DNA of 58,580 nucleotides, filler included, from Sphacelaria rigidula (lineage: Eukaryota): NCBI GenBank assembly GCA_964200075.2. It is 8 parts of 8 records of this genome, joined end to end, with 100 filler letters (N's around TTAATTAATTAA, not from the genome) between each part and the next. Parts side by side here need not be neighbours in the genome. Positions count along the whole stretch, not along the records: positions 44,012 to 51,246 come from CAXNAA020015837.1; positions 51,347 to 58,580 come from CAXNAA020015838.1; 6 more parts are not named here. One strand, 5' to 3'. Positions 1 through 58,580 of the stretch are shown here, piece after piece. The position numbers were made by a program, and so were the translations under genes. Position 1 is the stretch's first letter. Each line of letters begins with the position of its first letter. Under the pieces are notes generated by a model. The model made no database searches and was not told the DNA's origin. It saw nothing but the letters and a program-made list of their open reading frames with translations.

Positions 1-2619
1 AGAGATGGGTTGATCCCTTGAGTCCACGGACTCATCCCGAGGAAGGGGAGGGGTTCAAAGTGTGAGGAGAATGTCTCCGCTGGATATAACGGCAAGCAAC
101 AGCAAGCGTGCCATCGCTCTCCACTCAACACAGTCTACTGCATGCTGCTGACGTATCTTACGTGTTCCACAACACTACTCGTATAGAGGTCGAGTGAAAG
201 CTATATTGTCTGCGCATAGACGACGGGCAGAGTAAAAATCACGTCATTTGTGCCCATCCATGTTTTCATGGTTGAATTGCCGTGACCAAAAAAATGAGAA
301 GTACGGCGAGACAGCGAACTGGTCCACCTGTAGTCCACCTGTTGGGAAATCTAGTGACCATGTGGATAGCCGTGGCTGGTCAGAATGGTTACTCCGCTCC
401 TCTTAGCCCTTTTTCCTGATTTACAATTTGCCGTAGCAAGCTTACAAACACACATGGTTTACTCGCATGGTTGACTTGGTGAGCTTTTCGGCTTTTCTGC
501 AAGCAGCCAACACCCCCACCCCCCTCTCAAAAACCACACATCCCGCCACCTGGTATCCCCGGATTTTCCTGGACGGCCAGCCTATGAAGCTGCTCCGAGG
601 CGACGCTCGCTGCCTAAGGGGTACGGCTGACTACATATTACTCCGAAAATCGGCACCGAGTTCAAAGGTACGGGTCGCTATATAATAATGAACCCTTTTG
701 GAACTCACAATGGAAAATTGCTCATTTGCAATTGCCGGTTTTTGAGCAATATATGGTTGATGGTTTACAGTTCAGACGCAACAACATTTACCCAATGTGT
801 ATTTTTCAGACATGTGCGAGTGACAAGTGGAACAAAAGCGGGTTTTCTTTTCACCGATGTGCTGTACTAGACCCTGGAACCCATCGCTGTTTTTTTAATG
901 GAATGTTTCATACAACCGTTGCGTGTTATGATTGGACAAACCTCACCCGACCTCTCCAGGGAGGATATTTTTTCTGCTCCCGCCGCGAGTGCTACTGGAT
1001 TCTTCTTCGGTCTTTCATTGTAAAATGGTTGCTTGCCGTTGGCCTTTTCTGCTTCCATCCTTTCCTCTTCGTCAGGGCTTCTCATATTGAGGCGTTTGGC
1101 CCGGGGACAGGAGGAGGCGAGGGCTCCAAATCGGCTATTTTTTGTTATTTTCCATGATTGTTGAACGGATTTGACTCGGGTTTCTTGTGTTGATGGACAC
1201 GCGGCGCTACTCGAGCCCCATTTACCGCAGAGAGGTCAACAAGATTGAATTGTTTGAGTTTATTTTGTCCAGGCCCGGTCTGGGCATCATCTCCCTCCGC
1301 CAGCTGGCTATAGCCCGAAACGGTACAGTATACCCATGATATTTTCACAAGCACCGCCACGCCATCATGAAGCGGTATACCTTCGGAAGGGGGGCGGTGC
1401 TCTAGTACACCGGTCGCACACGCAAAGATGATACATGTTTACGTTATAATGGCTGTCCGATGTCCCGTGTGGAGAGTGCTTGGTCGTCTTCGCCATTGCA
1501 TCTCTGTACAATTAGTGTCGCGGCATCGACTGTATCTTTACCGCAAGATGGGCCAACCCTGGCCAGGCGGTGGGCATTGCGTGGGTACTGTCTGTACGGC
1601 ACCGATCAACACAAGCCATCCCGAACAATAGCACGACGGCCAACAAGAGTGAGCTATAGTAGCCGCATTAATGCCGATATAGTCCTCTTCTGGGGTTATG
1701 CCATCCGGGAGGATGAAAAAACGCACAGCGACAACGATAGCACCGTCTTATTTCATGCCTCGTATCCAAAGCCGTGCAGGATACAGGGGGCGAGAGCTAA
1801 GCGCAAATGGAGACTGCAACGCCAACCCCCGCCACCGCAACCATACCGCAGGCACGACGACGCTCATAGCGAACGTTGGATACACCAACCCGTATACCGA
1901 AGGACAAAGCACTCCTTGTGGGGCCGTTGTTGTCCTGGATACCATATTTTTGCAGCACGGTCCTGTGCTGTGGCTGCGGTGGCTGCGGGGACCAGAAGGG
2001 TATTGAACACGAGTGTGACATAGTCCATACTAAAATAAAGTTTGCATTATGTAATGCGTTGTGAAATGTAGAGGGTCTGGATATAATTGAAATTAAATTA
2101 CTTGAGATTAATCAGTCTGTGCGTTATGTAATTTGACCCCTATCTATGCACCCACCGCCCGCAAATCTAGCGCTGATTTTTTCCCAGCAGTTTTTTTCCA
2201 ATTCGAAAAAAGATTCCATTTTAGACCAACTTGCATGGCAGTCACCAGTCTCAATTTTTTCGAGCATCGGGGGAAAAACATCGGGAACGCATTTGATGGA
2301 CACCGATTTGGACCAACTCGGAGGCGAAAAAATCGGGCAGTCACGATCTCGGAACGGTTTCCCCCGATTTTTCGAAAAAATCGGTTAAAATCGTTCCGGA
2401 GATCGTGACTCCGCCCAATTTCTTGAGGTGACGTACGTGCATTGACGTACACTGGTAGGGTACGAGGCGTTTGATATTTTTGTGACGGCAGCAGTGGACA
2501 GTCTCGTGACAGCGCAGGGCGTGCCTGCCCGCGCTAGCTACCGAAGCAGCTTCACACGGGGTTTGACACGCGGATAATCAGTGCCGATGTCGTACCCTGC
2601 GGCGATGGTCATATTTCAT

Positions 2620-2664
2620 GCTGCGCTGCGCTGCGCTGCGCTGCGCTGCGCTGCGCTGCGCTGC
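2620..2664. repeat. (GCTGC)9 microsatellite
   Basis: Perfect pentanucleotide tandem array. Confidence 0.95.
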
Positions 2665-4039
2665 CATATGTATCACTATCGCGAACGCTACTGTACTCTC
2701 CTAGTCTGTTGTCGCTGTACTTGAGGGGTGATGTACGACACTGCACTACTGAACTCTGCTCGCGCACTGTTCGTTCACTGTTCTCGCAATATCAACTGTG
2801 CTATCATGTACTACCACACGGCATTATCATGTACTGTACTGATGGATTGTCTTGTACTGTATTACCCTAGGGTACTGAGGTACGACACTGTCCTCAAGGA
2901 TTTTTCGCCGCCTGCCTGCTCTTCGGCTTCATGCACTAGTACACAGTACCACACTCAGGCAGAAAATGACCGTCTGTATATAGAACTGTTTCACAAATCT
3001 GTGATCTGTGATACTGTCTGTGCCATAATAAAATGATCCCCCCGATTTTTGAGTCCACGAAGTTGAGTTCCCCCGATTTCTTCAAAATCGGGGTCTTGTA
3101 AAACTCGAGATTCGCAGCCATAAAAGTTGGTTTTTGATTCCCAAAAGGAAAAAAAAAGTTGAGAATGAGAGTGTCACAAAGAGGATGAGAGTGACGAAGA
3201 GCCCACGTGTGGCAACCATTTCACGTTCCCTTTAGCTTTCGCATAGCACTGTTCCTCCGTTCTCATCGAATTCAATCAATGAGAACGAGAGTGACGAAAT
3301 TTCGCTTCCACATCGCCTTGTCTCTCCGTTCTCATTATCGAAGTCAACCAGTGAGATTGAGAATGACGGACAGCCCACGTGTGGCAATCGTTTTACGCTC
3401 TTTTTCGCTTTCGCATCGCGTTGCTCCTCCGTCCTCATCAAAAATAATACTTAGGTCGTGTCGTAGGCCGTGTCTTGGCACATTACTTTCCGATCGAAAA
3501 TGTGCGGTGAAAAAGGAAAACCTCGCTCTGATAGGTCGTGGTTTCAACTATCGTTCTGTAGTTCATTTTGAAAATGGGGTTCTTTTCCCCCGCATATAGC
3601 CGATCGAAACATGATGTGCTAAGGCCGGATGTTATGGCAAACAGATTTTTGGCCCAAGGATTGTTCACTTTCATGACGTTTGACCCACCTTTTGACCCCC
3701 ACGCCGAGAAAACCGCCAACACACGTCTCGGACACCTTGCATCACCCCACAGGTGGCTCCGAGGTTCGAAATTGGCCGCGGAACAAAAATTTGCGCGTAA
3801 AAATCTGTGCCTGCCGACCCCCACCAGTTTGGCACATAACATCCGGCCTAAGGCCCCCCTCTTTCATGTTTGCTCCTCACGGCGCCGGACGCTGAGCACG
3901 CCGAGTAGTGCGAAGGTTGCGCTTTGAATTTTCTGACTCCGCGGTCACATATTCTGTGTTTTTGAACCAACGGACTCGAAAGTCTTCTTTGATTAGCTTT
4001 TTCAGACTGATCATGATCTGTCAGACGTGTGATATTTTT

Positions 4040-4592
4040 CGATGGAAAAATGGATGTGCGAAGACACGGCGTAAGGCACGCCCTTGGACCGACTTTAATG
4101 AGAGCCGTTCAAAAATTCCCGTTGACAAACGCCTTTTTGGTCCTTCTCCGTCGTTTTACGCCTGAAAAGAGGGCTAGGCGGACATTGACGCCTCGGAATG
4201 ACTTGCTCTACTCATTGAGACCGTTCCAGGGTAACTTTGCATTCCCAACTGGCTGCACTTCTGTTTTTGACCAAACACGGATTTAAAAAAAAAAAACGGC
4301 CAAGCGATGAGAACACAGGGGGAAATTTGATCACCTGACCATTTTTTGCTGAAAGTCTGTGTTTGACCTAGTATGGCCAAAAATAAAACTGTGGCCAGCG
4401 GGAAAAGTGAAGTTGCCCTGAAACGGTCTCAACGAGTAGAGCAAGTCATCCCAAGGCGTCAACATCCGCCTAACCCTTTTTTCGGGCGTAAATCGGCGGA
4501 GAAGGGCCTCGAAGGAAGTTTTGAACAGAAATTTTGAACGGCTCCCATTAGAGTTGGCCTTGGGGCGTGTCTTCGGATTTTTTTTTTCGATC
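4040..4592. repeat. Imperfect ~550-bp foldback, copy 1 of contig-1 repeat unit
   Basis: Left arm (gaagacacg...gagccgttcaaaa...gacttgctctactc...gagaccgtt) recurs reverse-complemented at ~4360-4590. Confidence 0.8.
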
Positions 4593-5867
4593 GAAAAAGT
4601 GGGGCTGTGGAATCGGTTTGAGCGAAATTCGCTCATTTTTTTCTAGTTGGGTTCAAGCGAACCTTCAAGCTTTCGATCGGAAAAAGCCAGTGAAATTCGT
4701 GAAACGGTCTCGTGTACAGTACAGTCTATACTGCTTGCGCTGTTTGCAAGCAGTGTCTTCAGTGCGTGTGTGCGTGTTTCGTACTGGATGATATAAAAGA
4801 GAATCGGTCAACGTGTAGTGCAGACAGGTCAGGACTATCAGTTCTCTCTGCTTACAATGCGACGTGAAGAGGACGTGGACAACGTGCAGCTTTGTACTGC
4901 CTGCACTGTCCATGAGCGTGCACGCTCCTCGGTTGCCCACCGTACCACGCAGTTCCGTCGCTGGTCCTACCTTGAAAGAAGATGCGCAAGTTTTCGCCAA
5001 CAATAAATAAACGAAGCATACCCAACTACTGCAATGTATCCATCCCTGGGCTCAACTCGTGATCTATGCTGTAGGGTTGCGGTGGTAGCTGAAAATGAGT
5101 CGTGCGGTTCGCGTTGTCCTGTGAACAACAGGTGTTCTCTGGTGTGGCGATCTGTAAGATAGGAATCAAGTGCCGCTTCGTGCTTTTCGACCGCATGTTT
5201 TCGATAGAAAAGGATCATTTTTTGTGTCGAATAGATTTCTCCGCGCGCAATTAATTATAATTGTGAGTTGAAGCCTTCTAGGAACACAAATGCGTTGGAC
5301 CTATCAGATCGCCAAAACTGAATTCGACTGCACTTTTCCGATCGAAAAAGAAAAGCAACCGCTGCTTCTTATGAATTAAAAAAACACATTGAAAAAACGC
5401 GTGTTCTGATGGATGACCAAAAACCCTCTTCTCATGTTATCAGAAAACGCGTGTTTTTGAACAATTTTTTACGATAACACCTTTTGGTCGCCCAAAGTTA
5501 TCAGAAAACCTTTCTGATGGCTTTGCGCTACGTATCGAAGAAGGTAATTGAAAAGGCGTTTGGAATCCCGCTGCTCACCAACACCATGCCCCTTTTCACC
5601 CCACAACAGCACCGATGCTGGCTTGGCTGATATCACTGCTGCCGTTGCTGTTGCTCGCGGCCAGTCGGCGTGTCTCGGCACATCGTCGCCGCCCGCCAGA
5701 AGCGTAGCAGAAGAGAAAAAATATTATTCGGTCGAGAAGATGTGGCGCAAGAAAAAATCCGATGTGACAGCTCGTCATTTGTGTACACGCCATTCGTTTT
5801 GGAAAATGACATATCAGATCAGAACTTTTCGTTCCCACCGCGCTTTTTCGAATAAAAAACATACGTG

Positions 5868-6345
5868 CTAAGGCTACTTCTTATGTAGCAAAAACCAAAA
5901 GTTTTTGAAAAGTGCATTTTTGGCCCTTCTCCGTCGTTTTTCCCCCGAAAAGAGGACGAGGCGGCTGGTGACACCTTGGAATGACTTGCTCTACTCGCCG
6001 AGACGGTTCCTGAGCACCTTTGAGTTTGCCGTAGGTCACGGTCTCGTTTTTCGCCAAACTTACATTTGCAGAACAAACGGTCAAGTTACCACAAAAATGT
6101 CAGTTTTCCCACCTGTTTTTAAATAACTCGGCCGTTTGTTGTTGAGAATGCAAGTTTGGCCAAAAACGAAACCGTGACCCACGGCAAACGCAAAGGTGCT
6201 CAGGAACCGTCTCGGCGAGTAGAGCAAGTCATTCCAAGGTGTCAACAGCCCCCTCGTCCTTTTTTCGGGGAATGGACGACGGAAAAGGCCCAAAAGTGCA
6301 CCTTTCAACAAGTTTTATTTTTTTATGCATAAGAAGTAGCCTAAG
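5868..6345. repeat. Imperfect ~480-bp foldback, copy 2 of the same unit
   Basis: ggctacttcttatg...gacttgctctactcgccgagacggttcctgagcacctttg pairs with caaaggtgctcaggaaccgtctcggcgagtagagcaagtc...cataagaagtagcc. A further partial unit lies at ~6490-6580. Confidence 0.85.
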
Positions 6346-7165
6346 GTCGCTTTTTATGGCAAGCGAAAATAAAAATCTGGAAACCTGCTGCCTTTTTGGA
6401 ACTTTTGCGTCGTGCTACATTCTAAGGCCGATCCTTGAGACAACCAAACAAAAAGTCTGGTACAATCTTGATAAAACTGCTTTTTTTTGTCCTTCTTCGT
6501 TGTTTTACGCTTTGAAAGAGAGCTAGGCGGGGTTTGACCTCTTGGAACGACTTGCTGAACTCCTTGAGACGGTTCCAGGACATCATCAGAGTACGGTACG
6601 GGGTTCAGTTTTAGGTCACTTCGTGTCCCGTGAGAATCTCACTGCTAGATGAATTTGTGTTATTTTTCTTCTCAAGTAAAGTTTCCACTACTCTTCAAGT
6701 TTCCACTACACTCTTCAACTCGTGGGGCCTCTTGTCTGACAAAAAAAAAAAGTTTCAAGTAAGTGAATTCTCAACGAAGCCTATTTCTCGGAGGATCCCT
6801 CTTGGAAGAAAAATTTATCTAATCACAAAATTAGCGCTGTGAGAAAATGCAGCGAGGCAGCAAAAAGTGGTGTGATGGGCTCGGGTCATTTCTGCTCCTC
6901 CTTACTATAGATGGCTTCACGTTCTCGATAACTCTTCGCGCGCGACCGGAAGGCATGAAAAAAATGAAAACTTTCTAAGTCTCTTCAGCTTGAAAAATGC
7001 GGCGCAGACATGCACACGTCAAGAAGAAATAACTCTGTGCTTGGTTACTCGGTTGTCATGTGCAACCGTTGGAGACGTGTCCCTCAACATTTTCGAGGTA
7101 TTCCCCGCCATCTACACTCACGCTAAGCGCCTGATACCCTCAGAGGTACGTAACCCCAGTCCATC

Positions 7166-7168
<3 letters not shown>

Positions 7169-7236
<68 letters not shown>
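7169..7236. repeat. (GT)n microsatellite at contig end
   Basis: Perfect GT run up to the linker. Confidence 0.97.
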
Positions 7237-7336
7237 NNNNNNNNNNNNNNNNNNNNNNNNNNNNNNNNNNNNNNNNNNNNTTAATTAATTAANNNNNNNN
7301 NNNNNNNNNNNNNNNNNNNNNNNNNNNNNNNNNNNN
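7237..7336. other. Artificial contig linker
   Basis: N44-TTAATTAATTAA-N44 (stops in all frames). Confidence 0.99.
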
Positions 7337-7893
7337 AGACAAACCACACAAAAAAACGATAAAAAAAAAAAAAAAAATTCAAAACAAAACAAAAAAAAAT
7401 TCAAAAAAAAACAAAACAAAAAAAAAAAAAACTGAAAAAAATAAGAAAAAAGAGGAAGGAAAAAAGACTGCTGCTAGCCCTCTTCACTGTAAAGTGCAAT
7501 TGCTAGGAGCGAGATCACGTCGGCCCCCTTTAGTATCAGTCAGAATGCTTCATGAACGTCGTATGACGTCGTAGCTTTGCTGGAAGCAAAACGGGCTGGC
7601 CTTTCTTTTGTTTGAAATCTGGCCTCACTGCGTGACGACCCGCCCACTGAGTACTGTCAACATCACCATCACTCGTCAGGATCACCGGTCGTTGGGCCAC
7701 AGCACGACTTTTAATGTACTCATATCAATAGGTGCCATGGCTCTACCGTACCGAGAGCAACAAGGTATTATGATATGCTTGCATTTTTATACGTACTGAA
7801 TTTAGTGACACTTTGAACCGTTACACTTTAGACCGCACACAGCAGCCGATCCAGGGATACATCACATCGATCATCATCACCGACAACACTCAC

Positions 7894-8127
7894 ACGTTCG
7901 GCAGCCTTCGATTTTGACGATAATTCCGCGCCACCAAAGCTATGCTGAGTCCCCCTCACTCTATTCCCGGTCACCGTCACCCCGCTGCTACTCCCGCCTC
8001 GCACGCCCACAACATTTCGAAGTACATGCACACCCTTAGGATGGTGCGCAGCTGTTGATGTTGCTTCCGTATCATGTGCAATAGCTAGAATGATAGCAGC
8101 GGCAAGTACCATCATCGGGTATCCCAT
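7894..8127 (-). CDS. Candidate first exon of a signal-peptide protein
   Basis: MGYPMMVLAAAIILAIAHDTEA... has a hydrophobic N-terminus, a later VRGG motif and a GTGAGT donor at 7893-7888 (phase 0). No downstream exon found. Confidence 0.3.
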
Positions 8128-11100
8128 GTTTCGCTATTCCTAGCGCCACTGTGGCGCGTAGAACCTTCCCCTATATGCTGTGTTGGGGTAATGATTCACC
8201 TCACCGGGACAGCTCACTTACCGATCCACGGGAATTGATAGCGCGCGAAATCTAGTGTGAGAATGGAGAGTGTGTTGGGTACCTGGGGGCTTGCAGGCTC
8301 AGCTATGCAGCGCTGTCCATGTACCACACTGCCTATCGTACTGCATAGTAGGCCACGAACCTAACTGTTGTACGACAAGCTATACTTGAGTTCCGGTTGG
8401 TATATCCACCTCACCGTCTGTTCCCTCTGCCTACTTCTCTGCACCGATCGCGTCACACAACTGTACAGACGTAACTGTACTTTACTGTCAGGGTGGGTGC
8501 TGGCTGTCTCGTAAAGGTTAGAGGTTTGGTGTTTGTGCTCTGGCAGCCGGTGCATTCCATCCAGGGGACGGAACCTAGACGCTACACCCGCAGCAGCACC
8601 GACGTGGACATCGGAACTGTCTTCACAGGAGCCTTGAGCTTCGGGGTTTGACTGCATTGGAAAGAGTTGGGGGTTGTGTAACTATGGCAGGTCGTCAGCA
8701 CAACAGTGGCAGATCACGGCAGCTGCAGTGGATGCGGCCGACGGCGGCAACGGCGCTGCTCTCACTTCTGCTGAGAGGATGCTACGGTACGAGACTCGTG
8801 TACATAGCTTTTCCACAGTACGGTTGATGGACACGGGTCAAATATTCGCAATGTGCAACTCCACCTGTAACGGTGTTGCCTGAAGCTCTGTGGCCGTTAC
8901 ATATCAAATGCAGTATATTAATAGCTCAACACCAGCATCCACAGACGACAGGATCCACCATATATTTCGAATGACCATCGTGGGGGACGTTCGTGATTGC
9001 ACTCGAGTGCCCGTGTGTTGGCTAACGTCAAACGTTGCAGGGGAAATGAAGATACGTCTATCGACAAGTCTGACCATATTCCTGCCCGCCCTCCTCCGCT
9101 CTGTGCAGCGCGCAGGAGAGAGTGCCTTCCCTTCTGTTTTGGTACAGATGTGGTCCCATCATGGTGCGGTGTGGTACCAGCATGGCACGTGGCACGACTG
9201 CATTGTTATGTAGGACCTCGCGTAACACTGAAACAGTACAATTGCTCGTACAAGTAAGAGTATGCCAAATCGAACCTGTGACTGGTGATCGTGACCGTTT
9301 CAGTTGGACACCGCACTTGGAAGAGAACCGGAGTACTATGCCCTCCCGCCTGTGCGGTCTTTGTCTATCATCTCTTCATTGTTTAACGCAGCTCAGCAAA
9401 TGAGAATACATCTGCGAGCTCGTCCGGTAGCTTGTGCCTAATTATAGCGGCAACCGTAGCGGCTCATCGAACGTCAGCAACAGGCAGTATTTCAATATTT
9501 GCACATCGATTGGGGCTGTGCTTTCAAGTCATCGTCGCTGTTGTCGCTGCTGCTCAGCGAGGAAAAATGAGAGGGAAAGGCGATTCGATAAAAGTAGCCA
9601 GATAGGTGTCTTGTAGCCGTCCCGTTGCAAGATGTGCACATTAGAGGCTGGTTCGGCATACCCGAAAGTTATCTCTCGGGATGATGAAAGCACTTTGCCT
9701 CGTCGTGGGGATTTTGACAACAAAAAACAGTACAGCACAGGTCTCAAATAAGCTTTTGTACAGCAGCCGACGATTCATCTGGCACTTGTTGCGGAGGCAA
9801 CCATCAATTGACATACACCAATACTGAACATGTCATGTACCAGTGAGCATACCCTCAGTTCAGTCACAGTGATGCTCTACGTTCTCCGAGGGCAAACCTC
9901 TGGACGGCTCAGTAGGCACCGCCCCAACAGCAGAGGTTGTAGTCAACAAGGCATGTCGGAATCTGAAAACTCCGCGATGCTCAGAGTTCGTATGGTTTCA
10001 CCGCCCGCCCATAATGTACCGGGGGAAACGAGCCGTCGGACTAGGTCTAACTTCAAATCATTGTCATCTATTAACCGTTCGATGCCCAGGGTACAGCACC
10101 TTCCCGCTAATAAGAAATACTATATTGTGGCCCAGTCTCGAAACCTTTTAGTGGCGAGAGGTCCAGCTGAATTGATCACTCGGGGATATCTTCATGTGTG
10201 ATGGTGAATGACCACGTGCGTGAATTAAACTAGTACTCTGGATGTGGCGATCGTTCTCAGAAACGACCGGCGAGTAAGAAAAGATAATTCTAGTCGAATG
10301 TGGGCTTGTAAAGTAAAAATTGGATACTAGCGGTACGTTTTGATGAGTTTGTAAGACGGGAGATCAGTCTATACATGATTGACCATACGGGCACGCTGCT
10401 GCTGAAGATTTGATTGGCCGAAAGCAGGACGCGTCAGGCTGATTTTGTAACATGACAGTGTTGTACGCGTGGCGGGAAAAATGTTGTGCGAAACCCTTCA
10501 CCGCCCCCCGAGCTATTCACTCATTTCTCCCACTAAAACAGTCTACTTCCTTTCGGATATAGGATTACAGCAGAACGATAATCAAGAGAGCCTTCAAGTT
10601 ATCAACAACACCGCTGATATCTTCCTTTTACTGGGTGATCGAGTCCACAGTTTGACCAACGTGGGTTGTTGAGACTGTGTGTATAATAGCCCTTCGTGTA
10701 CATCTGTACCCCCCGGTTGTAGTATATGAGGCTTGGTCCCTGATTCCCGAACAGCTGTTGCTGTTGTTGTCTGAGAGGATTGCCTACAGAGTGTTTCACG
10801 AACTGAATTCAGGAAAAGCTTGCTAACATCCCTTCCTTTGGGGTGCGGCTTGCTATATTACTGTAGTACTACCACGCATGCTCCCGACGAAAACATTGCA
10901 GAACATCAGCGATCTTTCATTTCTTAGCTTCCTATTGGCAGCCGGCTCCACGGGCGAACCCCTCTCGGCCTCTCATGGGAAACATTTGCCCTGCATGCAT
11001 ATGTGTTGCTGGTGCACGGCCACGTCCAAAACGGTCTTGCCATGTTCGGAACACTTTGAGTTATTTCTCGGATCCGCGAATGATGTAAAAGTCTTCTCAG

Positions 11101-11354
11101 CCCGCAGAGCGACTGAGGAGCGGATATCGTGTGTTATTTATCCAACCCTGTGACCAGTCAGAATTGTGACCTGCCCGAATATCAGTTTATCTTCCAAGTT
11201 GGTACCTTTGCGATGCAATTTCTTCTCTGGCGATTTCTTATTTTGTCATCCTGCGGAAGTGAATCATTCCTGTTGAAGCGTTTTTTTTCCAATTTCTTGA
11301 GCGTTATTCGTATTTCTTACCGCACACGAAAAAGTTGGCTCCCAGATTCTTACG

Positions 11355-12360
11355 TGTTCATCTGAGTCTTTCCGGTCATTTTTGAAGTAAAAATCATGCC
11401 GGTGAAACAGACAATCATGCGTTGCAATCAGTGGGTCAAACCTTTCAAGGGTAGGTCGAGTAGAGTATACTCAATACCCAGTATTTTTGAAGAGTCATAC
11501 TATTAGTACTCAAAATTTGAGTAGAGTATTGGAAGCCGTACTCAACGTGCTCGAAATTTGAGTAGAGTATTTTAGACCGTACTCAACCTACTCAAAAATT
11601 TGAGTAGAGTATTGAGGTCATACTCAAGTGATACTCTATACTCAAGTATTACTGAGAGTGCTCACTCAATATTTGAGTGGAGTATTTGAGGTGGTACTCG
11701 ACCCACTCAAACGCCGAGTAGAGTAAATACTTGAGTATTTTACTCGAGTACTCAAAAGTACGTACACTACTCGACCTACCCTTGAAACCTTTGACCGCCA
11801 TGGTGGGCGATCTTAATCTCAAATTCACTTTTCAAACGAAAATGATACCGACTCAACAGATGATCCACCCTGGGGATATAAGGGTTAACTCGTTCAGCGC
11901 CGGGCCTCGTTTCGGTACAATATTTTCGGGTGACAGTCCCGCAGGAGAGGTGCACATTATGTCGTCGTGGTCTGAATTTTGAAACGTTGTATAGTTGTCT
12001 GTACGATAGCGACCCCATGGATATCGGCCTTGTCATGTAGTGCCGGTCGATCAATATCTGTTCTCATAAAATTTTATCACAATAGTGTCCTGTAGTGCTG
12101 ACCCCTATATTCCCAACGAGCCATGCACCATGAGGGGATGTGGACGATATATTTTGCGTTACCTGTCGTTATCCTTGTCCACTCCTTGTTTTATGGCCCG
12201 CAGAAAGTACTGTCACGCTGTGCTCACCCTGGCGGTGGGCAGCAGCTTCGCCTCAGCCGTCTGTGGGTCGGTCATGAACGTGCGCCGTTGACGCGGTCGC
12301 TGCTGCACAGTGGCCTAGCTTACAACGCAGCTGCTACCGTTGCAGCTTGAAGCAGTACTG
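11355..12360 (+). mobile_element. Decayed copy of unknown coding-derived repeat family U, interrupted by a MITE
   Basis: Aligns to the reverse complement of ~54290-54970 on both sides of the 11446-11784 MITE (e.g. SAGPRFGTIFSGDSPAGEVHI vs SAGPRVGIIFSGDGPAEEVHI). Confidence 0.7.
11446..11784. mobile_element. hAT-type MITE (339 bp)
   Basis: TIR CAAGGGTAGGTCGAGTAG...CTACTCGACCTACCCTTG, perfect 8-bp TSD AAACCTTT (11438-11445 and 11785-11792), internal GAGTA/TACTC repeats. Confidence 0.92.
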
Positions 12361-12779
12361 GTCAGATGGAAATTACCAAAAAACGCGCTTCCGCTCTCCT
12401 ACTACCCCACCCCCTTCCCGATGCGTCGCGGGTACCGTGCTTGTTTTCTTGACTATACAGGCTGGGCCGCCTAAGAAGCTCACTTTCCTTCAGCCCGTTT
12501 TAACTGACGATGTATCGCGAGTTGGGCCTACTATGACACATCGCGGTAATTGGCAAATCACCGCGCGTCTTCAAATCCATGTAGCACTACAATCCGACAA
12601 GGTCTCATCAAATGAAATACCAAACTGTAGCCAAGTGCGAAAGTGTGTAGAGTTGAGGGTGTTATGTGCAGCGGGATTAGCCAAAAGAAAACGGCTGAGA
12701 TTGTATTTTCGGTTAGTCAGTTCTGTGCCGCGTGGTGCCGCACAAGCTGAAGCACAATTCCTGAGCTCAATATTTCGTC

Positions 12780-13014
12780 GTTTTCGATGAAATTTTGACA
12801 TGATGTACAGGACGTATGTGCAAACGCTCCTTCGTTCCTCCCGTGTGTTTTTTGCTCTTCTTCGTGAGTTATTGGCGAAGGAACATTTCAAAATAGGTAT
12901 TTTCCGGAACAAAAATTGCCAAAAACTCACGGAGAAAATAAAATAAAACACAGGAGGAAAGGTTCGGTATTCGCACATACGTCCTGTACATCGTGTCAAC
13001 ATTTAATCGAAAAC
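12780..13014. mobile_element. MITE-like foldback
   Basis: TTGACATGATGTACAGGACGTATGTGC...GCACATACGTCCTGTACATCGTGTCAA inverted arms extending outward. TSD not resolved. Confidence 0.65.
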
Positions 13015-14394
13015 AGCTTGAAATTGAACAGCATAAATGTGTTTGAATTATTCGTAACTGGTCCAGCTCCATATACTATAGAAACCAGTTGTTTTTCGTA
13101 TGATATAAATCGGGTTTTTCTCTTTTTTTCCGATTCATTTCCTTCTCGTTCATTTTTTCTTCCCCTTCTCTTCCCCTGTATTCTTCCGTTTTTCTTCGTG
13201 TCTCGTTCTTTGCTCTGTTTATTCAATTTGCTCTTGTCTCTCTTCCTTTGCCTTCTCCCTTTATCGACTTTCCTTCTAGTGAACACAGTATTTACCTCCC
13301 TTTTTTTTTCCCCCCACCTTGCGTACGTCGAGGTTATGACCATCATGGATAGATCCACCAGAGATGAGTTAATATACGACCACCAATCAATCAAACCAAT
13401 CAAATCCTGCTCTATTCCAACATATCGTATCCATCCTTCAACTTTGTGTGTGCCCTCGGTGCGGAAGTAACGCCCCAAACCCGGCGACGCACCATCCTTT
13501 CTCCCGCAACCCTTCCTGAACCCTTTCGAGCGGGGAGCAATTGTGACCGTTTCCCGGTGGGCTCGTGGATATATGTCGAACGCAAACGCTTGTGGATCTC
13601 GTGTAATGATGTGCGAGTGCTCCTGTGGCGAAGTGAAGACTGCCAACTGCTGCATTGGTCACAATGCTTCACACCTCGGACAACTTATGAGCCACCTAAA
13701 ATAACTAATGCAAGATGACTCTCAGATACCTTGTCCACAACCACAAATTACGTGACAACAGGGTCTGAGAAGCCAAAGCACTGCCTTTACACTACTATTC
13801 CGCGTGGTCGGCGTCCAGGACTGTCGAGAGCAAACATGAAAAAAAAGGGGGTCAAACGAGCTACAGTAGCTCGTGATCCGGATCACTACGCTAGCAGGAA
13901 GTAACATTCAGGTAGCTCATGAGCTTTCCGACGTGTGAAAGGGTTATGGCCCCCCGTGAGTATCAGGTAACCCATAAGTTAGCTCCTACAGGAGTGCTCC
14001 ACAAGGTGTGTGCAGTACGTCGGTGTTGAATGGCTGTCATGCTCACTTCATAACATGACTTGCTAGATACACAGGTCGCACTGAATGGGCGATTCGAGGT
14101 CAGCAAACATCATCCATCACCCCTGACAATGTGAGACCTATAAAGATCTGCCGGACTGTCACCTCACCCAACCCCCCGACCCCTTGTTGAGGTCGTGAGA
14201 CACCCATGAGGCAATGTAACCCGTGTCTGTCTCAGCAAGTGACGTTACCACAAAATGGAGCAACTCATTTGGGGTTATTATCCATACGCAAGATAATTAG
14301 TGCCCTTCGGGCCGAAATATCTGGGCAAGATACAGATCACCCCCCATGTCACTCGCCGAATACATCACGGCGCTTCGCGCTTGGTGATTGATTG

Positions 14395-14535
14395 CGAGCT
14401 TGGTCTGGCGAAAACCCGGTGTGCTCCGTCACGGGTTTATAGGGATGAGAGGTCAATGGTCTTATGGCTGCGACAGGCAAGATCGTGAGTACCACCCCCC
14501 CCCCCCCCCCCCACCCCCCCCCCTTCACGCCCCCC
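14395..14535 (+). mobile_element. Poly-C-ended repeat family P copy
   Basis: ...gaggtcaatggtcttatggc...gatcgtgagtac followed by a C-run. Homologous to 36677-36750 and 52296-52338. Confidence 0.7.
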
Positions 14536-14571
14536 CCACCAGTGGGGAACAGAGAGAAGACTATAGACAAA

Positions 14572-14671
14572 NNNNNNNNNNNNNNNNNNNNNNNNNNNNN
14601 NNNNNNNNNNNNNNNTTAATTAATTAANNNNNNNNNNNNNNNNNNNNNNNNNNNNNNNNNNNNNNNNNNNN
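14572..14671. other. Artificial contig linker
   Basis: N44-TTAATTAATTAA-N44. Confidence 0.99.
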
Positions 14672-17478
14672 TAGAACTTCGCTGCGGAAAGGTTGACCAA
14701 CGTTTCCCCCACACTTTGTACCAGCTTCTATCCTTCAAGATCTCGAGAAGTCTACGTACCGCTTTGTGCTCCTTCTCGTAGGTCATGTGGTTAGTCATCG
14801 GAAAGGTGATTATTTCATGCGTGCAGTAGTGTTACAGGATAAATAATGACCCTGTAGAGGAGACTATGAAGTGATTCAACTGCGGGTCCTGACACCTTAA
14901 CCCGCTCAAGGATGAGGCACTAAAGACATGGGATAGGCAACTAACTGCCTGTGATCCCCTTCTGTTCAGAAGAAAGCCCCAAACGATCTCTGAGAGCAAT
15001 ATTCGCCACTTGATAATGAACTGCACTCCACCATTGCTGACCGCTGAATGCGACATCACCCACCCTTCATCAAGAAATGACTCACATGCTATACGCAGAA
15101 CTCATTGCGTGCCGCTCCCCTCCTGGAGAGCTGTCTGATCGGACCCGACATAGAAGAGGTATGCATGGTCTTGGGCGTGATGTGTAGAGAGTCTGCATTA
15201 TAACTGTAGTCGTTGCGAACTATTGTACGGGGTCCTAGGATGCCTTGCGTAAACGATGCAACCCATCCAGAGGCTACCTCACACACCCTAGCCGATGCAT
15301 ACTTTTCTTCTACGACATGGTGACCAAATTCCGAGAGAGCAGGAGAGGCGAACGCAATCACCCAGCATCAAATTTACCTCCGCTGAGGCTACATATGAGC
15401 TGTTCTGCTTTTGTCACTGCGGTCGTCTCTGTGAGAAATATTGCAAGGCACGCAGTGCTGCTCACTGTCTGTTCAAATGTTCAAACCTTCAGCGGGTGTT
15501 GGCTGTGCGTATTGAGTGATCAAGCACGGTGCTTCCCGACCCCGTCATCCCAATGCGGTAGTTGTTGCCGTGCTGTAGTGTATCTAAACTCTCTACGGCG
15601 AACTCGGTGCGATGTGCGCTGAAGAGTGCGTGAGCAGTTGTACTGCTGCATGCTCTGTGTCCGTCCGCACAAAACCTGGGTGGGATCAAAATGCCTGTGC
15701 AACTTTCAAACAATCACGTGACGATAGGGCAGCTACCTGTTTCGTCGTCTCCGGTACTTCGGTTTTTGTTGAGTGCGGAGATGGGGGCAGACATGCAAGG
15801 CGAGTGAGTGCAGATCGGGACAAAAAAACTCACAGGGAGCTGCTGTATCCTCGATGATTGAGGGTATCAGCTGTCGGTTGCGCAGCGGCGCAATGCGTGT
15901 GTCTAGTGCCAGACTTGTGCTGTTTTTGACGCCTGAGCACACTTTCCAACAGGGTCCGCAGTGTTTGTTTACTCGTAGTCAGGAAGTCACCCACGACTAT
16001 GTTTCTGTTGTATTTGTCCGCAGAATGTTTGTATAGTACAGCACTCACAACATGCATGAGACTTGAGGCCGCGGAGCAATGCACTTTGCCTCAGCAAACA
16101 AAGGCATACAGCGAGCCTTGCCACTGGTGGCGGAGTCACCTTTCCTAATATCCTGTTTCTCCAGCATCAACATCGCAGTGCTAGTATCTATGGTGTGCAC
16201 GAATTGTGTTTACCTGCCATAATCATTTGTCTCCCCGCACACAAGCGCTCATGTATTCCTTGCTACTGATCGATACAAATAATCGATACACTGCACCATG
16301 CAAGTTGAGTCGATGAGCCCGCAGTGCATCGAGAAACATTGAGCTGAGGGAAGCAAAGGTGACTGGTAATGAAACGCGGCTCTGAGCACTCACTCGACTG
16401 GCAAGTCGAACATGAGTGGTGCAACTATAGACTACACACTTAATACAGGGGAGCACGATGAGACCTGTTCGTGCACAGTAGGTTTTGGGACATTGTGCCG
16501 AGGGCTTGAAAACTAGAACACTGTCCAGGTATATACAAATTAAGTGGTTGCTTGGCCGGACTGAACACAACGAATGTGCACTTTTTTTGTGCGAGTCATT
16601 GAACATATTTTTCCCAGGCAGCAGCGGCGATCAACATTTACATGGAACGAGGCTCACTACAAACCTCATGTATAATCTATACATGCTAAGACACGCCCTT
16701 AACGAATCCATCAACATGGAATTTTAACCCAAATGTCAAAATACACCTTACATGCAATGCAAAAAATAAAAATAAAAGCAATCGCCGCCGCCATCGGAAA
16801 AATTGGTCGTAACTCCCATAAAAAGAACGGTATATCCGGTTGTACTCTCCCACAAGCGACCCACACGCCGTAATTTCTCCCCCAACCCTCCACGTGCTGG
16901 AGGTTCCTTCCTTTCAGGCTATAAGCGCATAACTATCTATTACAAACATGAGTACCCACATAGCTCATACGACATAGCGTAGCGGACACAACGATCAACT
17001 TGACTCACATATTCTTCTGGGCACAATATTGCCCGAACGGTGATACATGAATTGCTTGCGAGACTAATCGGAACTAATGAAGTTGTTTTTTATGCGAAAC
17101 ATGAGCTCAGTCCCTTTTTTTTCTTTCATTTTTCTCTCCTTTCTTTTTTTTCTTCCCTTGTTGGACATGAACGGTAATGACACGACATGTACCTAGGTCA
17201 TGGCTCTCCTCTGAACCGGCATGTAACTCTCTCTCAAAAAAAGACACACGATGCTCACTCATCCCATCGATAACAACTATGAAACGCCAATCAATTTCAA
17301 CACCTAACATGACAACATTCTGTGTCGGCAACGAGATCAACAGAACTGTGACGGTTTAAGAGACAACCAACTAGACTACTGCCGTCACAGACCACAGATA
17401 CCAACAGATCCCAACGAAAAAAAAAAGAGGAGAAAAAAGGAAATGGCTCATGTCCCGCATAAAAATAAATCATTATTC

Positions 17479-17735
17479 GACACTTTCTACAACAGCCCCC
17501 CCCCAAAAAACCAGCCCAAGAGTGTCACGACACAAATGGCCATACAGCGCCTGATGTTCAGGTTCATGCTGCATGAAGCGCCTCATATCGGCGACATTGG
17601 CTAGAACGAACACAAGCGTGGGAATTCCTAGCTGCTCATTGTGATCGGCTTTCCCATTTCAATTTACGTGAAGATTATGCCTCCCGAAACCATGCACTTG
17701 AATTTTGTTTTGGGGGGTGTATCGTAGAAAGCGTC
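17479..17735. mobile_element. MITE family G (GATAGCCCCC-type TIR)
   Basis: gacactttctacaacagcccccc...ggggggtgtatcgtagaaagcgtc. Homologous to 21841-21906, 29888-30025, 32796-33046 and 50264-50556. Confidence 0.7.
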
Positions 17736-20700
17736 ATTCAACATCGTTTGCCCGCTAGCAATCCTCACCCAGCGTTTCATTTTTTGTTCTGCATTTTTGT
17801 TAAGCCCACTCTTTATTTCTTCCTTTATTTTGTTGTACGCCGATACACGACCGACTCATACTCCGGGCATATCAACGGCTTTGTAAGCACCGACATGAGT
17901 TGAATTGCTGCTCATTTTTTCCTGTTATAGTTGTTTTTTCAAGGAGAAAATCCAAACCGTGGGCATCGAAATAGGTTACTTGTCAGCGCTGAAAAGAACT
18001 GATATCCGCTTGTTTAATATAGGATATGAGCTCATTGTTTTCTTTTTTTTTTGTCAAGAAAGCGGCGATAAAACGTTTTTTCTCATATACAGAACCGACA
18101 CGTACTTTACTCATAATATACACCACGTGATGCATGATGATCCCACCATCACCCATGAAATGTCAAACAACACACAATGTCTACTTACAGGTGAACGTAT
18201 GCCGTGGAAGCAACGCGATTAATATACCACACCGGCGCCGCAACAAAAAAAAAGAAGAAGGATTGGCTCATCTTCCGCATTGAAAAATCGATATATCCAG
18301 GTCTGCTCGCCTGCGAGTAACTTCCATGCGTTTGATTTATTTATTTTTGCACCATGGAGTTGAGGAAATATATGCACAAGCCAACCCTCCACAGGTGTAC
18401 CCCCTACCAGGTGAACCCTGCCTCGTGTTGGGGCGCCAAATGACGGGTACAATAGGGGGTCACTCGATCAGCTCCCACCCATCCATCTACCGGAAGAATA
18501 TTTTTCTCTTCATTCGTTTTCTTTTTGTAGTAGCGTCTCAGAGCCCTTCTGTGAGTACCGCGAACCATACCATTGTCGATACCACACCACAGCACGATTC
18601 TACATGCGACCTTGAGCATAACACGACACATGTAGCAAGGCACCCGGGAATCCGTCCCGCAACACAGGTAATATCATCCAGTTTAGGTACGAGCCAAGAC
18701 GGGGGATAGAACCGGGAGGGTATCGTAGCAACTTGTACGTACTGGCAGTTCTATCCTCAAGCCCTAGTGCCAAGATTATTCGACCATTTGAAAAATAAAA
18801 AGGGGGCGATGAAAAACAGTTTCTCACTGTTGCATCTCATGCAACAACAGCTTTACGATCACGAGCACTACAACTCTGGAGAAGAGCACATGTGGTGACC
18901 ACAATGCATGCTGAATTGCCACTCATCCGCAATTCTCTTGGGCCTTTCCCCGCGACGACCACTGCGTCCGGTTCCACACCTTACCGACGCTCTCGCTGCC
19001 GTACACCACAGGGTTTCATCCCTGCGGTGACAGTTCAGCTTCTGGGAACTGTGATATTATGTTTTGTGCTCACCCTTGCCAACTATACTTTTGATCGTGT
19101 TCGTGTCACCCTTGTGTTTTCGCTTGTGTTGCATCACCGGATATCATTTTTGCGGTGACCGTTTCTGTTCTGGGGAATACACGATTTTTGTGGGTTTCGC
19201 ATATTTTGTATTTCGGAATTCTATTCGCAGTACATATTCTACACACGTACATTTCCTCGCTTACTGATATGCCTGTACTTATCGCATGGGATAATGGAGC
19301 CCTTTTCGTACCGTTATTTATATCACAAGTTATGTGTCGAATTCAGTGCTCGACACGGAACGGATCGATACGCGACAGGAGTGACAAGACCAGGGCATGT
19401 TCTTATCTTCATGTACTTCGTGCTCCCAACTTGTGCTGACCTTACACTTTACTACCTTTATCCCACACCCTTGTCCTGGGTATATGTGTCATCACGAGAG
19501 AAACGGCGCTAAATGCTATGGCGACCGTTCATCCCCCACCAGGCCACGCCGGGACGCGGAAGCACGGTACATTGAGGACGGTATGCATCCGTGTTGAATA
19601 CAGTTTAGTGGTTCCCTCGGGTGGGTGATTTCTGTACGTCTTTTGTTTACATAACAAGACTAACTGTCAGGTGTGACTGAACATCGCGTATCTTATTTCA
19701 TGTTGCCAAGGGCTATGATAATCGCTTTCGTAACAGGCGCTCCCGCCTATAATCCATGTTGCGTGCCACGCTTAGCTTTGGTGTTGCAGTGTTAATCTTG
19801 AGTGTGCATGCTTCTATGTTTCATTTATTTCATGATGTTGTTTTTGCTGTACTTTCACACTCACGAATGACAACCGTCTTTTCTTGAACTGTGTGGTATA
19901 TCAAGACCGTGTCGCGACTCTATCGTGACGACTCATCGTGTTAATACCGGTATCCGGCACAATATCTTGTTACATTACGGTCAACCCATGTGTTATTTAA
20001 TGCAAATATATCCCAGATATATCGATCGAGTTATTCTTCTATTTTTTATCTTACAGCTCATGCGTTTGGGTTTTGGGGAGATACATTATCCTTTGGCGGT
20101 ACTGTTTGTCGTGGTAGGCACTAGCAAGCAAGTCACACCCCAAGATGAATGAGAATGTGACCAGCTGATCCTGCGTTCAGCTCAAAATATCAAACTGAGG
20201 GTTTTTCCTCTCAATACAATAATCAGCCGCTCATGGGAAACCACACAGCCCAAAGCCAGAATACAATAACAATTGTGGATGAGGGAGATAGTACAGCACA
20301 GCTTTAGAGACTCAAGTCAAGGTGGTGGGCTCGCGACACTGAAGACAGGAGAGACCAAGGTGGTAGATGATGGTCAAACGCTCTTCTTATATCCAATAGA
20401 TGCCTGCAGACTATTCGGTGGGTCGAGTGAGCTCGGTAGGCGAGGTAGGAGAGCTGATCGCCCTTACCCTGCCTCGCATACAACCCTGTCATACTACAAA
20501 AGCAGCCTGACGCGTCATGCTGTGGCCAATCAAGGGGTCAGTAGTGACGTACGCCTGTGGCTGGTCAGGTACAACTCTGTATCCAGCTTCAAGCAGCTGC
20601 GTCATCCATAAAAACAATGCAATACCTGATATAAGCACACATCCGACTAGGATCTTTTCATACCCGCTGGTCGTTCTACAAACGATCGTGGTAAACTACT

Positions 20701-21355
20701 GTACAAGTTTAATTCTCGCACGCGGTCATATACCATCACGATAGCCCATCCTGGATCGTTCAAGTGCAGTTCCTTTTCAGAAGGGACGAATTTGCATCGA
20801 GCCACACCACTCCCACACCACAGAAAACTGAGATTTATTCCAAAGATCGAGTATTCTTCGGTACGGGGAACGGAAAGGGGCGGCCAAGACAAAACACACA
20901 CACCCACATAGATAGCAAGGCAAATAGAAAAAAATCGAACCAATACAAGAATTCAGCGTCCTCATGTTCCGTGAGCGTGTCAGGCGGCGTCATGGGAAAT
21001 CCAAAAAAAATAAAATAAAGAATCAATAATCAATAATCGAACCCATATACCACAAAAGTGCAGTGTCCAAGAATGCCGTGAATATTTCCGGGATAGCCAC
21101 AGGAAATCAGAGACCTATCATTGAAACGATCATCCTACCCTGCCATAACTATATCGTGAATATAATAGTACACTCTTTTCTGGAAGTCCGATTTGTTTTA
21201 GGCACTTGTAGAAAAACCAGCAAGTCCGCCAAGGCATTACATCACTCCGATAACCAAGTTCATGTTAATCACTCGTCCCAGTCAATCAGCAAAAGCCAGC
21301 AACGTACAGCCGATTTCGTCGCGAAAAAGGTAGTTTCCCGCGAAACCCATACGTT

Positions 21356-21357
<2 letters not shown>

Positions 21358-21386
<29 letters not shown>
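21358..21386. repeat. (TA)n microsatellite
   Basis: Perfect TA run. Confidence 0.95.
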
Positions 21387-21387
<1 letters not shown>

Positions 21388-21840
21388 CATGATACGGACA
21401 AATCAACCCGTTTGACGTGAGTTAATTATCGGTACATGTTTGTGAGAGCAACGACTTGCTTGGGACGTCTGATTGATGATCCAGCCGTACAACAATTTGT
21501 TTTTCCTCACACGACGGGTTTGAGAGGTCAGGTGCCTGTACACGTCAAAAGAAACGTGGTGGAGTCAATACAAAACCTTCGGGCCTACTACGTAGTTCCG
21601 AGGCGGATCGCCCACCACTTTTCTGAACCACGACAAATACACAGGGCAGAGAGGACCAACGCAGCCCACTCCTCACAGTATTTGCCCGTTCGGACTAATA
21701 CGAGACTGGCCCGAACACAAACTGGAGTAAAGCCCACAGCCGGTCGTACCGTCACGTTACTTCGTCCAATAATCCCTGATAAAAACAAAACACCACCGAC
21801 CGATTTCAGGGGCGGGTAATTGTACGCAAAAAGCTGGTAA

Positions 21841-21906
21841 GACACTTTCTACGATAGCCCCCCCCCCAAACCAGCGAAAAGTGTCACGAACAAAATGACC
21901 ATACAG
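21841..21906. mobile_element. MITE family G, truncated by contig end
   Basis: gacactttctacgatagcccccc...gtgtcacga...ccatacag matches 17479-17547. Confidence 0.65.
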
Positions 21907-22006
21907 NNNNNNNNNNNNNNNNNNNNNNNNNNNNNNNNNNNNNNNNNNNNTTAATTAATTAANNNNNNNNNNNNNNNNNNNNNNNNNNNNNNNNNNNNNN
22001 NNNNNN
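21907..22006. other. Artificial contig linker
   Basis: N44-TTAATTAATTAA-N44. Confidence 0.99.
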
Positions 22007-22029
22007 ATCGTATCAACTACTTTAATCTC

Positions 22030-22612
22030 ACGAAAACACTGTTGATTTCTGAGGCCTGATTGCTCGAAAGAGAGAAGAAAGTTGATCGTGGGTCAAAAAG
22101 CTCACCAAGCAGGTTGTGCACCGTTCCACATGCCTGGGGTGCAACGCTAAGGACGAAGCACAAGGATTGATTCGTGTGGTACGAATCAATTACACTGAAA
22201 TCATGTAACTTCCAGACGACTAATAGTTTGTCCGACCCTTGCAACGATTCTTCTCGTATCTCAAAAGCCATGTCACGTCTTACCGTCAGACTTGATGCAA
22301 CATCACTCGAAGCAAACAAGGTTTTCCTGAGATTGAGAGTTGGGTGCGGATTGAGAGTGACTTTGATCATTCGCTTTTTTACTTGGCCAATTTTCATTCC
22401 GTGTGTGCTTTTCTTCGCCTCATCACTGCCATGTGCTTACAGCTACACGTTGATTTCCTACTCAGGGGTATCGAGGGCATCCGTGGCAAGCTACTACAGA
22501 GAGAATATTGGGCCTGGTGGAGGTGCATTTCAGAACTGAAACGGCTTATTCACTTATTGACCGCTTTTCACACTCAATCATACCTTCAACTCTCAACTTC
22601 ACGAAAACGCTA
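22030..22612 (-). mobile_element. Family U fragment
   Basis: ~22050-22250 aligns with ~55160-55362, and ~22350-22610 aligns with ~44190-44470. Confidence 0.7.
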
Positions 22613-25117
22613 TTAGCAGTGGCAGCAGCATGTAACAGAAATATTACGTTGTCTCTTTTTTCAAAGGAAGGTACGTACGTATGGAGGCGGCGCAAAAGTA
22701 ATGATCGAAACACTATACAACGGTACGGTGAGAAGTGAAAAACATATTCAAGAGTTGAAAAATTAAACTATTCAGCAGCGGAGCAGCTGTATGCCCGAAC
22801 GTTAGTCACACACACAAACACAAACACAACATACCAACGCCCTTCATGTTTTTCGCTGCTATCATCTCTAAGTGAGCCCCGAGTCCTGTATCATAACAAC
22901 ATGATGCTCAATTCCCTCCGTGATCACATCACGCGAATTTGATATGCTGACAAAAGCGAGGAACAAGAGAGCGGAAAATCACCAGCTGCAACCCAGCACA
23001 GTGGACAAAACTGCGTGTGGTACCCAGCCACGGTGATTGATAGCTCACCCCCCCCCCACCCCCCCCCCACCCCACCGCTCTCCACCATCCCAGTGCCCCG
23101 CTCTCTCCAGAAACACCGGTATGTTCATTGATTCCATCACGGACGGGGCGCACTCGCTGCAGCAAACAACAAAGGTGCAATTCACGTCCTACAACGTGCA
23201 ACGTGAAATGCAACAACTGCGTAATGCCGACAAAGTTCTCCCCCCCCCCTTCTCCTGCACCCCCCTCTTCCACTCTCAAATTTTGAGGGACCCAACACCA
23301 ACATGAAAAGCGAACAACACACACAGCAACACGTGCAGAAGAAGAAAAAAAACGAAGAAATCAAAATCATACCCATGGCATATCCCTACATAGCGTTTCC
23401 CGAGATAAAATTCGCGCCTTCCCCCCCCCCCCCCCCCCCCCCCCCCAACACCCAACCCAACACGCCGTCCCACCCCCCGCGGGAAGAAAAAACACCANNN
23501 NNNNNNNAAAAAAAAAAACGAAAAAACAAAAAACTAACCCCCCGCCCCTCCCCCCCCACCCCTTTCCCCACAAAAATCTCCCCCCCCCCCCCCCCCCCCC
23601 CCCCCCCCACCAGACTTCAATGGCGTGTTCGCGTTCATACCGCCCGGGAAAGAAACACACTATATGGTACAAAATCGGGAATACAAGCAAAAAGAAAACA
23701 AAGCGGATCGGAACGGAACGGGTGACGAAAACGTACAACTCCTCAACAGAACCAATATGAAGAACCAACAACGGTGCAAGCCAACACTCGTACAATAAGC
23801 CAGCCCAATTCCCCCCGGGTCCCATTTAAAACCCCTCGAAACCATGTTTTCTTTTTGTTGGTGCATTTCCTGTTCCACATCGCTGTCTATTCGGGGGTGC
23901 GGAGGTAGGGTACGGGTGCAGAGGAAGAATGGAGGCGGACACACAAAGCGTTCCCGCGCGAAACAAAAAAATCCACGAGACAACGGATGGACAAACATGT
24001 TGCAAAGAGGAGGAAAAGGAAACAGAAGAAAAAAAAAGGGGGGCGGGGGAGAGCAACGTAGACATCCCCCCAGAGCTTTCTTGATGAAGAAATGCCAATC
24101 TGAAGCACAAGACCCAATATGAGGAGCAGCAGCAGCAGCAGCAGCAGGAAGGCGGACAGACACAAGTTCCATTATCGTCGTATAATAATCGTCCCTTGCA
24201 CACAATACAGCCAGCCACAGGCACGATGTGCAACAGCTTTTATACTACTGTCGAACGGAAAACGCGAGCGCACGCATACTGGTGGATACAGGACAGACAC
24301 AACCAAGACGAGAAAAATCGAGCGTACACCGTTCGGCTACATGTACTGCATGTCGTACACACACCACCGCGACAATCACGTCATCTATCAATCACGCCCG
24401 CCTTGTATTAATCGCACTTCGTCTCGAGCAGCAGTACTCCGAAAAAAAAATCCCCCTCCCCCCTGCCATAGCCTCAAAAACGAACCCAAAAACGGCCCGG
24501 TTCTCAACTCAAGAATACACCCACGAAGTGTGCGCTCCAGCGCTCCACCTCGAACCACGAATCTAGCCTAGCCAGCAGACCAACGGAGAAGCCGATCGAG
24601 CGAAGCTAGGAAAGAGGCACACGGGGGCAAAACGTGCCCTACAGATACACCACCGCGACATCCCGCAACACCCCGCAATATCCCGCAATATTCCGCAACG
24701 GCGCAAGGACCAGGCAGCAGGACAGCTCTTCCGCAGCAGACGCGCATGCCGACGCATGACATACTCTCGCAGCGGGCACACTGTGGAGCAATGGTTGATC
24801 ACACGGGCTCCCTTTCTCTCTCTCCAACAAATGGATTAACCCATGCAAACCCGTCACGCCTCTATCTGCACAGGGAAGAAAATGCGTCAACTACCGCAGC
24901 CGAGCGAGTATCAACCCCTCTGTCTCGTCCATGATGTAGACGTTTTTGACAGCCAGTAAAAACCGACGCCCTCCGCTCCTGCTGATACCCCATGTACCAA
25001 TGATAAGGCCCGATGTTCAACCCGATGTATGCAGTAAATCAGCGGTATTTGATTTGATCTTGCTCCACAAGCTGTGCGGTAGACGGCGGGGGTGGATGGG
25101 TAGATGGGCTGCGTGCA

Positions 25118-25207
25118 TCATGCCAGGTACGAGTACGAGTTGGAGGCGCCTGATTCACGCTCCAAGTATTCGCGCTCAATCAGGCCGTGGATGCGGCTCT
25201 TGATCAC
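25118..25207 (-). CDS. Cullin, terminal exon
   Basis: TAG acceptor, then VIKSRIHGLIEREYLERESGASNSYSYLA* (30 codons, phase 0). This is the canonical cullin C-terminus and is absent from the ORF track. Confidence 0.93.
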   Translation of the reverse strand: MIKSRIHGLIEREYLERESGASNSYSYLA

Positions 25208-25267
25208 CTATTTTGTTTTGTTTGAAGCAAAACGGAAACAGAAAACACAGTAGCAGCAGCAGCATCA

Positions 25268-25303
25268 CAGCACAGCACAGCACAGCACAGCACAGCACAG
25301 CAC
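25268..25303. repeat. (CAGCA)n microsatellite in cullin intron
   Basis: Tandem cagca units. Confidence 0.9.
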
Positions 25304-25829
25304 AATTGTCTACTTGTTTTAGTGGTGAGCACACGGGGGGAAGAGTTGCGTATTTATCTAGCCAGTGAACATGCATATGAAGAAGTACGCACTCAACACA
25401 CACAACAATGTACAAGAAAAATTTAGCAACTGGCTCGCGCCATGTTGCAGTCAACCTAGACGAATGAACCGATAAAATAAAATAAAATCTTACCGCCCCT
25501 CCAATAAAAAAAAGCAAGAGCAAGAGCCAGAGCCAGGAGAAATAAAAATGAAATATAAACTGCCATCGGTTATGACATTTGAAGGGGATGAAAACGTCTG
25601 AGGTACTGTAGGCGGGACAAACAAGCGATCGTCGATTGAAGAGGGCAAACCACCTATTATACACGGAATTAAAAAAAGTCAGAAAAAATAACATGAGATG
25701 GGCCGCGAGTAGAGCAGCAGTTGTGGAATATGACCGACACTTACAAACACTGGCATCAAAGCTCCCCGCGGCAATTGACTTTGCTGCAGTAACAACGACT
25801 ACCATGATTAGTTCTTATGTGTGTGCGCG

Positions 25830-26010
25830 AGGGGGGAGGGGGGGCGTTCTCATTTGTTGCTTGTCTTAGTCGTTTGACCACTGACTACGCATCCCTTTCG
25901 AGACGGAGCACCGTTCCTACTCCTGATACAGACACCTCCAACATTACGGTGCGCATCACGTTTCTTCCATACATTACACAAAAAATATATTACATATCTT
26001 ATCCCCCCGT
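25830..26010 (-). mobile_element. Family P copy in cullin intron
   Basis: G-run then gcgttctcatttgttgcttg...gcatccctttcgagacggagcaccgttcctactcc. Closely similar to 46615-46910. Confidence 0.8.
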
Positions 26011-26164
26011 CCTGTTTCGCCGTCTGTTGCCACAATCCATCTCATAGTATAGCCATAGTTTTCTCCCTACTGTCTAACGCATCAAACGATTTCATGCCAT
26101 ATTCGTTCGCGTCCCGCATTTGTCCCTCTAGCACCTCCCGTTCCTCCTTGAAAACTCACATACT

Positions 26165-26307
26165 CATACCCTGGATAATGTAATACACAGTTAAGAAGTG
26201 TACTGCATACAGTATAGACTATTGCACCTATCGCAACAGGCAATAGATTCTATACTGTACGCAGTACATTCTTTAGGATATAGTCCATTGTCATTATCCA
26301 GGATGTG
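26165..26307. mobile_element. Short hairpin MITE family C
   Basis: cataccctggataatg...cattatccaggatgtg with inner gtactgcatacagtataga/tctatactgtacgcagtac arms. Other copies at 28901 and 41936. Confidence 0.75.
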
Positions 26308-26842
26308 CACATTCTGCCACTATATGACCTCTCTAGTGCTCTGCCACAGGGGTAGTTATGTGCACCTACTTTCTCCACACGACTACTGGTACATCTCCTT
26401 TTTGGCAAGTCCACATCCCCCACCCGAAATCGCAGTTTCAATTTTTTCGCCGCGTCCAGGGGGGACTGGGCGAGAGGGGGAAATGGACACGAAACCAGTG
26501 GTATTTACCACTTTTGGTCGATTAGAAACTTCCCGGAATTCCATCACTTGATTTGAGTACAAACACCGATATTCGGATCTTTAGCGGGGCTGACAGTCCC
26601 AACTGCCCCTCGCGTGCGCAGAACTCGTTTTGAGTCGTGCCAACGCCAACCCCTTTGCCCAGGGAAAGCTTCACACACCCCTCGCCCGAGGGTTCTCGGT
26701 ATGCCTTGGGTTGTGGCGCTGCGTTATTATAAAAAAGATGTTTCCAAGAAATTTCGTCGTCGACCAAGTGGTAAACACACCTCAAAGAAATAGAGAGAGA
26801 GAAAGAGAGAGAGGAAATACTGAAAAATTCTTCATAACATAC

Positions 26843-26957
26843 CTTCGGATTGGGCCGGAAGAAGGAGAGCTGGCTCAGAACCTCCGCTACCAGCTGGGCG
26901 TGTCCAAGAGTCTTGCGCGCCTTCATGATTCGAACGATGGCAGCCTCGATCGCGATA
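26843..26957 (-). CDS. Cullin, neddylation-domain exon
   Basis: CAG acceptor and GTATGT donor. Encodes (G)IAIEAAIVRIMKARKTLGHAQLVAEVLSQLSFFRPNPK with the IVRIMKxRK neddylation motif. Phase 2 in, phase 0 out, matching both neighbours. Confidence 0.96.
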
Positions 26958-27232
26958 CTGCACAATTAAACCGAAAAGAGAGGGGAAAAGGGGGCCAACA
27001 ACGCATATGTCTCACAGAACCGTCGGGTACGGGTAATACCCGGGTCAATACCTCGGGCTTACAGAACATCGTACCCTACAGAACACAACCTTGGAATACT
27101 TGATCTGTCCTGACAAAAACATCCCCTTCCTGCTGCACTGACTACGCGAACATTTTATCCACGTACGACATATATCCTGTTCTATCGTGCCGTGCGCCTA
27201 CGCCTACGCTGATGCACACGCCTGTGCACACG

Positions 27233-27362
27233 CGTACGCATATGCATACGCATACGCATACGCAAACGCATACGCAAACGCAAACGCAAACGCAAACGCA
27301 AACGCAAACGCAAACGCATACGCAAACGCATATGCATACGCATACGCGTACGCGTACGCGTA
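27233..27362. repeat. Compound (ACGCAA/ACGCAT)n microsatellite in cullin intron
   Basis: Hexamer array with symmetric unit variation. Confidence 0.92.
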
Positions 27363-28117
27363 CAGTGTTACAGGGGTGACTTTGAAAACGGAGAGAGCAT
27401 GTGCGACAGAAACAGCGCAATACATTTCCCAAAATTGACCCACGAGTAGCGCTGCACAAAAAACAGCCTGTACATACAGGATGCTCCAGAGCATCTTCGA
27501 GAGCCTACCTCACGGGAGGGCAAAGACGGGTTCCGGCTCCGTTTTGTGTCTCCACATTAACACCCGAGACTGCAACACACTACGCAACACGCTTGACCCC
27601 TTCATATTCGTACAAATTGCCCAAGAAACAAAGGTCTCCACGTGCTACGTAGTACCCAAGAGGTACACAGTCAGTAACAGCCCGCCGATGACGAACTGAG
27701 AATGAGGCTCGGCCTAAGTTTCGAGTGTCACGCAAAGGTTGATCATGGCCGACTATATTGGACTCAGCGTACCCGTCGTCGCTGAGGCTCGACACTTCCG
27801 TATGGTGGGGGTGGGGGGCATCTCAGTTTCCTTCTCGTCTCTTACGATCTCTTATATTCGGAACAAGACGCTGCTGTTCCCTCATCTTCTGAAGGAGTGA
27901 TGAATTCATCTTCTCCTCTTCTCATTACTCCTTCACGGTCGATCTCGCTGCGACTTGTTTGATGGGAATTCCCGCCGCTGTTTCACTCACAGCCGTATCC
28001 GCCACATTGCCTTGACGCACCACAAAAAATTAACCTTCTTCATCTGTCAACAACGGGGTCTCAGCATGATTATACCTCTCCCCCCTCCCGAAAAAAAAAG
28101 AAAAATATCTCGCTTAC

Positions 28118-28221
28118 CCTCGGTCTTCCTCCACTCTCTTGGGGTTGTGGCTCTCCTCCAGGGAGGCCATTGGGATGCGGATTTTGCGCATTGGGCAACT
28201 GAAAGACGTGTTGAAGCCGAA
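28118..28221 (-). CDS. Cullin (CUL1-like), internal exon
   Basis: TAG acceptor and GTAAGC donor. Encodes FGFNTSFSCPMRKIRIPMASLEESHNPKRVEEDR plus 2 nt, joining the next exon in frame. Upstream exons lie outside the contig. Confidence 0.93.
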
Positions 28222-28900
28222 CTACACGCGCGAAAAAAACGAAGCGAAGGAGAAAAAAGTGGGAACAAAAAAAGTTCTTAGCTCACCGTACATTGCAGAT
28301 TGATTCACAAAAACACTAAAGAAGAAACTGGTATTTCGTCATCCCGCATCGTATTGTAGCACTGGAATCCCGCAGCCCGTCTTCATATACCACGGGATTC
28401 CATTCCTTGATCGCTTCTCCCTCTCACTCACCGACCTCTGCAGCAACAAAAAAAAAACGCCCCAACACGCGACTGCCCATATAGCATTGGGTCTTGATCC
28501 ATTTATTCTCTTGTTTGAGTTATAAGATTTTCTTCTTCAAAGACAAATTTCATGTAACCCTCATTCGATGTTCATTATTTTTCATTTGCTGCTTCCGTTA
28601 CTTTCCGCTCTTTGATTATACCAATCATGTGTCACAATTTCAGCTCCTAACTGCGAAATATCAGCAGGGCATCAGTGTTCAACTCCCGACATGAAATCTC
28701 AGCTGACCCAGCTCGCACTCTCTACAGTCCATGCCCCCCCCATCCCCCCTCCCATAATCTTCACAGTGTGTTTCGAAATTTCTCACACATTCAAAACGAA
28801 AAGTTTGATCGACGTGACTTCGGCGAGATTTGGGCAAGAGAGCTATTATAAGTCATCACGAACATAGACGAAAACGTTTTTTTTGTATATTTGCTTGAGT

Positions 28901-29010
28901 CACACTCTGGACAACATATTAGATTATCGAAAAGTGTAGTGCGTACAGTATGGAATATCTTGTCTGTTGCCATACGCAATAGTCGATACCGTACGCAGTA
29001 CATCTTTTGG
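28901..29010. mobile_element. MITE family C, decayed
   Basis: cacactctggacaa...gcgtacagtatggaat...cgtacgcagtaca matches 41936-42074. Confidence 0.65.
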
Positions 29011-29241
29011 CAATGTAACAAGGTTTGACTGGGAAAAAAACAGACAAGGTAGAACAGAACAAACGTAGTAGACTAAGACGTGAACAAAAAAAGCAAAGAA
29101 CGACCCCTCTCCGCCACATGGCTTCAGCGGTGTGGCTTTTGTACAGGGAAAACTCTGAAAAAAGGGCAAGATATTAGGATAACACATATGTTTAATGTCT
29201 ACTGGGGGGGGGGGGGGGGGGGGGGGACTGTGATTCATGCG

Positions 29242-29341
29242 NNNNNNNNNNNNNNNNNNNNNNNNNNNNNNNNNNNNNNNNNNNNTTAATTAATTAANNN
29301 NNNNNNNNNNNNNNNNNNNNNNNNNNNNNNNNNNNNNNNNN
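29242..29341. other. Artificial contig linker
   Basis: N44-TTAATTAATTAA-N44. Confidence 0.99.
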
Positions 29342-29890
29342 GTCGAAGGATACTACTGTAGTGGAACGCGCTTGCAAAATCCGAGCCGTTTTATTTTTAT
29401 TTTATTTAGAACACGCATCAGCTGTAGTTTGAATATCCCTCCTAACGGTCCCAAACGAGGTCTGATCCAGCGACGGAAAGTGCTGGCACCCTCTCCCTCA
29501 GATAAGATTTGTGACAACCTCAGGGTTAGGATTAGATCCCAGGGGAAGTCCTGAGCTGACAGATGGTTTTCTTGGAAAGCAGTCGTTTATTGTAACGGGT
29601 TTAAAGCGTTCAAGCAAGGAAATTTCGATTTTGAATAGGGAAAGATGTACTACGATACCCCTGAATACTATTCTACATGTTTCATTGAGAGCAATGTTCC
29701 CCGAATACCCACAGTTGTCACAAATCTTATCTGAGGGAGAGGGTGCCAGCACTTTCCGTCGCTGGATCAGACCTCGTTTGGGACCGTTAGGAGGGATATT
29801 CAAACTACAGCTGATGCGTGTTCTAAATAAAATAAAAATAAAACGGCTCGGATTTTGCAAGCGCGTTCCACTACAGTAGTATCCTTCGAC
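29342..29890. repeat. Apparently perfect 177-bp inverted repeat with 195-bp spacer
   Basis: 29342-29518 is the reverse complement of 29714-29890. The same peptide appears in ORFs on both strands. Confidence 0.93.
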
Positions 29891-31974
29891 AGCCCCACCG
29901 CGAAACCGGTTCTCAACACAGCCACGGCGGAAGTGGCCATACAAGGCGTGATAGCTGGTTCAGACTGGGTGAAGCGCCTCGCATGGGCACTACTGGCGAA
30001 ACAACCCCAAGCGTGGGACTACCCCTTACCGCCGTTGTGTGTGTGTGCAGCTTCATTGTGGGGCATCCATTTTATTCAACTAACGACTGTACTGTAGTGA
30101 TGCTGTACTCTTGTGTGATGGTATATTTCAGCAGACTGCTTAATGATGCTGCGTTTCAAAGATCGCTGGCGTCTGTCGCCGCATCGGATCGTTACGGTGA
30201 CGGCGGTCGTCGCCGGCGCAACAGTACGAAGTCTCTCTCAGATACTCAACAAGAGACAAGTCCAAAGAAGTATGTTTTCAGCATGCTTTGTTACGTGTTC
30301 CGTAGCGCTTAGACGCAGGTCCTGCTCAAAAGATGCCGCACAATCAATGACGGCGGTTTTTCTGTTGGACTGCTCATCATCCTGCTTGCGCTGCCGTGGA
30401 GGAACTTCTGGGTCAGGGTTACATGGTCGAAACCGCTTGCGAATCCCCAGCCTTTTGGACGAAACAAATGAAATTTCGGTGGTCAGTTGAACCTCACCCA
30501 AACGTTGCACCTCAAAGACGAATCCAGGCTGTTGCGTGCAGACAACACGCGAACCAGTGCAGCCCTACAGCGATGCGACTATGCAGTACTGCTCATTTTC
30601 TCGATTGCGCACCATGTTGTGGTTTGGCCACGAGGTGATAAGGGCGTCACTCTCGAGGAACAAGTATAGTCGGGGGTTGCAATGTGCAATCGGCCGACTT
30701 GAGAAGACGGTTGCAGTCGAATGCAGCTGGTGGCACATAGACCCTTGAGTCCGAACGAGCACTGCATCATAAGGTAAAACACGAACTCACTTTCACGTGC
30801 AGAGACGTGCTCTTGACTTGCTTGCAAGCGAGATGTCCCCAATGGGTGGCTGATAGCTTTGTTATTATAGGCTTGGCTACTGGTCAGCTGGGACCGAAGT
30901 TGCTAGGTGGTGGAAAGTTGTGAGTGGCTAGGGGCCAGGGTGAAGGACGTCAAATTGTAATACAACACCAACATGCGAATGGAATAAGACCTACTGCACT
31001 TGCCACGCGTACTTCGAAATACCTACTACATACACAGTCGGTATCCGCTGTAACAGATGACCTGCTCTCGCCATCAAAGGGTTCACCGAACTCAAAGCGG
31101 CAACTTTCGCGCAGCTCTTGAGAGTCCCTTACATCGTATGGACGTTGAAAAAATTGAACTGTTTAATTTCACATTCCTTGTCAATTTCGGTGTTGTCACC
31201 TTGATTGTACAGACGACAGTCAGCACAGTAGAGCAACAAAAGCTAGCTATGTCCTGATTTGTCCGGTGTACTACCGCCAGCGTTACTTGAAAGCCACAAG
31301 GCCTTTGCGGTGGACGGTTGATGGCGTGGGCCTTAAATGCAACGACAAGTACTTGATCATGGAGCACTCTTGTTCCTCGTAAAACGTATCTCGCCCCAGC
31401 TTGTAATGAATGACCTCCTCAGATAGGAATTCTCGAAAGCTACCGCGACACACGCAACGGGTGGGTGGGTGCTCCAGATTGAAATGGAGGCACCCCCATG
31501 CGCCACGCCAGCAGCAGTTAGGTCACCACCATAGGTACCTTTTCCCACTCCACATGACAAAAAGGTCTCCACGAGTATTTGATCTCTCATGCATCCTCCC
31601 AACTGGCGTGTGGCACGCTCTTGTCGTCGCGCACGCAAAGGTACACATGTGGGGTAAAATCAACGATGAACAACACCCCCCAAGTTGCGGGTGGATCTGC
31701 TTTTGCCGCAGCACCGTCCTTGCTGGCATGTGTGTGACAGATAACAGTGCCGGTGACGGGAATATCGCCCCGTTTTCCAACAACGTGTTTTGCAGGGCAC
31801 AGAGGCGCGTCCTGTCCCAAACGAGAGCCAGAGAGGAATCGATCTTTGCATTGGCAACCTCCACAGACAAGAAGAGACGACACCCCTCGGCACCTCGATG
31901 TTTTTCGGGGGACTGTGCAGCAATAACGTGCCTACCGGCATATGGGAAAATTGAGTAAATGCTGGTAACGTGCA

Positions 31975-32395
31975 TGATGCCAGTCTCTTGAGCGATTGGG
32001 AATCGCCGAGTGAGGACACACAAAGGACACGGGCGAGGGGCTTCCTCTCTACCGTTACTCCTCCGGTGGTATCGTCACCGCCACGCGTGTACAGCACATT
32101 CGTTCGGTGCACCTAGCCACAACTGCTTAAGTGCTGCAGATTTTTGGCAGGAAGATGGTTTCTCTCGGTGTAACTGTTTCGCGTCATTCCTGCAAAAACC
32201 TTATACCGCTTGAACCCCATTTGAGTGTTCAACCCCATAATTTGAAATCCGCTGTCACTGGGTGCGTTGTATGCGTGTGTCGATGACAATGCCGCCGGAG
32301 GAGCTTTGACGGAGAGGAAGATCCTCGCTTCTGTCCTTTGTGTGTCTTCGTTCGGTGGTTTCCAATCGTTGGAGAGCCTGTCATCAGGTTATCAT
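31975..32395. repeat. Diverged inverted pair (~100-bp arms)
   Basis: gagaggaag..cctcgc..gtcctttgtgtgtc..cgg....t.ccaatcg occurs at ~32310-32385 (+) and ~31975-32055 (-). Confidence 0.6.
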
Positions 32396-32795
32396 AAGAT
32401 ACCCCGATTGCCAACCCTTTCGTCTGCACAAGAACGGCAAACGATTAGTTGGACAGCCCCGCCCTCAACTGATTGTGTTGCTGCATCTTGACTGACGTAT
32501 TATTACTGTCTTGTCTGTGGTCTTTACCAGTGCAAAGGTTCCTTCCTTCCTGCCTCTCTTTTTGATAGAACGTATCTCTGCGCGCTACAGAGCACGTCAT
32601 TGAAAAACACGATGTCCCGTCACCGCTATCCCGTTGTTATTTCCACACGCGCGAGCAATGACTGTTCCGCGAAGATCCAATCGCGTGTTGCGGGGTGTTA
32701 TCGTTAATTTCGGTCGATGGCTGGATACAAGGACAGTTGTACACATTCGGGTTGGAGGAATGTAGCAGACAACCCACGAGCGTGGAGACTTTCTT

Positions 32796-33046
32796 GGACT
32801 GCTGCCGAGATAGCCCCTCCCCGAACCGGCCAAAAAAGTGCACGGAGGCGATGATCGTAAATGTCGTGAGAGCTGGTTTTGTGCTGCACGACGCGCCTCA
32901 TTTGGGCGTTATAGCCGATTTCGGACTGCTACACGCCTCTCATGTGGGCGAACTTGCTGCAAACGAGCCCAATAGTGGGAGTGCAGCCGGTTTGTCGGAC
33001 GGTCTCCGGTGCACTTTTTGTGGGGGGGCTATCTCGGCATTAGTCC
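32796..33046. mobile_element. MITE family G
   Basis: ggactgctgccgagatagccc...gggctatctcggcattagtcc. Confidence 0.7.
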
Positions 33047-33206
33047 TTGGCATGCAGAGTAAATCGATATACCTCTGGCACTGACTTAACTGCTGAGGCG
33101 TGGCCCACATGGGGGCCGACACACTGTAATCCATGAGATGCAGCGCGTCTTATGTAATACACAATCATAGCACTGTCGTGAGGAGAAGTGTTGTCCTTAA
33201 TTCTTC

Positions 33207-33630
33207 CAGGGATGTACACGTGACACACGTGACACATTTGAAAAAACCGGGAAACACGTAACTTTGGGCCATTTAAAGCTACGTAAGGTTTGATTTTTCG
33301 GACGGGACAAATGTAACGTAACGTGATGTAACGTGTGGACCTTGAAGCAGTGTCTTTTGGGTTACTCAAGAGGTCAAACAAGGCTGTTTATGTGAATTTT
33401 ATTGTGACACGTGACACGTTACAAATTCACGAAAATAAGCAGAGTTTCGTCACATTTGGAAAGTGAAACACTATGTCGGGGTTCATGCGAAGGATCACAC
33501 GTCACATCACGCTACGTTACATTTGTCCCATAGAAAAAATCAAACATCATGTAGTAGTGTTGAATGATTTAAAGTTACGTTTTTTCGAACGTGTCACGTA
33601 AAATCGTCACGTGTAACGTGTATACCCCTG
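33207..33630. mobile_element. hAT-type MITE with ACGTTA/ACGTGA subterminal repeats
   Basis: CAGGGATGTACACGTGACAC...GTGTAACGTGTATACCCCTG. Flanks aattcttc/aaattttc match 6 of 8. Same family as 39400-41669. Confidence 0.75.
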
Positions 33631-33900
33631 AAATTTTCGACTCTGCGGAGGCTATCACAAGCGTTTGCCTGACGCGAGGTATGGTTCTACCACGAACAAG
33701 CACGTTCTTGTATCATATGGACTACTTGCCGTTTCCTTTGTGGTCCACGACGTCGAGTGCTGATCAAGTCTTGGCTGAGAGGGATTGGGCTAGCTTTCGA
33801 AAACCGCAGCTGAGAGAAGCCCAGGCAATTCATTGTCGCCGACTGTAGACCAAGCCTTTATTTTTCGTTACCACCTATGAATAGATTGGAAACTGTTTTC

Positions 33901-34347
33901 TGTTGGAATACTCAATGTCAGTCATTGGTAACGACTACTATCTATCGTAGGTTATCGTAAACAAGTAAGAAATTATTTGAGTGCTCCAGAAATAGTCTGC
34001 GGTATATTCTGCGGTACATTATGTTTCCAGAACAAGTTGTCGGGGGATTAATCGGGAGTTATCGGTTGTAATATCCCGCGAGTCTTCTAGACGTGGGGAC
34101 GTTCTAGAAGTTCATTAGCTGATGAAGCTCGCACACTTGGTGCTCGCCCACCTGATCACTCCTCTACAACTTCTCTTCTCATACTCTTCTCTTCCATGAG
34201 TTCGAGTCTTCGGCCACATAAGCGCCAAATTCACAATCTCCATTCTCAAGTCAAGCGACTTAACCGTCACTCTCTGCACCTCTGCATAAACTGCAGAAGA
34301 CAGTTGCCACATCGGCACACCATCAAGAGTAAAACCATATTCCTTCA
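33901..34347 (+). mobile_element. Ty1/Copia 5' LTR (putative)
   Basis: Begins TGTTGG and ends CA immediately before the PBS. The 5' boundary is inferred because the 3' LTR is absent. Confidence 0.65.
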
Positions 34348-34358
34348 GGTTATGAGCC
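34348..34358 (+). promoter_or_regulatory. Primer-binding site complementary to the anticodon arm of tRNAiMet (half-tRNA priming)
   Basis: GGTTATGAGCC directly after CA, the PBS type used by Ty5 and Drosophila copia. Confidence 0.75.
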
Positions 34359-35036
34359 TCGAGCTTCCTCAATAAGTAGAGCAAGGAGTCACGGCGTCGT
34401 CAGCGATCAACACGTTCTCAAGAGGATCGGCACCGCTTTTCCAAGCAGAAGACGGACATCGCACCAACGGGAACTTCAAGTCCTTTCTCGTCAATCAAAT
34501 TCAAGTTCTGTGGAGGTCCATCAAGATCAGGCGCGTCGGTATCATCCACGTCGCCAAGACATCACTACAGCAGTTCAACGGAGTCAGCTCAAGACTACCT
34601 CTCCACGCTCATCTCGCTAGTGAGCATCTTCGGCCATCAACAAGATTGACAATCGACCGCATCGCATCGGCAAGTTCCGAGCTATTCCTCCGCATTTTTG
34701 TTGCGTGCGAGTTTTTTCGAGAAAAGAGAGATACGTCGTCATCAGCAACGACGCTCAGCTACGTCGTCTTCAGCTACGATATCATCAGTTCGGCAGGTTC
34801 TTCTAGCGACACTAGCCAAGAGGCAAGGACTTCGGATCCATCAAGCCTATCAACTGGCATTCGCAGCCAACACCCGTAAGTAACCCACACCTGGGTGCAT
34901 CATCATCTTCTGTTGAGGAACTGTCAGTTTCTCTTGGAATTTTTCAACGTCATCGTACGACTACTGTACGAGTACACGTCATCTACACGGACGGCAACAG
35001 CAATAGCAACAACAATAGTAACAGGATTACCGTAGC

Positions 35037-36576
35037 ATGGGGGAGTCATTGACAAATGCTGCTGCGGCGGATGCAGTGGACAAGCTCGTCAAGGCTGTTG
35101 GCGGAAATTCCAACGGGACGGACTTCGATGTCTGGTCCCGCACAGCACAGTCCGTGATCAGCATGCGACATTCGGGCATTGCAGGCATCCTGGACGGCAG
35201 ACCATGTCCGCTGACCATTTACAAGAAAACCAAGGGCAAAGCTGGCAAGCGCAAGAAACAAGCAACCTCAAGCATCGAAGATGAAGAAGAGGATGAAGAC
35301 AAGGATGCAGCAGAAGACTCAGCACTGCATCCCGAGCAACAGCAGCAGCTTGCACCAGATGAGCCGAGTTCAACAAGCGGCGAGACTCCTACTTCTGTGA
35401 TGTGGGAGATGGATGACAACGTCCAGAACGTCGAGGACATCCGGGAGTGGCACATGGCCAACAAGATCCTCTTTCCACTTCCTGTTCTTGAGTACAGGAC
35501 CGGCAGCAAGCTTTCTCCGAAAGTACAAGCCTAGAACAGGCATTTTGCCAAACGGCATCGCCGCTTGGAATGGTCTGGTGGAAAAAACCAGAACCCTTCA
35601 CGCCAGCCGCGTCGAATTATGGCAAAAAGGCTGTCTAACATGAGAATGCAGCAAGGTCAAGGCCCGGACGTCTTGTGCAACCAGCTATTTTCGTTTCGAG
35701 ATGAACTGGCGGAGATGGATCGAGTGATTGCGGACGACGAGATACTGGACATCATCCTGGATGGGCTGACGGAAGAGTACGCCCAGATTCAACTGCTTGC
35801 GGAATCGCAAGGCACTTTCAATCTTGAAGACGCCATGTTCACCATAAGGAACATGATCGCAACCCGTGTCGCAGAAAACGGGCTTTCACGTGCAGCGAAG
35901 GTCGCACCTCGGCGATGACCGCCACAACGGCAAAATATTGCAACTACTGCAAAAATCCTGGTCATGACATCAATAACTACTTTAAGCTAAACAACAAGAA
36001 GAGCACAAGAAACAACGGAGGGGGAAGAAGTAACTGGTGGTGCTCCTTACACAAAACCAGTCTTCACGACAATTCGACCTGCAAGGCGCAACAACACTGG
36101 GGCAACGATCCTGACGATCAGCGGCAGCAAGGGCAGCGCGGCCGAGGACCACGTCACAACAGCGGGCCACGGCAGCAAGGACAAACCCGCTTCAGCGACA
36201 GCGGACGAGGCCGCTTCAACAACAACGGTGGACAAGGAGGAGTGAACAACAACAGCGGACAAGGTGGTAACAACAACAACACCAACGCGGCAGCACACAC
36301 AGCAACAGCAACACCGGGGTCTGCTACTGTGGTGGGACAATACAACACAACCGGATCATCTACACCTACTTCCGCGACTACCACCACTCCACAGGCTTCA
36401 GATCCATCGCCTTCAGACCCTTCACCTCCTGCCGAAATGGGTTACTCCGTCGTCGCCACCAGCAGCCTGAACACCGCCGCTGCTCCTTCGCGCTTCACCA
36501 TGACTGTCGACACCGGCGCCAGCAACCACTTCGTCGACCCTGACTTGCTTCCAAATCTTCAGCACCGGATGATCGA
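35037..36576 (+). pseudogene. Ty1/Copia gag-protease, frameshifted and truncated by contig end
   Basis: Copia gag-like segments (NGIAAWNGLVEK; LDIILDGLTEEY), zinc knuckles CNYCKNPGHDINNY (last Cys lost) and CSLHKTSLHDNSTC, protease motif VDTGASNHF. Frameshifts near 35475, 35585 and 35910. Confidence 0.9.
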
Positions 36577-36676
36577 NNNNNNNNNNNNNNNNNNNNNNNN
36601 NNNNNNNNNNNNNNNNNNNNTTAATTAATTAANNNNNNNNNNNNNNNNNNNNNNNNNNNNNNNNNNNNNNNNNNNN
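36577..36676. other. Artificial contig linker
   Basis: N44-TTAATTAATTAA-N44. Confidence 0.99.
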
Positions 36677-36750
36677 GTAGTCATATGACCATCGACCTCG
36701 CGTCCGTACAAAGCCGGGACGGAACACGCCGGGTTTTCGCCGGACCAGGC
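36677..36750 (-). mobile_element. Family P copy at contig start
   Basis: gtagtcatatgaccatcgacctcgcgtcc...gacggaacacgccgggttttcgcc is a reverse-complement match to ~14400-14470. Confidence 0.7.
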
Positions 36751-38279
36751 GGGGGGAACCGCGGGAGGGGGATTGGCGGGGCTGCGGGCGGGAAAGTATG
36801 TGTGTGGGACTGTGAGGGGATCGTCGCGACGCCGTGGCGTGCATCAAAGTGTGACAGTTGAACCTCATGGAACGCACGGCTTGGGCAGCGAGTACTTTCC
36901 TTTGTAAGATGGGCACAGTACCACTTTTGGTGCTGTGCGGTGGAAAATTATTGATTTTACATGGGTCGACCCCAAAACCGCGTAGTAACAAAATAACGAG
37001 TCGAAATACGACTACACGATACGGATGTGAAAGTGAAAGTGACGTCATGCTGCGAGGGTAGCGAAGACAGATTGTACACGCTACTAAAACACTGACTCTA
37101 CGTACGATGGCGCAACATCTCATAGGGGTAGCCGTGGCTGCTACTAGCCTAAACGTATCACATTGTATCGTCATTATTTTTCGGATATTAAAGGAGGGTG
37201 TCGGCGTGTTCTTGTGTCATTATTTTTCAGGCATTTCCCGGTTTTACCATAATTTACTATCACCATCATCATTTTGTCATTGGTATTCTCTCATCGTATG
37301 TCACTTCATGTCCCTACTACATGATAATGCTGCGGTCAGCGTGTGAGAGTGGAACGTTCCTCTTGAACTTTCAAGTGATGAGGAGTGAAACACACGCTAA
37401 CTATTTAACCACGAAAGCCGACGATGTGACAGGACATATAGCGATTACATTGTATGATGACCACTCCCGCATCTCGTCGACGTTTCGTAAGTTTCTGGTT
37501 CTACTCACGCCCTCGCTTTGTCAACGACGGAAATAGTATACCCCTCAGAAACAAAATGTACAGAACTATATCCGCTGATTGTCGAATCCTCGGTTCCGCC
37601 TTAACAGGAATCAGTATGTACCAGCTTAACTCTCGGGCGCCTCGATGTATTGGAAACATAGCGAGCAACGCGGAAAACGTGTTTTATTATATGGATGCAT
37701 TCGAACCCTAGTTTTCAGCACAGACCACGACCGGGCACGAAGAAGAGGTACAGCGCTGCAATACCGAGTAGAGTACGGTTCAGAACAGCACACAGCATGC
37801 AGAAAACGACAACAGCCGAGAGCAGCGTCTCAGCGCAGGCAAGCGGGAAACGAAACAGCGTCTTTCATGGGATATGTACGGTACAACAGCAATCGTCGCG
37901 GGAGAAATCGCTACTCTCCGAACGTCTTTTGTAGGAGACTACACTCTAGCATGAGCGAGCGGTGCAGCACTGTAGTACAGTGCACCGTGGAGCACCGCCG
38001 TGTAGAGCACAACACACAGCGACGGAGCCACGGAAACACCTCTGCCGACCACTACCGGAAGAGCCACCCGTACTCGTCAACAATTGAAAAAAAACACTCA
38101 CCGCCCCGTCGGTAGTCCTCACCAAAACAGATGCCCCGTGGATGAACCCTGAAACAGATTAAAACCGTACCGCTCAATAGAAATAGCGCTCGTTGGGCTG
38201 GAACGGTTATTGAGGCCCGACAAATTGAAGGCTGTGCTTCCCTTCCGCTCTCAACTACTCGAACGCCAAGAAGCGCTTT

Positions 38280-39390
38280 CCCACTACCTTTTACACGTGG
38301 GTACGCGGACCGTGCGCTCCTCCGAGTCGCGGGCAAAATCTCTCATTCGCTCCAGCAACGCCTTTACGTGAGCGTTATATTCGAATACCTCGAACAGCGC
38401 CAGACCAGCACCTACCATCTCGATTCCGACCCATTTGCAAAGCGCGTGGCGGAAGGCATCACCTCTAGACTCTTCCACGCGCACGTCCACATTACTTATG
38501 TCTGCTAGCGCGTGCAGCAGGGAGCATGCTTCCGAGACGTCCAGCCTGAGCGTCACGCGGCTGAGCCGTGACGTGATTGCTTCTCTGCGGGCGCGGTACA
38601 CCGCCATTCCGTGCATGTTGAACTCCCCCCCCCCGAGGCATGCATGATCATGAGTACACCCCCAAGCCTTTACAAACTTCACTTTGCATTCCTCGCGGAC
38701 GTTTGAAGCCCCCACGTGTATGTCTGCGCCATTCCTTGGCCGCTCCCGGAGGTGCCGCTTCCGCTCAGCGTTTCTCCCAGCATCGGGAGAACTTTTCCCT
38801 GGCTGTTCGTTCCCGCTTTCAACGTTGCTTTGGGATATGCTCCGAGTGCGATAAGCCGTCCAGTTGAGTGAATCTCGTCATAATGGACGCAGTTCTGTTC
38901 TCCGACTACCGAGTCAATGCTCAGAACGATCTCGAACCAGGCCCACACCATGGCTACACTTCTAATCACGCCCAACAGCGACTCCTTCACATAGACGACC
39001 CGCTCAGGGTGCCGGTAAGAGGGTACGGCGTCAGGGGCAGACTTCTTGCCTGCAAGGCTCATTGCTGTCGACACTGTTTTTTCGGAGATCCCCGAAATTT
39101 TCGGAAGTGGCAAGGTACCTGATGGCTCTCGAATGCTTGCAAGCGCCAGAGCGTATTCACAGGGCAGCTCTCCGAATAGCTACGTTGCTGTTCGAATTGT
39201 TCGGACGTCTCAAAAAATGAAGCTTCGGAAACGAAATCAAGCCGCTTCATTCTCGGAGACGTCTGAACGCAGAGTCCGAAAACTCTGGAAACTTCTGGCA
39301 TCGCTGAAGACGAAAATGTTGGTAACAACGAGCCTAACAAGTTTACGGCCTTCTTCCGCGAGGAATCGATGATCACAGGGACGCGGATAG
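38280..39390 (-). pseudogene. Decayed coding-like region of unknown family
   Basis: Overlapping 143- and 144-aa ORFs with protein-like composition. The frame extends upstream through a few stops and is interrupted by a family P insert near 38640. Confidence 0.35.
38625..38668 (+). mobile_element. Family P micro-insertion
   Basis: C-run, ggcatgcatgatcatgagtaca, then CCCCC. Confidence 0.7.
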
Positions 39391-40087
39391 CAAGATCATC
39401 AGGGAGATATACGTTACACGTTACACGTTCACGATACGTTCACCACGTTAAAAAAACAATGTTCACGTTACGTTACGTATGTCACGTTAAAAGCAACTAA
39501 CGTTACGTTCACGTTTCATTTGAAAATTTAACGTTACGTTCCCGCCATACTTTCATCACGTAAAACAAATTAACGTTGCGTTTTGTTACACGTAACGTAA
39601 TTTGAAACGTTTCATGTAGCGTGTAACGTCCAACATAACGTCACCTTGACACGTGTCACGTTCGAATGCAACGTTTCATCAGAGAGTTTCGGACACAAAA
39701 AAACGGTAGGAACAACTCAGGATCAGGGTTTAGAAGTTGGGATTTAAGTCCAGGATATGACGAATTCCCCTAGTTGAACCCCGAAAATTGAACCTGTGAG
39801 AAGAGATGTGCGCAGGAACTGAGGATTAATATGAAATTTTTTAAATAGACCGTAAGTTGCTAAACAACCCAGAGCGTTGGTGCCCAACTGAGGGTCAAGA
39901 AACAGAACTATTTAATGGACACCCTGCCTCATAACGACCAAGGTTACAAAACACTGCCGCAGGGCAAATATCGTAAGTGGGGCGATGGCGGATGCCGTGA
40001 ACACCCGTGACAGCGCTGGTGATAGCAGCCTGTTCACGAGGGTGACCCAAGACTACGAGGAAGACTTGAAGGCGAACGGGAGAGCCG

Positions 40088-40332
40088 AGACACCAGTCGA
40101 CCTGGCTTATGATGGCGCGAAAGGGCGGGAGTCGGCTGCTCAAGCAGCCGCTACGAGGACTTGACAAAACGGCCAACTAGCGTGAAGCTTGCGTTAGCTC
40201 GCGCAGGCACACCACCGCTGGGTGGCCATTTTGTCGAAGTCCTCATAGCGGCTGCATGAGTGGTCCACTTCCGCCCTTCCGCGTCATCTCTAGCCCCTTC
40301 CGCGTCATCTCTAGCTAGGTCGACAGGTGTCT
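40088..40332. repeat. GC-rich imperfect hairpin inside the hAT element
   Basis: agacaccagtcgacct...gcagccgctacgaggacttgacaaaacggcca pairs with tggccattttgtcgaagtcctcatagcggctgc...aggtcgacaggtgtct. A 21-bp tandem duplication lies at 40274-40315. Confidence 0.8.
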
Positions 40333-40704
40333 TTGTTCCCTCGTTGGCCTCCACGCAGCTAGGATTACTGCGTGGTGAAGCATTATCGAAAATGACTGTA
40401 CTTCCTCAAAATATGCACACGCACACACACACAGGCATGTGCACACTTGTATTACAGACGGTACAGTACAGAACACTTACTACAGACACAGTATACAGAA
40501 CTGTCCACAGAGAGTGCAGTAGTACTTGTACCAGTGCTGTACGAGTACCACACACCGACAGGTGCAGGGCTTGTGAATGACTAGCGGGCGCCGAAGTGCA
40601 CTGCCTGTGTGCCCAACGCTGTGTACTTTGCCGGGCTCGTACCCGGAGGCTACATGACGATGCTGCTGTCGCGTATTCAACGGCACGGGGACAGCACAAA
40701 CAGC

Positions 40705-40954
40705 CAGAGTCGTGCTACGATAGGACGGGGGTTATTTTGAGCCATTGCTCCCACGAAATTTAACTTCGAATCATCGTTGTAAGAAGAAAGTCATCGTCCG
40801 AACGCGCGTGTTACCGATAAATAACGCTCGTGCATATTGCTTGACGCCGTTTTACCAAAAAACAAGCGCACGACGAGTGTGTTAGGTTGCCCGAAACACT
40901 TATGAGTCTTGTTTTCCTGGGATCAAACGCCCAACCTATCGTAGCACGGCTCTG
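40705..40954. mobile_element. MITE family D nested in the hAT element
   Basis: cagagtcgtgctacgatagg...cctatcgtagcacggctctg. Interior homologous to 47848-48111. Confidence 0.75.
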
Positions 40955-41935
40955 TACACGCTCTTCCGCGCTGTACGGGTAGCACCGCATGAGTGGGCGC
41001 AGAGTACAAACGCAGAACAGCACGGCGCGACTTTTACCTCTTCAACTTATGACACCGACCACGTTGTGTTCGGAACAGAAGATACAAAACCCTGAAAAGT
41101 TGGCCACGGTCCACATCTACGTGGTAAAAGTAAAAATAAAACAAACCTGGAGTTAAAAAGTAAACAATCCAGTCGTTTCTCGCGTATCCCTGAGTTCTGT
41201 TTTTTTTCTCTCCGAGACTCTCTATTCTGAGCATGTCGCGGCTCCTTCACCAGTGTTTAAGGCGTTGAAACGTGTCGTGTAATGCGTGACGTCACCGTGT
41301 ACGTGACGCTGAAGCACAATCTTCTTGGATTGGAACCTTCGTCGCAAACTTGAAGTGTCACCGCTTCATGTAACGTGTTTATGACGCTTCGTGTAACCTG
41401 TAACGTCCAATGCACGTGTAACGTATAATAGACGTTACATGTTACATGAAACGTTCCATATTACGTACGAACGTTCGGGCAATTCAACGTTCACGTTACG
41501 TTACGTGTGTCACATTAAATATTTTTGACGTTACGTTAACGTTGCATTTGAGAATCAAACGTTACGTTCACGTTACGTTCATCACGTCAAGAAAGTTAAC
41601 GTGTTCATGTTACGTTTCGGCCAAAACGTAACGTGTAACGCTGTAGCACGTGTAACGTGTGTATATCTGAAGATTATCGACCACCTTCCTCCTTGAGCGT
41701 ACCGTGTGGTGGCTGACTCTTTTGACGTGTTTCACTTGATTCATTCGTTGAAATGCGCTTCATTCTTCGCCCTGCACTGGAATATTTGCGTCCACATACT
41801 CTCAAGGCTTTCAGGTATGATTGTGTCTTACTTTGCCTCCTGAACGTAGGCTAGGTCGAGAAAATGTGATGATCGATGTCGACACGCGGCTTTTCGAATG
41901 ACGCTTCGATCAATTCCGCTGAATCTGACGACGTC

Positions 41936-42074
41936 CACACCCTGGACAATAGATTCTATTTGTTGAAACGTGTACTGCGTACAGTATGGAATCTGTCGTC
42001 TGTTGCAATAGGCGCAATAGTCGATACTGCACGCAGTACACGTTTTGACGGTGTATTCTTTTGTCCAGGGTGTG
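41936..42074. mobile_element. MITE family C (139 bp)
   Basis: Perfect TIR CACACCCTGGACAA...TTGTCCAGGGTGTG plus inner arms. Confidence 0.8.
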
Positions 42075-43911
42075 ACGATGTCACGAACGTCTCACCGCAT
42101 ACAGCGACAACATATTCAACTGGAGTAGCCGTGGGTATCTACTTGTGTCATTCTAAGCGCTACCGATGATAAAAACAATGAGAAAAAAAAAGTGCTAACG
42201 ATATCGTGGTTTTTTATTCATTCGTTCTACCAACACAACGCTATTATCGGTGTTCTTTATTGTATTTTTGTTGAATGGTACAGAAGGATTGTACAGTACC
42301 TCTCGTGCCATCCTGTGGACAACGTTTTGCAAGCCCTCCCGCAATCGGCCCCACTTCGCTGCCCCCACGGTCACCCCTGCTCCGGCAGAAGACGCCGGCG
42401 GAGACAGCTGTGCCTCCATCCACTCCGCCGTGGACGAATCTATATCGGCACACATGATACTCTGCACGGGCACTGTGTTAAGATCTTCGGGGAGGCTGAA
42501 ACATCCCCAGGAAGATTTTTGATATAACGGTGGGCGCCGGGGAGCAGGGGCGGGGGGTGGGGAGGGGGGAGTGTTTGACATCAACCAATACGAGGGCCGG
42601 ATGTCGGTGGGTTTCGAAGGTATCACATGTATGTATCGGTGAAGTGGATACTTGAGAAAGACATCGGTGGTTGCAAGGCAGATATCGGTGGTTGCGCCTT
42701 TTGGGACCAGGTGAGAGTGAAGCCTGCGAGTAGACAAGACCGATCGTACTCAGGTCGTGACCATTTGGAAAATGACCTACTATTCCATGTACTTTGTAGC
42801 CGGTAACGTCAACCTGGCTATATTGATGCCGATTGCCGATACGGAACGGCATCATCTAGGACTGACTTCGCTTTGGCTTGTTTTGTAATTCCTAATATAT
42901 GAACAGCTCCAGCCATTTCATCCGATACGCACTAATTTATTGGATTCCTCAATATATGGACATGTGCCGATCCTGTCGTGGCGTCGCCTCCACACGAGGT
43001 GGCACAAGGCTTTGGCGATACTGGATTCTCGCCACATGAACTTGCCCATGCAGATCCATAGACCGCGGTACAGGACGTTTACTGCTATACTTCTTGTATG
43101 CCTGCGTGCGATGTACTTTAGCCGTCTGAATGATTGTTGATAATCTCTCCTCGCTTGGAGACGCATCTAACCACCTCTATCTCATGTAGACGGTTCTTCC
43201 GAGCGCCATTCTTGTCTACTGGACCATCGCCAGTACACGCAAATGAAAAAGTCGAACGAAAGTTCCATGAAAGCTTAGCGCAATTTGAGTACATTTTGTT
43301 TAGCCTGCAAGGCACCGAGCGCCCTATCGCGTGAGATACAGTCTGTGCTAGCGGTAGGGATTCCATCCTTCACATAGACGACGCAGACCGAGCCAAACGT
43401 TTCTCCTGGCTGATGAGGGGCCCCGCCGGAGGGAGGGAAATACGCGTTTTGGTTTCATCTCTTTTCAAAATCGAACTCATTTCGCCCGCTCAAGGGCAGC
43501 GCTTTACCCGCTTAAAGTTCACTTTTTGCGACAAAAGCTGAAGAATGGGAGTGAAGACTATCCACACTTGAAAAATACCTATATTTTTGGGATATTTTTT
43601 CAACTTCGGGATTTTTTCTCAGTATGCAGTTTCAGCGCGTTGACAACAATACCACTAAGGACCTACGATACAGCCGTTGTCTATGCTTCTGCTCAGACCC
43701 ATCGTCGCATGATCGTCGGGTGTCTGGATATCCAGAGATCCAAGATCCGAAGATTGAACATGCTACGGGCCCAGCAGCATGTGACAACCAAACATCGAGA
43801 GGAACAGAGAATAGAAACTACAAGATGGAAGGCGTAGGCAATACAGTTAGATAACAATGTACTTCCTCTGCCCCATAAGTCTGTATCGTTATGTTTGTAC
43901 GAGCCCTTAAC

Positions 43912-44011
43912 NNNNNNNNNNNNNNNNNNNNNNNNNNNNNNNNNNNNNNNNNNNNTTAATTAATTAANNNNNNNNNNNNNNNNNNNNNNNNNNNNNNNNN
44001 NNNNNNNNNNN
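43912..44011. other. Artificial contig linker
   Basis: N44-TTAATTAATTAA-N44. Confidence 0.99.
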
Positions 44012-44189
44012 ATTGGTGGGATATCTTCAACGTACTGGGATATCCCAATCCTAGTACTCGTTGGGGGCAAGCAAACTTCGGAGGTTTTCCGAACGGTGTC
44101 GTCGGGTCCCCCGCGCTCGTACCTTGCCAAGCATAGTACTTGTTCGGATTCCACATATATCCCTGTTTTCGTGAGATCGAGAATAGACC

Positions 44190-44470
44190 GTTGATTGAGA
44201 GTGGCTCCGATCATTCGCTTCAACTTGACCAATTTCTCATTCTGTGTGTGCTTCTCGTTTGCCTGCAAACACTGGCGTGTGCTTACAGCTACACATCGAT
44301 ATCCTACTCAGGGATGGTGTCAAGGGCTTCAGTGGCAAGAAACTAATTGCAGGGAGCATATCGGGTCTCGTGGAGAAGGCATTTCGAAACATAAACTGTT
44401 CATTATTTGTAATTGACCGCTTTTCACTCTCACTCGTATCTTCCTCTACCATCAACTTCTCAAAAGCACT
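44190..44470 (-). mobile_element. Family U fragment
   Basis: Aligns with ~22350-22610 (tgtgcttacagctacac; ttgaccgcttttcac). Confidence 0.7.
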
Positions 44471-44522
44471 GTTATATCTTGTTCGCTTGTTTTTTTCCAC
44501 CGCAACGGCGAAAACAAAACAG

Positions 44523-44644
44523 CTGCTCACGAGCGCAGGCTGGCCTTGGAGTTGTCGTCCGGAGGCATGGAATCGCTCGCTGCTCTGAGAGACGATGTGA
44601 AGAGGTTGGATCATGACGGAAGCGGATTTTCCACCGAAAAGCAG
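44523..44644 (+). CDS. EF-hand-like protein, exon A
   Basis: CAG acceptor and CAG|GT donor. Encodes AHERRLALELSSGGMESLAALRDDVKRLDHDGSGFSTEKQ with a DxDGSG loop. Ends in phase 0. Confidence 0.75.
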
Positions 44645-45180
44645 GTTATCGTGGCCGTGATGTCCCCGGCCATCGCGTTGAGTACAAGCTCAAAAACCTG
44701 CGGCTAGGGCCGACCCGAATTTACCGTCGTCCATGCCCCAGCGACCGGAATGTTGCGAGTTTTGCTGTAGCCAAGGCATTCAGACGTAAATATTACTCCA
44801 GCGTGCTGTGTAGCACAGACATCCAGACGTAAATATTACTTCAGCGTGCCCTATGTACCTATAGTTTCCCTGTTAGGCGAAGCCTAGAAAGGTCATTGAT
44901 GTTTCTGGGTCAAAAGATTTCGCAATCGTTTATACGCAAAACGTACAGCTGCTTCGCAATATGCAAAAAACAAGAAGCGACGACTGAGACTAAATATATT
45001 TTCCAGCATGATTTGTACGGCGAAGTGTTTGTCCCTTTAATAATGCTTGCTCGACCTTTCATCGCCAGGACGCGATTCCTCAACAAACCTCACACGCCAG
45101 TATGTACAGATGAATCTGCCGACGAGAACATCGATACATTCCTCGCATAGAAAAGGATATGAGGATGATCTAATCGTCTG

Positions 45181-45345
45181 AATAATGACGGTTTTGGTCA
45201 CAGATTATCGTCTGGATAATGACGATTTCGGTTACAGATTATCATTTGAATAATGACGATTTTGGTCACAGAGTATCGCCTGGAAAATGACCATTTTGTT
45301 TACGGAATATCGTTCGAATAATGACGATTTCGTTACAGATTTTCG
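45181..45345. repeat. 34-bp minisatellite (~5 units) overlapping a splice acceptor
   Basis: Units resembling aataatgacgattttggtcacagattatcgtctg start at 45181, 45215, 45249, 45283 and 45317. Confidence 0.9.
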
Positions 45346-45482
45346 AGGCGTTGCGAGAGGCTGGATACGCACTGGACATGGAATCGGTTGGGGTGTTGAA
45401 GACTGGTCTTGGGATCGACGCCGGCGGCAGCGTGGATCTCGCCGAGTTCATGGGCATGTGCGAAGATATTGCTTCGAATCAG
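45339..45482 (+). CDS. EF-hand-like protein, exon B
   Basis: TTACAG acceptor and CAG|GT donor. 48 codons, IFEALREAGYALDMESVGVLKTGLGIDAGGSVDLAEFMGMCEDIASNQ, completing an EF-hand pair. Confidence 0.82.
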
Positions 45483-45524
45483 GTTTCGGATCTTCGTGTC
45501 TCTCATCAAGGGCGATACTAGATA

Positions 45525-45706
45525 TTGATTTGATCTGGTTGATCTGATTGATCTGATTGATCTGATTGATCTGATAGCTTGATTGATTGATTGATTTGGC
45601 TGTTTTGATTGTTCTGATTGATTTTATCGATCTGGTTGATCTGGTTGATCTGGTTGATCTGAATGCTTGACTGATTGATTTGATTGATTTGATTGATTTG
45701 ATTGAT
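45525..45706. repeat. (TTGA/TCTGA)-type compound microsatellite
   Basis: Degenerate 4-9 bp units. Confidence 0.85.
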
Positions 45707-46562
45707 TGTCGCACTTGAACTGACCTCCCAGGGATCCAGCCGTGATTACATGCTAGATAGACGTACCAAAAAAAAACTGAAACACGCGCTGAAACTAAAA
45801 GAAGGAACAGAAAAAGTCGAACAGAATGACGTAGTGGACTAAGACGTGAAAAAACAAATAGAATAAAAAGTCAACAAAAGCAAAGCACAGAAAGAAGTGG
45901 CCGATCTAAAACAAAAAGGAAGGATAATAACGTATTCAAACGCAAACATCTTCGAAACACAATATAGGGGGTGGACACCGTGAGCAGCAAAGTTCCCATC
46001 CATGTCTACCATGGTTGAGGAATGTTTCCTGGCGGGGGACATTCCTTATCCAAGGGTGGTGGTTTCTGCAATTTCTCTCGCCGATTTTACCTGTTTTTTC
46101 GTCTCCGATATTCCACAAGACTCCATCACTGTTTTGCGCAAATTATACATCAATTACTCTCGGATGGAAATGGCTTGAATGCAGGTGAAGCATCAAATGA
46201 AGGAAAGGTGGGGATAAAGATACACACGATATTGCAATAGTTTCATACGGGAGCACCGTATCTGGATGATGTTTGTTTCATCCCTGAAGTGACCCTCGCA
46301 CGGTCGAACACCCTTGGGAAATATCTGAGGAAGATTTTTATTAATGAAGACCGTGGATCACGCCGACAAGCGTCATACTCCAGTCTCGTAACCCCCGCGG
46401 CCGAACGACTCAGGAATGGTACATGCCACCGCAACCGAGCCTCCACACAGAAGAAGCAGGGGATACGTTGACGTCAGGGCATAACTTCACATCTGCGAAG
46501 GTACGGATTACTTTTACAACCATGGACAAGAGCGAGTTCTTGGACGATGGTACATACAAGTG

Positions 46563-46910
46563 TGGGGGGTGTACTCATGCTCTTGTATGCCGTAGTCACA
46601 AGGGTGGGTGGGTGGCGGGGGGGGCGTACTCATTTGTTGCTTGCCGTAGTCGTTTGACCATTGACCACGCATCCCTTTCGAGACGGAGCACCGTTCCTAC
46701 TCCTAATAGAGACACCTCCAACATTCTGGCGCTCATTACTTTTGGGGGGGGAATTTGTTGCTTGCAGTAGTTACTTAACCATTGACAACGCATCCTTTTC
46801 GAGATGGAGCACCATTCCCACTCCACATAGAGAAACCTCCAACGTTTTGGCGTTCGCTATGGTTTTTCCATACATTCCGCGAAAAACCTTTAGATATCTT
46901 ATCCCCTTCA
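46563..46910 (-). mobile_element. Three stacked family P copies
   Basis: G-run-led units at ~46563, ~46615 and ~46745. The first is flanked by acaagtgtggg/acaagggtggg. Confidence 0.8.
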
Positions 46911-47331
46911 TGTTTCATAAGGTTAATGGGAGGGGGGAAGGGGGGCGTATCGAATGACACAAAATTACTCAAGTTTCACCATTGAATCAACGCAAAGATT
47001 GCAGTATCCTCTGTAGTGACAGAATCTTGTATATATGCATGCACGCCATAAAATTAGCAGCATATAACGGAAATTATTGATAAAACATGCACACACATAC
47101 GTACGCATGAACACGCATGGTACGAATGCCACATTCAGCATCTTCCACATCACTCACCCTCAAGGGCCTCATCTGAGTCGCTCAACGACAGAGGGTGAAA
47201 TGACACGCATACCAGTGATTCGATGGAATCGCATACCTAGGCATCGTCGATCACGTAGCACCTCCGGTATACCCTAGAGAGCCGAGTTTTTCTGGCGTCG
47301 TGGTGCTCCAGAGCGTAGTGATACAGCATGC

Positions 47332-47775
47332 AACACGGGATTTTACAAATTAGGAATGGTGTTTTTTTTAGGATGATAACCCGGAGGGTTAAAATCTTCG
47401 TATCCACACCAAATCTTCGGAATATAGTTCCACTCCTTCACCTACTTGTAGCTATTGACAACTACTACACGCCATACAAATTTGAATCCTGATAAGCGAC
47501 ATATTGGGGTCTTAGGTGAAGAAACATTTTGGGGGAATTTAGATGATCCGATCAAGTTGCCGAAAAATTCCCCATAAATGGTTTCTCACCTAGGACTCCA
47601 ACGTTTCGGTTATCGCGATCCGAAATTGTATGGCGTATGGTAGTTTTCAATAGCTACGAGCAAGTGAAGAAATGGAACCATATCTCGAAGATTTGGTGTG
47701 GATACGAATATTTGAATTCTCCGGGTTTCTCATCCTCATTAAAGAATTCATCCCCAATTTGTAAAATTCCGTGTT
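47332..47775. mobile_element. Long-TIR foldback MITE family F
   Basis: AACACGGGATTTTACAAATT...AATTTGTAAAATTCCGTGTT. Homologous to 56194-56631. Confidence 0.85.
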
Positions 47776-47847
47776 ATGGGGGCACGAGTGAGATTGATGA
47801 GTGTTCCGGGACGGACTAAACCGACACTAACGACTTCGTGCGATCTT

Positions 47848-48111
47848 GGGGTCATCCTACGATAGGGGGGCGCACGGGGGGAGTAGTTTGGGCCAGTTCT
47901 TGCACGAAATTCCGAGTCAAATCATCGTTAAAAGCAGCAACGGTTGTTCGAACGAGATTGATATAAATAAATAACGCTCGTTCATGCCGATAGACACCGT
48001 TTTGAACCAAATACAAGCGTACCGCGAGTGTGGCAGGTCGTCTGACACACTTATGAGTCTCTTTTTTGGTGCAATCAATACCCCCCCCTCTCCTTATCGT
48101 AGGATGACCCC
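47848..48111. mobile_element. MITE family D
   Basis: GGGGTCATCCTACGATA...TATCGTAGGATGACCCC. Confidence 0.78.
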
Positions 48112-48343
48112 TTGATTGTGATAGCAGGTAACCCTCCGATGCATTCTACCGTTCGTCATTTTGCCAGAATAAGCGCATTTCAGTTGGAACATGTGCACAG
48201 GAAAAAGCCTCGAAGGTTCTCCTTTTTTCTAACCATGTTTGTATACATTGTCATAAGATACGTTTCAAGTTTTCATGGACTACTTATGATGATGTACGAG
48301 TTTTGCAATAATGACGCTCCCGTTCCCTTGGTTGACTGCTCAG

Positions 48344-48526
48344 GCCAGCAATCCCCTTCACGGCCAAGGAGGCGTTTTTGGTACCGGTGGCGAAGTGCTG
48401 TCGGGTTCACACATGTTTGACGGACGAACGGGGCCCAGAGAGTCACATTTTCTGGGTGGAACTGTGTTCGGGGAGAAGAAATTCTTGGAAGGTTCTTCGC
48501 CGAGCATCAAGGATGTTTTGGGCGAG
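48344..48526 (+). CDS. EF-hand-like protein, exon C
   Basis: CTCAG acceptor and GAG|GTGGGT donor. 61 codons, ASNPLHGQGG...SIKDVLGE, phase 0/0. Confidence 0.7.
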
Positions 48527-48672
48527 GTGGGTGTACGCGGTTTGTAAACGTTGTGCAGTTTTACGAAAAACAGCAAATGAAATGTTCCCAGAGGGACCCA
48601 GGGTTGGTCACAAGACAGACACACCCAAAGTTACCAAAATGGGAACGCTTGCTAGAGAAAAAGAAGAGTGGG

Positions 48673-48745
48673 GAGGGGGGGGGGGGGAGGGGGACACTCA
48701 TTTGTTGTTTGCCTTAGTTGCTGGACTATTCTATTGATCACGCAT
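48673..48745 (-). mobile_element. Family P short copy
   Basis: G-run then cactcatttgttgtttgccttagt...gatcacgcat, flanked by aagagtgggg/aacagtgggg. Confidence 0.65.
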
Positions 48746-48899
48746 AACAAAAACAGTGGGGGGGAAGCGAAGCAATGGAACAAGTAAGTGGAGTGAACTG
48801 AGAAAGAAGAGGAACAGGAGAAACGAAACGAAACACGAAAAGGAGAGGAGAGGAGAGGAAAGGAGAGGAGAGGAGAGGAGAAAAAGTGGCAAATTATAA

Positions 48900-49175
48900 C
48901 TAGTATCATTCTAGTATTGGTAGTATTGGTAGTATTGGTAGTATTGGTAGTATTCGTATTCGTAGTAGTAGAAGTAGTAGTAGAAGTAGTAGTAGTAGCA
49001 GCTGTAGTAGTAGTAGTAGTAGTAGTAGTAGCTGTAGTAGTAGTAGTTGTTGTTGTTGCATTCGTAGTTGTATTCGTAGGTGTATTCGTAGTTATATTCA
49101 TAGTTGTATTCGTAGTAGTAGTCATTGCAGCAGCAGCAGCAGCAGTAGTAGTAAAATCGATAGCAGTAGTAGTAT
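48900..49175. repeat. (TAG)n-based compound microsatellite
   Basis: TAG, TTG and CAG triplet arrays. Source of the spurious poly-V/T/Y ORFs. Confidence 0.93.
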
Positions 49176-49354
49176 AACAACATAGACACACATGTATACA
49201 TGGACTGCTGAACAACCCAACCAGTAAGTCCGACACTGAACCCAACCCGGACCGTGCCAGTAACCTCAAACCCTAAGCGCCTTTCTAAAAGGCATGGGCC
49301 GCCGTGTCCCGCCTTCTTTCCCACCCCCGAGTACCCCCAAAACGTGTCGTACAG

Positions 49355-49573
49355 CTGAAGGACCAGCTGTCACTCCTGGATGTCGATCACCTACGGGGCG
49401 GCGGGGCTTCCTCCCCGGAAGACAGCGATGGACTTGACAATGTTGTGCCTGTGCTGGGAAAGGCGGTTAATGGCAAGTTTTTGCGGAGAGATTTACAGCT
49501 CACCGGGGTATTGAGCGCGCGAGAGCTGGGCTTGGCATTGGAAGATATCGGGGTAACTCTGCAGCCCTCGGAG
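49355..49573 (+). CDS. EF-hand-like protein, exon D
   Basis: TACAG acceptor and GAG|GTATGT donor. 73 codons ending ...KFLRRDLQLTGVLSARELGLALEDIGVTLQPSE (degenerate EF-hand). Confidence 0.82.
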
Positions 49574-49594
49574 GTATGTACTGCAGAACCGAAC

Positions 49595-50070
49595 AACAGT
49601 AGTGGATTTCCGAAAATGGGGTTGAAAAAATGAAATGAGGTTGAACTCAAAAGCCGTCCTTTCCCCAGCCTAAATTGATGACAAATGGCTTTCATATGGA
49701 CAACCCCATCCCTCCCGACCTCCCTAAAAACTATTTCGAGGGGTTTTTAGCCTTCCGTTCCCCCCAAGGGTATGTGCGAAAGCATGATTCTTGGACTAAA
49801 AAACTTCCTTTTGTCACCCCGAAATCGAGGCAAAAGTGTGCTTTCGCACATACCCTTTGTACTCGTGATCATGCATGCCATAGCCATAAAGACCACATAC
49901 CCTTTGGGGGAGCGGAAGGCCAGAAACCTCCCGAATTAGTTGTAGGGAGGTGGGAGGGGATGAGGTCGTCCGTATGAAAGTAATTCGTCATGTATTCAGG
50001 TCAGGGAAAGCATGGCTTTTTGAGTTGATCCTCATTTCGTTTTCGAACCCACTTTCGAGAACCCACTGTT
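49595..50070. mobile_element. Long-TIR foldback MITE
   Basis: aacagt...gaaatgaggttgaactcaaaagcc pairs with ggctttttgagttgatcctcatttc...cactgtt. Inner arms also pair. Confidence 0.75.
49860..49893 (-). mobile_element. Family P 34-bp micro-insertion with 13-bp TSD
   Basis: CACATACCCTTTG at 49847-49859 and 49894-49906 flanks tactcgtgatcatgcatgccatagccataaagac. Confidence 0.85.
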
Positions 50071-50263
50071 AAACTCCTCGCTCCGTGTTGTCAACAAGGT
50101 TCATGATATGCACTGCATGCTTCATGCTACGGCGCACCACGTCGGCTGCTCTGTGCCGTTTTTGTTGTTCATGTTGATTCCCACTCTCTATTCCTTTCCA
50201 GCTCAAATTGCAAGGCGATGGCGAGGAGCAAATTGAGCCGGAATGCGAAAGCGGTTCGGTAGG

Positions 50264-50556
50264 AATATTGAGTAATGCCGAGATAGCCCCCCATCCCCCC
50301 CCCTCAAATCAGCCCGAATATTGCCATGAAGGGAATGACCACACAGCGCATGATAGCTGGTTCCGATTTGCGTGAAGCGCCTACTATGGGCGACATTGGC
50401 GGAAACGCATCCGAGCGACGGAGTTCCCAGCTGCCCGGTGTACTCAGCTTTTTTTTCATTTTGTGTCGCATGTAGATTTTGTCTCCTCAATACAGCCACT
50501 TTTGTGGGGGTGGGGTGAGGGTGGGGGGGGGGGGCTGTCGCGGCGTGACTCTATTA
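50264..50556. mobile_element. MITE family G
   Basis: gagtaatgccgagatagcccc...ggggctgtcgcggcgtgactc, with shared interior tgaagcgcct/ggcgacattggc. Confidence 0.7.
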
Positions 50557-51159
50557 TGAAAAGCGGAAAATATCGCCCAAGATAAACATACGAATCCACA
50601 AAAGCGCAAAAGAGCAAAAGAGCAAAATGCAAAATATGTGTGTGTGTTGTGTTATGTTGTCTTCTGGACGCCGGTTTACACCGTTCGGTATATGTGGGTG
50701 CACCAGCCGGGATCACACATGAGGAAGGTCAACACAGGATTTTGTTAATTCAAGTGTAGAGTCAAACAAATGGAAACCGACGTCGACTTATGATAGCACC
50801 TATACTTTTTCTGCACGCTGTACGTACTGTAATACCAAAACGCATACAGGTTATTACCCTTGCTGCAAAGTTCCGACCACCGGGGGACAGAAATGCACCC
50901 TTTCCTGATAGGGCGGGAGGCATAGCTCCGAACATCGAAGGACTAGATGACACTTTCGCCGAGTATGCACCCTTGGTGAGGTGAGTTGAAATGGGCGGGG
51001 TAGATTGGGATGAGACTCCTCTTCCAGCGCCTACAGGCTGGTCCTAACCAGAAGAACGAGAAATCGCCGCCTCCGTTTTTCTGCAAGATCTAGTGGCCAT
51101 ATATTAGCATCTTTACACCCGTCGATATGGTCAAGGACAGAAGAAAGCACGTTTCTTGG

Positions 51160-51246
51160 GAGGGGGGGGGGGGGGGGGCGAACCTTTTTGTTGTCTGCCT
51201 TAGCCCTTTATCCGTGAACCCACCCCCCCTTTCGACCCGGGGCACC
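51160..51246 (-). mobile_element. Family P copy at contig end (low-quality sequence)
   Basis: G-run then ...tttgttgtctgccttag...ccctttcgacccggggcacc. Confidence 0.6.
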
Positions 51247-51346
51247 NNNNNNNNNNNNNNNNNNNNNNNNNNNNNNNNNNNNNNNNNNNNTTAATTAATT
51301 AANNNNNNNNNNNNNNNNNNNNNNNNNNNNNNNNNNNNNNNNNNNN
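51247..51346. other. Artificial contig linker
   Basis: N44-TTAATTAATTAA-N44. Confidence 0.99.
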
Positions 51347-51708
51347 CCTCCGGGTTCTCATCCTCAATGAAAAGCACCATCCTCAACATAGATGATCGGC
51401 TGTTTACCAGACTTGAAACATTTCATACGCTGGCCGTTGCCATAATCCGAACCGCTACCCGTATCTTGGTATGCGCTGCTAGTGATCCAGCTGGAACCGC
51501 TTGTTCAAGCTATTGAATTTCATGTGTATTCTTGTACATCGTGCGACTACGGTCGCCACAGCAAAGTATCAGTTGTCTTTTTCACGACCCCGGAATACTG
51601 CCTTCCATGCACAACAATATATACCCATATACATCAATTACTGTCTCAAACCCAACACCCTTCCTGTTACTGTTTGTCCGTGTGGATCTCACGACTCCGC
51701 AAAACAAT

Positions 51709-52248
51709 TAGGCTTTTGGTTTTTATGCGCATTTTTTATTTTTTCATGCGCGTTTTCCCATTGTTCGTGATGTTTAAAAGGGAACATTATGCGCCGGTTT
51801 ATGTGTATTTTGGCGAAATATGCGGGACTTATGTTCCTTTTTCGCGTCCTTGTTGAGGCGGTTCCTGTCGGGTTCCGCTGTTTGATGTGAAATATGACAC
51901 ACTTTTTTTTTATAAGTTTCACATGAACATAAAGTAGCTCACATACAGCACCATAACAGGTATCAGACCCGCAACAAAGTTCAAAACAAGAAATTATGAA
52001 CGCAAACGCCACGACTCCACGATCAACGCCACATGGAGCACCCGTGGGCATCTACTAGCTGCTGGGCATGGGGTGAATAATCCCGTTGGAATTCTATATG
52101 CGCCAAGTTATGCGTAAAACTCAGCTTTTATGCCTTCGTTATACTGAAATCTCGGAAAACATATGTTTTTCAAAACATGCAAATGCTTATTATGCGCATA
52201 ACCCCGTTTTATGCGAAATTATATGCGCGCAAAAACAGCAAAAGCCTA
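51709..52248. mobile_element. hAT-type MITE (540 bp)
   Basis: TIR TAGGCTTTTG...CAAAAGCCTA, 8-bp TSD AAAACAAT/TAAACAAT, TATGCG subterminal motifs. Confidence 0.85.
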
Positions 52249-52295
52249 TAAACAATGGGACCTCTGAAAAATATATCCAGTAGCTTGCTACAGTG

Positions 52296-52338
52296 TACTC
52301 ATGATCATGCATGCCATAGTCATAAGACCATAGACCTC
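52296..52338 (-). mobile_element. Family P 43-bp micro-insertion with 13-bp TSD
   Basis: GCTTGCTACAGTG at 52283-52295 and 52339-52351 flanks tactcatgatcatgcatgccatagtcataagaccatagacctc. Confidence 0.85.
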
Positions 52339-52346
52339 GCTTGCTA

Positions 52347-53193
52347 CAGTGGGGGACTCTCTGAGTAGTGCCGGTATGTGCCCACCACGGACACCGGCAC
52401 TACTCAGAGAGCCCGGCACTACTCTGAAAAGTGCCAAAACAGGTGCAATTGAGGGCTCTTAATACCTCAGTAGTACCGGTTCTGTCACTACGGACGACCG
52501 TCCGTTCGTACAGTGCTACGCTTGCCCTTCGTGGGACCAGCGGCAGCACAAAACGGACGAGAACCTTTGTTTCAAGGGGTTTCGATAGGATACGACACGT
52601 AAGGTTTCGGGGTAGCAGAACTGAGCCCAATTTTTTTTGTTTTTCACATTCAACTTGACTGATCCTGTTCACAGGTTGATCATTTCCTTCCCTACTAGCA
52701 TAACAGCAGCAGTACGACCACAAACGTTACTCATGCCGAAAGACCTTCCCGACAAAAAACAAGGACACATCTGCACCCGACGCAACTAAGAAGGTGCGGC
52801 ATTTGGTGTGGAAAAAGACTCACGAAAGAGTACACCGCCCACCAAAAGGAGTGAGCGAGAAAGAGTGAACCGCACCCCTTTTCACTTCCTACCGGCTACC
52901 GAGACAAGGAGAGAGATAAACAAACGACCTCGAAAATAAAAACACACCGATGCAGCAATCTAGACGCGACTCCTCCCGTGGCTGTGCCCGGGCGTAGATG
53001 CTACGGGCTACCCGATAACGGTGATAACCGGCACTGTTGAGGGTACAAAACCGTTCAAACCAGCACTACTGAGGGTCATCTTTCAGTAGTGCCGCTTGGT
53101 ACTACTGCGAGCTCTGGCTGTGCCCGGAGATTTTACCGGCATTATATAGGTCGTTGGCACTATTCAAACAGCACTATCGAGAGCCCCCCACTG
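52347..53193. mobile_element. Non-autonomous Tc1/mariner-type element (847 bp)
   Basis: TA-[CAGTGGGGG...CCCCCACTG]-TA with repeated GCACTACT/AGTAGTGC subterminal motifs. Confidence 0.85.
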
Positions 53194-54269
53194 TACTAGT
53201 TTCTGGTGCAAAAGCCCGATATTTCCGCGTGTTCACTACACAAGCGCTGTCACCGATCGAGAGAAAATATAGCAGATCAGGGGGGATGGGCGACAGGTGA
53301 TAGCTGCCACCACTATTTTTCCCCAGCTAACAAACTGCCACCACCATTATAATATCTCGTTTGTGGTGATCAACACGTTTGCCCCCGGGCGCCTCAGGTC
53401 GACATTTTATTAAGGACATCTGAAAGACGGCAGACATTAAAAACGCCACACTACACGAGTTGAGAGGGTGTCAGTGAGGGAGTGGGTGACAAAAACAAGA
53501 GAGCAGCAAGAACAACTGAACAAAAGGATTACGCTAAAAACAACGTAGTCACACATTCGTGAATATTTCAGTTGGCGCATTTGAATGGGAAATGGACCAA
53601 CCTGTGGCGAAGGTCGGATCACGCGAGAGTTTCATCACGTGTGTCCGAAATGTCATTATGCGGTCACTCAAAATACCAGAACTTGGCACTCACTGTGAGT
53701 TACGTCGAATGGGTGAGTTCTATCGGCAGCTCCAATCGAGATGAACGACTTCCGGTGCCGCACGGGGATTCGATTCTTGATGTCGAAGGCGGCATATGTT
53801 CTTCCCGGCGATTTTTCGTGGCTGTTGATGCCCATCACTACCGACCACTCATGCTAGTTTAAATCGCCACTCCTTGCGTTTTTTTGTGTTCAGGTAACAG
53901 AACGACCAGCGTTTTCAATATAATAGTACTCCACAGCCGTACCGACTTGCACCCCGAATACCAGCTCCAGCGATGCTTCATAACTACACCGGCACTGGCA
54001 ATGGGTAAGTGAGGTCATTTTAGACTCTTCGTGGTGGTCTCGCGCTCAATATTGAGAACACCCCCGAGCATAGCTGCCGCGGGACGGACAAGTTTTAATT
54101 TGAAACACCCAAGTCCAGGGGCGGTACAGGTAATTGCGTGGGATTGCCAGAAAAACAAGTGTCATCACAATGAACGCGAGCCTTGGTACTCGATGCGTGC
54201 GCTTACGAACAGCCGGGAAAACAAGCACGGTATCGCTAACACGCGGCAGGGTAGTACAAGAGAAGCATT

Positions 54270-55365
54270 TTTTCGGAATGACGGACTTCTATCTGGCTGT
54301 GCTGCTCCAGCAAGCGGTGGTGTCTCCCGCAGTTGCGTTGTGCGCTAGGCCGCTATACAGCGGCCAACACGTGGGCCGTCCACGTCGCGCCAACGACATC
54401 GGCTGGTTGCCAGCGGACAGGCGGCTGGGGCGAAGTCGATGCCCACCGCCAGTGTGGGCACAGCGTGAAAGGATTGTCATGGGCTACAAAACAAGGATTA
54501 GACAAAGATGCGGATAAGTACCGCAAAATACATTGCGCACGTTCCCTTGTAATGCATGACTAGTTGTTAGTTGCGAGTGTAGAGGTCGCGGCACTACATT
54601 GCTCTACATCATACGTGAACAGTCTTCATGATAACAGTTTTGATCGACCGGCACTACAACAGGAAAAGATCCGTACAGACAACTGCTCATTGCTCCAAGC
54701 GTTAGGCCACGACAGTATGTGCACTTCTTCCGCGGGACCGTCACCCGAAAATATTATGCCAACGCGGGGCCCGGCGCTAGAAGGGCTAACCCTTCCACCA
54801 ACAGAGTCGTTCGTCTGTTGAATCGGCACCATCTCCACTTGAAAAGTATATTTGATACCCCGATCGCCCACCCTGGGCGTCAAAGAACTAACCCCTTGAT
54901 GGCCACGCGTGGTCATCTGTTCTAACGGAAAGATTTCACTCGAAACATGACTGAAGGACTCAGATGACCCACCCTGAAGATCAAACGGTTGGTAGTAGGC
55001 ATGAATGCCATGCCAATCCGGCAAGCTAGGCCAGCCTACGCACAGAGCTGTACGTAAATCTGGATCTAGCAGCATGTATGTCAAGAAGAGTTCGAGTTGA
55101 AACTTAGAACGGGTCGGAGGAATCATCGCCTGCTCAAATGACCAAATCCACGACTTTTCAGGCCCGGTTGCTCGAAAGAGAAAGAAAGTTGACCGCTGGT
55201 CGAACAGGTCTCCACGCAAGTTTTGCGCCACTCCACATGCCTGGATCGTGCGTACCTGGGTTTTAACACTGAAAACAAAACCTAAGGATTGACTCGTATC
55301 GCACGAACCATTCACACAAAAATCAAGTTACTTTCAGACGAATCATTAATTCGTCCGACCCTTGA
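54270..55365 (-). mobile_element. Family U, longest copy (contains the 229-aa ORF 54626-55315)
   Basis: Overlaps and links the copies at 11355-12360, 22030-22612 and 58335-58580. Confidence 0.7.
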
Positions 55366-56193
55366 AACTTAGTATTGGGCATCGCAGGTGCATGATGAAA
55401 TAAACCATCGTGAAGGTTTTTATGTCATGGGTTAAGAACAAAAACCACGTCCATTTTTCATTGAAAAAATGCCCTTAGCTTATGATAGAACTCCTCAAAC
55501 TGATCCACAGCTACTGCGCTCGCAATCAGTCAGCGATACAGGTACGACTCCATGCTAAGTTTCAAAGCAAAAATCTCAAACCTGAGGTGCTAAATCCAGA
55601 TTATTTAGTGCCTATATGTGAAATTTTTATTATACGATTTTATACTCGCCAGGGTTAGGGTCAGCAAGATTGGCAGAGGGAAATTGAATACAGGCGAGGG
55701 TTTCGGCCGTTTCCTCGTTCCCCGAGGAATGTTCGTAGCAGAAACCGGCGTCATGCGCTGATTATACTGCGACGGGACTTCGTGTAGACTTCTGTATTGG
55801 GATATCCCCTCACGTTGCGCTTTATACTCGACATGGCGTTGAATCAAAGAGGAAGCGCAGTGCTGGGCTGTTGCGTATACGGGCATTGCTCTTTGATTAC
55901 ATGATTACCAAGATGTACAGATCACAGCCCAATTCGTCTGTGTCGATGCAATTTGGCTGTGACAGTGTGAATTCGTTTGCAGCCTGGCCCATCTCGTAGT
56001 CAGAAGGCTCCCATGAGAGTGGATGAAATGAACCGTACTCTGAGCATCACAGTATTCGCAGATTTCGACGTGAATTCTTGGCTAAAACCCCTGCTGTTTG
56101 GGCGGGGTGCTATCTTAAACAACCAAAGGTTTGCTGTCGGAGATCGTGCCGCATGGCTGTCACCGGCGGCACACCGACTGATATATGACCTGT

Positions 56194-56631
56194 AAACACG
56201 GGATTTTACAAATTGGAGGTGGGTTTTGTATTGGGGATGAAAACCCGGAGAGTTGAAATCGTCGTATCCCCACCAAATTTTCGAAGTATTCTTTCAGTTT
56301 TCCCTTGCTGGTAGCTATTTGCAACTACTACACGTCATAAAAATTAGATTTCGATAACCGAAATGTCGGGGTCCTAGGTGAAAAGCCACTTTTGGCGTCC
56401 TGGGGGATTTCAGGTGTCCGATCGGACGCTAAAAGTGGGTTTTCACCTAGGACCTCGACACTTCGGTTATCGAAATCCGATTTTTATGACGTGTAGTAGT
56501 TGTAAATAGCTATCAACAAGTGGAAAAATGGAAGCATACTTCGAATATTTGGTGGGGATACGACGATTTCAACTCTCCGGATTATCATCCCCGATACAAA
56601 ACCCATCCCCAATTTGTAAAATCCCGTGTTT
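56194..56631. mobile_element. Long-TIR foldback MITE family F
   Basis: ~200-bp arms AAACACGGGATTTTACAAATTGG...CCAATTTGTAAAATCCCGTGTTT form an almost complete hairpin. Confidence 0.9.
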
Positions 56632-58334
56632 GTTGTTGAATCATTTCAATCAATTGATTGCCTCGGCAACAATTGCCAAATAGCTCGTCGGTTGCTGTAC
56701 AAGAACAAAACGACACCCGCGCTGTATTGTACCTGGATGTCCAAGCTCATGCGGTGTTTATCTCGGTTTTCTTCACGTATAATACTTCTGCCATGGCGGC
56801 GGATCAAACCCCTTGCGATAAATGTTTCACTCACCTTGCCGCCCTTCGAAGCAAACGGCCGCTCGTTGCGGGTGTGTCGAACTGACGTATGTTGTGCGTT
56901 TCTTGCGACGGGAAGGCTATGAGACACATGCCTCATCACCGAATCACCTTTTCCTCTCATACTTTTTCTTCTTCAGTAGCAACCCTAGAGGCGACGACTT
57001 GAATGCACGGCCCAATCGATGCGCGATAAAATACTTCCCGATGGATTTTCATCTGCCGAATCACTCAAACAAGAGCAATATTTGTTGTGTGCACTCGTTG
57101 CAGTCTTGTACTTTTCTGTTTGCCCGAAATACACTTCTCCACAAAAACTTTGGTTCTATACACGCGGGAACAATGACCATACGTGGGGATAGACTTTTGG
57201 AGTCGAAGAGACGATGCAACGAATCAGAGGCCCTGCAGTATGAGATCTTGGTGAATCTAGCGCCAATGAAAGGCGACCCTTGTTGTGAAATATGTAGCGA
57301 AGAAAACTTGCGATTGGCTATTATAGTAGACTTGAGTCACACCTAGAATGTACGTACTACAGTACATAAATGTACAGTCGCGCCGGGACGGACAGAGCGA
57401 AAGTGGAGAAACGAAGCAGCAAGTAGACGAGCAACAAGCAGAGAGCGAGTGGTTTATTGCCGCAGGGGCTCAATGCGATGCTCGTGTATCGGTATATCCT
57501 CCTACTAGTATGTCTGGTTGCGTCTTTCAGTGGACGCGAATCCTGGCGCCTGCCAGCAGCAGCGGCCGCTATGCTGCCGGGTGCAATCAGTGCCTTGGCG
57601 ATGTAGTGGTATACCCGCACCGTCCTGTGGCTTGCTCCTTTAATCGGAGCACGGGGTCTGGCCCAGCCGGTCGGGCGGTGTATACGGGCGCTGGTTATGT
57701 ATCTTTACCCAGGCATGTTTGGTGTCGCGCAAATGATGGATCTGTGGAGCGCCTAGCTTGTTTTATGGAAGACAGACCAACCAAAACAAGATGATGTTTT
57801 TAGCCGCCAGTGCAACAGTGCACGAGGGAAGTGGTTCTGCACCCCCCCGCACCGCACCCCCCACCCCCCCCTTCGGAGGGTCTACATTTCCCCCCTCTGC
57901 TTTCCCCCCTCTAAAACCATGTGCTCGCTGCACGTTATCCCTCAAACGCAAGCTGAGTGTTACTTGTAGGAAACACCTACATGGTACTGCTTCGGTATTT
58001 ACTTATAATGCTATTTTAGCATGATTTCTGGCCTACTTCCACCTTGGTCGCGTAAATAACATGGCGTTTCAGCAAGTGGCATAAACCCGCATAACTTCCA
58101 CGTTAGGAGGATAATCGAGCATGAGCTTTTCACCTGAGGGGTGGGCACACTCGTCTAAATGCTGGCCTGCTGCAATATTTTGGGCGAAAACTCTGCTATC
58201 ATCGACCGCGGGTCTGAAATACGTGTATGCTCTAGAACTAGTCATTCACTGATACTGATGAGAGTCAAAGGGTATGATATATATACAATACCCTTTGATG
58301 AGAGTGTAAAACTGTCAGTCTGATAGTGACCAGT

Positions 58335-58580
58335 GGTCTGTATCCGGTCGAATGTCAAGACCATAATCGAGCATAATCTTTCACGGTTAGGACAAATCAT
58401 TACGACTGAAAATCACCGAATTCACGATTTCTTCGGCCCAGTTGCCCAAAACGGAGAAAACAGTTGATAGCTGGTCCAAGGGGTATCCACGTATCTTTTG
58501 CGCCATTTCACGTGTCTGGGCTGCGTTTACCTGGGTTGCAACGCTGAAATAATGCGTAGGGATCGATTCGTCACGAGTCG
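58335..58580 (-). mobile_element. Family U fragment at window end
   Basis: Aligns with ~55055-55305 (tgtcaaga; ttttgcgcca; tacctgggtt). Confidence 0.65.

Follow-up and report, generated by a model that had tools for sequence, protein, structure and literature searches.

The short repeats that adjoin G- or C-runs in the genome of Sphacelaria rigidula are, with a probability of about 85%, 5′-truncated insertions of an APE-type LINE and of its non-autonomous partner, which integrate at G-tracts. The structure and polarity of the copies, their target site duplications (TSDs), the G-tracts that are present at their targets before insertion and the lack of A-tails were observed directly, and the sequence data support a retroposon inserted by target-primed reverse transcription (TPRT), whose coding strand has the C-run at its 3′ end. 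Elements of this kind are already catalogued in Ectocarpus, and the families of S. rigidula are further members.

Copies in the window

The window is the whole stretch of 58,580 nt analysed here (GCA_964200075.2), which is composed of eight separate contigs with N-spacers between them; the span 49847-52351, to which an earlier note had assigned a truncated insertion family, straddles the spacer at 51247-51346. All of the roughly 11 places listed in that note for five of the eight contigs are family copies (pieces 2, 4, 6, 7, and 8). They belong to two families, A and B, with a 3′ end common to both, rather than to the single family claimed, and the variable 5′ truncation noticed at the time is real while going far beyond the given range of ~25 to >170 bp, as is evident from the long window copies (14195-14492 and 25844-26463) and from full elements of 5.3-6.1 kb.

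Family A is represented by a 5′-truncated copy of ~300 nt (14195-14492, + strand; 79% over 300 nt compared with another genomic A copy), followed by a long interrupted C-tract found in the C-run scan (14495-14537), by a copy that is incomplete at the contig start, the distal end of which is a recurrent ~95-nt stop followed by a G-run (36677-36752, − strand), and by a 22-nt end (38637-38658, + strand) that has a C10 run (38625-38634) on one side and a C5 run on the other. A further 33-nt end of family A (46570-46602, − strand) is the first of three tandem copies. Its flanking 11-nt repeat (46556-46566 and 46598-46608) is imperfect, with one mismatch and a 5-nt start that overlaps the element itself, and the G-tract following the right-hand repeat doubles as the tail of the next tandem copy. 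This second copy is a 120-nt 3′ end of family B containing both 3′ hairpins (46624-46743, − strand; 92% compared with the genomic copy L277, 78% in tblastn), and the third is an older 165-nt family B end (46753-46916, − strand; 77-78%, 65% in tblastn) with a G8 at 46744-46751. The longest family B copy (25844-26463, − strand; tblastn and blastn) comprises ~480 nt of the LINE 3′ part and encodes the C-terminus of the ORF, matching the intact homolog P0002 in tblastn at 60% over residues 1261-1360 (E 2.6e-29) and also over residues 1202-1250; it is split by an unrelated inverted-repeat insert (26165-26304), and its G-tract lies at 25831-25844. A 35-nt end (48696-48730, − strand; 86%) is located between G-tracts at 48670-48693 and 48758-48764, and a degenerate end, preceded by a G17 (51162-51178) and incomplete at the contig end (51179-51246, − strand; 70% over 60 nt, E 0.014), is the weakest of the window copies. 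Two internal fragments of the autonomous LINE at contig starts had escaped the earlier list, namely 14672-14829 (− strand; 82% over 158 nt) and 44012-44067 (− strand; 87.5% over 56 nt), both compared with the full-length copy L161.

Two small insertions have exact 13-nt TSDs. At the first, CACATACCCTTTG (49847-49859, + strand) precedes a 34-nt family A insertion without its own C-tail (49860-49893, − strand), and recurs at 49894-49906, continuing into the target's G-run (49894-49910, + strand); the family terminus matches only the last two TSD bases. The opposite arm of the inverted repeat in the host sequence (49752-49776, − strand) is an empty paralogous target containing one copy of the TSD sequence, then G6, and no insertion, and 30 contigs in one run and 51 in another exit the window at 49859 directly into the G-run. 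At the second, GCTTGCTACAGTG (52283-52295, + strand) is followed by a 43-nt family A insertion, again without its own C-tail (52296-52338, − strand), and by the right-hand repeat (52339-52351) and the target's G-run (52339-52355, + strand); here TSD end and family terminus have 3 nt in common. These two pairs thus bear out the direct repeats described for the smallest copies, the third pair being weaker, and both right-hand repeats continue with four more G, in line with the G-rich run that had been described.

A Pfam search of five window ORFs gave no match, and one exon yielded an EF-hand lead only (below 0.9). The brown-algal character of the genome was read from the Ectocarpus-like RT. Among the 27 C/G runs of at least 7 nt in the window, 11 are located no more than 45 nt from a copy, in zones covering ~3.6% of the window, and 16 do not. 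The idea that the elements seed the C/G homopolymers is better phrased as the duplication of existing G-tracts.

The autonomous LINE and its partner

In the 244-Mb genome the exact end motifs occur 2,215 times (21-mer) and 4,150 times (20-mer), while reversed control motifs do not occur at all. From these matches 101 copies were sampled, including the first 30 + 30 pattern matches by contig order (L176-L235) and 20 + 20 further listed matches chosen away from contig ends (L236-L275), a sampling by exact motif that is biased towards young copies. Ten copies were dropped because of N or contig ends, leaving 91 usable ones, and length counts omit another 4 A and 5 B copies. Another family copy adjoins 21 of the 101 sampled copies, and the 5′ truncation lengths are strongly peaked rather than smooth.

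Family B corresponds to the 3′-terminal part of an APE-type, RTE-X-like LINE of 5.3-6.1 kb with a single endonuclease-reverse transcriptase (RT) ORF; a parent RT, which the earlier note had proposed to look for, is thereby identified, and its endonuclease is of the APE type. The stop codon lies 5 nt ahead of the C-run on the coding strand; RT and a C19 share one strand in L108, and one-strand continuity from endonuclease to tail is present in 11 of 20 fetched regions. Three near-full copies (5.3, 5.8, and 6.1 kb) have a C-run before their start and a C-run at their end. As in APE-type LINEs, the AP endonuclease lies upstream of the RT on the same strand, although in the own copies Exo_endo_phos_2 stays below the Pfam cut-off (E 1e-3 to 1e-4) and only RVT_1 exceeds it; the 3′ end is fixed, the 5′ truncation variable, and the TSDs vary in length (7-20 nt). 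In the intact homolog P0002 both domains are above the cut-off, and L161 covers this protein over 1,360/1,360 aa at 61%. Intact homologs are single ORFs of 1,328-1,360 aa, no separate ORF1 is evident in the LINE, and the best PDB match by sequence is L1 ORF2p (E 6.6e-21). Because no intact ORF is present in the fetched own copies (longest open stretch 432 aa) and these copies are only ~80% alike, we do not claim present-day activity. In a quick RT tree, calculated with SH-aLRT support only and without a named RTEX reference protein, the LINE groups with Ectocarpus proteins, and ten further non-LTR RT loci of the genome fall elsewhere; the RTE-X label was chosen by excluding other entries of the Ectocarpus table in the available part of PMC12477816.

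Family A is the non-coding, non-autonomous partner of this LINE, with a length of ~570-600 bp. It resembles the LINE by 77-79% over the last ~57 nt and by 78% over 40 nt of the 5′ head, with no protein similarity to the LINE elsewhere; a protein-like reading frame was rejected as coding (best E 0.94 against the LINE protein). The similarity of the two ends suggests that A may be mobilised by B. A ~50-nt direct repeat of a sub-terminal segment is present in 10 of 25 examined 5′ ends and absent in 12, so that two 5′ forms exist. A Pol III head derived from tRNA, 5S or 7SL, which would define a SINE in the strict sense, was not found, and the head instead resembles the LINE 5′ end. A search of Rfam with E up to 1 returned no matches for four loci holding A and B ends (L049, L051, L057, and L108), and therefore no known ribozyme or tRNA head is assigned.

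Target sites, tails and the 65-nt stop

For a strict TSD call, an exact flanking repeat had to span 8 nt or more and to include four or more bases other than G. Such TSDs flank 23 of the 91 copies, compared with 57 of 8,190 mismatched flank pairs (0.7%); a laxer threshold gives 31/91 compared with 2.5%, with lengths of 7-20 nt and a median of 11. The 68 copies without a strict TSD are explained partly by the inability of the test to score G-rich TSDs. A distal G-run (G5) is present in 65/91 copies, compared with 4.1% in the control. The fixed 3′ end, the variable 5′ truncation and the TSDs, which the earlier note had named as the signature of TPRT, are thus all present, the TSDs being enriched over shuffled pairs.

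According to the mechanism that we propose, the ORF protein would bind a predicted stem-loop ~40 nt from the RNA 3′ end, within the coding sequence, and the endonuclease would nick the G-rich strand inside a G-tract or at its start. The freed DNA 3′ end could then pair with the C-rich RNA terminus, sometimes via 2-4 bases only, and prime reverse transcription, and the TSD would result from a second nick ~7-20 nt upstream. The few C's of the RNA most likely stem from read-through into the donor's genomic C-run. Each insertion would copy part of the G-tract and thereby create a new target, which would lead to tandem stacks, and most LINE events would halt at ~65 nt, right after the upstream hairpin has been copied.

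The tails bear on two alternatives to this mechanism. The G-rich tract at the fixed end has a median of 10 nt, with G4 within 13 nt of this end in most copies (42/50 A and 45/51 B), a few tracts reach 35-60 nt, and none of the 101 sampled copies has an A-tail. Such tracts are consistent with true poly-C tailing, in which a nucleotidyltransferase would add untemplated C's to the RNA, comparable to the poly-A of L1, that are subsequently copied into the insertions, and in 6 of the 23 TSD-called copies the tail indeed exceeds the target tract by 4-17 nt. In the other 17, however, the tail does not extend beyond the target tract, the median excess is ~0, three sampled copies and both TSD copies of the window have no tail at all, and the tracts are often broken by A, T or C, so that we regard poly-C tailing as improbable; both sides of this question are weakened as homopolymers are poorly measured in short-read assemblies. 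Since the G-run is already present in empty paralogous sites and 17/23 tails are not longer than their targets, we prefer integration primed at the G-run to the addition of a long poly-C tail, which retains one of the two options that had been offered together. The preference for G-tracts might alternatively arise from priming and not from cutting, if nicks were promiscuous, or breaks occurred at G-tracts or G-quadruplexes, and only ends pairing with C were extended. This would alter just one step of the proposed mechanism and is a possibility to be taken seriously, although we lean towards cutting. The L1 endonuclease is described as promiscuous in vitro, with a consensus partly set by priming (PMC12809410, available in part), and relatives with the same 3′ stem-loop differ in their tails, which are (C)n, (TC)n, (ATTT)n or (TAA)n; on the other hand, copies with only 2-4 matching bases (49847, 52283, L211, and L259) still lie immediately before the G-run, which pairing alone does not require.

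The stop near 65 nt is sharp: 28 of 46 B copies end at 60-71 nt (21/46 at 64-68 nt or 71), counts of adjacent 17-mers fall across it from 3,751 to 794, and loose contig ends accumulate at the corresponding position in the 120-nt window copy (46688-46693) in four of four runs. These tight ends, at which TSDs directly begin, could point to an independent minimal SINE that has a source gene of its own, or to an RNA-cleavage product, rather than to abortive LINE copying. We consider this unlikely, as no diagnostic base distinguishes 29 short from 37 long copies at positions 21-63, the ends are ragged over ~8 nt, and the four loci searched gave no Rfam match. Regarding the stem-loop assumed in the proposed mechanism, a descriptor placed 33-48 nt before the tail, a range picked after the data had been seen, fits 16 of 27 relatives compared with 0.2 expected. 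Among distant relatives 13 cells are changed on both sides of the stem (0/500 shuffles), in a test that is partly circular as 12 of 14 rows were drawn from the pairing descriptor; ten closely related sequences revealed no covariation (464/500 shuffles as high), and 3′-end folding energies were no better than those of shuffles (z −0.1 to −1.4), with two of the five stretches (L049 and L167) being mostly flank and uninformative. A Penelope-like element of the Chlamys clade was the first lead; Chlamys inserts into (CA)n and (C)n (PMC8557442, available in part) and is present in Ectocarpus, and the ~50-nt repeat of family A is reminiscent of a pseudo-LTR. This reading was dropped on finding the APE-RT parent and is now highly implausible: the parent carries an AP endonuclease and a LINE-type RT instead of the GIY-YIG endonuclease and PLE-type RT of Penelope-like elements, Pfam reported no GIY-YIG family, Chlamys-1 of Ectocarpus is annotated with an (A)n end (PMC12477816), and the repeat is missing from 12/25 ends. 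Penelope is thereby refuted for family B, and for family A it is ruled out by the 3′ similarity to the LINE.

Known systems and meaning for the genome

The novelty suggested for the family, which by the earlier note's own account a curated match would remove, does not hold, since the kind is curated in Ectocarpus as RTEX-1, RTEX-2, and RTEX-N1. RTEX-1_Ec32 and RTEX-2_Ec32 possess a single EN-RT ORF, a size of 5.5-5.9 kb, a (C)n 3′ end and a C-rich TSD, whereas the other autonomous LINEs in the Ectocarpus table end in (CAA)n or (CA)n (PMC12477816). The elements described here share ORF, size, (C)n end and C-rich TSD with them, a match by description and not by DNA consensus. The Ectocarpus proteins, the nearest named ones, cluster with the present copies in a single clade (SH-aLRT 100), and their unusual C-terminus recurs in these copies; being 40-60% identical to the decayed copies, they represent a different family in another genome. 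RTEX-N1_Ec32 (607/604 bp), the non-autonomous and most abundant Ectocarpus family (PMC12477816), resembles family A in its size of ~600 bp, lack of an ORF, tandem copies, thousands of copies, a LINE-like ~60-bp 3′ end (83%, compared with 77-79%) and a weak likeness to the LINE 5′ end; family A, likened by description, differs by its two 5′ forms with or without the ~50-nt repeat. For RTEX, empty sites are not analysed in the available part of PMC12477816, and neither a model of priming nor a stem-loop nor a stop at 65 nt is given there. In the open-access literature searched, a (C)n-ended LINE is described only there, and neither a ~65-nt stop nor a stem-loop common to differently tailed relatives was found.

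Stringent LINE/SINE pairs are characterized by a 3′ stem-loop, short-repeat non-poly-A tails and a LINE 3′ end common to the partner (PMC3747384), and SART1 is counted among such stem-loop systems (PMC7265360). The pair studied here is similar in these three respects, but its tail unit is a single C, its 3′ UTR is 5 nt long and its stem-loop lies in coding sequence. Green-algal RTEX elements end in (CA)n, (CAA)n, (CCAT)n, (ACAATG)n or (CTTGTAA)n (PMC3747384), and RTEX is merely listed as a clade in the available part of PMC5753468. Human L1 also combines APE and RT and pairs the nicked strand with the terminal run of its RNA (PMC12809410); here the pairing is G/C and not T/A, the tail is short and mostly matched by the target, and no separate ORF1 is evident.

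Tentatively, and with more doubt than confidence, we suggest that a brown-algal LINE lineage has retuned its endonuclease and RNA terminus to pure G-tracts, a G/C mirror of L1 with a self-feeding cycle, whose structure-gated main product of ~65 nt is made thousands of times. Since such elements had been described before, the main yield of the finding is an annotation for thousands of short repeats; families A and B account for part of the genome's G/C tracts and explain contig breaks, a contig end lying within 72 nt of the element's fixed end in 17 of the 30 top loci. The mechanistic extras provide a testable system: the 65-nt stop could reflect a distinct step in TPRT, and because the stem-loop is constant while tails are swapped, the clade is a natural series for separating cutting from priming in LINE target choice. 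Should an APE endonuclease indeed nick G-tracts, it would offer a specificity that is new to insertion tools based on retroelements.

Two repeat families: a LINE and a non-autonomous partner

All 11 places at which the earlier note had listed a repeat copy are confirmed, distributed over five of the eight window pieces, and the copies fall into two families, A and B, rather than the single one that had been claimed. The pieces are contigs of approximately 7.2 kb from a eukaryotic assembly of 244 Mb in 27,214 contigs; the spacers between them (N44-TTAATTAATTAA-N44; 7237–7336 and six more) join unrelated sequences, and one, 51247–51346, falls inside the span first assigned to the repeat. The suggested genome-wide count of the two end motifs yielded 2,215 and 4,150 exact matches and none for the reversed controls. 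The repeats are real and abundant, they were rightly read as a retroposon moving by target-primed reverse transcription, and their kind is already curated.

Searching for a parent by extending copies succeeded: on the C-rich strand the TTTGTTGCTTGCC variant (B) leads first to a Cys/His motif in an open frame and from there to a reverse transcriptase (RT) and then an AP endonuclease, with the C-run at the 3′ end of this ORF. In 11 of 20 fetched regions, a single strand joins endonuclease-side sequence to the 3′ tail. The stop codon of the LINE lies 5 nt ahead of the C-run, so that the opposite orientation weighed in the earlier note, in which the G-run is a 5′ end, fails. Every copy fetched from this genome is decayed, with no open stretch beyond 432 aa. 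The full length of an intact database homolog of 1,360 aa is nonetheless matched, at 61%, and this homolog has both domains (endonuclease and RT) above Pfam cut-offs. Three near-full copies of 6.06, 5.83, and 5.3 kb are each preceded by a C-run; in two of them, scanned for tandem repeats, a 63-bp unit close to the 5′ end is present 8 and 12 times (fetched loci L161, 476–977, minus strand, and L167, 485–1247). In the window, the protein C-terminus is encoded at 25853–26155 (E = 2.6e-29), and this copy is split by a palindromic insert of about 140 bp (26165–26304) with kin, repeat family D20, at 28924 and 41960.

Family A, the non-autonomous partner, is non-coding, about 570–600 bp long, and similar to the LINE in its last ~57 nt (77–79%) and in ~40 nt of its 5′ head (78%). 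Among 25 of its 5′ ends, ten open with a ~50-nt repeat of the family's own sub-terminal segment, three with part of it, and the other 12 start at or inside the head. In metagenome contig L282, an Ectocarpus-like LINE has a family-A-like end (2719–2805) immediately after its C-run; thus, the partner family and the stacking habit exist in another genome.

Open frames in the window at 35022–36574 contain a CxxC/H knuckle-like motif and one that is protease-like, reminiscent of LTR-retrotransposon gag/protease; a Pfam search gave no match. Long inverted repeats with arms of 110–199 nt, 81–100% complementary (29342–29890, 5868–6345, 47378–47727, 56194–56631), are probably MITE-like; the first has its start precisely where a contig begins and is possibly an artefact of assembly.

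Target sites, tails and truncation

Sampling by exact end motif gave 101 copies, 91 of them with clean flanks. Strict target-site duplications (TSDs) were found in 23/91, compared with 57/8,190 mismatched flank pairs, and a G5 run no more than 30 nt from the truncated end in 65/91, compared with 4.1% of random 30-mers. Two of the direct repeats reported earlier are exact 13-nt pairs (49847/49894 and 52283/52339); the third pair does not match perfectly and overlaps with element sequence. Empty paralogous sites of the 49847 insertion, namely the other host-repeat arm (49752–49776, minus strand) and two sites in fetched locus L005, all already hold the G-run, and contigs from two sequencing runs go from 49859 directly into G; BLAST for an empty paralog of the 52283 insertion returned none. 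The distal G-run beside the truncated end is the original target. The 49847 insertion sits in a repeat just downstream of an EF-hand-like signal at 49346–49573, probably a host exon (atlas score 0.86, a lead only).

The fixed-end tract is not longer than the target tract in 17 of the 23 TSD-called copies and exceeds it by 4–17 nt in six; several copies have no tract, none of the 101 has an A-tail, and 21/101 adjoin another family copy. We read insertion as G-tract priming against a short C-rich RNA end: a nicked G-tract would prime on this end, whose C's, as we infer rather than observe on the RNA itself, would probably be templated by the donor locus. C/G homopolymers are not so much seeded, as was proposed, as duplicated: of the 27 runs of seven or more C/G in the window, 11 adjoin copies and 16 do not. 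A and B have repeatedly inserted into another interspersed repeat, family D14, which has an internal G-run (17496–17547, 21858–21906, 50298–50346; loci L205, L223, L272). Other inverted-repeat elements with G-runs have served likewise, namely those that carry the insertions at 49847 and 52283. In a ~61-nt copy at locus L211 (G000 C35), the space between truncated end and TSD is filled by two telomere-like TAACCC units.

Truncation is variable, as described earlier, but peaked rather than smooth. In family B, 28/46 copies (~60% of the LINE ends sampled) stop 60–71 nt from the fixed end. This stop falls shortly upstream of a GAAA-capped hairpin, and majority bases are identical between short and long copies. 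Genome-wide, a 17-mer of family B at positions 48–64 occurs 3,751 times and the next (67–83) 794 times; loose contig ends cluster at window 46688–46693 in 4/4 sequencing runs, one probably the assembly's own source. Family A measures at most 53 nt in 28/46 copies, with a minor group at 94–107 nt.

Relatives, 3′ stem-loop and known elements

A metagenome scan recovered 79 loci. Three (L276, L277, L282) share the identical stop-plus-5-nt junction followed by C8–10 and, in a quick tree, group in a single clade with the copies of this genome and with proteins of Ectocarpus (SH-aLRT 100). The nearest named proteins are those of Ectocarpus, and on that basis, not on that of a host gene, the host is probably a brown alga. 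One 90% cluster in this clade includes an Ectocarpus protein with the C-terminus of family B; a second consists mainly of Ectocarpus proteins. Among more distant relatives the tails differ and include (TC)n, (ATTT)n, (TAA)n, and (TCAC)n. A stem/internal loop/stem descriptor lies 33–48 nt ahead of the tail in 16/27 visible-tail relatives (0.2 expected), and two-sided changes exceed all 500 shuffles; both tests are biased in favour of structure, since the tested sequences were themselves the source of descriptor and window. Close relatives gave no stem-loop covariation, and 3′-end folding energy is unremarkable. In metagenome loci L286–L294, L301, and L308, which have the LINE-type stem-loop and 3′ UTRs that are very short, the tail is (TC)n or (TCTTTC)n; many of their contigs both start and end in (TC)n, which suggests microsatellite targeting.

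The supplementary table of one study describes Ectocarpus RTEX-1 and RTEX-2 as LINEs of 5.5–5.9 kb with a single EN-RT ORF, (C)n 3′ ends, and C-rich TSDs (PMC12477816). The same source gives RTEX-N1 as non-autonomous, 607 bp, with 60 bp at the 3′ end that resemble the LINE, weak LINE 5′ similarity, and tandem copies, and its text as the most abundant Ectocarpus family (PMC12477816). Compared by description, the LINE and family A show each feature listed there (PMC12477816), so that the novelty once supposed falls away; the RTE-X label and identity to a curated Ectocarpus consensus are indirect. Chlamys PLEs likewise favour (C)n (PMC8557442), and this identity was rejected on the endonuclease. 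A literature search turned up no work on mechanism for G-tract priming, for the 65-nt stop, or for the LINE 3′ stem-loop. In the boldest reading, to which we give a probability of about one in three, the endonuclease would be specific for G-tracts, the cycle would feed itself, and the 65-nt product would be gated by structure.
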